DNA of 64,000 bases, taken from NCBI RefSeq assembly GCF_963921235.1, contig NC_086097.1, positions 77,936,001-78,000,000 of the forward strand, written 5' to 3'. Position 1 is the stretch's first letter. Every line of letters begins with the position of its first letter. A program made the translations under genes and the position numbers. This DNA comes from Mobula hypostoma (Eukaryota). This document shows positions 1 through 64,000 of this stretch, piece after piece. The notes below the pieces were generated by a model that saw only the letters and a list, made by a program, of their open reading frames with translations, was not told the origin of the DNA and ran no database searches.

Positions 1-399
1 CCTGGTGTCTCAGGGCTGGATGAGTCTGCACCCGTGCTGCCCTCTGCCCTTGTCACTCCCAAATCACAGTACTAATTCTTTATGTTTTTCAGCAGCAATA
101 ACAGCCATTACCACACTGCCAGTTTTACATTTGGTCAATACATCTGAATAGATAATCAGATGGGAAACTAATTACAATCAAGATAAGTACTTAGGAAGAT
201 TCTTTCATTATTTTAATAGGGGTGATTCTGATTCAACTAATGAAGTAGCACATGTCAGGGAATAAGAGATATTTTTTTAAAAAGGCAATCAATTCACCAA
301 GTGAGTTGATGTTCCTGCATGATCCTACCCTCTGTAGGAGGGTAAATTACCATTCTTAGATAATTGTACAACATGAATTACTGACAATACATTGGGAAA

Positions 400-2560
400 T
401 GCTGTGCAAAGTGTGGTTTCCTGATTACACATAGTTGGCTAAGGCATTGTGCAATCTTATCTCACTTGTTAGGAAAGATTGTCATTGTACGTGCGATATG
501 GAACGAAACCGACACAGAAGGAAATCTACATTTCAACCCAAACAATTTTAAAACTTATTAATGCACTGTTTTAATTTTGAAAATCTGCTCAGTCAACACA
601 CTCTTATATGAGTGAGTAGTTTCCTGGAATTCATTCTGTGTGAATACCAAGCTGATGACATGAGCCATTTTGGCTGGACTGGACTGGACTTGTCGGAAAC
701 AATTGGGACCAGAGGGGACTGGACTAGGCTAGACCAGATTGGTTGGGACTGCTCCCCTCCCTCACCCCTCTACACAGATCCCAGCTGGATTTGAATGAAT
801 GTGCAGGGCATGTGTCCTTTTACTCTATATGTTCACATGTTCACCATGGCTGAGACCAGCCAGCAGCATACTGAACTGTGGAGGACTGACATTGAGGAGG
901 AAAGAAGTACTTTTGTTACAATTGCTAGAAGTACCTAAACTGCAATAAATATATTGCTGAATTTTGCCTAATAACATTGCAATCAAGTCTCCTGTCAATC
1001 AGATTAGTTTCTCAAACATTCCCCACACACGTCCAGAAGGTGAAGAGTTCATGAAAGGGAGCAAGAGGAAAATTAGTCGAAGCTTGGTATTGCATTTTAA
1101 TTAGGAGGGCAGTTATTTCATTCCAAATGATACTATATTCTTCCTATAGTGTGGTGGCCAGAACTGTATACAATGCTCCAAAACAGGTGCAGCATGATGT
1201 TCCACCTGTTATACTCAATGCCTTCTTCTCTACTTAATCCACTGGAGTCACCACTTTTAGGGAGCTATGGGCTTGTACTCTAAGGTCCATCTGTACATTA
1301 ATTTTCCTGAGGTCCTGGCATTTGTATATTGAAACAGAATTTCATCTCCCTAAATGCACACTTAGCCCAATTAAATTCCACCTACCACAACTCCACCCAA
1401 CTCTCCAGTCGATCTATGCCCCACTGTATCCTTCGATAAAATTTCTTTGCTATCCGACTCCACCAATGTAATAGGCTTCACTTCTGATTATTGTTTTGTT
1501 AAACCAGCAAACCTGTGCAGTGTGTGATTTCCTGATTACAAATAGGCCAAAACATTGAATTGGTAACCACAATCATTTACAATAAGGAGCATATCATTGA
1601 AAGCTCTAAACTTTATCCTGACCTACTAAATTGCTGGATGATATCTCAACTAAGTTGGGATGTCAGTCATTCTTTAAACATTTTTTAAAATCTACCACAT
1701 AGGAAGTGTGTCCTTATACTTCACACATTCACAATGGTTCACAGCTGATGGAATGGATAAAGTAGAATTGGACAGGTTGGGTCCAGACCAGACTGAACAG
1801 AGTTCACTAGAGATGTAGCTGGCCAGTCAGACCCACACAGAGCTAGATAAGACAAGACTAGGTAAAAGTCAGGACCAGACCAGTTGGGTCCAGACTAAAC
1901 CAGTTAGTTCTGACATTGTGGAAGGAAGATGTACTTTGGTTAGAACTGCTGAATGTGCCCAAACTGCAATAGGTGTATTGATAGATTTTATTGCATTGAC
2001 TTCACAACCAATTCACTGCTAATCAGATCAGTGTCTCAGACATTCCCCAAACATGTCTTTTCCAGAAATAGAACAAAAGGAAAATTAACTGCCTTATGGT
2101 GTTGCATCTTAATAGGGATGCAAGTTACTTAATTCCAAATGATACTGTATTATTCCTCTGTTGTAGCTCTTATAATCAATGTCTTCTTCCCTATCTTATC
2201 CATTTACGTCTTCACTATCAGGGAGCTATGGGCTTGTGCCCCAAGATCCATCTGTACAATAATGCTCCTAATGTTCCTTCAATTATGTGTCCAAATAGTG
2301 TTTGGTTTGCTCAAGTGCATTACCTTACACTTGACCTGATTAAATTCCATCTGCCTCATCGATCCATCTTTCCAACTGATAGATGCATATCCTGCTGTAT
2401 CCTGAAAGAACTTCCTTTGTTGTCTATGCCTCCACCAAAGTAACATACTTCACTTCTGATAAGTGAGTTGTGGAACCACAACTTATAAGATGTGTTAATC
2501 AAACCACAATTGCTTGCAATAATATTACTGAAGCTCCAGACTTCTATCCTGACTTCTGCC
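400..2560. repeat. Ancient diverged tandem duplication, about 1-kb unit, about 2 copies
   Basis: Collinear matching anchors: TTTCCTGATTACA (~418/~1528), TGACATTG..GTACTTT..AAACTGCAATA (~886/~1911), TTCCAAATGATACT (~1121/~2133), AGGGAGCTATGGGCTTGT (~1259/~2220), CTTCACTTCTGAT (~1476/~2448). Each unit has a degenerate GGACT/AGACC pentamer tract and an old minus-strand CR1-like piece. Confidence 0.75.
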
Positions 2561-3804
2561 ATACCATAGCACTGCTTAATACAGATTATAACATCAAAAT
2601 TAGCCACTTAAATTCAGTATGGGAAAATTGCTAGGAAACCGAGTCATCAATAAGAATAAAAATGCTTTTGTACAACACAGTCATTGGTGATCACTCAAGA
2701 ACAACTTGGAGCCAGTCAGGTTGTTGCTGCAGTAGAGGAAGCATAAGAGCTGACAACATACACAGCAAACTTCCACAACAACAAGGTCATTATTATTGGG
2801 CTTTTGAACTATTTAGCGAAGGGTTTGCATTCAGGGCCTCTTCTTCTAAGTTGTCTCTGTGATTAGATCTGGTATAATGTAAGGATTCATTCAGACAGCT
2901 CATCTGAAAGGCAACACTATCAGCTTCAGTCCCAATCCACTGTGCTGTCTGTACTTCTGATTTCTATCTGAGACTGTGGTGTCGAATTTGACCTCACCAA
3001 CCTTAGACCACAAAAGTTTACTGACCCAGACACAGATTACACTTGAACAAATGGTGAAGAAAAATACCACATGCTTGCAATTGTCTTCTCTCCACCACCA
3101 CCCCACCGCCTTATAACTTAACCCATCACGTAAGGTCAAATGAGTATAAGCTATAAATAAAGCAATCCCAGAAGTTTCTTGGGTTTACGTAACTGGATTA
3201 TACATTAACATTTTCATTGTGGTTCCCTCTGTGCCAGTATATTGTAATTTACTTGTGGAAATGAACTGCTGAACTACTGGGAGTTGTGCATTAACCTCAC
3301 AGAGTGAGAAATTATCAGCCTAAATAAAACACTGGGCTGTACAATTACGTGCCATCAAGTGCCCCAGCAGCAAGGAAATACATTTGTTTCTGTTGGCTTG
3401 CCTTGAAAAAGAACTCAGATATCATAAGGCTGCTTTCAATTAGATTGCTTCCCATCATCTGAATTCCACATATTGAGCTGCACTCTAAACGTGATATCCT
3501 GAATTTATATACTATACAACATGGTGCTCCAAGCAAAATTTCTGAAAATACAGTGCTTACTCCTTGATTTCTGACCAAAAGAGAACAATTCCTTTGTCTG
3601 CTTAGAGGCCACGTCATTAGACCCAGAACATTAAGCCACATTATGGTTTGGGAAAAAATGCTCAAAGGAGCAGGAAATCAGTGAACTCTCACTGCTTTAA
3701 TTTATTTAATTAAGTTAAACATCCCCAGATACTTCATACTTTTTATTGTGAAAAGAAATTAAATAAGATAGCCAATGCTCACTAAAGCTTAGAGGAATGA
3801 GAAT

Positions 3805-4053
3805 TGGTATGCTTTGTAACACGAAAACATTAAATTAATGACAAGAAAAAGACAGGATTCCGAAATGTGAGTCTAACTTAAGTTATACTTTCAAGTGAGG
3901 CACACACTTATCACATGGTAGAGTCATGACGTATGCAATTCACTTATTTTTACATATAAACTGTAAAGAATTATTTAAATGAACAAGAATGCCTAGTCAA
4001 ATAATATATTTACAATATTACTCAAATACTACTGAAATATTAAATACAAAATA
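3805..4053 (-). mobile_element. Putative decayed solo LTR
   Basis: About 250-bp AT-rich block with decayed TG...(C/T)A ends, flanked by AGAAT/AGAAC (4/5 match, possible 5-bp TSD). Orientation is tentative. Confidence 0.35.
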
Positions 4054-4599
4054 AGAACTGATCTCATTGAGATTCAGAGAGATTGTGACATGGTTGATGC
4101 TGAGACAGTCCAGCTCAAAAGTCTATCACCAAGAGACATGGTGTTGAGAATTGGGTTGACTATTTAAGATTGATACAACAGGGACATTTGAAATTCCTTA
4201 CTCCAGAGGGCTGTGAGCACTCCATTATTGTTGCTTTGAATGAATCACTGGATGCTGAGGAATTCAGAGGACATAGAGACCAGTTGGCAAAGCTAACAGG
4301 GCACATGAGCTTATCAAACATTAGGCTGTTCCCTTCTGAAAGTCATTATCCATGAAACACTCAGCCTCTTGGATGAAGCCAGCAATGACAGCTTCTGTTC
4401 AAACTTAAAAATCCAAAGCTCAGCCTACTTTAGACAAAGCCATTTGCTACACCTGTTATTGCTCAGCACATGGGAAGTCTCATGGGCACATTATATGAGT
4501 TTCATTAATTGTCTCTATCTATTATTTTAAGCAGAAATCTGTCACAGAAAGCCAATACGCAAACGCAGTAAGTTATTACCAAAGTAAACAGTGGATCAG

Positions 4600-5370
4600 C
4601 CTTACCATGAGGGGATACAAGTAGAGGAGTAAGGAAGTCTGATTACACTGCACAGGGTCTTGGTGAGGCCTCACCTGGAGTATTGTGCATAATTTTCATC
4701 TCCTGAACTAAGAAATCAGGGTCGTAAAGAGAGCTTTTAGTACATTGGCCTTTATTAATCAAAGTATTGAGTATAAGAGCTGGAATGTTATGATGAGGTT
4801 GTATAAGGCATTGGTGAGACCAAATCTGGAGTATTGTGTTCAGTTTTGGTCACCAAATTACAAGGATATAAATAAGGTTGAAAGAGTGCAGAGAAGGTTT
4901 ACAAGGATGTTGCCGGGACTTGAGAAACTCCATTACAGAGAAAGGTTGAATGGGTTACGACTTTATTCCCTGGAGCGTAGAAGAATGAGGGGAGATTTGA
5001 TAGAGGTATATAAAATTATGATGGGTATAGATAGAGTGAATGCAAGCAGGCTTTTTCCACTGAGGCAAGAGGAGAAAAAAACCAGAGGACATGGGTTAAG
5101 GGTGAGGGGGGGAAAAGTTTAAAGGGAACATTAGGGGGGGCTTCTTCACACAGACAGTGGTAGGAGTATGGAATAAGCTGCCAGACGAGGTGGTAAATGT
5201 GGGTTCTTTTTTAACATATAAGAATAAATTGGACAGATACATGGATGGAAGGTGTATGGAGGGATATGGTCCATGTGCAGGTCAGTGAGACTAGGCAGAA
5301 AATAGTTCGGCACAGCCAAGAAGGGCCAAAAGGCCTGTTTCTGTGCTGTAGTTTTTCTATGGTTTCTATG
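4600..5370 (+). mobile_element. CR1 LINE 3' fragments (degenerate ORF2 C-terminus and 3' UTR)
   Basis: ORF 4745-5122 has LYKALVRPNLEYCVQFWSP...LYSLERRRMRGDLIEVYKI, a CR1 ORF2 C-terminal signature; ends in a TTTCTATG-type tail. Confidence 0.9.
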
Positions 5371-5390
5371 TACTTCCTGTTCAGAGATGG

Positions 5391-5619
5391 TGTGGTAAAC
5401 CATATATATGTTGTAGCTGGGTTAACTGTCTGGCCACACACCCCTCTGCTGACTGCCCCTGTGGTTCCTCCCACAGACCCTCAATAAAGGTGATTTCGCC
5501 TTGCCCCTCCCCCTCAGTGCAGGGGCAGACACTCAGCATGGAAGTCGTATTGTACAGCGAATAAAAGCCCTTCAGTATTTACTCTACTTCAGTCTTTTGG
5601 AGTTATTGAAGGTGCTTCA
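5391..5619 (+). repeat. 5' LTR of Gypsy element (229 bp)
   Basis: Starts TGTGGTAAACC, ends GGTGCTTCA, contains AATAAA at 5560-5565; direct repeat of 9619-9844. Confidence 0.95.
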
Positions 5620-6401
5620 ATGTTATTCGCTGTAATTTTAAAGCATGGAACGTGTTCTGAGACCCGACAAGTTAGATCTCAATCCACAAATGCCTGAAGC
5701 TGGAAACGCTTTCGAACTCTGGCTGGCATACTTTGAATCGTACCTAGAGGAGATTAAAGCGACCAACTCCGCAGTGAAGCGCAGAGTTCTACTCTCCAGG
5801 GTCAGTCCACGGGTCTACTCAATGATCAGAGACCAGCCGAGCTATGACAGCATGATGAGCGCACTCAAAGGACAATACCTGCGGCCGATAAACAGTGTCT
5901 ACACACGACATCATTTAGCGACTTGAAACCTGTGGCCTGGGGAATCAAGTGCTGAGTTTGTCCAGGCCCTACGGATGCTCATGCAAGCCTGCAATTGCCA
6001 AGAACTGACGGCAGTACAGCATGTAGAGCTCCTAGTGAGAGACGCCTTCGTCACGGGGACCAGGTCAGTGTAGGTGCACCAGCAGCTGTTAGAAAAAGCC
6101 AATCTTACCTTAAGTTTGGCGATCAAGCTGGCCAACACGCTGGAGGCCGCTCTGCATAACTCTGAGGCTCTCCAGGCACGTGATCCCCCAATGGCCTCGT
6201 GGGTGCCGCAGACCCTGCAACCCACTGGTGAATCAACCATGGCTGCTGCTGGTCGCGAGTCCGTGAAGTGCTACTTCTGCGGACTCGAGAAGCACCCCCG
6301 GAAACGCTGCCCGGCTCGACAAGCTACCTGTTCCAGCTGTGCAAAGAAGGGCCATTTCACCAAGGTCTGTAAGTCCAAACCATGAGCAGGATCGAGCAGC
6401 G

Positions 6402-6570
6402 CCACGTGCGAGACATGGGGGTCGCAATCTTGCCTGCCGCCATCTTCCCTGCACGCCGCCACCACGTGCGAGACATGGGGGTCGCAATCTTGCCTGCCGC
6501 CATCTTCCCTGCACGCCGCCACCATGTGTGAGACGTGGGGGCGGCCATCTTGGTCGTCGCCCCTTCCCAC
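6402..6570 (+). repeat. 60-bp tandem repeat (about 2.8 copies) in the gag-protease linker
   Basis: CCACGTGCGAGACATGGGGGTCGCAATCTTGCCTGCCGCCATCTTCCCTGCACGCCGCCA occurs twice identically, followed by a diverged third copy. Confidence 0.95.
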
Positions 6571-7186
6571 CGCCTACGATCAATGGGTACTCATGGGGCA
6601 CCCCACCGCGCTGGACCAAGACAGCGACTCCGTGACTCTCGACCAAAGCGCCCCTCACCAGCTCGCAGGGTCAATGATGGACATCCTGGTGGAGGGGCGC
6701 AGGACAAGCTGCCTGTTTGACATAGGCAGCATGGAGAGTTTTATCCACCTGGACACGGTGCAGCATTACGGACTCGTGATACAGCCGGTAAGTCAGAGGG
6801 TCACCATGGCTTCTGGGTCGCATACAACAGACATCCGGGGAGGGCTGTGTAGCGACGCTAGTGGTGCAGGGCACAGAATATCGAGACTTTACGTTACTGG
6901 TCATGCCTCAACTGTGTGCCCCTGTGTTATTGGGGTTCGACTTCCAGAGCCACCTGAAAAGCGTGACAATGGAGTATGATGGGCCCCTCCCACCAATCAC
7001 TGTCGTAAATCCCCAGTTTGTAGGAATACTTCACATACCCTGCTACTGACCACCCACACACACCGACCCGCACATCCCACCCAACACCATGCCAACTGCC
7101 ACACTACCAATGCCACTTACGGCTTCTCCACCCTCAGGATCCCTCCCCCACCGCTGTTCGCCAACCTGACCCCCGACTGTAAACCT

Positions 7187-8191
7187 GTGGCAACTAAAAG
7201 CAGGAGGTACAGCACGGGGGACAGAGCCTTCATTAAGTCGGAGGTGCAGCGGCCACTTAGGGAGGGAGTCATTGAGGCAAGCACAAGTCCTTGGAGGGCG
7301 CAGATGGTCTTTGTTCAGAATGGGGAGAAGAACAGGATGGTCGTGGACTATAGCCAGACCATCAATAGGTTCACGCAGCTCGACACGTACCCTCTACCCC
7401 GCATCGCAGATATGGTCAATCCGATAGCACAGTACAAGGTGTACTCGACCATAGACCTAAAATCCGCTTACCATCAGCTCTCCATCCACCGGGAGGACTG
7501 CCCTTACACTGCCTTCGAGGCGGACGGCAGGCTTTATCACTTCCTGTGCGTCCCCTTCGGTGTCACGAATGGTGTATCTGTCTTCCAGAGGGCAATAGAC
7601 TGGATGGTGGAACAGTGCCAACTGAAGGCCATGTTCCCATATCTGGATAATATCACCATCTGCAATCACGACCAGCAGGATCACGACAACAACCTCCAAA
7701 AATTTCTCCAAGCGGCCAAAGCTTTCAATCTCACCTATAACAAGGACAAGTGTGTGTCCGGAACCACCCGACTTGCTATCCTTGGGTGTGTCGTGGAGAA
7801 TGGAGTCATTGGCCCTGACCCCGACCGTATGTGCCCCCTGTTGAAACTCCCTCTTCCCAAAACCCTCAGAGCCCTCAAAAGGTGTCTGGGCTTCTTTTCA
7901 TATTACGCCCAATGGATCTCTAACTATGCAGACAAGGCCAACCCCCTGGTCAAGTTCACCACATTCCCCCTCTCAGCCGAGGCCCGTGCGGCCTTCAGCC
8001 GCATAAAAGGGGACATTGCCAAAGCAGCAATGCATGCGGTGGATGAGGCCATTCCCTCCCAAGTAGAGAGTGACGCCTCCGACTTTGCACTGGCTGCTAC
8101 CCTCAACCAGGTGGGAAGACCAGTGGCGTTCTTCTCCCGTACCCTTCAAGGCCCTGAAATTCGGCACTCCGCAGTGGAGAAAGAGGCCTAG
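7187..8191 (+). pseudogene. pol: Gypsy reverse transcriptase / RNase H domain fragment
   Basis: 334-aa open frame with RMVVDYS..INRFT.LDTYPLPRI, IDLKSAYHQ, TAF, PFG, YLDN, LG.F.YY and SDAS motifs. Confidence 0.93.
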
Positions 8192-8197
8192 GCCATA

Positions 8198-8974
8198 GTG
8201 GAAGCTATTAAGCACTGGAGGCACTACCTTGCTGGCAAAAAGTTCATGTTTAACAACCCACAGCGGGGCAAAATCAAAAATGATGAAATTCTGAGGTGGA
8301 GAATCGAACTCTCCACCTACAACTATGACATCATGTACCGGCCTGGGAAGCTCAACGAGCCCTCCAATGCCCTATCCCGGGGAACATGCGCCAGCGCGCA
8401 GATCGACCGGCTATACGCCCTACATGTAGACCTTTGCCACCCCGGGGTCACCCGGCTTTTCCACTTTGTGAAAGCCTGGAACCTGCCTTACTCCCTTGAG
8501 GAGATCAGGACGATGGCCAGGGACTGCCAAGTCTGTGCAGAGTGCAAACCGCACTTCTACCGACCCGAAAAGGCACCACTCATCAAGGCCACCCGCCCCT
8601 TTGAGCGACTGAGTGTTGACTTTAAGGGCCCCCTTCCCTCCACCGACCGCAATGTGTACTTTCTTAATGTTATCAACAAGTACTCACGGGTCCCCTTTGC
8701 CATCCCCTGCCCCGACACCACTACCACGTCAGTTTTAAAAGCCCTGTGCAAGCTCTTCACTCTGTTCGAATACCCATGCTATATCCACAGTGACAGAGGG
8801 TCCTCGTTTATGAATGACGAGCTGCGCCAATATCGACTGGTTAGGGAAATTGCAACTAGTAGGACCACGAGCTATAATCCCTGGGGGAATGGACAGGTAG
8901 AGAAGGAGAATGGCACAGTGTGGAAAGCCACACTCTTAGCCCTCAGGTCAAAGGGACTGCCGGTCTCCAGCTGA
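8198..8974 (+). pseudogene. pol: Gypsy integrase domain fragment
   Basis: HHCC (HVDLCHPG...CQVC) and DDE core (VDFKGP; HSDRGSSF; NGQVEKEN). Confidence 0.93.
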
Positions 8975-9600
8975 CAGGAGGTCCTTCCCGAGGCACTCCA
9001 CTCCATCTGCTCCCTGTTACGCACGTCCACCAATGCCACCCCTCATGAGTGGATCTTTTCTTTTCCCAGAAAGTCGACCACTGGGACCACCCTACCAACT
9101 TGGCTGATGTCCCCGGGGCCAGTGTTACTCCGGAAACATGCGAGGAGCAATAAATACTCCCCGATGGTCGAGAGGTTTCACTTACTTCATGCGAACCCTC
9201 AGTATGCCATTGCGACTTTACCTGATGGGCGGGAGGACACGGTCTCCATCCGCGACCTGGCGCCCGCAGGAGCACCGGGCCCCTACCCTGAACACTCCGT
9301 GGTGACTATTGACCTCGTACCCACCGATGTATGTACCCACGAGACACCACGCACTCTAAGCCCTACACAGACACCACACGACACTCTCACACCGGGCATG
9401 ATGCACACGCACGAAGGGCTAACAACGCCTAACATGCTGACACCTCAAGTCAGGCCGGAGCCAGCACAACCGCCATCGCCGACGTAATCACCGTCGGTGC
9501 TACGTAGATCACAGTGACGGACTCGACTGCCTGATAGACTTGACCTGTAAATATACTTGTTTTAAATATTGTCAATCACTTCACCCCGCAGGACTCTTTT

Positions 9601-9618
9601 AAAAAAAGGAGGGGTGAA
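9601..9618 (+). other. Polypurine tract of Gypsy element
   Basis: AAAAAAAGGAGGGGTGAA immediately upstream of the TG of the 3' LTR. Confidence 0.9.
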
Positions 9619-9844
9619 TGTAGTAAACCATATATATGTTGTAACTGGGTTTACTGTCTGGACACGCCCTCTGCTGACTGCCCCTGTGGCTCCTCCCACA
9701 GTGTCCTATATAAAGGTGTTTCGCCTTGCTCCTCCCCCTCAGTCCGGCGACAAACACTCAGCATGGAAGTTGTATTGTACAGCGAATAAAAGCCTTTCAG
9801 TATTTACCTTACTTCAGTCTTTTGGAGTTACTGAAGGTGCTTCA
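9619..9844 (+). repeat. 3' LTR of Gypsy element (226 bp)
   Basis: TGTAGTAAACC...GGTGCTTCA; TATATAAA near 9707, AATAAA near 9785; followed by TSD GATGG. Confidence 0.95.
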
Positions 9845-10327
9845 GATGGAAAGATATTAAATGGATTTTTTGCATCTGTATTTACTCGGAAGATGGACAC
9901 AGAGTCTATAGAAGTGAGGCAAAGCAGCAGTGACATCATGGACCCTGGACAGGTTACAAAGGAGGAGGTGTTTGCTGTCTTGAGGCAAATTAGCATGGAT
10001 AAATCCCTAGGGCCTGACACATTGTTTCCTTGGACCCTTTTGGATGCCAGTGCAGAAATTGCAGGGGCCCAAGCAGAGACATTTACAACATCCTTGGCCT
10101 CGTGCGAGGTGCGGAAGGATTGGAGGATAGCTAATGCTGTTGCTTTGTTTAAGAAAAGCTCCAAGAATAAGCTAGGAAATTAGGTGAGCTTAGCATCAAT
10201 AGTGGGAAGGGTATTGAGGTTTCTAACCAACCGAAGATCTAAGTATTTGGATAGACATAGACTAATTAGGGATAGACAAGCTGGCAATGTGTGCAGTAAA
10301 TCATATGTAACTAATCTCATAGAGCTT

Positions 10328-11127
10328 ATGGTTATACACTTTGGTAGAAGAAATAAACGGGCAGACTATTATTTAAATGGGGAGAGAATTCAAAGTTCTG
10401 AGATGCAACAGGACTTGGGAGTCCTCGTGCAGGATACCCTTAAGGTTAACCTCCAGGCTGAGTCGGTGGTGAAGAAGGCGAATGCAGTGTTGGCATTCAT
10501 TTCTAGAGGAATAGAGTATAGGAACAGGGATGTGATGTTGAGGCTCTATAAGGCACTGGTAAGACCTCACTTAGAGTACTGTAGGCAGTTTTGGGCTCCT
10601 TATTTAAGAAAGGATGTGCTAACATTGGAGAGGGTACAGAGAAGATTCACTAGAATGATTCCGGGAATGAGAGGTTTAACATATGAGGAATGTTTGACCG
10701 CTCTTGGACTGTACTCCTTGGAGTTTAGAAGAATGAGGGGGGGACCTCATAAAAACATTTTGAATGTTGAAAGACATGAAGAGACTGGATGTGGCAAAGT
10801 TGTTTCCCATGGTGGGGGAGTCTAGCACAAGAGGACATGACTTAAGGATTGAAGGGTGCCCATTCAGAACAGAGATGCAAAGAAATTTTTTTAGCCAGAG
10901 GGTGGTGAATCTGTGGAATTTGTTGCCACGGGCAACAGTGGAGGTCAAGTCATTGGGTGTATTTAAGGCAGAGATTGATAGGTATCTGAGTAGCCAGGGC
11001 ATCAAAGGTTATGGGGAGAAGGCGGGGGAGTGGGACTAAATGGGAGAATGAATCAGCTCATGATAAAATGGTGGAGCAGACTTGATGGGCCAAATGACCG
11101 TCTTCTGCTCCTTGGTCTTATGGTCTT
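10328..11127 (+). mobile_element. CR1 LINE 3' fragment nested in older CR1
   Basis: VIHFG..N...YYLNGE...DLGV; LYKALVRPHLEYC..FWAPY; 3' UTR ending in a TCTTATGG-type tail. Confidence 0.9.
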
Positions 11128-11559
11128 TTTGAGGAATTTGCCAAGAAAGTTGATGAAGGCAAAGCAGTGGATGCTGCCTACCTGAACTTTAACAAGGCAT
11201 TTAACAAGGTTCCACATGGAGATTGGTCAAGAAGGTTCAGTTGCTTCGCATTCAAGATGAGGTTATTAATTAGCTTTGTAGGAGAAGCCAGAGAGTAGAA
11301 GTAGATAGTCACCTCTCTGACTAAAACACTGTGGCTAATGGTGTGCCATAATGATTGATGCTGGTTCCATTGTTCTTTGTCATATATATAAATGATTTGC
11401 ATGATAATGTGGTAAATTGGACTTCAAAGTGGTGGATGACACCAAGTTTGGGGGTGTTAACAAGTGGACAGGGAGGAAAATTATCAAAGCTTGCTGCGGG
11501 ATCTAGGCCAGCTGGAAAAATGGACTGAAAGAAGGCAAATGGAATTTAATGCAGACAAG

Positions 11560-12170
11560 TGTAAGGGTTTCTTCTTTTATGTTACTGCTAAGGTGAATAA
11601 AATGCTTTCTCTGTACTGTTAACTGCTGAGACAGCGGTTCTCTATAGCAGTGTGTTTGGATTATAATTAGTGATAATGGGACTTGTATTAATTTGTTAAC
11701 CAATTGGGATAGATGTTATTCTTTCTGTCTGTGTGAAAGCTGTTAGTTCATGCGGGCTTGGGAGACGAAGGCGTGAAGAGGATGAAGAGAGAAGAGGTGG
11801 CTTGAGGAGATGGTTGCTGGACCTGGGCTCAGGACAGGAGCCCAGGGGTCGACGATGAGCGAGGTAGGATCAGCGAAAGGGAATTCGTGAGCTCCAATGT
11901 TTGCACACTGGACATGTTGATGAGATTATTGGTGCCTTTTATTTGTTCTCCTTTTCTTTTGTTTCTCTACTAACCCCATACTTAAATATAAAATCTTAAT
12001 CGTTTAACCGCACATTGTGGACTGAATGTTATTTCGGGGTACTGATATTACACAGGGGACACGACACACAGCATTCACACAAACTTGATTACCCAGTTTG
12101 GCAGGGTCGAAGGCTGGTCCCCCTAAACGGAAGCGAGCTGAGGGAGCCTGAGGCTTACCAGGGGGCTGCA
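11560..12170. mobile_element. Solo LTR (611 bp) with 4-bp TSD
   Basis: TGTAAGGG...GGGGGCTGCA flanked by CAAG on both sides (11556-11559, 12171-12174). Removing it restores the CR1 sequence GCAGACAAGTGTGAG (ADKCE). Confidence 0.8.
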
Positions 12171-15100
12171 CAAGTGTGAGATGTTTCACTTTGGGAGGAC
12201 TAACCAGGCTAGGCCTTACATGGTGAGCAGTAGGGCATGAAGGAATGCAGTACCCAGAGATATCTGGGAATACAGATGCATAATTTCTTCTAAGTGGCAT
12301 CACAGGTAGATAGAGCTGTAAAGAAATCTTTTGCCGCATTGGCCTTCACAAATCAGTGTATTGAGTACAGGAGTTGGATTGTTATGTTGAAATTGTATAA
12401 AATTTTGGTGAGGGCTTATCTGTAATTCCCTTTGCTCCAGAGGAATGAGGTGAATGTGCAGAGTGAATTTTATGATATTATAATTACTGAACTCCTAAGG
12501 GTTCCTTTACTTTAAGCTCCCTAATCATATTTGGTTCATTACCTGACACCCAGTCCAGCACTGCCTTTTCCCTCATGGGCTATTCTAAAAAGCCACCTTG
12601 TAGGTATTCTACAACTTACCTCTCTAAACTTACCAGTCTAAGTTTCCCAATCACCCTGCACATTGAAATCCCCACGACTATCAGAAAATTCAAACACGAG
12701 GAAATCTGCAGGTGGTGGAAATTCAAGCAACACACACAAAAATTGCTGGTGGCCTGCTGCATTCACCAGCATTTTCTGTGTGTGTGACTATCAGAAAATT
12801 GTCCTTTTTAATGCCTTTTCTATCCCCCATTGCCAGGTGTACTCCACATCCTGTCTACTGTCCAGTATATAATTCCCATCAGGGAATTTTATCCTTGCAG
12901 GTCCTAAACTCTATCCACAAGAAGTCTAAATCTCCTGATCCTATGTCATCTCTTTCTAAAGATTTCATCTCATTCTGTACCAACAGAGCTACCATAATCC
13001 TTATGCCTATCTGCTTGTCCCTTTGCTACATTATGTATCCTTGGATGTTATGGTCCCAACTATGATCTTCTTTCAGCCACAACTCAGTGATACACACACA
13101 ATGCTATACCTGCTAATGTGCTACAAAGATCATCTATCTTATCCAGTATGCTGCATGCATTCAAATATAACACTTTCAGTCCTGTATACATCACCATATT
13201 TGATTTTTCCTGCATGTTACATTTCATCTCATCCCACTGACTGCAATTTTACCCTATCATCTGCTTGTTCTTCCTCACAGTCTTACTACACTCTGTATCT
13301 ACTTGTATACTAACTGCCTTATCCTCAGCCCTATCAGTCCGTTTCCTAAACCCCTGCCAAATTAATTTTACTCCTTCCCAACATTTCTAGCAAACCTGCA
13401 TGCAAAGGCATTGGTCCCAATCGAGTTCAGGTGTAACCTATCCTTTTCATACAGATCACACCTTCCCCGGAAGAGATCCCAATGATCCAGAAATCTGAAA
13501 CACTGCCACCTGCACCAATTCCTCAACCACACATTACAGTGACATTCATGAAATTATTCCTCCAGACACTGTCTAAATAAGCTTTCTCAGTGGAAATGTA
13601 GTTCTTTGAAGACAGATTAGCTCAGTCTACATAAATGCTTCTAAATCTATTTCACAGTGGTTTTTAAATCATACTGTCTGCTTCCAAAAATCTGACATAG
13701 AACGTAAGATAGTTTCAGTACAGAAAGAGGCCATGGAGTTCACTGTGTCTATACTAGCTTCCCAAAAAGAACCCAAAACTAATCACAGTTTTTCTTCATC
13801 CAAGTAATCTGTTATCATTAAAGCCTCTGAAATATGTATCTACATTTTCCTTTCAAAGGTATAAGGCATAACCTCAGCCTCAATTTCTTGTACGCATATG
13901 TCTCTTAATGTTACCCCTCAAGCTTCCCCAACAGGAGAAAACTGTCCTTCCAGTTCAATCTCTCTGGCCCTTACATATTTGTAAAAATCTTCTTACCCTC
14001 CCCATTAGTGTTGGAATAGATCGAACATCTCAAATTACTGTTTATGCATAAACAACTGTAATGAAAGAACAGGCTAAAGTCTGGGTGTACTGCAGCAACT
14101 TCTCTGGAATTCTCCTATTTTGGGCAGTGATGTTATAACCTCTACTTGCTTTGATGAGTACACCTCCTATAACAATCAGATGATGGACAGCATCTAGCAT
14201 AAAGCAGCCTGTTTGATTGACACCTCATCCACCAACCTACACATAAGGCTGAGGTGTCTGCCATCTCCATGGTATACTGCAGTGACAGAACAAGGCACCA
14301 TTGACTGGAGCTCCCAAACACTTTTACCGTTGCCATGTGAAGGGATAAATGCAATGAATACATGGAAACAACAACACCTGCAATTTCCCCTGTATGTCAA
14401 AGACTGTCCTGGCTTGGATCAGTATTGGATCTGAATCCCAGAACTTCCTATCTAACAGCACTGTGGAAATACTAAACCTGGAGGTATTGAAATGGTTTTC
14501 ATCTCTGCTGCAATTAGGGCTTAAGCAGAAATTCTGGCCCTTTCAGCAAAACACATCCCAGGAAGGGATAATTAATTATAAGTCCTCACTGCTAAGCAAC
14601 CACCTTTTCCACTCTATTGTCTTTGTCTTTAATATATTTTGAAAAAGGACAATCCAAAACCATACAGCAATTCATCAAGAACAGATGAACCTATGTTTCA
14701 CAGTTGATGGAAGTACAGCTCAAATCAACAGGTTTTTTTTTATTTTACCCATAGGTGATGATAAACAGAGTCATTTTTAACTTCATCTCTTGAGAAAATG
14801 TCATGTCCTTCCTTTCTAAAGCCCACCTTATTTTGATTTTCAAGGGTTTTACAATGGAACATGTTTCAGGTCTTAAAGATGATAGTGCGGTTACTCTTGA
14901 TCCACAGAATGACAAGAACAATCACAGTCACAATCCCAAAGCCATTCAGAAGTACATAACAGATGTGGCCAAGCCCACTCGCCTTTGGATCTGCTCACAA
15001 AAACATCCAGCGGTTGGAGAGCCTTAAAGCACACATGCCACTTTTACAGGCATTTTTATTACCAACATCCCACCTTATAAAATTATTTAGAGAAATATTG

Positions 15101-16020
15101 TGAACACAGCCTAATGCATCATGGAGAGTTCTTGCCAGAGCTGAAGGATTTTTGGGTCTCATTTAATCATGAGCTTTTTTAAAAAAAAACTGGAATTTGA
15201 TTTATTAGTCATTATTTGGATCTAAAACTGCACTATTATCCTTAATAAATTCTAATGGAGAATTTATTAAGGAGAAGATTAGAGACGTAACATACCATTG
15301 AATAACAAAACTAGCTTCAATTGTTATGTCTGACTGAAGAAATTGGTGTCTGTTGGCTCATTAGACATGATTTTAAATCAATTACCTTGGTCTTCCTTAA
15401 TTTTGTCCCAGAAGGATACTGAGCTAAAAATTTGCTTTTGTTCATTTTATGGTGATAGCAAGTGACTCCCTTTCTCAGATGAGGCACAGTGACTTTACCA
15501 GTGAATGCAATATTTTATCTTCTGCTCTGGCTTAAAAGTAATGTGTCCATCATTCTCAATTTCTTTCAATTCAGTGATGTTGTTGTCTTCCATGAAGTTA
15601 CTGTTAGGCACTTCATTTCAGTACGTAGGGACCGCAGGGTCACAGGTGGGTATTTTAAGCAAGAAGTGCATGTTTTAAGGCCTGCCTGGCAACATTAGAG
15701 GGAGCCGTGGTCAGAGACATCCAGGTACACATCTGGTAAAGTTAGAGAATGAAATGTGGTATTGGTAATGAATCCGTATAAACCACATTTAAACCATGAA
15801 TGAGCAGTGGTTTAGTTACTATTGTAATGCATGTACAAAGAGATTCACAGTAATATATGGTATTTAAAAGTTAAGTCATTCTCACAAACATATTACGAGA
15901 TAGAATTTTATTTGTATCTTTACTATGTATTACTACATGCATCCTTGATTTTCAGACAGAGGTTTTGAAATTCGATTGTACCATTCATTCTTCCAGTGTT
16001 AAAATGTTGTTACTCATCTC

Positions 16021-16180
16021 TTTTCAGCACTCAAACTATGTTGTTAGAGTCTATCACATGATGCTGATTCAGGAACAGCAAGCATTGATTTATTTATTTA
16101 TTTTCAGCAGCTCACACTACATTGTTAGGGTCTATCACATGATGCTGGGTACAAGGTACAGCAAGCATTTATTTATTTAT
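16021..16180. repeat. 80-bp tandem duplication
   Basis: TTTTCAGCA..TTGTTAG.GTCTATCACATGATGCTG..ACAGCAAGCATT.ATTTATTTAT occurs twice. Confidence 0.85.
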
Positions 16181-16415
16181 TGAGATACAGGGTAGAACAG
16201 GCCCTTCCAGCCCTTCAGCCTACAACTCCTGATTTAACCCTAGCCAAATCACCGGACAACTTACAGTGACCAATTAACCTCCTAACCGAGAGGTCTTTGG
16301 ACTGTGGGAGGAAACCAGAGCATCTACATGGCCACGGGGAGAACGTACAAACTCCTTACAGATAACAGTGGGAAGTGGTACTGTAAAGCATGGTGCTAAC
16401 CACTATGCTACCATG
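16170..16415 (-). mobile_element. tRNA-derived SINE (V-SINE-like core)
   Basis: Reverse complement has an A-box-like GGTAGCATAGTGGTTAG head, the core GCTCTGGTTTCCTCCCACAGTCCAAAGAC and an (AAAT)n tail. Confidence 0.7.
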
Positions 16416-16547
16416 CTGCCAGTCCAAGGCACCAGTCAAACTTCTCACCACTGCCTGGGCTTGGTCAGACAGCTGAGAACTCAGCAACGTGATGTTAAAC
16501 ATACAAGTGCACAGCCCCATCAGCAGTCTTCTAGCAATTGGATACAA

Positions 16548-16760
16548 GAGACTGCGGGTGCTGGAACGTGCAGCAACACACCAAAGCACTGGAGGAACTT
16601 CATTTTCCAGGAGCAACAATGGAAAGAAATGGAAGTCAATATTTTGGGTTGAGACCCTTTTCCTGGACTGGTCCAAGTGAAGGATATCAACCTGAAACAT
16701 TGTCTAGTTCCCCCCATAGATGCTGCCAGACCTCTTGAGTTCCTTCTGCATTTTGTGTTT
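16548..16760. mobile_element. Two head-to-head Penelope-like terminal fragments
   Basis: A minus-strand piece (CTGGAGGAACT...GAGACCCTT..CTGGACT) abuts a plus-strand piece (TGAAGG...CCTGAAAC...GATGCTGCC..GAGTTCC); both match the termini of the 25427-26410 element. Confidence 0.6.
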
Positions 16761-18049
16761 TACTAAAGACTGATGTTTCTTCACCAGTGACTCCTCAGCT
16801 CAGAGCTCTGGTTTACAAATAGGGAACTTGGGAGGAGGGCAAAGCAGGTCATCCACAGGAGTGTTCTTCTCTTCGTGGGGCAGCAGAGATTTACCAATGC
16901 CACAAACAGGAACTCCTGGCAGGAAGCTGCCGGGATCTCTGAAAAGACATTTGTGCAGTCTGTGAGTGTCTGTAGTATGGGCAAGGCTGGCATGGCGCAT
17001 TATATCTGTACCCACTCTGCCTGCTTCTACGGGCTGGTGGGGAAGTAGCTGATCTTCTCTTGTTATAAGCAACAAGAGAGATATGCTTGTGCTCAGCAAA
17101 GCTGCGCTGTGCGTCATGTATTAACAGCCACAGGCTGGAATGATTCAGAGGCCAGGAAACCAAGAGTGATGTCTACATTTACTGACTGTGAGCACATTCC
17201 AGCCACATGTACAAGCTTGCATTTGATCCATTACAAAACCATGTTATCATCACGGAGACATAGCTAGCATAGCAATTACACCTTCAAGCAATGGAGATTA
17301 GAGCATGGGAACAGTGAAGTCTGGGTGGATATAGTTTTGTGCTGATCCCTTGAATGCTTCATGATATGGTCACCTTGTGGGTGCCTGTGGGGTGTAGGAG
17401 GCAGCATTTGTATGCCCACGTCATCCATAGGAAATGAAAGATAGCCACCAGGAGGCAAATTAGATGTATCAAGATAATTGAAGGTCCATGGAACACCCCA
17501 TTCTTGGTGTGAGCACTGTGCAGAATGAGCATGTAGATCTACATGCAACAGTCTACAAATGCAGGTCTAGAGTGATTGACCCGACATATAACACAGTTGC
17601 TTAGCAAAAGCTTAACCTTTTGGGTGGCTTCGAGGCAATGGAGTAGCAGTGTTACCTGATCCAAAAATGCCCTTTAAAAATGCACAGGAGATCATAGCAT
17701 CTGTGCTAAAACAATCAGAAATGGACTCAGAAGTGTTTTACTGCACATTAACACAGTATTTAACTTTTCAGTTTGATGTTGTGCAAACAAATTTCAAGGC
17801 TTACTGCTGAGGGAATATACCATATTCATGGTGAATTAATGAATAGTTCATTGAGAAACACAGAAGTGAGATCATCATTAGATGTAGATAAATATTAAAG
17901 TTTTAGAAAATTGAATGGATAAACAAATAACCAAATATCTTCCAACCTCTCCACATTTCAAACATCTCCACTGTTTATAGTTGCAAGTGATAGAGCGACA
18001 TCTTGCATGGTGGACGCCAGTTGAAAACTGCAAGATTGGTCAGGAGAGA

Positions 18050-20440
18050 GTCACTGTTTGAGCCAATAAAAAGGGGTGTGTAAGCGGAGCGGCCATTGTC
18101 TGAGAGGGGCAATATTAGAGTGGTCCAGCTCTGGCTCAACAAACTTGGTCAAGCACAGGAGCAGATTCTAGTTAAGTTTCTAGTAAGTTTTTTTTACCTC
18201 TGTTAGTACATAGCTAGTTTGCTGAGTTAGTGGTATGTTTCTTGTGTGAGTTGTGGGAACTTTGGGAGAACTCCAGTCTCCCTGACAACTACATTAACAG
18301 GAAGCGCACAGAGCTACAGCTCCTTAAAGACCGGGTTAAGGAACTGGAGTTGCAACATGGTGAACTTTGGTTCATTAGGGATAATGAGAGGTGACAGGTA
18401 GGAGCTACAGGGAGGTAGGAACCCCTAAGTTGCAGGAAGTAGATCCCTGGGTGACTGTCAGGAGAGGGAAACTGAATAGGCAGCCAGTGCAGGGTACCCC
18501 TGTGACCATTCCCCTCAGTAATATGTACACCACTTTGGATACTGTTGGGGGAGATGATTTACCAGGGAAAAGCCACAGCGAACTGGTTTTTGGCACTAAG
18601 TCTGGCTTTGTGGTGCAGAACAGAAGGGGGGAGAAGAGGCGAGCTGTAGTGATAAAGGATTTGTTCCTTAAGGGAACAGAAAGGAGATTCTGTGGATGAA
18701 AACAAGTTTCCTGGATTGTTTGCAGCCACCCTAGTGCCAGGTCAGGGATAGCTCAGATTGAATCCATGTCATTGTTAAGAGGGAGAATGAAGAGCTGGAG
18801 GTCCTGGTCCACATTGGTACCAATGGGTAGGATGGGTTATGAGGTCCTGCAAAGTGAGTTCAAGGAGATAGGTACTAAGTGAAAGAACAGGACCCCCAGG
18901 GTTGTGATCTCAGAACTGCCACCTGTGAGGCCAGAAATAGGAAGTTTTAACATGTGGCGAAGGAGATGGTGCAGGAGGGAAGGTTTCAAGTTTTTGGATT
19001 ATTGGGCTCTCTTCTAGGAAAGGTTGGACCTGGACAGAAGGGACAGTTTGAATCTGAAGTGGAGGGGGACTAATATCCTAGCAGGATAGTTTGCTAGTAC
19101 TGCATGGGCTGAAGAGGGGGGTTAAACTAGAGCTGCAGTTTGGAATGGGAACCAAAGCACCAACACAGATCGTGAAATGGTTGTGAAGAAAAATGCTGTT
19201 AAGCCCACATACAAGGTCAGGAATCAAAAGGTTGAGTTTAGTAGGATTAATGTTCTGAGCTGCATGTATTGTAGGAAAGGCTGATGATCTCAGGGCAGGC
19301 ATCAGCATGAGGAAATATTGCATTGTAGCCATTAATTGCAGGAGGGACTGAACTGGCAGCCTGGTGTTCTGGGATTCTATTGTTTCAGCTGTGATAGAGT
19401 AAAAGGGATTAAAGGGGGAGGAGTTGCACTACTGGTCAGGGAGACTATCACGGCATTGGTCCATCCGGACAGACTGGAGAGTTCATCTATTGAGGCTTTA
19501 TAATTCGAACCATGGAATAAGAAAGATATAACCATGTTAATGTGATTATATTATAGACCACTGAACAGTCCACGGGATTTAGAGGAACAAATTTGTAGAG
19601 AGATCGCAGACTATTGCAAGAAATATAAGGTTGTGATAGTAGGTGGTTTTAACTTTCCACATATTAACTGGGACTCCCGTACTGTAAAAGGGATGGATGA
19701 GAAAGAGTTTGTCAGATGTGTTCAGGAAAATTTCCTCAATTGGTACATAGAAGTTCCAACTAGAAAGAGTGTGATACTTGATCTTCTATTAGGGAATGAG
19801 ACAGGGCAAGTGACAGAAGTTTGTGTAGGGGAACATGTTGCATTTAGTGATTATAATGCTATTAGTTTCAATGTAATTAAGGAAACCAATTGGTTTGGCC
19901 CTTGGATTGAGATTCTAAATCGGAGAAAGGCCAAGTTTGATGGTATCAGATAGGCAAGGTGTAGATAAGATTGAATGTGCAGAGAAACTTTACAAAAATG
20001 TTCCCAGGACTTAAGAACCTGAGTTCCAGGGAAAGGTAGAATAGGATAGAACTTTAATCCCTAGAACATAGAAGACTGAGGTGAGATTTGATGGAGGTAA
20101 ACAAAATTATGAGGGGTAGAGATGGAGTAAATACAAGCAAGCTTTTTCCTCTGAGGTTGGTGAGACTAGAGTTCATGGGTTAAGGGAGAAAGGTTAAATG
20201 TTTAAGGAGAACATGAGGGGGAGCTTCTTCACACAGAGTGTGGTATGGGTTGCCAGCATAAGTGGTAGAGATGCAGGTTCAATTTCAACATTTTAGAGCC
20301 GCCTGGATAAGTACTTGGATGAGGGAGGCATGGAGGGCTATGGTTTACGTGCAGGTCGATACGACTAAGCAAATTAATAGTTTGGCATCGACTAGACAGG
20401 CCAAAGGGCTTGTTTATGGGCTGTAGTGTTCTATGACTCC
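18050..20440 (+). mobile_element. Decayed CR1 LINE with 5' UTR, ORF1 and ORF2 endonuclease joined directly to the 3' end
   Basis: ORF1 remnants (LQLLKDRVKELE zipper; VTIPLSN.YT.L; esterase-like AVVI.D..L.GTE..FC and VHIGTN); APE endonuclease remnants (YRP; GGFNFPHINW; LDLLL.N; SDYN.ISF); CR1 3' end from ~19960. Confidence 0.8.
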
Positions 20441-21041
20441 ATAAATCTTTTAAAGATGAATGATGAATCTTAAACTGAGCAGAAATATATGCTTTGCCAT
20501 AAAATTTACCAAAAAACTTATTTTGTTCAAAGCTTACAGACTTTTGGACTTCTCTCATGACTCTATGTTGACCAACGATGGAAATAAAATAAAAAGGACC
20601 CAAGTGTATTTGTTTATTGTTTAACCTATGACATCACTTGACAGATGGGGAAAAATCCAATTCACATTCTTGGACTCTTTTCCCTTCCTCTGAAGTGCGA
20701 TAGAAAATGTGTTTAATTCAGCCAATTGAGATCTCAATATTTTGGAGCATTTTCTCACTGAAAATAATTCAAAGTTAAAAAATTCAAAGTAAATTTATTA
20801 TCCAAGTATGTACTGTATATATATGTCACTATATACTGTACCGCATTGAGGTTCATTTATTGCAGACATTCACAGTAAAACAGAGAAATACCATGGAATT
20901 AATGAAAAATGACACAGACTGACAAAAAAAACAAGGTGCAAAAGCTGACAAGCTGTGCAAGTAAATAGTAAATCAAGTCCATGGAAGTGAATCCACGGGT
21001 TATGGAATCAGTTCAGTGCTGAAGTGAGTGAAGTTATCCAA

Positions 21042-21338
21042 AGTAGCATAACGGTTAGCTTGACATTATTACAGCTCAGGGGTCGGAGTTCAGAGTTCAA
21101 TCCCAGTATCCTCTGTAAGGAGTCTCTGTACGTCCTCCCCGTGGAATGTGTGGGTTTCCTCCGGGTGCTCTGGTTTTCTCCTACAGGCAAAGGCGTACTG
21201 GGTAGGTTAATTGGTCTTTTTAAATTATCCTGTGATTTGGTTAGGGTTAAATAGGGTTGTCGGGGCTTACTGTGCAGCATGGCTCCAAGGGTCAGAAGGA
21301 CCTTTTCCGCGCTGTATCTCCAAATGAAAAATAAATAA
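21042..21338 (+). mobile_element. tRNA-derived SINE (V-SINE-like) inserted in a LINE tail fragment
   Basis: A-box-like TAGCATAACGG, B-box GAGTTCAATCC, core GGGTTTCCTCCGGGTGCTCTGGTTT, AAATAAATAA tail. Related copies at ~29470-29700 (-), ~33860-34040 (+), ~55320-55620 (+). Confidence 0.75.
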
Positions 21339-22539
21339 GTATGCACTCTGGTTCAGAGGCCTGATTGTTGAATGGTTCTGAACCTACTGGTGTGGGTTCT
21401 GAGGCTCCTGGGCCTCCTTCCCAATTGCAGCATCGAAAAGACAGCACAGCATGGATGGTAGAAGTCATTGATGATGGATGCTGCTTTCTTGATGAAGAAC
21501 TCCTTGTAGATGTGCTCAATGGTGGTGAGGGCTTTCCCTGTGATAGACTAGATCGTGTTCACAAGTTTTTGTAGGCTTTTCCGTTCGTGAGCATTGATAG
21601 TTCCATATTATTTATTTATTTGTGTGTCTACTTATTTGGGATGAATAGAACAGTAAAATTATTGGCCACACTTGGTAGAAAGTCTTTCCAAGAAGTCTAA
21701 CTCCTTCAGACGGAATGCTGGTTCAGCATGATGGGGTTGATGCGGTTCCGTTGGCAAGAAATGACATTTCACATTGCATCGGAGACTAATCTCCCAACCA
21801 GCACTGCCTCAAAGTCCCAATAATGAAATATGTTTTCTATTAATCGGCTGACAAAAAATAATAAATGATTGCTGTAACAGTGGGTGATAACAAGATTCAG
21901 TAAGCTATTAGCGCTAAGGCTGAAGAGATCAGAGAGCAATGTTTAACTTTAGTTTTAATCTCTTAAAGGAATGCTTCCAAAATGGAAAACACCATATTTG
22001 GTTATGAGGAAAACTATATTTTCCCTTTAAATCTTGAATGGGATAACGATGAATAGTATTAGCATCTAAATAATGTTCTGCTTATAGCGTACATCCACCC
22101 CTGAACCGTGCGACTCCCTTCTGTTAATCAAAATGACCAGGCCACTTAACATTCCTTCCGCATTCGCTGTTCCATATAACCCCTGGAAGCACAAGTATCC
22201 AATCTGTAGCTAAGGAACACAAGATAAGGTCTAGCATGTCACGCCAGCGAAAGTCCCCTCATCATCCTCAAGTTTTTTTTTTACAAACTAAAGCACCAAT
22301 AACATAAACACAAAGCTAATCTAATTTTAAAATATTTGATTACTTAGAATCCAAACATTTTCTGCATTGGTGATCTAATAAGGATGACAGGATAATAACG
22401 ACAATGTTTTGGAACATATTTGGAATTAGCTCAGCTGACATTTGGTATTAATTCTTTTTAAGGTGTAAATAATGAATTTATAAATGAGCTGTGAATTACA
22501 GGTTATTCTCAACATTGGGACCAGAATCAGGAATCCCAA

Positions 22540-23070
22540 TAGGGCATCAATGAGAAAAATCTTGAGATCTGGCAGTACCTCAGCCAAGGGTTCAGGTGAT
22601 CCATCGGCGAGGGGCATCTGGAGGTCCAACTGTACCTCAGAATTGGATACCTGACTGTACATCAGTAAGGAGATCAAGAGATCCGCATGTACCTCAGTGA
22701 AATAAATCGAGATATATGGGAGCTGAGAGACCTATCTGCATCTGAGATAAGAGGTGGGATCCAGCTGTACCTCAGTGAGGGGGAACTGGGGTGGCAGGAG
22801 ATCCAGCCATACCTCTCTGAGAAGGTCAGCTTATTTAGCAATATCCCAGTGAAGGGGGATTGGGAAATCTGACTGTACTTCAGAAAAGAGGCTCAGAATA
22901 TCTAACTTTATCTTAGTGTGACTGTCAGGATATCAGGCTATACCTCATTGAGGAAGATCAAAAGATGCAAGATCGGAGTGAGAGGGAATCTGGATATGCA
23001 TTTGTACCTCAATGGGCAGACTGGAGCTCAGGGTGTACCTCATTGAGAGGAATAGAACACCTGACTGTAA
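22540..23070 (+). repeat. Highly degenerate minisatellite, about 33-bp unit
   Basis: Recurrent GAT(C/A)..CTGTACCTCAG motif roughly every 30-35 bp, more than ten recognisable copies. Confidence 0.7.
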
Positions 23071-25426
23071 GTCATGGAGGTGGCTTTGAAGATACTAGTG
23101 TAGTGGAGTGTGGGAACACAGACCACAGGTGAAGGGTAGGTGTCAGGTTATTCTGGCTGGAGTTTGGATTCAGGGCATAGTTTGATGCAATACCGGACAA
23201 ATCACAGGTGGAGCCTTCAAGAAATGAGGTTGAGTAATGTTCTGCCAAGATAATGCGCAAGACCCAATGACCACGGGATGAAGAGAGCCTTTCAAAACAC
23301 CGTCAGAGGAGATTGCAAGGGAAATTACATCATGGGGACACTGCTGAAATGGAATCATGGCAACGTCAAGAGATTAACTCATGACAGGAACTGTCTAGTC
23401 AAATGTTCATAGTCAGTCGTTTGGAAAAAGTGGCATTTCTGTTAGTAGCTATGTAGGAAGGTCATGTGACTATTTAATTGTAACGCTACTTTTGAGTGAG
23501 AGTGTGGCAACAGTACCTTTCAGCACAGCAACTGAGTGATGCAAGCACGTATACAATTTACAGATACAGCATGGTAACGGGTCGTGCTGCCCAGTTACAG
23601 CACACCCATGTGACTAAATAACTTTTTAGCCCAAATGTCTTTGGCATGGTCTTTCTGCAATAGAATGCATACCCTTGATTTGAAGATCCAGCATCTCCTA
23701 GGAATTATCAGCACCACAAAATTGGCTCACCCCCAAAATACATCTCAACTGGTGACAAAGATAGTTACAAAATGAAGGGTTATGTGTTGCAGAGCAACTA
23801 GAAATTGAAGGGAGCTCTTCAATGTCTCCACCAAGCACTAGTGATTGATTTCACTCAGGGTAACACCTCAAGATTCTGCACTCGGGCTGTCAACATTTTT
23901 TGGAAGCAGGAAGAGTTAGTAAGTCTGAGGGGGTAGTGGCAATTAAACAAAACACACACATAAGCCATTCTCTGTATCATGGAGAGAAATACCGATCAAA
24001 GAAAGCAGAAACAAAACAAAGCGGAATGATAGTTCAAGCACTGAAAGATCACATAAGTAGCATTGTGGTGTGCAACAAAGACATTCACAGTGTTTATGGA
24101 AAGAATGAATGATATTTATTCTAACAACATCTTTGAGCTGGAAGTTTATGTTGAGAATATGCAGGCTCTGAATACTGCTCTACGAGAGCTATTCAGCAGA
24201 GGAAGATTAGCACCGAGAACTTTCATGTGCTTACTAATCCTGAGGCATCACAGAAAGCTAAAGGTGGTTCTTCCACGGTTGTAGAATAAAAACTCAAACT
24301 TCAGGCATTCAGAAAATATGGTGACAAACACAGATTGGAGAATTGTAAAACAGGTGAAACTGTAAGTGACCATGTTGTGGTGTTGTAATATTGGAAACTT
24401 TTTAAACTCTGCATTGTGGGACAGATTTGGTTGTGGCTTAAATCATGAAAGATCCAATCAAAAAAAAAAGGATTTCAAAGGCAAGAGAGATTCTGAAGAT
24501 GCTGGGAATCCAGAGCAACACACACAAAATGTGGGAGGATCTCAGCAGACCAGGCAGCATCGATGGAGAGGAGTAAACAGGCCTTCAAGCACAAATAAAC
24601 TCAATCGCCCTTTAGGACTGAACATCAGTGGAAATAGCTGCTAAAGATAACAAAGAATTTCTTCAAACATCAAGCACAAATGGGGCAATAGCTTATTGTC
24701 AAAAGATAGCAGAAAAAAAGCTCCACTGTCGGGGTACCATGTGAGGAAATGTGGTATAATGGCACTTTTGATGTAATGGCAACCGTTCACTCACAGTTGG
24801 TCCCCTAAGCAGATGCATCACAGAGAATAAGGCAACTGCATTGATAAGAACACTTATTAGCAGTTTTTTTTTTACTCAGAGACTGGTGTGTGTGTGTAGA
24901 ATGAGTTGCCAACAGAAGTGGTAGATGCAGGTTCAATGTAACATTTAAGAGAAGCTTAGATAGGTACATGGGTAGGTTTGGATGGATATGGTCTGGGTAT
25001 AGGTTGATGGGACTAGGCGGAATATTGGATCAGCATGGACTGGATGGGCTGATGGGCTTTTTCTTGTGATGTAGTGCTCTATGACTCTAAAGACTATTAC
25101 CGTTGCGAGACAGGGAGATGGGGAGACGGACTTGGATAATGCAAAATTTAATTGGTACATCATCTATACCACAAGTGGTATTGAAAAGAAACACAATGAC
25201 TTTAAATCCCTTTATAGATTATAGATCAATCAATAGGAAGTCATATTAGTAAGAATATCTGTGGTAGGAAATTTTTTCACCATCTTTGGCAGAATAAAGA
25301 AGTGAAGTACTGAGAAGTAACAGAGCAAATACAATAAAATATGTGCTAAAGGTCAGAGATTACTAATAGTTGTAGCTGACTACATTAAACAACTGACATT
25401 GTTGGCAAGAATCAGAATCGAAATCT

Positions 25427-26410
25427 AAACAACACACACAAAATGCTGGAGGAACTCAGCAGATGAGGCAGTATCTATGGAAAAGAGCAGAGTTAACATT
25501 TCAAGCAGAGACCCTTCAGCAGGACTAGAGAAAAAAGGCTGAGAAGTGGATTTGAAAGGTTGCAGAAGGGGGAGAGAGAGACACAAGTGATAGGTGAAAC
25601 CTGAAGGAGGGATGAGGTAAAGAGCTGGGAATTTGATTGGTGAAAGAGATACCGGGCTGGAGAAGGGGGAGTCTGATAGAAGGGAACAGAAAGCCATGGA
25701 AGAAAGAAAAAAGGGGGAGGAACACCAGCAGGAGATGATGGGAGGGCAAGGAGATAAGGTAGATTGGGTGACCACTTCACTGAGCACCTACACTCCATCT
25801 GCCAGAAAAAGTGGGATCTTCCAGTGGCCACTCATTTTAATTCCACTTCCCATTTCCGTTCTGATATGTCTATCCACGGCCTCTTCCACTGTTGTGATGA
25901 GACTACACTCAGGTTGGAGGAACAACACCTTATATTCCATCTGGGTAGTCTCCAACCTGATGGCATGAACATCGATTTTTCGAACTTCTAGTAATGCCCC
26001 CCACCCCCGCCATTCCCCATCCTCTTTTCCCTCTCTCACCTCATCTCCCTGCCTGCCCACTGCCTCACTCTGGTGCTCCTCTGCCCTCTTCTCTATTCCA
26101 TGGCCTTCTGTCCTCTTCTGTCAGACTCCCCCTTCTCCAGCCCTGTATCTCTTTCATCAATCAACTTTCCAGCTCTTTACTTCATCCCTCCCCCTTCAGG
26201 TTTCACCTATCACCTTATGTTTCCCTCTCCCCTTCCCCCACCCTTTAAATCTACTCCTCAGCTTTATTTCTGCAGTCCCACCGAAGGGTTTCGGCCTGAA
26301 ACATCAACTGTACTCTTCTCTGATGCTGCCTGGCCTGCTGAGTTCCTCATGCATTTTGTGTGTGCTGCTTGGATTTCCAGCATCTGCAGATTTTCTGTTG
26401 TTAGTGATTA
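25427..26410 (+). mobile_element. Penelope-like element remnant with inverted terminal arrangement
   Basis: GIY-YIG endonuclease C-terminus followed by a terminal repeat; an inverted copy of that repeat (~25427-25760) lies upstream; flanked by direct GAAATCT (25420-25426, 26411-26417). Confidence 0.85.
25764..25991 (+). pseudogene. Penelope-type GIY-YIG endonuclease C-terminal fragment
   Basis: F.EH...I.....LPVA.HFN...H...D......L........RL..E...I..LGSLQPDGMN matches the PLE endonuclease C-terminal pattern. Confidence 0.85.
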
Positions 26411-26535
26411 GAAATCTGAAGTGCAGTTATAAGAATGTATTCTTATAATTGTTCTTGAAATCATGCTTGAAACCACTACTAGACAATTATAATGAAATCA
26501 TTAAAACTGGCCACAGTGACTCATAAACTGCAAGT

Positions 26536-26537
<2 letters not shown>

Positions 26538-26570
<33 letters not shown>
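26538..26570. repeat. (AC)n microsatellite
   Basis: Uninterrupted AC run of about 16 units. Confidence 0.98.
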
Positions 26571-26574
<4 letters not shown>

Positions 26575-26830
26575 ACACATATACAGTATATACATATATC
26601 TATAGTTGTAAGGTTGTACAGCTCACAAGGTCCATGCCAATACTCTTACCCATCTACACTAATCACATTTACTCTATATCTTTCTATGCTTTTCCCATTG
26701 AAGTGACTGCCTAAATATCTCTTAAACAGTGTGATCGTATCTGACCCCACTACCTCCTCTGGCAGCAAATTCCAACTGTCATCCATATTTTAAGATAAAA
26801 AAATCTTTCCCCTTTAAACTCTTTCTTTAA

Positions 26831-27334
26831 CCCTTACATACTGTTCGGGTCAAATTTGACCCGTTTTGACATTTGACAGCAGTAAAAACACCCTAAATGC
26901 CATTTTTTTAGTCAAAATTTGATGACTTTTCCTAAAGTGACCCAAAATGCGCAAAAATGAAAATATTTTAAAATGTTATACTTTTGTACAGGTGCTACAA
27001 ATTTTTGTACATTGAGGCTGCTCTGGGTCAAATTTGACCCGTATCTATTGAAATGGATATTAAATCTCTGAAACGTTAATTAAGGATTAATGCACATTGA
27101 GGCTGTTGCGGGTCAAATTTGACCCGTATCTATTGAAATGGATTTTACATCTCTGAAACATAAATTAAGGATTAATCACCTATTTATTAATGTCAGATAG
27201 GCTATTTATACATTCTAACTAGATCTGTGGTTCAAAATTTGGTATAGACACTTGTTATGAGGGGATTCTTGGGCCGGGTCAGAATTGACCTGGACCATAC
27301 TGTGAAGGTATAGAATATGAACTGTATGTAAAGG
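26831..27334. mobile_element. piggyBac-type non-autonomous element (504 bp)
   Basis: TTAA on both sides (26827-26830, 27335-27338); 16-bp TIRs CCCTTACATACTGTTC / GAACTGTATGTAAAGG (14/16); internal palindromes. Confidence 0.88.
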
Positions 27335-27999
27335 TTAAACTTAAACCCATGCCCTCATGTTGTTAATGCACCTACCATGGGAAAATATTTCTGATTATAT
27401 ATCCTATCCATGCTCTAATCATTTTATTTGTATGTATCAGATCACTCTTCATTTCATCCTAGTGTATCTCCTCTACAATAAATCCATATCAAATCGAATG
27501 CGAAAATTGCTGTATTGTAAAGACAAAGATTAGTTTATAACAAACAAGGAACCCCAATCACAATTTCACTCGGAACTAATCAGACCATTAGATTATTCAG
27601 AAGCCATAAGACATCAGTCAATAATGGCAACCTCTGAATGCAGAAATGGGTGTTTTTTTCTGCCCAATAGGCTGATAAAATTGAGTATTGGTCTTCCAAG
27701 CAAAACACTGTTGCCAATAATTTTCCTAGAGAGTCATATTAAGATTCAGGTGTACAGTGAGGATCCATGAATTCTCCATCTAACTACAACTACAGAAATT
27801 GCTCAGATGACAAGCACAATATGCTTTTGGAATATCTATTAACAAACTCCAAGACTGAAATCACTTGGATGTGTCCAAATACAGCCTGCCATCATTTTAC
27901 AAGAGAAGATTTGTCCATTGAATCAGGGCAGAGAATATCTATCTCCAATGTCCTGAAAAGACAAATTTTGAATGAGATATATTCAAAGCCCACTGGCAA

Positions 28000-30012
28000 G
28001 TTCAGTGATCCAGAGCTATACAGGAAGTCCAGGTACAACACATGGAAGGCTATTTTAAGTGTGAAAATAAAACTCTAGTTGAACTTAGAGATGAAATGCA
28101 CATCAGCTCTGGTAGGGCCTGCAGGACATTACTTCCTACAAGGCAAAACTTAGCTTCATGAATGGCTGTGATGATTCACTCCCAGATGAATTCAACACAT
28201 TTTGTACATGCTTTGAAAAGGAGAATAAAACTACACGTGTGTGAATTCCTGCACCATCTGGTGACCCTGTGATCTCTATCTTGGAGGCCAACGTCAGAAC
28301 ATTTTACAAGAGAGTGAGCCTTGGTAGGGCACTGAAAACTTGTGCCAACCAACTGGGTGGGAGTCTTCAAGGACATCTTCAATCTCTGACTGCTGCAGTC
28401 GGAGGTCCCACCTGCTTCAAAAGGGTAACAATCATATCAGTGCTCAAGAAGAACAGAGTGAGCTTCCTAAATGACTATTGCCCAGTTGCACTCACATCTG
28501 CCGTGATGAAGTGCTTTGAGTGGTGAGTCATGGCCAGAATCAAGTCTTGTCTAACCAAGGATCGAGACCTGCTGTAAGTTGCCTATCACCACAATAGATT
28601 ACAAAGGATGCAAAACCACTGGCTGTTACCTTGGATCACCTGGACAATAACAGTATCTACAGCAGGCTGCTGTTTACTATTTACAGCTCAGTGTTCAACA
28701 CAATCATACTCATAGTTCTAACCAAAAAGCTCCAAATCCTGGGCCTCTATACCTCTCTCTGCAACTAGATCCTTGACTTCTTCATCAACAGACTACAGTT
28801 AGTGCTCTTCCTTGCTGACAGTCAACAATGGCACTCTTCAAAGATGTGTGCAGAGCCCATTGCTGTACTCTCTGTACACTCATGACTCTGTGGCTAGGCA
28901 CAGCTCAAATGTAATCTATAAATTTGCTGATGACACAACCATTGTTGGCAGAATTTCAGATGGTGAGGAGGCGGCTACAGGAATGAGATCGATCAGTTGG
29001 TTGAGTGGCGTTGCAACAACCTTGCACTCAACATCAGTAAGACCAAGGAATTGACTGTGGACTTCAGGAACAGGAAGTTGAGGGAACACACACCAGTCCT
29101 CATCAAGGGATCAGCAGTGGAAAGGGTGAGCAGTTTCAAATTCCAAGGTGTCAACATCTCTGAAGATCTATCCTGGGCCCAACATACTGATGCAATTACA
29201 AAGACACAACAGCAGCTACTTATTATTGGGAGTTTGAGAAGACTTAGTATATCATCAAAGACTCCCACAAATTTCTGCCCATATACCATGGAGAGCATAC
29301 TAACTGGTTACATCAATGTCTGGTATGGAGGGGCCACTGTACAGGATTGAAAAAAGCTGCAGAAAGTTGTAAACTCAGCCAGCTCTGTCATGGGCACTAG
29401 CCTCCCAGGCATTGAGAGCATCTTCAAAAGGCGATGCCTTAAAAAGGCAATAGCCATCATAAATTTGTTTATTTATTGATTGATTAATTGAGATAAAGCT
29501 CAGAATAGGCCCTTTGGCTCTTTGAGCTGCACTGCACAGCAATCCCCTAATTTTAAAACCAGCCTAATTACAGGACAATTAACAATGACCAATTAACCTA
29601 CCAACTGGCACATCTTTGGACAGTGTGAGGAAACCAGAGCACCTGGAGGAAACCCACGCGGTCACAGGGAGAGCGTACAAACTCCTTACAGGCAGTGGTG
29701 AGAAGGACTCCCGTCACCCAGGGCATGACCACTTCTCACTGCTACCATCAAGGTGGTGGTACAGGAGCCTGAACACACACACTCAGTGTTTCAGGAACAG
29801 CTTCCATCAGATTTCTGAATAGACAATGAACCCATGTAGATAACCTCACTACTTCTCTTGTTCCTTTTGCACTACTTAATTTAATTTTTATATATATATA
29901 AAAAAAATTGTAATCTATATTTTTAATTATTATGTATTGCAACGAACTGCTGCTGCAAAACAGCACATTTCATGACATACCCTATGCCAGTGATATTAAA
30001 CCTGATTCTGGT
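28000..30012 (+). mobile_element. Decayed Rex1/Babar-type LINE (RT and 3' tail) with a SINE inserted
   Basis: LNDYCPVALTSAVMKCFE, SPLLYSLYTHD, KFADDTTIVG, LNISKTKEL.VDFR and ESILTG.I.VWYG motifs; tail AAACCTGATTCTG. Confidence 0.85.
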
Positions 30013-30224
30013 TCAACGCTAGTGAAATTTCAATGCTAGTGTAATGTCAATTACGATAGCAGCATTTAAGAGGGTTTGGATGAGCATATGAACAGGCAGT
30101 GACGACAGCAATAGGGGACAACCTGAGAGCAGACGGGATTCATTTAATTTGGCATCAAGTTTGGCACAAATCAAAGACTGCAAGAGGCCTTTCCTCTGCC
30201 ATACTGTTCTCTGTTCTATATACC

Positions 30225-30586
30225 AGGAGCATATTATAAGATGTGTATAAGATGATGAGAGGCATTGGTCGTGTGGATAGTCAGAGGCTTTTTCCCTGGG
30301 ATGAAATGGCTAGCACGAGAGGACACGGTTCTAAGGTGCTTGGAAGTAGATACAAAGGAGATGTTTTTTTACGTAGAGAGTGGTGAGTGCATGGAATGGG
30401 CTGCCGGCGACGGTTGTGGAGGCAGATGTGATAGGGTCTTTTAAGAGACTCCTGGACAGGTACACAGATCTCAGAAAAATGGAGGGCTATTGGGTAACCT
30501 TAGGTAATTTCTAAGGTATGGACATCTTTGGCACGGCTTTGTGGACTGAAGGGCCTGTATTGTGCTATAGGTTTTCTATGTTTCTA
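30225..30586 (+). mobile_element. CR1 LINE 3' end fragment
   Basis: VYKMMRGI..V....LF...TRGH and FF..RVV..WN.LP remnants; TTTCTATG tail. Confidence 0.8.
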
Positions 30587-30600
30587 ATATATTGGCCATA

Positions 30601-31054
30601 TGAGGGGTGATTGATAAGTTTGTGGCCTAAGGTAGAAGGAGAGGAGTTATTAACTTCAAACTTTCTGCATTATCACTCAAAGAGTTGACCTGCACGTGCA
30701 TGTAACGAGAGCATCTTGGACCTCCAGGTGGTCCATAGCAGGGGCGATTGATAAGTTCGTAGCCTAAGGTAGAAGGAGATGAGTTATACAGCTCTCGTTC
30801 CATGCACGTGCAGTTCAACTCTGAATGAAAATGCAGAAAGTTTGAAGTTAATAACTCATCCCCTTCTACTGTAGGTGACGAACTTATCAATCACCCCTGC
30901 TGTGAACCACTTCTGTAGGTCCAAGATGCCGACCTCTACAAAGAAGCTCCACGACCGCTGGACTAAGTGTGTAAATGTAGGAAAAATAAATGTGCTAGGT
31001 TTTCTAAAATTGATTCCTTTTACCTTAGGCCATGAACTTATCAATCACCCCTTG
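30601..31054. mobile_element. Mariner-derived MITE, copy 1 (454 bp)
   Basis: TA on both sides; TIR (T/C)GAGGGGTGATTGATAAGTT..TGGCCTAAGGTA at both ends plus two internal copies; remnant LHDRWTKCVNV of a mariner transposase C-terminus. Confidence 0.88.
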
Positions 31055-31931
31055 TATATTAATATAGATTTAGAAGAATGAGGATTGATGTGTATGTTTC
31101 ATCAAGTGTGTGGGACAAAACAGCAAAAACACCAAAACGATCATGGAAATGTCTGACATGACTACATCAGACAGTTCATGTTGACTTGTTGTCAGAAAGG
31201 CAAAGGCGGGTTTGTAATCTTTCTTGGTGACACTTGAGAAGTACTGCGAGAACCTGCACAACAGGAGAACGTAACCTGCAATAACTGGGATTCATCTGTG
31301 GGAAAGACTGTTCTTGAGGAGCTAGCATCAGACAATGGGCCAAGATCATATCAGATTTGTTTGAGGGTTTCATAATCATCCCAGACCACTCAGCCTTTAA
31401 TGGTTTAAAGTATATATACAACCTTGAGAGTTGTCTTCTTGCAGGCAGCCACAAAACAAAGAAATACAATAGAACCCATTAAAGAATAATCTCACACAAC
31501 AAAGACGGTCAAACACCCAATGTGTGAAAAAAAGAGCAAATTATGCAAACAATAAGAAAGTAAACAAATAACACAGAGATCACTAACCAAAAGTGAGTCC
31601 ATAGCCAGGGAGCCAACTCAGCACTGCAGCCAGTGAAGCTGGTGGCTACAGGCCATAGCCACCGAGCCAATCCAGTGCTGAGGCCAGTGTCGATGGTTGC
31701 AGGCCACAGCTGCAGAGCCAGTGCAGCACTGAAGTGCCTTGATCAAATCGTGCAAATAGTGAAAACAAAAGTAAACAAAAACACATGGAACGTGAACTGC
31801 AGAGTGAGTTCACAGCTGCAGAGCCCGTTCAGCATCGAGGTGAGTGAAGCTGGTCCAGAAGCCTGATGGCTGCAGGGTAACAACTGCTCCTGAACCTGGC
31901 GAAATGGGTCCTCCAGGACCTCCCACCCCAA

Positions 31932-32681
31932 GAATTCTGCCTGTTGTTTTCAGCTGCAGGGAAAGCAGTGTTGGACCTTGCTCCCCAGATGGCCTTAAAG
32001 GCATGCCCCCACACACATGCTTGGGCCATTGTCTAGTCCATAAGGGGAGGTACGTGGCAGCATTGCTGTTGTTTTTAGTTTATTTATTTTAGTGACCATG
32101 TGTACCCATGTGAGGTGTGTTACTTATGTAGCTCCTTTGGTACATTGTCCTGTGAGTCACGACTTTTATTTAAGGTCTTTTGCTTAACTTGATTTTATGG
32201 TATTTGTATGGTTAGACTTAAAACTGCATGTAAACCTGAGGCACTGCTGTGCTTTATTATACTGGTGAGTAACTGTACCTACACTCTTTATTCAGTCTGG
32301 TGATAACTCAGAAGCTGTATCTTCTATGAAATCTGACTTGTCTCTCTATGTACAATGTTTTAACAAAACTGCTGTTTGTTAATAAAATGCTATCAGCTTA
32401 GAATACTTTGTCAGACTGCCTGCCTTAAAGGTTCAGAACCTGCCTGTAACCCTGGGATCTGTAACCACTACGTTCTGCAATGTACAAAAAGAGCTGCACA
32501 AGTAACATACCTCACATAGTCACTAAAATAAATCTAATAAAAATATTAGTAATGCTGCAATTTACCTCCCATTATGGACTAGACAATGGCCCAAGTACAT
32601 GTAGGGCATGCTTTTAAGGCCATCTGGGGAGGAATGTCCGATGCTCTTTTCTCTCCTGCCGGAAAGAACAGGCACAATTCT
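31932..32681. repeat. Fold-back element with about 200-bp diverged inverted arms
   Basis: 31932-32148 is the reverse complement of 32478-32681 (e.g. CCCCAGATGGCCTTAAA, TTGGGCCATTGTCTAGTCCATAA, TTTATTTTAGTGAC). No TSD resolved. Confidence 0.8.
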
Positions 32682-32988
32682 CTGTTCCACCTGGCTACAT
32701 TTGCCCCCCCCCCCCAACCAAAACTAATCCCTATCCCACTGATACTCATTTACACTACTGACTGGGAATCTTATTATACAGCCCTCCCTATCAGTACTAT
32801 GAAGGCTCCCACGCAGCCCCACTCTCTTCACTTCAGCGATGGATGATAGACCTCAGTAAATTGAAGGAGTTGGAATGGGCGCCAGCAGGGTCCGCATCGA
32901 TCACCGGAGGGAGCACTGGGGAGCCTTCTCTGCCTCCCTCCTCTTCGGACCCTGAGGAGTTCTGCTGCTCCTGCCCAGAGCTTTCATG

Positions 32989-33224
32989 TGTGGTAAACCA
33001 TATAATTATATGTTGTAACTGGGTTACCTGTCTGGACACGCCCCTCTGCTGACTGCTCCTGTGGCTCCTCCCTCAGACTTCTGAATAAAGGTGATTGGGC
33101 CATTGCTCCTCCTCTCAGTCCAGGGGCAGATACTCAGCATGGTGGAGGTCACATTTTACTGCTAATAAAAGCCTTTCAGTGTTTACTCTACTTCCAGTCT
33201 TTTGGAGTTATTGATAGTGCATCA
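32989..33224 (+). mobile_element. Solo LTR related to the 5391-9844 Gypsy family
   Basis: TGTGGTAAACCATATA...GTGCATCA, collinear with the Gypsy LTRs; perfect 5-bp TSD TCATG (32984-32988, 33225-33229). Confidence 0.95.
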
Positions 33225-36200
33225 TCATGTTCTTCCAATTGATCTAGCACTGAGCTATTACCTGCCATATATTCTATACATTCTTCTGGTCCATAGGGAG
33301 CCTGGAAACACCACACTCTCAGAGTCTGTCTTCTCTTCATTGCTCTATGGCTCAGTAGGGACCCACTCAGGTGCAAGATTCTCTGGTTGTCTCTTGTCCT
33401 CAACTCCAGGGCTGTGTAGTCAAGGTTCAGAGCAGTGGAGATTTCTAAGGGGCCGTGAGGAATCCGCTGGTACTACTGTATACACTGGTTTATCAGGGCT
33501 CAGCTGTGGTGGGGAATGGAAAGCTAGAGATCCTGAATCTTATGGCGGCCTGTGTATTGCCAATTTCGCACATACACTGGTCCTGAGTGCAGATCTGCAT
33601 CCGTTGTGGGGTGCTTGGAGAGCTAACACCAGGACTCTGTTGCCTTTTCCAGCCTTAACACAGCCTGGCCATAGGCCACCTTCAATCGGCCTCAGTGCAG
33701 CTGAATCCACTCCTCCACCCCTCCCCCAAAGTCATCCTCTTCAGCCCCCAATATAATGTCTAGGGTATGTTGAGGATCCATCCAAAGAGGAGAAAATATG
33801 GACAATACTCAGTACTTTAAGTAGTTGTTACTCCAGGTCTGAGGCAGCACAAAAAAAATACCATGGTAGTGTAGCTTCTAGCACAATACTGTTGCAGGTC
33901 AGGTGTCAGAGTTCAGAGTTCAGTCCCAGCATCCTCAGTATGGAATTTGTAAGTCCTCCCCATGGAATGCATAGGGTTCTTCCGGGTGCTTCGGTTTTCT
34001 CCCACAGTCTAAAGATGTACCAATTAGTAGGTTAACCAAGGCCTTAAACCTATCGAATGTGAAAGGTCTTGATAGAGTTGATGTGGAGAAGATGTTTCCT
34101 ATGGTGGGAGTGTCTAAGACCAGAGGACACAGCCACAGAATCAAGGGTGCCCTTTTAAAACAGAGAAGAGGAATTTCTTAAGCCAAAAAGTAGTGAATCT
34201 GTGGAATTTGTTGCCACAGGCAGCTGTGGAGGCCAAGTCTTTATGTATATTTAAGGCAGAGATGGATAGATAGATTCTTGATTGGTCAGGGCATGAAGGG
34301 ATACAGGGAGAAGGCAGGAGATTAGGGCTGAGAGGAAAATTGGGACAGCCATGATGAAATGGCAGCACAGACTTGATGAGCCACATGGCCTAATTCTGCT
34401 CCTATAGCTCATGCTGTGTGGTCCATGAACAGGGTGTGTGGGATCTTTCAGGATGTTACTGGCCCTTTTCAGGCACCTTTCTGTATATATGTGATACAAA
34501 TGCTTTGATCGGTGTAGAAAATATATTGCAAACGGAAATGAAATTCCTGAACTGAGAAGCTAGGGAAACAGACATAAATACATTTTATAATGATAATTCC
34601 AGGAATATAAATCACACAAGTGTTCTGGATATTTCACTTCAACAAATCTGCAAGATCATAAATATTTTTAACCTGTTGCTTTTGTCTTGTAGGTGTCTTC
34701 AACGTCACGTTTGCATATTTGTAGGGTGATGGGAAGATTGGCGAAAGCAGTCTATGTGGGTAAGTATGATATCACTGCTCAATGTACTTGATCATATGTG
34801 TAATATTGTACACATGTGAGCAGTCCAAGAAGAGCCCCGCGAAACCAGATGCACCTTTCAAAGCTCTTTGCTGCCATATGTTTTTCTGCACACTGTGTAT
34901 ATCACAGTGTCTAGTGATCTAACATTGTACAGGCAATGAAAATCAAATGGAAAAGGTTTGAAGCTGCCCAGAGTACTTAAAGTTGTCAAATGCACTGAGC
35001 TTCCATGTGGGAGAATAGATTTGAAAACTTCTATTACCCACAGCAATTTCAATGTGCAGACTTAAAGCAACTCCACAGACAAGCGCAGGAGAAATAAAGG
35101 GCCGATCGCTGAGTATCAATGCTCACGTGACTATTGAGCAGAAACTGTGCAGGATGGCAGCTCGAACCCAATATGGTGTCTGTAGTGTTCTTGTGCAGTG
35201 CGTTGAAACTCTGACTAAATACCAAGTTAAACCGGAGCCAATGAAGACAGAGTCGTAGTAAGGTTAACCATTTACTGTTCACTCTTCCACATTAACATCG
35301 TATGGTGAAAACTCTTGGTAACAAAATACCAACATATACAATGTCTGCTTCATTCTTGAGACAACACACGCGCTTTTCTTTTAGCGAGTGTCTTCAGCCA
35401 CCCGGGGAGGGAGATGGTCGCGTCAAACTGCCGCCGGGCTCGAGCTGACCCCACATTTGAAACTGAAAAGCCGCCACTCATGCTGCTCCAACCGCCGCTT
35501 CCTTTAAGAGAATCCGCGTTAATATTTTCACTTCAAATACTGTCATATGAACTTATGGTTTTGCTTCTATAATGCTTCTTTGTGGGTAAGCACGGAGCTC
35601 TTCCCCTTCATGCTGCACGATTGGCCCCACCTTTTCACCTTCTCTGAACCGGAAGTTACCTCCAAGACGCGACGAAACCGGAGTTGACGTCACCACACGC
35701 CGCGACATACCACAGACAATGAACTTTACCTTCATTAAACTGTAATGTAGTTATCAACCTTTAACCCCAACTAGAAAATGGTTACAAACAAATTATTTAA
35801 AACAGAAACTTAACAAAGTCAAATAAATGCCTTAAGGGCAACACTGTCTGTTTTGGGGGAAAATTGGTGCGCCCTTCAGTTCTTGTATAGAACAAATGGA
35901 GTTGCTGGCTGGTCAAATGATATAATTGATGTTGAAGACAGAAGCAAAAGTGTGCCTGTTCCAAAGGAACCTATGCATAAGCATAAGAAAGTAAAGTCAG
36001 TAGTGTCAGTAACAAAAGTTAGGCTCACAGATACTTGCCAGTTTAACAGACCTGACACCAACAAGACAAAAGATGTTTAATTCTTTTTAATTAAGGATTA
36101 ATTAAATCCTTTTTCAGTAAATTGATAACAAGATTTCAGATTGTTGAAAACCATGATACTATTAGTGACTACGGAGTTGTTGGGATGACTTTGTCTCAGT

Positions 36201-36286
36201 TGAACAATTTTGGCCCTTTCTTAGTTGAGAACTGTGAGACTAGTTCACATATGATCGGCCATGGGTAAAAAACCATCAGTCTAAAC

Positions 36287-37022
36287 CAGTGGTCCCCAAC
36301 CACCGGGCTGCGGTGGAAACGATATGATTTGACGATATGAGTCAGCTGCACCTTTCCTCATTCCGTCACGCACTATTGAACTTGGACATAGGGTTGCCAA
36401 CTGTCCCGTATTAGCCCGGACATACCGCATATTGGGCTAAATTGGTTTGTCCCATACGGGACAGCTCTTATCCCATATTTTTCCCACTAAGGTAGAGCGT
36501 TCCTGTGAAACCATTCGTAAGCCAAAATGGCATAAAGCGAAGAAGCAATTACCATTAATTTATATGGAAAAAAAACTTGTTCCCAGACCCAAAAAATAAC
36601 CTGCCAAATCATACCAAATAACTCATAAAACCTAAAATACTAACATTTAGTAAAAGCAGAAATGATATGGTAAGTACACAACCTATATAAAGTAGAGATA
36701 ATGTATGTACAGTGTAGTTTCACTTAACACAATCGGGAAGATTAAGCCAAAACCGACCTGTAGAGGAGAAACAAAAAGGCATGTACACACATGCGCGTGT
36801 CACACATGCACACACAGGTGCCCAAACAAGGCTTCATGGTCATGGCAGTGTTTCCCGGGGTAAGCACAAGTGTCCTGTATTTGATGCTACTTTTGTCCCT
36901 TATTTGGGAGTGAGAAAGCTGGCAACCCTACTTGAACACCCCCATCCACCCCGTCAGCCCGTCCGCAAGAATATTGTCGATATTAAACTGGTCCGCAGTG
37001 CAAAAAAGGTTGGGGACCCCTG
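36287..37022. mobile_element. hAT (Charlie/MER1-like) MITE hosting a nested element
   Basis: TIRs CAGTGGTCCCCAACC / GGTTGGGGACCCCTG; 8-bp flanks GTCTAAAC / ATCTAAAT (NTCTAAAN, Charlie-type target). Confidence 0.85.
36389..36930. mobile_element. hAT (Blackjack-like) MITE
   Basis: TIRs TAGGGTTGCCA / TGGCAACCCTA; 8-bp TSD CTTGGACA / CTTGAACA. Confidence 0.85.
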
Positions 37023-37299
37023 ATCTAAATTACAGAATTCACCAGAATTAAACTTTCCAGTGTTTGTAAGGTCAAACGAAATGGTTTCCATTCGCAGCAA
37101 AACATGACAGCTACTGCACAGACTCCATGCTGATGCTGTACATGAGTAAATTGTAGAAAAAGTGGGAGATCACGTAATATGGCCAATTCACATGTGTAAG
37201 TAGACACAGGCAGGAAATGCTGCTCCTGACATAACGGACCTTTCCCTTCACAATAGCAGTGGTTTAGTACCACAAACTGCTTCAATTAGGATAAGGACA

Positions 37300-38085
37300 T
37301 AGACCAAGGACTGCAAGGCAGAATAAAATCCAGTCAAGAAGCGTTTCAATATAAATGAAACACTTAAACAAAGTTTCATAGAAAATACTGTAAAATCAGT
37401 GTTGAATCTGATGAAGTGCAAACACCTGATTGACATTAATGGTAATGCATCAGTTTTCAAATTAAATGTAAATTAAGGATTCAACTATCAATAGAGAACT
37501 TAATACAATTTTTGAGTGCTGAATTGTGGGTAAGAGTGAACAGTTTTTAAAGAGAGTTTCAACTGCATGTGTTTGTGTTCAAAAAGTAGATATTGTTGTT
37601 ACTGACAGACAGTTAGGAAAAAGCTAAAAGACAATTTAGAACTGTTTGCTCACTGTGGTTTCAAGCATTCAGGCTTAGAGATGCCAGAAATGACCAGGAG
37701 TGAAAATGAAATGATTTTGCTACCTCAGTGAGTTAGGAACTACAAAGAATTTGAAAGTATCGACAATCATCTCGAATGTTACAATAAAAATGAAGATTTG
37801 GAGGAGGCAATCATTGACAGCATTGTATGAAGGCAGTCCATTATCGACACTAGGAGTTTGCACTGATTTTGTTCATTTACAGTCAATCCAAAGAGTACAG
37901 CCAGTTTACAATACTGTGGTAGTATTTATAGTGTTCCAGTGTATTTCATTTAAATACATAATTTGTTATTCAGTTAATGATTTGTCCTTTTTACACTCTT
38001 AAATATTTCCATGAAAATTCAACTGATTGTGACACCTGCTTAATTGGGCCAAAATGTACTGGTCCCAATTAACCAGAATCCACTG
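37300..38085 (+). mobile_element. Tigger/pogo-like DNA transposon fragment
   Basis: NCF-HCGF-like transposase remnant near 37640; right end AATTAACCAGAATCCACTG followed by TA. Left boundary uncertain. Confidence 0.5.
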
Positions 38086-38095
38086 TACATACATG

Positions 38096-38583
38096 CACTC
38101 CAAGGCTACTTTATTAGGTCCACCTGTACATCTGTTCGATAATGCAAATATCTTCCCAGCAATCATGTGGCAACTCAAGGCAGAAAAGTGTGCAGACCTG
38201 GTCAAGAGGCTCAGTTGTTATTCAGACCAAACATCAGATCTAAATGATTTTGTGGAATGATTGTTGGTGCCAGACAGGAAAGTTTGAGTATATCAGAAAC
38301 TGCTGATCTCCTTGGATTTTCATGTACAGCAGTATCTAGAGTTTACAGAGAATGTTGTGAAAAACAAAATAAAGCCAGCATGTAGCAGGTCTGTGGGGAA
38401 AATGCCACCTTAATGAAAGAGATCAGAGGAGAATGACCAGACTGGTTCAAGCTGACAGGAATGTGGCAGTAACTTAAATAACCACATGTTAAACAGTGCT
38501 GTGCAGAAGAGCTTCTTCTGAAGAGGATGGACGACAACAGAAGACCATGAACAGGAGGTATCTAATAAAGTGGCAACTGAATG
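38096..38583. mobile_element. Tc1-like non-autonomous element
   Basis: Decayed TIRs CACTC..GGC.ACTTTATTAGGT / A.CTAATAAAGTGGC.ACTGAATG-TA; internal HTH remnant IVGARQ..LSISETADLLGFS.TAVSRVYRE. Confidence 0.7.
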
Positions 38584-38758
38584 TATTATTACTTAAAATA
38601 ATCTTGAGTGGACATCCCTTAAACTAGCATCCATATGTAATCAAGATTGGATTAGCCAAATTTGAGAGAAAATTGAACTGAAATTCTCTCAAGTTTTCTG
38701 ATAAATAAATTGAGAACTTAGTGCTCACTTAGCCACAGGTCTAAAAAAAATTGTTAAG

Positions 38759-39568
38759 TCAGTCATACTTTATTGATCCCAGGGGGAAATTGGTTTTTGT
38801 TACAGTTGCACCATAAATAATAGTCATAGAACCATAAATAGTTAAATAGTAATATGTAAATTATGCCAGTAATTATGAAATAAGTCCAGGACCAGCCTAT
38901 CAGCTCAGGATGTCTGACCTCCAAGAGAGGAGTTGTAAAGTTTGATGACCACAGGCAGGAATGACTTCCTATGACGCTCAGTGCTGCATCTCGGTGGAAT
39001 GAGTCTCTGGCTGAATGTACTCCTGTGCCCACCCAGTACATTATGTAGTGGATGGGAGACTGTCCAAGATGGCATGCAACTTAGACAGCATCCCCTTTTC
39101 AGACACCACCATCAGAGAGTCCAGTTCCATCCCCACAACATCACTGGCCTTACAAATAAGTTTGTTGATTCTGTTGGTGTCTGCTACCCTCAGTCTGCTG
39201 CCCCAGCACACAACAGCAAACATGATAGCACTGGCCACCACAGACTCATAGAACATCCTCAGCATCGTCCGGCAGATGTTAAAGGACTTCAGTCTCCTCA
39301 GGAAATAGAGACAGCTCTGACCCTTCTTGTAGACAGCCTAAGTGTTCTTTGACCAGTCCAGTTTATTGTCAATTCGTATCCCCAGGTATTTGTAATCCTC
39401 CACCATGTCCACAGTGACCCCCTGGCTGGAAACAGGGGTCACCAGTACCTCAGCTCTCCTCAGGTCTACCACCAGCTCCTTAGTCTTTTTCATATTAGGC
39501 TGCAGATAATTCTGCTCACACCATGTGACAAAGTTTCCTACAGTAGCCCTGTACTCAGCCTCATCTCC
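38759..39568 (-). mobile_element. 5'-truncated Rex1/Babar-type LINE
   Basis: Minus-strand [45 protein letters not shown]; tail AATAAAGTATGACT. Same family as 43959-44468. Confidence 0.9.
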
Positions 39569-40410
39569 CGGGTTGAGATTCTTCATCTCGAAAGAGTGTG
39601 TTATCATTGAATTCTGCCAGTTGGATTTCATGTGGTTCCATAGGTATACCCCTTGCTTCTTCCCAGGGCTGGTCAATGTGGAGAAGCACTGATTTATCAA
39701 TGAAAGACTAAACTTGGTAATATTCAGGAGTGGGTTCCCTACCTTCCAAGGATATGAGATATGAGTTGATCTTGAGAAATCTTGATTCCTACATGACTTG
39801 TGCGCTGGTCTCTGTTCAGATTTGTAAACACAGAAGGAATCAAATGGAAAATTTTCATTTTAATAGCATAACCAGAATAAATAATGCTACCATGACAACC
39901 CTTCAACATGTTGGACTAAAGGCATACCAGCATGAGTGAATGTCCAGTATATGTCATATTTCACAGGAATTTCAGTGTGAAGACAACTGTTGCCCAGAAA
40001 TAAAGTGACTGGTGCTAAAATAAATCTTTATAAAAAGTAATTTTTTATGCCGCATCAGTACATAATTTTTCTTAAGTAATCTATTTGAAATTTGCTGCTT
40101 TGAGGATTTGAGCAGTTGTGTCAGGCCACATGTCGTCATTTTGATGTAGAATGCATCTCCAGAATTAATTGTATGGTTGCACTGAAAGATTTTTAGGTAT
40201 GGAAAGTTTGCAGTTGATTACCATTTCAAAAATTTCTTAACCCACTCCTGAATATTACCAAGTTTCGTCTTTCAGTTGATAAATCAGTGCTTCTCCACAT
40301 TGACCTGCCCTGGGAAGAAGCAAGGGGTATACCTATGGAACCACATGAAATCCAACTGGCAGAATTCAATGATAACACACTCTTTCGAGATGAAGGATCT
40401 CAACCCAGGA
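39566..40410. repeat. Near-perfect 171/172-bp inverted repeat with 502-bp spacer
   Basis: 39566-39736 is the reverse complement of 40239-40410, with about 4 substitutions and one 1-bp indel by eye. Confidence 0.95.
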
Positions 40411-40967
40411 TACTGACTGGCCATTTCTCTCCATAAATGCTGACTGACCTACCGATCTCCTCCAGCTTTTTGTGATTTGCAGCATTTGCAGTCTCTCGTG
40501 TTTCCTATCTGGAGGAAGTTAATGCCCATTACCAGGTCGGTTTGGTAACAACCAATCAACCTTATCTAGTCCTGAAGGGGGGCTTGTAGTACATGGAAAG
40601 TGGAGCAACCTTACTAACTTCTTACATAATCTAACTCCTTGAAATGCACCTTCTAATAAAACTATTAGTAATGAGGATACTTTCCATTAAGCAACAATGA
40701 GATCAAAACAAATTACTCTCATAGCATGGACAATCCATTGGGCCATCAGTATCAGAATTATCCAATCAGGACCTTAGTATTTCATTAAAGTCAGGAGGAC
40801 AACACCAGTTTATGGAGTGTGTAAAGGCATTGTATAAGCAGTAGCAGATACTCCAAGAAAATATGGTGGCATTATATGTATGCTACAGGCAAACTGCAGC
40901 ATGCAGTGGGCAGAGATAATCCCACAGACAAGAGATCGGATCAAAGTTTTGTAGTCCTGATTCATCC

Positions 40968-42515
40968 ATGAGCGAAATACATGTTAGTAGGGAAGTGGTG
41001 TTAGGTAAATTGAAGGGATTGAAGGCAGATAAATCCCCAGGGCCAGATGGTCTGCATCCCAGAGTGCTTAAGGAAGTGGCCCAAGAAATAGTGGATGCAT
41101 TAGTGATAATTTTTCAAAACTCGTTAGATTCTGGACTAGTTCCTGAGGATTGGAGGGTGGCTAATGTAACCCCACTTTTTAAAAAAGGAGGGAGAGAGAA
41201 ACCGGGGAATTATAGGCCGGTTAGCCCAACGTCGGTGGTGGGGAAACTGCTGGAGTCAGTTATCAAGGATGTGATAACAGCACATTTGGAAAGCGGTGAA
41301 ATGATCGGACAAAGTCAGCATGGATTTGTGAAAGGAAAATCATGTCTGACGAATCTCATAGAATTCTTTGAGGATGTAACTAGTAGAGTGGATAGGGGAG
41401 AACCAGTGGATGTGGTATATTTGGATTTTCAAAAGGCTTTTGACAAGGTCCCACATAGGAGATTAGTGTGCAAACTTAAAGCACACGGTATTGGGGGTAA
41501 GGTATTGGTGTGGGTGGAGAATTGGTTAGCAGACAGGAAGCAAAGAGTGGGAATAAACGGGACCTTTTCAGAATGGCAGGCGGTGACTAGTGGGGTACCG
41601 CAAGGCTCAGTGCTGGGACCCCAGTTGTTTACAATATATATTAATGACTTGGATGAGGGAATTAAATGCAGCATCTCCAAGTTTGCGGATGACACAAAGC
41701 TGGGTGGCAGTGTTAGCAGTGAGGAGGATGCTAAGAGGATGCAGGGTGACTTGGATAGGTTGGGTGAGTGGGCAAACTCATGGCAGATGCAATTTAATGT
41801 GGATAAATGTGAAGTTATCCACTTTGGTGGCAAAAATAGGAAAACAGATTATTATCTGAATGGTGGCCGATTAGGAAAAGGGGAGGTGCAACGAGACCTG
41901 GGTGTCATTATACACCAGTCATTGAAAGTGGGCATGCAGGTACAGCAGGCGGTGAAAAAGGCGAACGGTATGCTGGCATTTATAGCGAGAGGATTCGAGT
42001 ACAGGAGCAGGGAGGTACTACTGCAGTTGTACAAGGCCTTGGTGAGACCACACCTGGAGTATTGTGTGCAGTTTTGGTCCCCTAATCTGAGGAAAGACAT
42101 CTTTGCCATAGAGGGAGTACAAAGAAGGTTCACCAGATTGATTCCTGGGATGACAGGTCTTTCATATGAAGAAAGACTGGATGAACTGGGCTTGTACTCG
42201 TTGGAATTTAGAAGATTGAGGGGGGATCTGATTGAAACGTATAAGATCCTAAAGGGATTGGACAGGCTAGATGCGGGAAGATTGTTCCCGATGTTGGGGA
42301 GGTCTAGAACGAGGGGTCACAGTTTGAGGATAGAGGGGAAGCCTTTTAGGACCGAGGTTAGGAAAAACTTCTTCACACAGAGAGTGGTGAATCTGTGGAA
42401 TTCTCTACCACAGCAAACTGTTGAGGCCAGTTCATTAGCTATGTTTAAAAGGAAGTTAGATATGGCCCTTGTGGCTACAGGGGTCAGGGGGTATGGAGGG
42501 AAGGCTGGGTTCTGA
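40968..42515 (+). CDS. CR1 ORF2 reverse transcriptase, C-terminal 515 aa (open but 5'-truncated, no endonuclease)
   Basis: KSPGPDG, NYRPVS, QHGF, YLDFQKAFDKVPH, GVPQGSVLGP, FADD and LVRPHLEYC motifs with no stops. Confidence 0.9.
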   Translation: MSEIHVSREVVLGKLKGLKADKSPGPDGLHPRVLKEVAQEIVDALVIIFQNSLDSGLVPEDWRVANVTPLFKKGGREKPGNYRPVSPTSVVGKLLESVIKDVITAHLESGEMIGQSQHGFVKGKSCLTNLIEFFEDVTSRVDRGEPVDVVYLDFQKAFDKVPHRRLVCKLKAHGIGGKVLVWVENWLADRKQRVGINGTFSEWQAVTSGVPQGSVLGPQLFTIYINDLDEGIKCSISKFADDTKLGGSVSSEEDAKRMQGDLDRLGEWANSWQMQFNVDKCEVIHFGGKNRKTDYYLNGGRLGKGEVQRDLGVIIHQSLKVGMQVQQAVKKANGMLAFIARGFEYRSREVLLQLYKALVRPHLEYCVQFWSPNLRKDIFAIEGVQRRFTRLIPGMTGLSYEERLDELGLYSLEFRRLRGDLIETYKILKGLDRLDAGRLFPMLGRSRTRGHSLRIEGKPFRTEVRKNFFTQRVVNLWNSLPQQTVEASSLAMFKRKLDMALVATGVRGYGGKAGF

Positions 42516-42613
42516 GTTGGATGATCAGCCATGATCATAATAAATGGTGGTGCAGGCTCGAAGGGCCGAATGGCCTACTCCTGCACCTATTTTCTATGTT
42601 TCTATGTTTCTAT
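40968..42613 (+). mobile_element. Young 5'-truncated CR1 LINE
   Basis: Uninterrupted RT frame followed by a 3' UTR with AGGGCCGAATGGCCT hairpin and (TTTCTATG)n tail. Confidence 0.97.
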
Positions 42614-43958
42614 TTGTGATAGTGGGCCACAATTAGCCTACAAACAGGAGGTAGACATTCCCGAATAGCCAAGCCCATATTCACAAGGCAGATACAGTAA
42701 GTGAGATGGATCCAGGCAGAAGGAGGAAGGGAGACTGGAAATATAGAATCAATTATCCTTAGCCTTTGTCACCTCTACCCATCACATTTTAGCTTCAATC
42801 TTAACTCCCACTCTCTTCACTCCCATCTGCCAATCACCCCTACTCACTTTGATCCACCTATTGCTGGCCAACTCTTGCTCCACTACTTCCCTCCATATAC
42901 ATCTCCTCTAACTTCCAATGCCCTGGGTGCTGGAGGTCCTTAGTAAGGGACACTGCCTTTCTGAGACTCCACTCCTTGAAGATACCCTGGGTACTTTGTA
43001 GGCTAATGCCCAAGATGGAGCCAACTAAATTTATGACCCTCTGCAGCTTCTTTCAGTCCTGTGAGGTAGCCACCCCCCATCCCCCCTACCAGACAGTGAT
43101 GCAGCCTGTCAGAATGCTCGCCACTGTACATTTATAGAAGTTATTGAGTGTATTTGTTGATGTACCAAATCTCCTCAAACTCCTCAAAGTATAGCTGCTG
43201 TCTTGCCTTCTTTATAGCTGCATCGATATGTTGGGACCAGGTTAGATCCTTCGAGATCTTGACACCCAGGAACTTGAAACTGCTCACACTCTCCATTTCT
43301 GATCCCTCTATGAGGATTGGTATGTGTTCCTTCGTCTTACCCTTCCTGAAGTTCACAATCAGCTCTTTCGTCTTACTGACGCTGAGTGCCAGGTTGTTGC
43401 TGCGGCACCATTCCACTAGTTGGCATATCTCACTCCTGTACGCCCTCTCGTCACCACCTGAGATTCTACCAACAATGGTTGTATCATCAGCAAATTTATG
43501 GATGGTAATTGAGCTACAACCTGGTCACACAGTCATGGCTATAGAGAGAGTAGAGCAGTGGGCTAAGCACAAACCCCTGATGCGCATGCACCAGTGTTGA
43601 TTGTAAATGAGGAGATGTTATCACCAATCCACACAGATTGTGGTCTTCTGGTTGGGAAGTCGAGGATCCAATTGCAGAGGGACGTACAGAGGCCCAGGTT
43701 CTGTAACTTATCAATCAGGATTATGGGAATAATGGTTTTAAATGCTGAGCTATAGTCAATGAGCAGCATCCAGATATAGGTGTTTGTATTGTCCAGGTGG
43801 TCTAAAGCCATGTGAAGAGACTTTGAGATTGCTTCTGCTGTTGACCTATTGTGGCGATAGACAAACTGCAGTGGGTCCAGGTCCTTGCTGAGGCAGGAGT
43901 TCAGTCCAATCATGACCAACCTCTTAAAGCATTTCGTCACTGTAGATGTGAGTGCCAC

Positions 43959-44468
43959 ATCTGGCGGACAATGCTGAGGATGTTCTACGAGTCTGTGGTG
44001 GCCAGTGCTATCATGTTTGCTGTTGTGGGCTGGGGCAGCAGGCTGAGGGCAGCAGACACCAACAGAATCAACAAACTCATTCATAAGGCCAGTGATGTTG
44101 TGGGGGTGGAACTGGACTCTCTGACGGTGGTGTCTGAAAAGGGGATGCTGTCCAAGTTGCATGCCATCTTGGACAATGTCTCCCATCCACTACATAATGT
44201 ACTGGTTGGGCACAGGAGTACATTCAGCCAGAGACTCATTCCACCGAGATGCAGCACAAAGCGTCATAGGAAGTCATTCCTGCCTGTGGCCATCAAACTT
44301 TACAACTCCTCCCTTGGAGGGTCAGACACCCTGAGCCAATAGGCTGGTCCTGGACTTATTTCCTGGCATAATTTACATATTACTATTTATGGTTTTATTA
44401 CTATTTAATTATTTATGGTGCAACTGTAACGAAAACCAATTTCCCCCGGGATCAGTAAAGTATGACTA
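43959..44468 (+). mobile_element. 5'-truncated Rex1/Babar-type LINE 3' end (nested)
   Basis: [22 protein letters not shown]...SFLPVAIKLYNS; tail TAAAGTATGACT; highly similar to 38759-39280. Confidence 0.9.
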
Positions 44469-44626
44469 CCGGGTGATATCCATTAAGGGAGCTCGCATTA
44501 TTCTTAGGCAGTGGTATAATTGTCACCTTTTTGAAGTTGGAACTTCTGCCCATAGCAGTGAGAGGTTGAAAATGTCCTTGAATACTCCTACCAGTTGGTT
44601 GGCATAGGTTTTCAGAGCCTTACCAG

Positions 44627-45964
44627 CAATGTTCCCTCTAATTTTTAGTAGTCAGTGTGCACAAAAATCTTTTGTGCAAATGTTTTTCCTGTGACAAAAG
44701 TATGTGCGCACTGAATGCGCGCATGGCATAGTTTATGTAGGTTTACAAAATATTTGATATAAAACTGCACAGAATAACAACAAAATAACATACATATTTA
44801 AGTCACTCAGTTATTTTTTCTCTCCTGTCTTTGGCATTTACCCATTCTTTGTAAACTATCTAGACTAATAGAACTTCCATCCAATTGATAGCATTTGATT
44901 CTTATTAAAATATCCAAATGACATTCACCCAAATGGTTTCTCAGCTTGTTTTTGAGTTGATTCATTAGGCCAAAGCCTTGCTTACAGTCCGCACTAGACG
45001 CAAGAAAGGTTCCCCCAATGTCCATCAACTGTGCAAGATTGCAAAACTGTTCATTTTGAAGTACAAATGCCACCATTTGAGCAAAGTTTGAAATCAGTTT
45101 GGATTTAATTATTTCTTGCACGGAAAATTTGAAATCATTAAACTGACTAACTATTACGGTATTTTCAGCTAGAAAATCATGATATTTTAGACACAAGGCA
45201 TTAACTTGTTCATCGCCAAATGTGAAGTCACAATCTGCAATTGCGGAGAAATCAAAAGCTGACTATTCTTGTACCTCATCTTCAGGAAACCTTTCTTCTA
45301 AATGAACACAAAGACTATTTATAAAAGTCAACAGCGAACTTGTATCTACTGTGATGTTTTCTTCACGTTGTTGGCTTAGCAAAACTTTAACTTTGTCACT
45401 CCACAAAACATTGTCTCCCCGATACAGCTTTCTTATCTTGTTAATTTTGTGTCGAGCAAAATGAAGTGAATTAATCAGTGTCAGGCCACTCTTTTGCAGA
45501 ATCTTGCACAGTGCAGCCAGTTCATCAAAGAAATCACTTAAAACCTGTAAAGCTACTTTGTATGTGATGTTTATCCATTTCTTGTGACAGTATTTAGCCG
45601 CAAGGTTATTTGACAGATCTTTTTCAATAAAAACTTAGTAAGCTATCTACAGGATTTGAAACAGATCTTTGTCAACTTTACAATATGAACACGGTCCGCC
45701 AAAGATGGCTGCCGCCGTGATGCAGCTGTACAAACCGGAACAGGACGGTGAGGTGATGTAAATTAGTGACGTGCATTATGGTATTTGAAAAACTGACTAA
45801 CTAGTTAACAGAAACATTTAGCTAAAAGATTATTTTCAATAAGTATAAATATTAATTACTACATTATTTTAGGTAACTAACCTGTGTGCACATTAATTTC
45901 CTTTGTGTGCTGGTTGAAAAACGTGTGTGCACGCACACACGTGCACAACTTAGAGGGAATATAG
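44627..45964 (-). mobile_element. Internally deleted hAT DNA transposon
   Basis: 15-bp TIRs CAATGTTCCCTCTAA / TTAGAGGGAATATAG; 8-bp TSD CTTACCAG / ATTACCAG; minus-strand hAT C-terminal dimerization motif ASSADCKQGFGLMNQLKNKLRNHL...LD.LIRI (ORF 44807-45196). Confidence 0.92.
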
Positions 45965-46156
45965 ATTACCAGTTACTCCATCAGGACCTTCCACCTTGCA
46001 AAAGTTCACTCTCTTTAAAGACAGCCTAACATCGGCTTCTGAGACAGAGATCACAGGGTCATCAGGTGCAGGATCTTCACAGCTGCAGTTAATATTCTCC
46101 CTTTCAAAGCAGGCATGGAAGGCATTGAGTTCATCAGGTTGTGAAGCATCGCTGCC

Positions 46157-46192
46157 AGTCCTGACGAAGGGTTCTGGCCCAAAACGTCGACC
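46157..46192 (+). ncRNA. Minimal hammerhead ribozyme motif in a Penelope-like terminus (one core substitution)
   Basis: AGTC-CTGACGA-A-GGGT(TCTG)GCCC-AAAA-CG-TC-GACC = stem I, CUGANGA, stem II, GAAA (here AAAA, consistent with CpG decay), palindromic ACGT, UH, stem I. The host insertion extends to ~46292. Confidence 0.7.
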
Positions 46193-46854
46193 GATCTTTT
46201 CCACTGATGCTGCCCGACCTGCTGAGTTCCTCCAGCCTGTTGCGAGTGTTGCTTTGACCCCAGCATCTGCAGATTATATTGTGTGTTTACGACTGCTATT
46301 CATGCTATTGGGTTTCTCTCTGTAGGAAGTAATGTCTTGCAAACCCTGCCAGAGTCGTCGTACATCCGATGTCACCTCCAATCTCATTCAAAATTGTCTC
46401 TTCGCCCTTGAAATAGCCCTCCACAAGTCATATCTGGGTTTCTGGTACAGGTTAGGTTTGGCAGACTTGAATGCCCCAGACTAACCTTCAGCAGATGACA
46501 TACCTCCTGGTTCATCCATGGCTTTTGGTCTGGGAACGGACAGCATCTTTGTAGGCACACGCTCATCCACACAGGTTTTAATGAAGTTTATAACATCTGC
46601 AGCATACTCACCCAGGTTCAAAGATGAATCCCTGAATACAGGCCAGTCCATCAATTCAAAGCAGCCCTGTAGACACTCATGTGCTTCCCTTGTCTAAACC
46701 TTCTTGGTCCTCACTACTGTTGCCGCAGTCTTCGGTCCCTGCCCGTACTCAGGGAGTAGAAGTACAGCCAGGTGATCACACTTCCAGAAGTGAGGGCATA
46801 GAATAGCACTGTAGGCATTCTTGATTGTTGTGTAGTAATGGTCCAAAACACAAT

Positions 46855-48288
46855 AATTGGTTGCATAAGAATTCACCCCCTTTAATATGACACACTAAAT
46901 CATCACTGGTGCAGACAATTGGTTTTAAAAGTCACATAATTAGTTAAATGGAGATCACCTGTGTGCAGTCAAGGTGTTTCAATTGATTGTAGTAAAAATA
47001 CACATGTATCTGGAAGGTCCAACTGCTGCTGAGTCAGTATCCTGGCAAACACTACACCATAAGACAAAAGTACACTCCAAGCAACCCTGCCATAAGGTTA
47101 TTGAAAAGCACAAAGTAGGAGATGGATACAAGAAAGCTTCCAAGTCACTGAATATCCCTTGGAGTACAGTTAAGTCAACCATCAAGAAATGCAAGAATAT
47201 GGCACAGCTGTAAATCTGCATAGAGCAGGCCGTCCTCAAAAACTGAGTCACTGTGCAAGAAGGGGACTAGTGAGGGAGGCCACCAAGAGACCTATGACAA
47301 CTCTGGGGGAGTTACAAGCTTCATTGGCTGAGATGGGAGAGACTGTACATACAATAACTGTTGCCTGGGTACTTCATCAGTCACAGCTTTATGGGACAGT
47401 GGCAATGAGAAAGCCACCATTGAAAAAAAGACTCACATAAATCTTGGCAAGAGTTTGCCTAAGTCATGTGGGAAAATCTGAAGTCAGCCAGAAGTTGTTC
47501 TATGGTCTGATGAAACCAATATTGAGCCTTTTGGCCATCAGACTAAACTCTATGTTTGGTATAAGCCAAACACCACACATCATCAAAAACACACCATCCC
47601 TACCGTGAAGCATGGTGGTGGCTGCATCATGCTGTGGGGATGCTTCACTGCAGCAGGCCATGGAAGGCTTGTGAAGGTAGAGGGTAAAATGAATGCAGCA
47701 AAATACGGGGAAATCCTGGAGGAAAACCTGATGCAGTCTGAAAGAGAACTGTGACTTGGGAGAAGATTTGTTTTCCAGCAAGACAATGACCTCAAGCATA
47801 AATCTAAAGCTACACAGGAATGGCTTAAAACAACAAAGTTAATGTTCTGGAGTGGCCAAGTTTGAGTCCAGGCCTCAATCCAATTGAAAGTTTGTGGCTG
47901 GACTTGAAAAGCACTGTTCACTCACAATCTCCATGTAACCTAACTGAGCTTGAGCAGTTTTGTAAAGAAGAATGGAGGAAAATTGCAGTGTGCAGATGTG
48001 CAAAGCTGATAGAGACCTATCCAGACAGACTCAAAGCTGTAATTGCTGCCAAAGGTGCATCGACTAAACACTAACTTGAAGGGATGTGTTGTATGCCATC
48101 AGTTATTTTGTGTTTAATAATTGTAATAAATTTAGGCCAATTTGTAGAAATTAGTTTTCACTTTGATACAAAAGAGTCTTTCTGTTGCTCAATGTCAAAA
48201 AAGCCAAATTAAATCCATTGTGATTCAATGTTATAAAAGAATAAAACATGAAAACGTCCTAGGAGATGATACATTTTATAAGCACTCT
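46855..48288 (+). mobile_element. Decayed Tc1 DNA transposon
   Basis: About 1.43 kb with decayed ends (TTGCATAAG.ATTCACCCC ... TTTTATAAGCACT) around a Tc1 transposase remnant. Confidence 0.88.
47059..48074 (+). pseudogene. Tc1 transposase pseudogene
   Basis: GDGYKK.SK.L.IP.STV..IKK (HTH), GRPQKL, WSDET, TVKHGGG.IM.WGCF, FQQDND.KH, SP.LNPIE.LW, AKG.STKH*; multiple frameshifts and stops. Confidence 0.92.
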
Positions 48289-49899
48289 ATATACAGAGTC
48301 CTTAAAACTGAGTCCATAGGTTGTGAAATCAGTTCAGTGTTGGGGTGAGTGAAGTTATCCCCTCTAGTTCAAAAGCTGATGGTTGAGGGGTAATAACTGT
48401 TCCTGAACCTCCTTCCTGATGGCAGCAGTGAGAAGAGAGGATGGCCTGGTTGTTGGGGGTCCCTAATGATAGATACTGCTTTCCTGCAACAACACTCTTT
48501 ATAAACGTACTCAGTAGTGGGGGGGGGGTTTTACCTGTGATAGACTGGGCTATATCCACACCTCCTTTTTGCAGTTTCTTTTTGCATGTTCAAGGAGCTT
48601 GGTGTTTCCATACCAGGTTGTAAGGTAACCGGTCAATACACTCTACACCATGCATCCATAGAAGTTTTTCAATGTTTTAGATGACATGCAGAATCGGTAC
48701 AAACTTCAGAAGAAGTAGAGGCACTGCCATGCTTTCTTTGCAATGGTAGTTACATGCTGAACCCAGGACAGACCCCCAGAAATGATAATGCCAAGGAACT
48801 TAAAGTTGCTGACTCCCTCTACCTCTGATCGCCTGATGAGGACTGGCTCATGGACCTTCGGTTTCCTCCTCCTGTAATCAATAACTGGCTCTTTAGTTCT
48901 GCTGACATTGAGACAGGACAAATGTAAGCAGGTTTTTTACACTGATGTTGGGTGAGATTAGAACCGGAAGTTATGATTTACGGATGAAGGGTGAAGTGTT
49001 TAAGGGGAAGGTGAGAGAAGATCTCTTCCCTCAAAAAGTGGTTACAGTGTGGAACAAGCTGCCCATGGAAGTGGTGGATGAGGGTTCAAATTCAGAGAAA
49101 TTTGGATAGGTACGTGGATGGGAGAGGTATAGGGTCCTATGGTCCAGGGGTGCAGATTGATGGCAGTAGGTAGCATAATGGTTTGGTATGGACTAGATGG
49201 GCCAAAGGACCTTTTTCTACGCTCTAGTGTTTTATTACTCTACGATTCTATAGAAAGGAAGATGTCTATGGTTGTTGGAGGTCCAACTGCGCAGTCCTAG
49301 CATGACGTTATCCCATGACATTAAATGACACTCCCATTATTAGTATACAGAAACTGAAGTGAAAAGGTACCTTGGTTACAAAAGTAGCTCAGAATTGGAA
49401 TTGGTTTAGTATTGTCATATGTACTGAAGTACAGTGAAAAGCTTGTCTTGCACACTGTTCATACAGATCAAATCATTGCACAGGTCATTGATGTAGAATG
49501 AGGTGAAACAATAACAGAACACAATAAACAGTAACAGCTGCAGAGGAAGTACAGTGCACGTAGACAATAATGTACAAGATCAAGAGCCCATCTTGTACTA
49601 GAGGACCATTCAATATTCTTATTAAAGTGAGGAAGAAGCTGTCCTTGAGCCTGTTGGTATGTGTCCAGATCTTCTAAACAAAAAGTCTGCTGTTGCTGGA
49701 AACCCAAAGCTAACACATTCAATGCTGGAGGAACTCAGCAAGTCGGGCAGCATCTATAGAAATAAATAGATAGTCGCTGTTTCATGCCAAAACCTGTCAT
49801 CAGGACTCGTATCTTCTGTCTGGTAGGAGAAGGAAGAAGAGAGAATGTCCAGGTTGGGAGGGGTGTTTGATTTTTCTGGCTGCTTTAATGAAGTAGCAA

Positions 49900-52170
49900 A
49901 AAATGTAAACAGCTTACTCTATAGCTTGGCATTCATTACTATCATCCTCTTAAAACTAATCAATCAGCTTCAAGACTGTGAGGCGAAGCACAGCTCTAAT
50001 GCCATACTTAAGCGTGCTGACGACAGCACTGTTGTTGACTGAATCAAAGGTGGTGACGTATCATAATATACAAGGGCGACTGGAAATCTGGCTGAGTGGT
50101 GCCACAAAAACAACCTCTCACTAAATGTCAGCAAGACCAAAGAGATGATTATTGACTTCAGGAAGCGGAAACTGGAGCTTCATGAGCCAGTCCTCACTGG
50201 GGGTCAGAAACGTGAGGTTCCCCGGTGTTATCATTTCAGAAGATCTGTCCTGGGCCCAGCACATAAGTGCAATTACAAAGAAAGCACAATAGTACCTCTA
50301 TTTCCTAAGAAGTTTGCGAAGATTTGGCATGACTTCTAAAACTTTGACAAACTTCTATAGATGTGTGGTGGGGAATATATTAACTGGTTGCATCATGGCC
50401 TGGTATAGAAACAGAAATGCCCTTGAACAGAAAATCCTGCAAAAAGTAGTGGATATAGAAACATAGAAACATAGAAAATAGGTGCAGGAGTAGGCCATTC
50501 GGCCCTTCGAGCCTGCACCGCCATTTATTATGATCATGGCTGATCATCCAACTCAGAACCCAGTCTTCCCTCCATACCCCCTGACCCCTGTAGCCACAAG
50601 GGCCATATCTAACTCCCTCTTAAACATAGCCAATGAACTGGCCTCAACAGTTTGCTGTGGCAGAGAATTCCACAGATTCACCACTCTCTGTGTGAAGAAG
50701 TTTTTCCTAATCTCGGTCCTAAAAGGCTTCCCCTCTATCCTCAAACTGTGACTCCTCATTCTGGACCTCCCCAACCTTGGGAACAATCTTCCCGCATCTA
50801 GCCTGTCCAATCCCTTTAGGATTTTATACGTTTCAATCAGATCCCCCCTCAATCTTCTAAATTCCAACGAGTACAAGCCCAGTTCATCCAGTCTTTCTTC
50901 ATATGAAAGACCTGCCATCCCAGGAATCAATCTGGTGAACCTTCTTTGTACTCCCTCTATGGCAAAGATGTCTTTCCTCAGATTAGGGGACCAAAACTGC
51001 ACACAATACTCCAGGTGTGGTCTCACCAAGGCCCTGTACAACTGCAGTAGTACCTCCCTGCTCCTGTACTCGAATCCTCTCGCTATAAATGCCAGCATAC
51101 CGTTCGCCTTTTTCACCGCCTGCTGTACCTGCATGCCCACTTTCAATCACTGGTGTATAATGACACCCAGGTCTCGTTGCACCTCCCCTTTTCCTAATCG
51201 GCCACCATTCAGATAATAATCTGTTTTCCTATTTTTGCCACCAAAGTGGATAACTTCACATTTATCCACATTAAATTGCATCTGCCATGAGTTTGCCCAC
51301 TCACCCAACCTATCCAAGTCACCCTGCATCCTCTTAGCATCCTCCTCACTGCTAACACTGCCACCCAGCTTCGTGTCATCCGCAAACTTGGAGATGCTGC
51401 ATTTAATTCCCTCATCCAAGTCATTAATATATATTGTAAGCAACTGGGGTCCCAGCACTGAGCCTTGCGGTACCCCACTAGTTACCGCCTGCCATTCTGA
51501 AAAGGTCCCGTTTATTCCCACTCTTTGCTTCCTGTCTGCTAACCAATTCTCCACCCACACCAATACCTTACCCCCAATACCGTGTGCTTTAAGTTTGCAC
51601 ACTAATCTCCTGTGTGGGACCTTGTCAAAAGCCTTTTGAAAATCCAAATATAGCCCAAATATGGCCCAGTCCGTCACGGGTAAATCCTTCCACACCATTG
51701 AGCACATCTACATGGAATGCAGTCGCAAGAAAGCAGCACCCATCACCAAGGAGTCTCCTCACTACGGCCGTGCTCTTTTCTTGTTGTTGCCATCAGGAAG
51801 AAGGTACCGGATCTGAGGACCCACACCACTGGGTTCAGGAGCAGCTATTACCCATCAACCATCAGGCTGTTGAACCAGTGGGGATAACTTCACTCAACTT
51901 CACTCGCCCCATCACTGAACTGTTCCCACAACTAATGAACTCACTTTCTAGAACCTTTTATCTGATGTTCTTGATAGTTATTGCTTATTTATTATTATTT
52001 CCTTTTTTCTTTTTCCTTCTGTATTTGCGCTGTTCGTTGCCTTTTGTACACTGATTGTTTGTCCTGTTTCTATTATGTTTTCTTGGATTTTCTGGGAATG
52101 CCGGCAAGAAAACAAACCTAAGGGTGTATGAAGTGATGTGTAACTACTTTGATAATAAATTTACTTTTAA
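49900..52170 (+). mobile_element. Decayed Rex1/Babar-type LINE 3' part interrupted by a young CR1
   Basis: ADDSTVV, LNVSKTKEMIIDFRK, ILTGCI.AWY and LQKVVD-(CR1)-MAQS.TG motifs; tail GATAATAAATTTACTTT. Confidence 0.75.
50455..51652 (-). mobile_element. Young 5'-truncated CR1 LINE, near-identical to 41416-42613
   Basis: Minus-strand ORFs 51147-51707 and 50553-51146 reproduce the 40968-42515 protein almost exactly, with one TGA at 51147-51149; (CATAGAAA)n tail at 50455-50478. Confidence 0.97.
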
Positions 52171-53446
52171 TTTTAATAATCTGGGAAGACTGCCTAAGTA
52201 GATACATATACAATATTTGATGCAGAAAAATGGTTTCCCCTAGTGATAGCATGGAGATCAAGGCAGCATTGGAAATGTAACTGAGCCATGCCAAGGAGAG
52301 GAGTCTTGGGAAAACGGAAGGCATAATATTGAGTTTGTTGAATCCTTCATAGACCACAACAGAAGGTCCATCAAAAGTCGTATTGTTTTAAAATAAGCAG
52401 GATTGTTTAGCTTGAGTCTTGAAGGTACTTGGATATATTTCTGAGCAATTATCTTTCAGGATCAATCAGAATTTCCATTAACATCTCAAAATCCACAGCC
52501 ACTGGGGTGTTATCAAGGATTTCATTTTGAAGTGCATTCATCACTGTTTGAACAACACCAGTCTAACCAACAGAAGCGGACAGATACGCAAATGAACAAT
52601 ATTGTGGTAGTGGAGTCTCATATTGATGAGTACACAAGGCAGTGCCATCTCCATTTTTACACAGGCCCATGATTTCTTAAATGTTGGCCTGAAAAGTTAG
52701 ACAGGGAGTCATTCTCCAGCAGGCATCTCAGAAAATATACCAGCTTCTCAGCCCTGCATTTAGATGACCCAGATCCCAGACCAATGCTTGAACCACCTAC
52801 AGCATTGCAAAGCTAACACTGGAAAGAAAATGAATACTAGGAAGTTTCCTTTTGGGGGTTAACTTGCAGCTGTTCTGTAAAACTGCCTTTGACTCTCTTC
52901 ATGCTGTTTCACAGCAGAGCAAGTGTAACCATCAGCCAAATACTTTTGGTTCAACAACTGTTTCTGAACAACATCTTCTCGGACCTAGTCTGCATCCTGG
53001 GCTCACTGCCAACTGTCCTCTCTTACCCGTATTTGCTTTTACAAGATACATTGGATGACACGGAGCAGGCTCAGGGAGGTAACTCGTCCTCCGACATCCT
53101 GCATGCGGGACATTCTAAAAGCTTTTGTCAGTTCGCCAATTGTTAAAAGTTTCTGAATTACTTCAAAATGCTTCTGAAATTCAGTAACATTTTAAAAATT
53201 TTATAAATAAATCTAAATAATGAAATAATATATTTTCAATAAAAGCACATTAAATCCTGGAATTAATTAAAAACAGGGAATGTCGGGACCAGAGGCAATG
53301 GTCAAGCCAATTCTGCCTGCTCTCCTGAGATATTCACTCCTCTCTTCACAGTGCTGAAGCTGTGAGACTGCCCCGGTTGTTACGCACTTAGTGCCCATAA
53401 GCTTTGCAGTGATTTGCCCCACTATGTGATATCAGTTCCTTAAGGT

Positions 53447-54004
53447 TGTTATAGCTGGGGGTGGTAATGGGGTCAAACTCCCAGTACCTATTAAATGCTC
53501 CCAATGGCGTGTGCCTCAAACAGCCTCTGACAACCAAGTCCAGCTCCTGGTCTTCACGTGCGGAATGATTTCTACTGATAGGAGGAGAGGGAAAGGCAGG
53601 TTACTGGCGCCTTAAAACTAATCACTTCGGGCTGATAGGGCTCATCAGCTGTAGCTGGCAGCTCACCCAGGAGAAGGAAAACTCTGATCCCAAACCTCCA
53701 CTGCCTTGCGGCTATATCCACTCATGGGGAAGGCTTCGGGAGTAAACTGTGAAGGGGAGAAATCCAGAGCTGGAGTCCTACACTGAGCTCAGTGTTGATT
53801 GGCAACTCCCGCGATGCTGCTGGTACCAAACTGTATCGGTCTCTGCCGTTCCTTTGGGTTCATCAGATGTGTGGAGAAGGGGAGCTTGCTACATGTGCAA
53901 CAACTTGCTCTTCATATTGTACTGTCCAGGTTTGCATATCTAGACAGCTAGGACTCAGTATCCATGATCAACTCTGACCGACGGAGGCCCTCACCTCACC
54001 TCAT
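53447..54004 (+). mobile_element. Probable RTE-derived non-autonomous retroelement
   Basis: GGAGAAGGAAAACTCTGATCCCAAACC resembles the RTE-clade 5' UTR motif; no RT ORF; ends in a (CCTCA)3 tail. Confidence 0.45.
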
Positions 54005-57000
54005 GATGAACTGAGACTGAGGCTTTGGGCCTACACCAGCTGCTCCAGGATTCAGGTCTGTGGACTCAGTTTGGTTTGAAATGCTTTTGATTGCTTCTAT
54101 TCTTTGCATGATCTGTGTTTTTTTTTTCTCTTTCTCTGCACATTGGGTGTTGGTCTTTCTTTTTTTAATTGGGTTATTTTGGGCTTCTTACTTTGTGGCT
54201 GCCTGTCAGCAGGTGTATTTCAAGCTTGTATTATTTGTGCATACTTTGATAACAGATGTACTTGGAATCCTTTGAATGTCATTCAAATGAATGGGATTTT
54301 CTTTATTGCGTCCCTCCTCCCACCTCATCCCCCCCTCCACTGCCCCACACTGAGGCATCCCAGTTTGAATTATGCCAAAAAATGCAGGAGGAACTCAGAC
54401 ATCAAGCAGCATCAGAGGGAAATAGATAGTCAACATTTTGGTCTTGACTGAACGATTGAAGGGAGATAACCAATACGGAGGTGAGAGGGAGAGATGGAGT
54501 AAGTGCTGGCAAGTGACAGTGGATTCAGGTGAGAAGGGGAGAAAGGCAACTGAAGAGCAGAGACTGGGAGGTTATGGGCATCTGCAGCCATTTGTTGCCT
54601 CCATCTATCACCTCCCAGCCTCTGTCATTGTTTCCACTCTTCCCTCCTCCATCTGCCTATCACTCCTCCTCACCTGGACCCACCTATCACTGGCTAGCTC
54701 TTGCCTTACCTCTTCCGCTCACTCCTTTATATTGGCCATCTCCCCTCTATTCTTCCAGTCTTGACTGCCAAACACTGACCGTCCAGTTCCATCACAGTTG
54801 CTGCCTCACTGCTGAGAACTTCCAGCAGCTTGTTCCTTGCTCCAGGTTCTAGCATCCGCAGTCACCGTATCTCCAGTGAGACTAACTTTGGACGACCTTC
54901 AGGGTTTGATTATAACTGGCAGGAACAGGAAGGTTGAGAGATAGTGCAGAGCTCATCCAGATCCCCTCTTCAGGAAATGACAGCTCTGTGCTCTGCTGAA
55001 CAGAGTGTCCAGATGTAGATAGGCAGTCAGATAGGTAGGCACCTGACCTCCAGGACACCTGATGCTTCCATGTTTGTTTGCAAATGCGCACAAATCCACA
55101 ACTTCCTGAGGCATGACAGGCAAGTAGCCAATGGTTGATTTGGAATTGCTGGCCAAGAGGCAGCATGATTTAATTTAACAATTCACTGTACAGGAGTGCA
55201 AACTGATTGAGAGCAACCATACAGTATCAGCATGTCCTGCCAGGTGAAATATCGCCTCAAACAGCTTCCTGAAGTAAGAGACAAGGAAAATTGCCCCTTC
55301 TTTCTCCAACTAGAGACAGTTGAGAATGCGTTAGTAAAACCGCTACATCATAACCCCAGTCTCCCATGTTCAACCGTGACCTACATTGGTGTCTGTATGG
55401 AGTCTGCATATTGTCCCGGTGACTACACAGATTTCTCCTGGGTGCTCTGCTTTCTTCAAACATCTCAAAGACGCGTGGTAGATAGGTTCATTGGCTACTG
55501 TATGCTGCCCCTGGTGTGTCAGGAAGATGTAAAATCCAAGAGAAAATGATAGAATTGAGGAGAAAATCAGATGGTATAAGTGTTGGCACAGACCACGTGG
55601 GCTGAAAGTCTGGTTTACATGCTGCGTTACTGTGTGGACAAGCATGTTACACCAATTGGCCTTCTGGGTGACCGTGGCTCATTGCTCCTGTATTCACCCA
55701 ACTTTTTCTCCACCTAACTTTTTCTCCACCTTCCCCTCGGACATACAAAATGTTCCAAAATTCAGGAGTAATGTTGCCTTCTACCATATTCAGACGTACC
55801 CCAGCAATTATAGGATCATGCATGCACACAGCACCCCAGTTCGATATATTTTAAATGCACTTCAGCGCTACTATTTTGTTTAAACGGCAAAGAAATGAAG
55901 TGTCGTATTTCATTGTGCCCCACACATTTACATTGTTCTGTGAAGTGGGATTTTTCATTCACAATTAACAACAGATGACAATGTGAAAGAATTATTCATT
56001 TATAGCAACATTATCAGAGCCATAAAGAGCCCACGTGTCCGTTTCCCTTTTGCACTAGGAAAGGTCAACTATTGGCCACACCTTGGTATTTGGGCCTTCT
56101 GCCCACAACCAACACCCAAAGCATTAGAAACTAAAGGAAAGAATGACACTCACAATAACATTTCCATAATTTTCTGATCAAGTTGACTGCTGATACAGAA
56201 TACTGGCCTCCAAATGATAAACATAGACAGTTCTCTAATGTGGATTAAATGCCATCACACCCACTGCGCCATTCATTCCTAATCAATGTTTGTCAGTCTG
56301 CCTATCAGTCCTTAATAAGTGTGCATGGATCTAGGGCACTGGTTCAAAACAATTTGACAATACACAACTTAGCTGTAAGGATTTAATGACAACCAGATAT
56401 AAATCTTATGCCTTGTAATACATCATGAGAGTAACCTTTAAAGAAAAGTCACTCTCACTAAGGAACACATTTCCTTGTTCTTTAGAGTTATCACTCCTAC
56501 ATTCCCAAAAAGGCTAAAGTGACAGGAGTGAGAGACGCCCGTCATAAAGTAAACTCAAGTAAGAATGGAAGTATTAACAGTTTTGTAGTCCATATTTAAA
56601 TAAGCATCAGACTGTGACTGATGAAGAGCTGATCCACTAAGCACAAAGTGTATCTGAACACTCTCTATTGAAGGGCAAAGCTTAACTACACATAACAACA
56701 TTCTACCCCTTCTGGGACAAGTAAATAAAGGCAGGAAATGATACAAGATGTGGCCACACATTAAACTGATAAGTGTTATGTGGTCCCTTTGCTAGAATGA
56801 AATGCCCTTACAACACTTGTCTCCACATGGCACTGGGAGATCCAGAAGTGTTCTCATAGGTTCAAATGCAGCTCCAAAGACCATTGCCATCATCCTCTTG
56901 GTAGTGTTCACAGTCCTAACTGCCCACTTCCTCCTGATCACTTTCCTTTTATCCAGGCTTGTCCCCTCCATCTCAATTACTTCCCTACCTGCCCCTAGAG

Positions 57001-57188
57001 CAATCTCTGTCCTTCATTCTACCTCCCACTCTTTGATAAAATTGGGGCTTTATGACAGGGAAAAATATCAGAATAATGTTGGGATTGAAAAAGAAAATGA
57101 ATGCTCCAGAGAGGCAGGGATCACCTGAAATCTATTTGATTTGTTTTCTAAACTAATTGGCCTACAAGCATTAAAGCACCTCCATGTA

Positions 57189-57811
57189 CGAGGGGTGATT
57201 GATAAGTTCATGGCCTAAGGTAGAAGGAGTCAATTTTAGAAAACCTAGCACAGTTATTTTTCAACATAGTCCCCTCCTACATGTACACACTTAGTCCAGT
57301 GGCTGTGGAGCATACGGATCCCTTCTTTGTGGAAGTGGTCCACAGCAGGGGTGATTGATAAGTTTGTGGCCTAAGGTAGAAGGAGACGAGTTATTAACTT
57401 CAAACGTTCTGCATTATCACTCAAAGAGTTGATGTGCATGTGCATATAACGAGAGCATCTTGGACCTCCAGGTGGTCCATAGCTGGGGCGATTGATAAGT
57501 TCATGGCCTAAAATAGAAGGAGATGAGTTACATTCACATGCAGTTCAACTCTTAGAGTGAAAATGCAGAAAGTTTGAAGTTAATAACTCAACTCCTTCTA
57601 CCTTAGGCCACGAACTTATCAATCACCCCGGCTGTGGACCACCTCTGGAGGTCCAAGACACCAACTTCTAAAAAGAAGGGATTTGTATGCTCCACGACCA
57701 CTGGACTAAGTGTGTAAATGTAGCAGGGGACTATGTTGAAAAATAAATGTGCGAGTTCTTCTAAAATTGACTCCTTCTACCTTAGGCCATGAACTTATCA
57801 ATCACCCCACG
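57189..57811. mobile_element. Mariner-derived fold-back MITE, copy 2 (623 bp)
   Basis: TA TSD (57187-57188, 57812-57813); about 145-bp inverted arms, the right one encoding KEGICMLHDHWTKCVNVAGDYVEK* and the left its mirror; three further internal TIR copies. Confidence 0.92.
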
Positions 57812-58269
57812 TACACCACTATTGAACTCAAGATGGTTTGTAATGTGATGTAGTCAGGTTTATCCATTCCTTTTGTGTTTGCTGCAGATACAGTAACTCA
57901 ACCAGCCTGGGCTGTGTTAATCAATGCCACAGTGTTTACTTAACCATAGAGTATATCAGGGGCTACCTCCCTGATACATACAGGACAAGTAACATTAAAC
58001 AAAATTCATCACATGGCATTGTGTTTAAAAATAATCAGTGAATAATAAGTCCCTTTTAAAGCTGAATTGGTAGTAAGTTTGTGCATGAAAGCACTGAATT
58101 AAAACAATTAACAAACTTTTCCAGAGGAAGTGTTTGAGGCAAGTACAAACATACAAATGCTTTATTTAAGAGGCATTTGGATTGGTATACAGACCGGAAG
58201 GGCTTGGAAGGTTATGGGCCAGACATGGGTAACTGGGACCAGCAGGGAGCATTCACTGGTTGGCCTGGA

Positions 58270-59900
58270 ATACTACAGCACAGAAACAGGCCCTTCGCCC
58301 CTTCTAGTCCATGCCAAACTATTTATCTGCCTAGTCCCATCGAGCTGCAACCAGACTCATAGTCCACCATACCCTTCCCATTCATGCACCTATCCAAATT
58401 TCTCTTAAATGTTCAAATCAAACCTGCATCCCCCACTCGTGCTAAAAGCTTGTTCCACACTCTCACAACCCTCTGAGTGAAGAAGTTCCACCTCATGTTC
58501 CCTTTCATCATTTTACCTTTCACCCTTAACCCATGACCTTTAGTTGAAGTCTCACCCAAACTCAGTGGAAAAAACCTGCTTACATTTGCCTTAATCTATT
58601 CCCCTCATATTTTGTATATCTCTTTCAAATCTCCCTTCAATCTTCTATGTTCTAAGAAATAAAGTCCTAACCTGTTCAACCTTTCCCTAGAACTCAGGTC
58701 CTCAAGACCTGACAACATCCTTGTAAATTTTATCTGCACTCTTTCGACCTTATTCACATCTTTCCTGTAGTACAATAGACGACCAAAACTGCATCACTAC
58801 TCCAAATTAGGCTTCACCAACATCTTATACAACTTCAACATAGCATCCCAACTCCTCTACTCAATGCATTGATTTATGAAGAATAATGTGCCAAAAAGCT
58901 TTTTTTATGACCCAATCTACCTGTGACGCCACCTTCAAGGAATAATGGATCTGTATTCCCAGATTCCTCTGCTGTACTGCACTCTTCAATGACTTGCCAC
59001 TTACTGTGTAAGACTTACCCTGGTTGGTCCTCCTTTGTCTTGTCAGCTAAAGCAACCTCATGTTTTCTTTTTGCCCTCCTGATTTCTTCTTAAGTCTTCT
59101 CTTGCATTTCTTATACTCCCCGGGTACCTCATTTGTTCCTGCCTGCCTATACACTTGCTTCTATTTCTTACCAGGGCCTCAATATGCCTTGAAAACCAAG
59201 GTTCCCTAAATGTGTTTTCCCTGCCTTTTATTCAGGCAGGAGCACTAAAGACCCTATTCTCTCAAAATTTCACTTTTTAAGGCCTCGCACTTACCAAGTA
59301 CACCTTTGCCAGGAAACAACCTGTCCCAGTTGACACTTGCCAGATCCTTTCCGATACCATCAAAATTGGCCTTTCTGCAATTTAGAATCTCAACCTGAAG
59401 ACCAGATGTATCCTTTTGCATAAACACAGGAAAATCTGCAGATGCTGGAGATCCCAGCAACACACACAAAATGCTGGAGGAACTTAGCAGGCCAGGCAGC
59501 ATCTATGGAAAAGAGTACAGTCAACGTTTCAGGCCAAGACCCTTTGGCAGGTCTATCCTTTTCCACAATTATCTTGAAACTAATGGCATTATGATCACTA
59601 GATGCAATGTGTTCCCCTATGTACCTTTCTATCACCTGCCCTGCTTGTTCCCTGGCAGGGGATCTAGCACTACACTCTCTCTAGTTAAGACTTCCATATA
59701 TTGATTTAGGAAACTTTCTTGAACACATCTGACAAACTCTATCCCATTCTTTCACACTATGAAAGTCTCAATCAATATAGTTAAAATCACCCACCATCAC
59801 AAACTTATGTTTCTTGCAACAACTGCAAGCTCTCTAGAAATTTGCTCTGCTAAATCCCACAGGCTGTTGGGTGGTCTTTAACATAATCCCATTAATGTGG
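58270..59900 (-). mobile_element. Decayed CR1 LINE pieces with a Penelope-like terminus inserted (~59420-59552)
   Basis: Minus-strand CR1 3' UTR and ORF2 C-terminus (58270-59030) and endonuclease-proximal remnants (SSDHNAISF; LN..KANFDGI..DL). Confidence 0.75.
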
Positions 59901-60071
59901 TCGTCCCTTTCTTATTGCTCAATTTTACCTTGTCATGAGGTTTTGGTTATGGTTTTGTACTGCTCAAGATTTATGTTGCTATTTATGTCATTTTTATCTT
60001 CACTGTCCATGCATCTGGTCCCCTTAGTTTATTTTTAATCGCAAATGGCTACAAATCTTGGCAGACAATGA

Positions 60072-60380
60072 GTGGCACGGTAGCATAGTGGTTAGTGCAA
60101 TACTTTGCAGCATTATGATTCAAATCCCACCGCTGCCTGTAAAGAATTTGTACATTATCCCTGTAACTGCATGAGTTTCATCCCACATTCCAAAAAGATA
60201 TATAGGGGTTAGGGTTAATAAATTGTGGAGAAACTTTGTTGGCATGAGAAACACCATGACAGTTGTGGACTTCCACCAGCAAATGCTTGGACTATGCAGG
60301 TCGATAACACAAGTAACACATTTCACCGTATGGTTCAATGTTTTTTATGTACGTATAACAAATAAACCTAATCTTTCTTT
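60072..60380 (+). mobile_element. tRNA-derived SINE
   Basis: A box GGTAGCATAGTGG, B-box-like GATTTCAAATCCC, AATAAA followed by a short tail. Confidence 0.65.
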
Positions 60381-61245
60381 AAACTTTTAGCTATGAGCCC
60401 AGTTATAGGCCACATTTTCCTGATTAAAAGTACCAGTCATCTCTTTCTTTCAAAATCTTCTCAGATTTCTTCTTGCTGTTGCTAACTGTAAACAGCTGTA
60501 AATGATCATAAATGGAAGTCTTACTGAATTCTGTTCCAGTGCAGGTGATTCCCAGCTTATTCAGTGTTATATCTGTAATTGGAATGTATGTCTGATTATA
60601 TGGTTGGTATTGGTGGCAATAGCTTCAGAAGATTAGAGGTGCATTGATTCTGAATTAACAGGAAATTGTCACCTGCATATGGGTGAACCACTGAAGATTA
60701 TAGGCTGGATCCTGACCGGTCGTATTGTTCTCTTCCTCAGTTTTCTCCTCTCTCCAGAGTTGTGAGCTGAGAAAGAGCACCCCTTGGACTATTAGCTGGT
60801 AACCACCAGCAAGCAGTGTTCTTGCCTTCCACAACCATGCATTTCTGACCTTTGCACTTCTTCCATCATCATTACTTCATCACTTCCTGTCAGTCATCTT
60901 ATCTGCAGAATCTCCTGTACCCAGCTTCATTTCATGGACATACAATCAATCTATGTAAATAACCTATCTTATGTATTGATACTTACTGTGTTTTTTATTA
61001 TTATTGTGTTCTTTATCTTATTGTTTTTTTAGCGCTGCATCAGATCCTGAGTAACAATTATTTCATTCTCTGTTACAGTTGTGTACTGGAAATAACATTA
61101 TATAATCTTGAATCTTGAATCTCTCTGGCCACTAGACTATGTTGAGGGATGAAGATCAGTTTTACTGAATTGAAGAACTGGATACACTTCATATCTGGAT
61201 CCTCAGCCTTCTGGCCTATTTAGTTCAGGCCCCAGTTACTTGAAA

Positions 61246-64000
61246 TAAGACCATAAGACGTAGGAGCAGAATTAGGCCATCTGGCCCATCGAGTCTGCTC
61301 CGCCAGTCAATTATGGCTGATCATTTTTTTCGATCTTCTCAACCTCAGTTCCCGGACTTCTCCCCGTAACCTTTGATGCCTTGCCCAATCAAGAAACTAT
61401 TAATCTCTGCCTTAAATACGCCCAACAACCTGGCCTCCACAGCTGCATGTGGCAACAAATTCCACAAATTCACCACCTTTTGGCTAAAGAAATTTCTCCG
61501 CATCTGTGTTTTGAAAGGGCGCCCCTCTATCCTGAGACTATGCCCACTTGTCCTACACTCTCCCACCATGGGAAACATCCTTTCCACATCTACTCTGTCT
61601 AGGCGTTTCAACATTCGAAAGGTTTCAATGAGATCCCCTCCCATCCTTCTAAATTCCAGCAAGTACAGGCCCAGAGCCATCAAACGTTCCTCATAATGAT
61701 AACCTTTTCATTCCTGGAATCATCCTTGTGAACATCCTCTGGACCCTCTCCAATGCCAGCACATCTTCTCTAAGATGAGGGGCCCAAAACTGTTCACAGT
61801 ACTCAAGGTGAGGCGTCATCAGTGCCTTATAAAACCTCAGCATCACATTCTTGCTCTTATATTCTAGATTTCTTGAAATGAGTGCTAACATGGCATTTAC
61901 CTTCCTCAGCACTGACTCAACCTGCAAGTTAACTTTCAGGCTGTTCTGCACAAGGACTCCCAATTCCCTCTGCAACTCAGATTCCTGGATTTTCTCCCTG
62001 TTTAGAAAATAATCTGCACAATTATTTCTACTAACAAAGTGCATGACCAGGCATTTTCCAACATTGTATTTCATTTGCCACTTTCTTGCCCATTCTCTTA
62101 ATGTGTCTAAGTCCTTCTGCGTCCTACCTGTTTCCTCAACATTACCTGCCCCTCTGCCAATCTTCATATTATTGTCAAACTTGACAACAAAGCCATCTAC
62201 TTCATTCACTAAATCATTTATATACAGCATAAAAAGAAATGGTCCCAACACTGACCCCTGCAGAACACCACTAGTCACTGGCAGCTGACCAGAAAAGGAT
62301 CCTTTTATTTCCATTCACTGTCTCCTACCAATCAGCCAATGCTCTAACCATGTTAGTAATTTTCCTGTAATAGCATGGGCTCTTAACTTGGTAAGCGCCT
62401 CATGTGTGGCACTTGTCAAAGGCCTTCTGAAAGTCCAAATATACAACATCCGCTGCATCATCTTTATTCTATCCTACTTGTAATCTCCTCAAAGAATTCC
62501 AACAGGTTTGTCAGGCAGGATTTTCCTTGAAGGAAACCATGCTGACTTTGTACTATCTTGTCCTGTGTCACCAAGTACTCCATCACCTCATCCTTAACAA
62601 TTGACTCTGACATATTCCCAACCACTGAAGTCAGGTTAAATGGTCTATAATTCCCGTTCTGTTGCCTTCCTCCTTTCTTAAAGAGTCGAGTAACATTTGC
62701 AATTTTCTAGTCCTCTGGCACCTCGTCAGAGTCCAGTGAGTTTTGAAAGATAATTTCTAATGCCACCACAATCTCTAACGCTGCCTCTTTCAGAACCCTA
62801 GGGTGCAGTTCATCTGGTCCGGGTGACTTATGTACCTTCAGGTCTTTCAGCTTTTTGAGCACCTTCTCTCTTGTAACAGTAACAGTACCCACTTCTCTTC
62901 CTTCACACACTAAAACATCAGGCATATTGTTAGTGTCTTCCACAACAAAGACTAACGCAAAAAACTCACTTAGTTCATCAGCCATCTCCTTTCCCCCCGT
63001 TATTATTGCTCCTGCCTGATTTTCTAGTGGTTCTATATCCACTCTCATTTCTCTTTTATTTTTAACATACTGGAATAAAACTTTTACTATCCACTTTGAT
63101 ATTATTTGCTAACTTACTTTCATATTTCATCTTTTTCCTTCTAATAATTTTTTTAGTTGCTCTCTGTAGGTTTTTAAAAACTTCTTAATCCTCTATCTTC
63201 CCACTATTTTTTGCTTTCTTGTATGCCCTTTCTTTTGCTTTTACAATAGCTTTGACTTCCCTTGTCAGCCATGGTTGTACTATTTTACCATTTGAGTTTT
63301 TCTTTATTTTTGGAATACACATGTCCTGCACCTTCCTCGTTTTTACCGGAAACCCACGTCATTGCTGCTCTGCTGACATCCCTGCCAGGAGTTTCTTCCA
63401 ATTTACTTTGGCCAACTCCTCTCTCATCCCACTGTAATTTCCCTTACTCCACTGAAATACTGCTACATCAGACATTACTTTCTCCCTATCAAATTTCAAG
63501 TTGAACACGATCATATTGTGATCACTGGTTCCTAAGGGTTCTTTTAACTTTGCTCCCTAATCGCCTCCAGTTCATTACATAGCACTAATCCAGTATAGCT
63601 GATCCCCTAGTAGGCTCAAGGACAAACTGCTCTAAAAAGCTATATCCTAGGCATTCAACAAACTCATTCTCTTGAAATCCATTACCAACCTGATTTGCCC
63701 AATGGACCTGCATGTTAAAATCTCCCATGGCTACCATAACATTGCCCTTTTTACTTGCCGTTTCTATTACCTGTTGTAACCTGTGGTCCATCTCCCAGCC
63801 ACTGTTGGGAGGCCTGTATATAACTGCCATCAATGTCCTTTTAACCTTGCAGTTTCTTAACTCAACCCACGAGGATTCAACATCTCCCGATCCTATGTCA
63901 CATCTTTCTACTGATTTGATGCCATTCTTTACCAGTAGAGCCACACCACCCCCTCTGCCTACCTTCCTATCCCTCTGATATTACATTCAGCTCCCAACTA
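61246..64000 (-). mobile_element. Long decayed CR1 LINE ORF2 (endonuclease and RT), running off the window end
   Basis: Minus-strand IYRPPNS, MGDFN, PTRGSAILD, KSPGPDELHPRVLKE, GVLQGSVLGP and LMTPHLEYC motifs; TCTTATGG-type tail at ~61246-61258. Confidence 0.93.

Follow-up and report, generated by a model that had tools for sequence, protein, structure and literature searches.

How does a Gypsy-type retrotransposon start reverse transcription when its 5' LTR is not followed by a tRNA-type primer-binding site? The question is raised by an element at positions 5391-9844 of the window, the 64-kb stretch of the Mobula hypostoma genome analysed here. The first-pass annotation of this DNA had pointed to a short complement of the element's own LTR at the place of the missing site, and had proposed self-priming as a candidate mechanism. 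Self-priming is regarded as characteristic of the Tf1/sushi chromoviruses and, to our knowledge, has been shown experimentally only for Tf1 of fission yeast. The parts of the element, together with a related solo LTR of the same window, are the following.

5386-5390 (+): left target-site duplication GATGG, identical to the 5 nt at 9845-9849
5391-5619 (+): 5' LTR, 229 bp, TGT...TCA, about 91% identical to the 3' LTR
5482-5490 (+): TATA-like box by sequence (the 3' LTR and many copies read TATAAAG), of putative function
5514-5518 (+): TCAGT resembling an initiator, with A5516 as the predicted start, 32-33 nt past the TATA-like box
5553-5566 (+): arm 1, the predicted 3' part of the primer, with the predicted cut after 5566 where pairing ends
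5560-5565 (+): AATAAA inside arm 1
5567-5569 (+): conserved RCC directly after arm 1 (GCC or ACC in 20 of 22 families)
5569-5612 (+): inverted repeat within U5, 5569-5577 with 5604-5612, which stacks on the main duplex in the window element's family
5620 (+): single-nucleotide spacer separating arm 2 from the LTR end, an A in 20 of 22 families
5621-5634 (+): arm 2, the putative primer-binding site, complement of arm 1 (12 nt perfect in the window element)
5645-6385 (+): gag with two CCHC-type knuckles, interrupted by stop codons
6386-9487 (+): pol region (protease region, RT, RNase H, integrase) with stops and frame changes, no chromodomain
9601-9618 (+): polypurine tract before the 3' LTR
9619-9844 (+): 3' LTR, 226 bp, with arm 1 present and no arm 2 after it
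9845-9849 (+): right target-site duplication GATGG
32989-33224 (+): solo LTR of a sister subfamily, with altered arm 1 and target duplication TCATG

The TG...CA LTRs, the target duplication, the purine tract and the gag-PR-RT-RH-IN order are those of a Ty3/gypsy element, with RT, RNase H and integrase assigned by Pfam; this copy is dead. The nearest named homologues of its RT come from rays and sharks, and the earlier description of gag as Mag-like agrees with the two CCHC-type knuckles and with a Mag-type spacing of the RT motif, as read by eye. The ESM Atlas returned just generic gag clusters, a scan of viral contigs gave no relative of the element, the Rfam scan gave nothing close to the gathering score, and no tRNA gene is present in the 64-kb window. 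Past the gag knuckles and ahead of the protease region, 6402-6581 consists of a 60-nt unit in three tandem copies, two of them identical; this region varies in length in contigs of related organisms. Elsewhere in the window two 1.2-kb copies, 98% alike and inverted 7.8 kb apart, lie over long ORFs (41411-42613 and 50455-51657) and are probably a young LINE pair, and a repeat present twice (57185-57815 and 30596-31059) carries units of about 140-160 nt as nested inverted arms.

The complement first noticed is real: 5623-5634 is the exact reverse complement of 5553-5564 without any mismatch-free extension, and no TGG follows the 5' LTR of the element. Its extent had to be revised, as pairing in other copies is longer and starts 1 nt past the LTR end. 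Among the best 30 of 40 copies listed, 14 of 14 nt are paired in 11 and the rest carry 1-2 mismatches, many of them at a CpG. The search of the 3.5 Gb genome gave 610 exact LTR-end-plus-arm junctions (151 strict normal leaders, 33 exact fold-backs of the type described below and 426 belonging to neither class), and pairing over 16 nt was found in 69 of 100 normal junctions among the matches listed. Judged by these copies, the 12-nt match of the window is what is left of a duplex of 14-16 nt that joined the LTR to the primer-site position. The idea that the 1-2 extra letters after arm 2 record variable copying of the primer was rejected, because the longer form is the commonest one. Chance is a poor source of such a match: none of 3960 internal 20-mers of the element reaches a 10-nt complement to the LTR, and a 12-nt complement occurs in one of 7643 background 20-mers. 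The RNA fold of 5510-5660 has a z of -4.6, and none of 200 shuffles was as stable.

A duplex that matters should be kept by compensatory change, and a specific case had been predicted from the solo LTR at 32989-33224, namely that its subfamily should carry TTATTAGCAGTA after the LTR. Thirty matches of this sister subfamily were examined, of which 26 are solo or 3' LTRs; the four loci with element-derived sequence at that place (L122, L123, L131 and L143) all carry the predicted arm, a double compensatory change with both positions as foreseen.

Relatives at about 40-65% protein identity were collected from 79 metagenome loci and 8 genome-collection loci. The arm analysis used the 38 of these 87 whose match runs from the start of gag and leaves 90 nt or more upstream; with the window element and L123 they make up 26 distinct upstream (pre-gag) families, and four further loci (L044, L054, L077 and L080) were viewed and excluded. 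A perfect inverted arm of 10-18 nt pairing with the family's own LTR is present in 20 of the 26; pairs made across families reach this in 28 of 650 cases and shuffles in 10 of 1300. The covariation proposed as a check was found both within the genome and across distant families. Six families lack a perfect 10-nt arm. One of them (L099) has 11 nt paired including one G-U, and in the other five (L037, L040, L045, L062 and L112) no LTR junction was identified; at least L037, L062 and L112 have no true gag start at the match start.

Anchored at the junction, 22 families show Watson-Crick pairing of 0.977 at the variable positions 5-12, compared to 0.53 (maximum 0.67 in 5000) with shuffled partners, a score that speaks for specificity and not for prevalence, since the 22 were selected for having an arm. 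Nor are these families all independent. Up to four pair types occur per column. In 21 of the 22 arm 1 ends in TAAA, ahead of the RCC listed above. Intact copies with a normal TGG primer site had been named in advance as the finding to look for against self-priming; TGG is absent within 0-6 nt past the LTR in all 22. In the six distant elements with a readable second LTR flank arm 2 stands behind the 5' LTR only. The U5 inverted repeat, when followed across families, was not above shuffles.

Some loci deserve separate mention. L079, a distant relative with 39% identity, also pairs with its own LTR, but its junction is of another type (no TAAA^RCC); this hints that the trait is not confined to the core clade. 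In L072 (150-280) LTR end and arm 2 occur twice ahead of gag with a separate hairpin between them. The gag ATG of L034, L038 and L095 directly abuts the end of arm 2, so that the duplex may also affect the translation start. Contigs of bacterial metagenome-assembled genomes hold animal-type Gypsy elements, complete or partial (L110-L117), probably as host contamination.

The genome carries a second kind of evidence. L122 was the first case of an arm 2 which continues into further inverted LTR sequence. Two patterns for such junctions gave 63 and 19 matches (at least 82 in the genome) and the reversed control patterns none. Inspection of 71 junctions (54 of the 63 and 17 of the 19) showed that the inverted arm reaches the LTR start in 57, resumes past a deletion or jump in five and stops in nine. 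Thirty fold-backs, located by a pattern that selects for them, were inspected with both flanks, and both ends were located in 23. Seventeen of these stand alone as palindromes of about 405 bp, four run into the purine tract of an inverted element and two (L155 and L177) have arm 2 behind a 3' LTR. Among the stand-alone fold-backs, 15 of 17 terminate precisely at the first base of the LTR on both sides, and the 5-bp target duplication is perfect in 13 and has one mismatch in two more. LTR ends this precise, with a target duplication next to them, indicate that integrase inserted reverse-transcribed DNA, and arm 2 after 3' LTRs indicates copying from whatever sat on the 5' end of the minus strand.

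As the simplest source of the fold-backs we infer plus-strand DNA that terminates in copied primer sequence, the situation reported for Tf1, where about half of the cDNA molecules have a single-stranded PBS copy at the 3' end (PMC11042837). The inverted part resembles its own LTR more than expected at random (mean rank 7.1 of 23, p = 0.0002) and matches it best in just 2 of 23 loci; simple intramolecular fold-back therefore cannot explain all cases, and one has to reckon with templates on other molecules or with later decay. In L149 and L203 the sequence past the extended arm jumps to the element's protease region, and the jump of L149 lies at a short shared motif; these are internally deleted elements from mis-priming. 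L190, seen together with L222 and L223, is a double fold-back composed of LTR, arm with partial tail and complete inverted LTR, with a target duplication containing one mismatch.

Covariation and fold-back insertions both support the candidate put forward at the start, and it is probable that the elements of this clade prime reverse transcription with their own RNA, independently of tRNA. The following course would account for the observations. In the 5' leader arm 1, within R, pairs with arm 2, 1 nt past the LTR, as the complementarity and its covariation show. The RNA would be cut at the conserved TAAA^RCC junction, a site that we infer from the end of pairing, probably by the RNase H of the element by analogy to Tf1; the freed 3' end could then be extended across the spacer A into U5, again as in Tf1. 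To judge from the fossil insertions, the primer would stay on the minus strand and be copied by the plus strand, so that plus-strand DNA would end in arm 2. Since arm 2 complements arm 1 in any plus-sense copy of the LTR, this 3' end would sometimes anneal there and might be extended back through R and U3. The product, with a U3 at either end, could then be inserted by integrase, and recombination between LTRs probably yields the fold-back elements of about 405 bp.

The length of the primer is less clear. In the window element's family the initiator-like TCAGT lies 37 nt upstream of arm 1 and 51-54 nt before its end. The nine arm copies that stop do so at -4, -3, -1, +1, +6, +15, +21, +26 and +32 from the initiator A, none of them upstream of -4, and two (L122 and L181) have a target duplication on their flanks. 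Four of the nine fall within -4 to +2 (p = 0.005 for this fixed window, p = 0.2 for any 7-nt window with 12 offsets tested, under a uniform null which is generous). The first-pass annotation had seen a difficulty in an arm lying 35-40 nt past the presumed start; the stops answer part of it and are suggestive only. Evidence is about evenly balanced on whether the primer would be the whole first 50 nt or so of the transcript, and not 11 nt, in the window element's family. In 18 of 19 distant families a strict pattern, which also missed the window element's own box, found no TATA-like box ahead of the arm, so that the primer of about 50 nt rests on one family.

The closest competitor is a variant within self-priming, in which transcription would start at or just before arm 1 and give a primer of 11-18 nt with the geometry of Tf1, whose primer is the transcript's first 11 bases (PMC7175516). 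Arms of 10-18 nt and distant families without a TATA-like box at a fixed distance would fit it. In the window element's family, however, the TATA-like box and TCAGT, 32-33 nt apart, lie well ahead of arm 1, no TATA-like box lies 25-35 nt ahead of the arm itself, and all nine stopping copies exceed the arm to end close to or downstream of the initiator. The short primer is a possible but less likely reading.

A different reading keeps the duplex and denies its use in priming: it would just hide the 5' poly(A) signal, or aid packaging or translation, and the primer would be something else, for example an unusual tRNA fragment. AATAAA or ATTAAA is indeed part of arm 1 in 13 of 22 families, a mask could act in the 5' LTR alone, and fold-backs require no more than complementarity and a free DNA end. 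Against this, a canonical hexamer is missing from the arms of nine of the 22 families (three of them carry AATAAA or ATTAAA unpaired in the loop), the arm is always at the primer-site position with its fixed spacer, and the arm 2 copies of L155 and L177 look copied from an attachment at the minus-strand 5' end. The argument against a tRNA rests, at the level of sequence, on the missing TGG and on a site changing between families, which one host tRNA cannot follow. We consider hiding without priming improbable. The masking hairpin, suggested earlier as an alternative, is disfavoured as the main role by the fold-backs, which speak for priming; because 13 of 22 paired arms contain the hexamer it may be a second role of the duplex, which would hide AAUAAA only in the 5' LTR and likely bring a second benefit where the hexamer is present.

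Still a little less probable is a primer consisting of a separate short RNA from any LTR, solo LTRs included, acting in trans. The abundance of solo LTRs would supply such an RNA and inverted arms are often unlike the adjoining LTR, but the arms covary strictly with their own LTR, folding in cis is strongly favoured and a precedent in cis is already known. Least probable of all is that the fold-backs are products of host repair (short inverted repeat, break, fold-back) and uninformative on priming: palindromes in chromosomes can arise from short inverted repeats, but a fold-back made by the host would copy flanking DNA too, which is not how the 15 stand-alone cases with exact LTR ends and target duplication are built.

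Priming by the element's own RNA, the preferred reading, would be a known mechanism in a lineage for which no report was found, and its fossil record is unusual. If a broad clade of animal Gypsy elements is the second group to work without host tRNA, the view of how often priming was reinvented would change, and its elements should escape silencing by tRNA 3' fragments. LTR finders requiring a tRNA site will miss the clade. The fold-backs may serve as a record of reverse-transcription intermediates from which the primer site, and perhaps the start site, can be read from genomes alone. If their proposed origin is true, these mini-elements of about 400 bp resemble DNA-transposon MITEs and yet come from reverse transcription, a new origin for short palindromic repeats which annotators would class as MITEs.

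The clade has LTRs of 150-240 bp and a single ORF of 1180-1290 aa, and its proteins are named, at the protein level only, from nematodes, sea anemone, soft coral and damselfly. The absence of a visible chromodomain, noted in the first pass, was confirmed with Pfam (E <= 0.05) in the pieces of the window element and in all 30 intact relatives. RT-RNase H trees were built in a quick version with 75 rows and a careful one with 37 (38 redundant or long-branch rows dropped), with unnamed proteins as the chromodomain group standing in for Tf1 and sushi. In the careful tree the clade is monophyletic (100/100), has a long stem and falls outside the group that unites three chromodomain proteins with one relative (100/99); the quick tree likewise has it monophyletic and outside. 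The clade is not nested among the chromodomain elements, and a sister relation to them is not rejected (p-AU of the joining tree 0.24 careful, 0.86 quick). That a chromodomain-less animal Gypsy clade evolved tRNA-independent priming by itself, complete with a capped primer of about 50 nt cut at TAAA^RCC, a duplex silencing the poly(A) signal and the spawning of fold-backs, is a tentative reading which, taken as a whole, falls somewhat short of an even chance.

Among known lineages Mag elements share the short gag with two CCHC-type knuckles; they use tRNA primers. Cigr-1 has an LTR of about 245 bp, a single ORF of about 1200 codons and an echinoderm-like gag. By this description, Cigr-1 of Ciona and the mollusc Cigr-1/MolGy clades would resemble the present clade in LTR and ORF sizes, and the clade may already bear the name Cigr-1 or another. 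In the RT motif, D[YF] and N are separated by four residues in the clade, as in reptile Mag (PMC3670739, supplement 3), and by three in Ty3. It differs from Mag in a distinct integrase zinc-finger region and PFGVTNG motif; the trees contain no Mag reference. The motifs of the clade had no match in the accessible parts of the supplements of PMC6238403, PMC8556966, PMC13524379 and PMC3670739, and a term search of the text of PMC2774666 gave neither Cigr nor PBS. The literature accessible to the search held no report that describes self-priming for animal Gypsy elements lacking a chromodomain, or LTR mini-elements of fold-back form; Repbase, GyDB or Dfam may name the clade or mention its primer site.

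The same kind of prediction from a complement of the own LTR, 0-5 nt past the 5' LTR, exists for Tcn1 (gypsy) and for TAR, Houba and Osr-1 (copia), and the available part of that work names no self-priming example among non-chromovirus gypsy elements (PMC6317226). These lineages are plant or fungal, unlike the present clade, Tcn1 being a chromovirus and TAR a copia element.

The nearest likeness is to Tf1/Tf2 of Schizosaccharomyces pombe and the Tf1/sushi group, which, as far as the available sections tell, likewise have no tRNA site and pair the sequence after the 5' LTR with the LTR (PMC7175516, PMC11042837). The clade would work like Tf1 and yet depart from the Tf1/sushi group in two features, a chromodomain being absent and the three-duplex 'pretzel' leader unsupported; its RT forms a clade of its own. 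For the pretzel, pairing of the 15 nt past arm 2 with U5 is not above shuffles (6.3 versus 5.8 nt, p = 0.13, 20 families). Folds had suggested to the eye a conserved RCC...GG stem beyond the cut, but it is no longer than in shuffles (4.5 versus 4.5). The arm of 10-18 nt, often overlapping the poly(A) signal, ends at the conserved TAAA^RCC, and the primer may have a 5' tail of about 35 nt. Aberrant insertions also arise in Tf1 from cDNA that carries a primer copy at its 3' end (bioRxiv 10.1101/2022.12.06.519325, PMC11042837); those are described, in the sections available, as tandem direct insertions, whereas the aberrant products of the present clade are inverted fold-backs.
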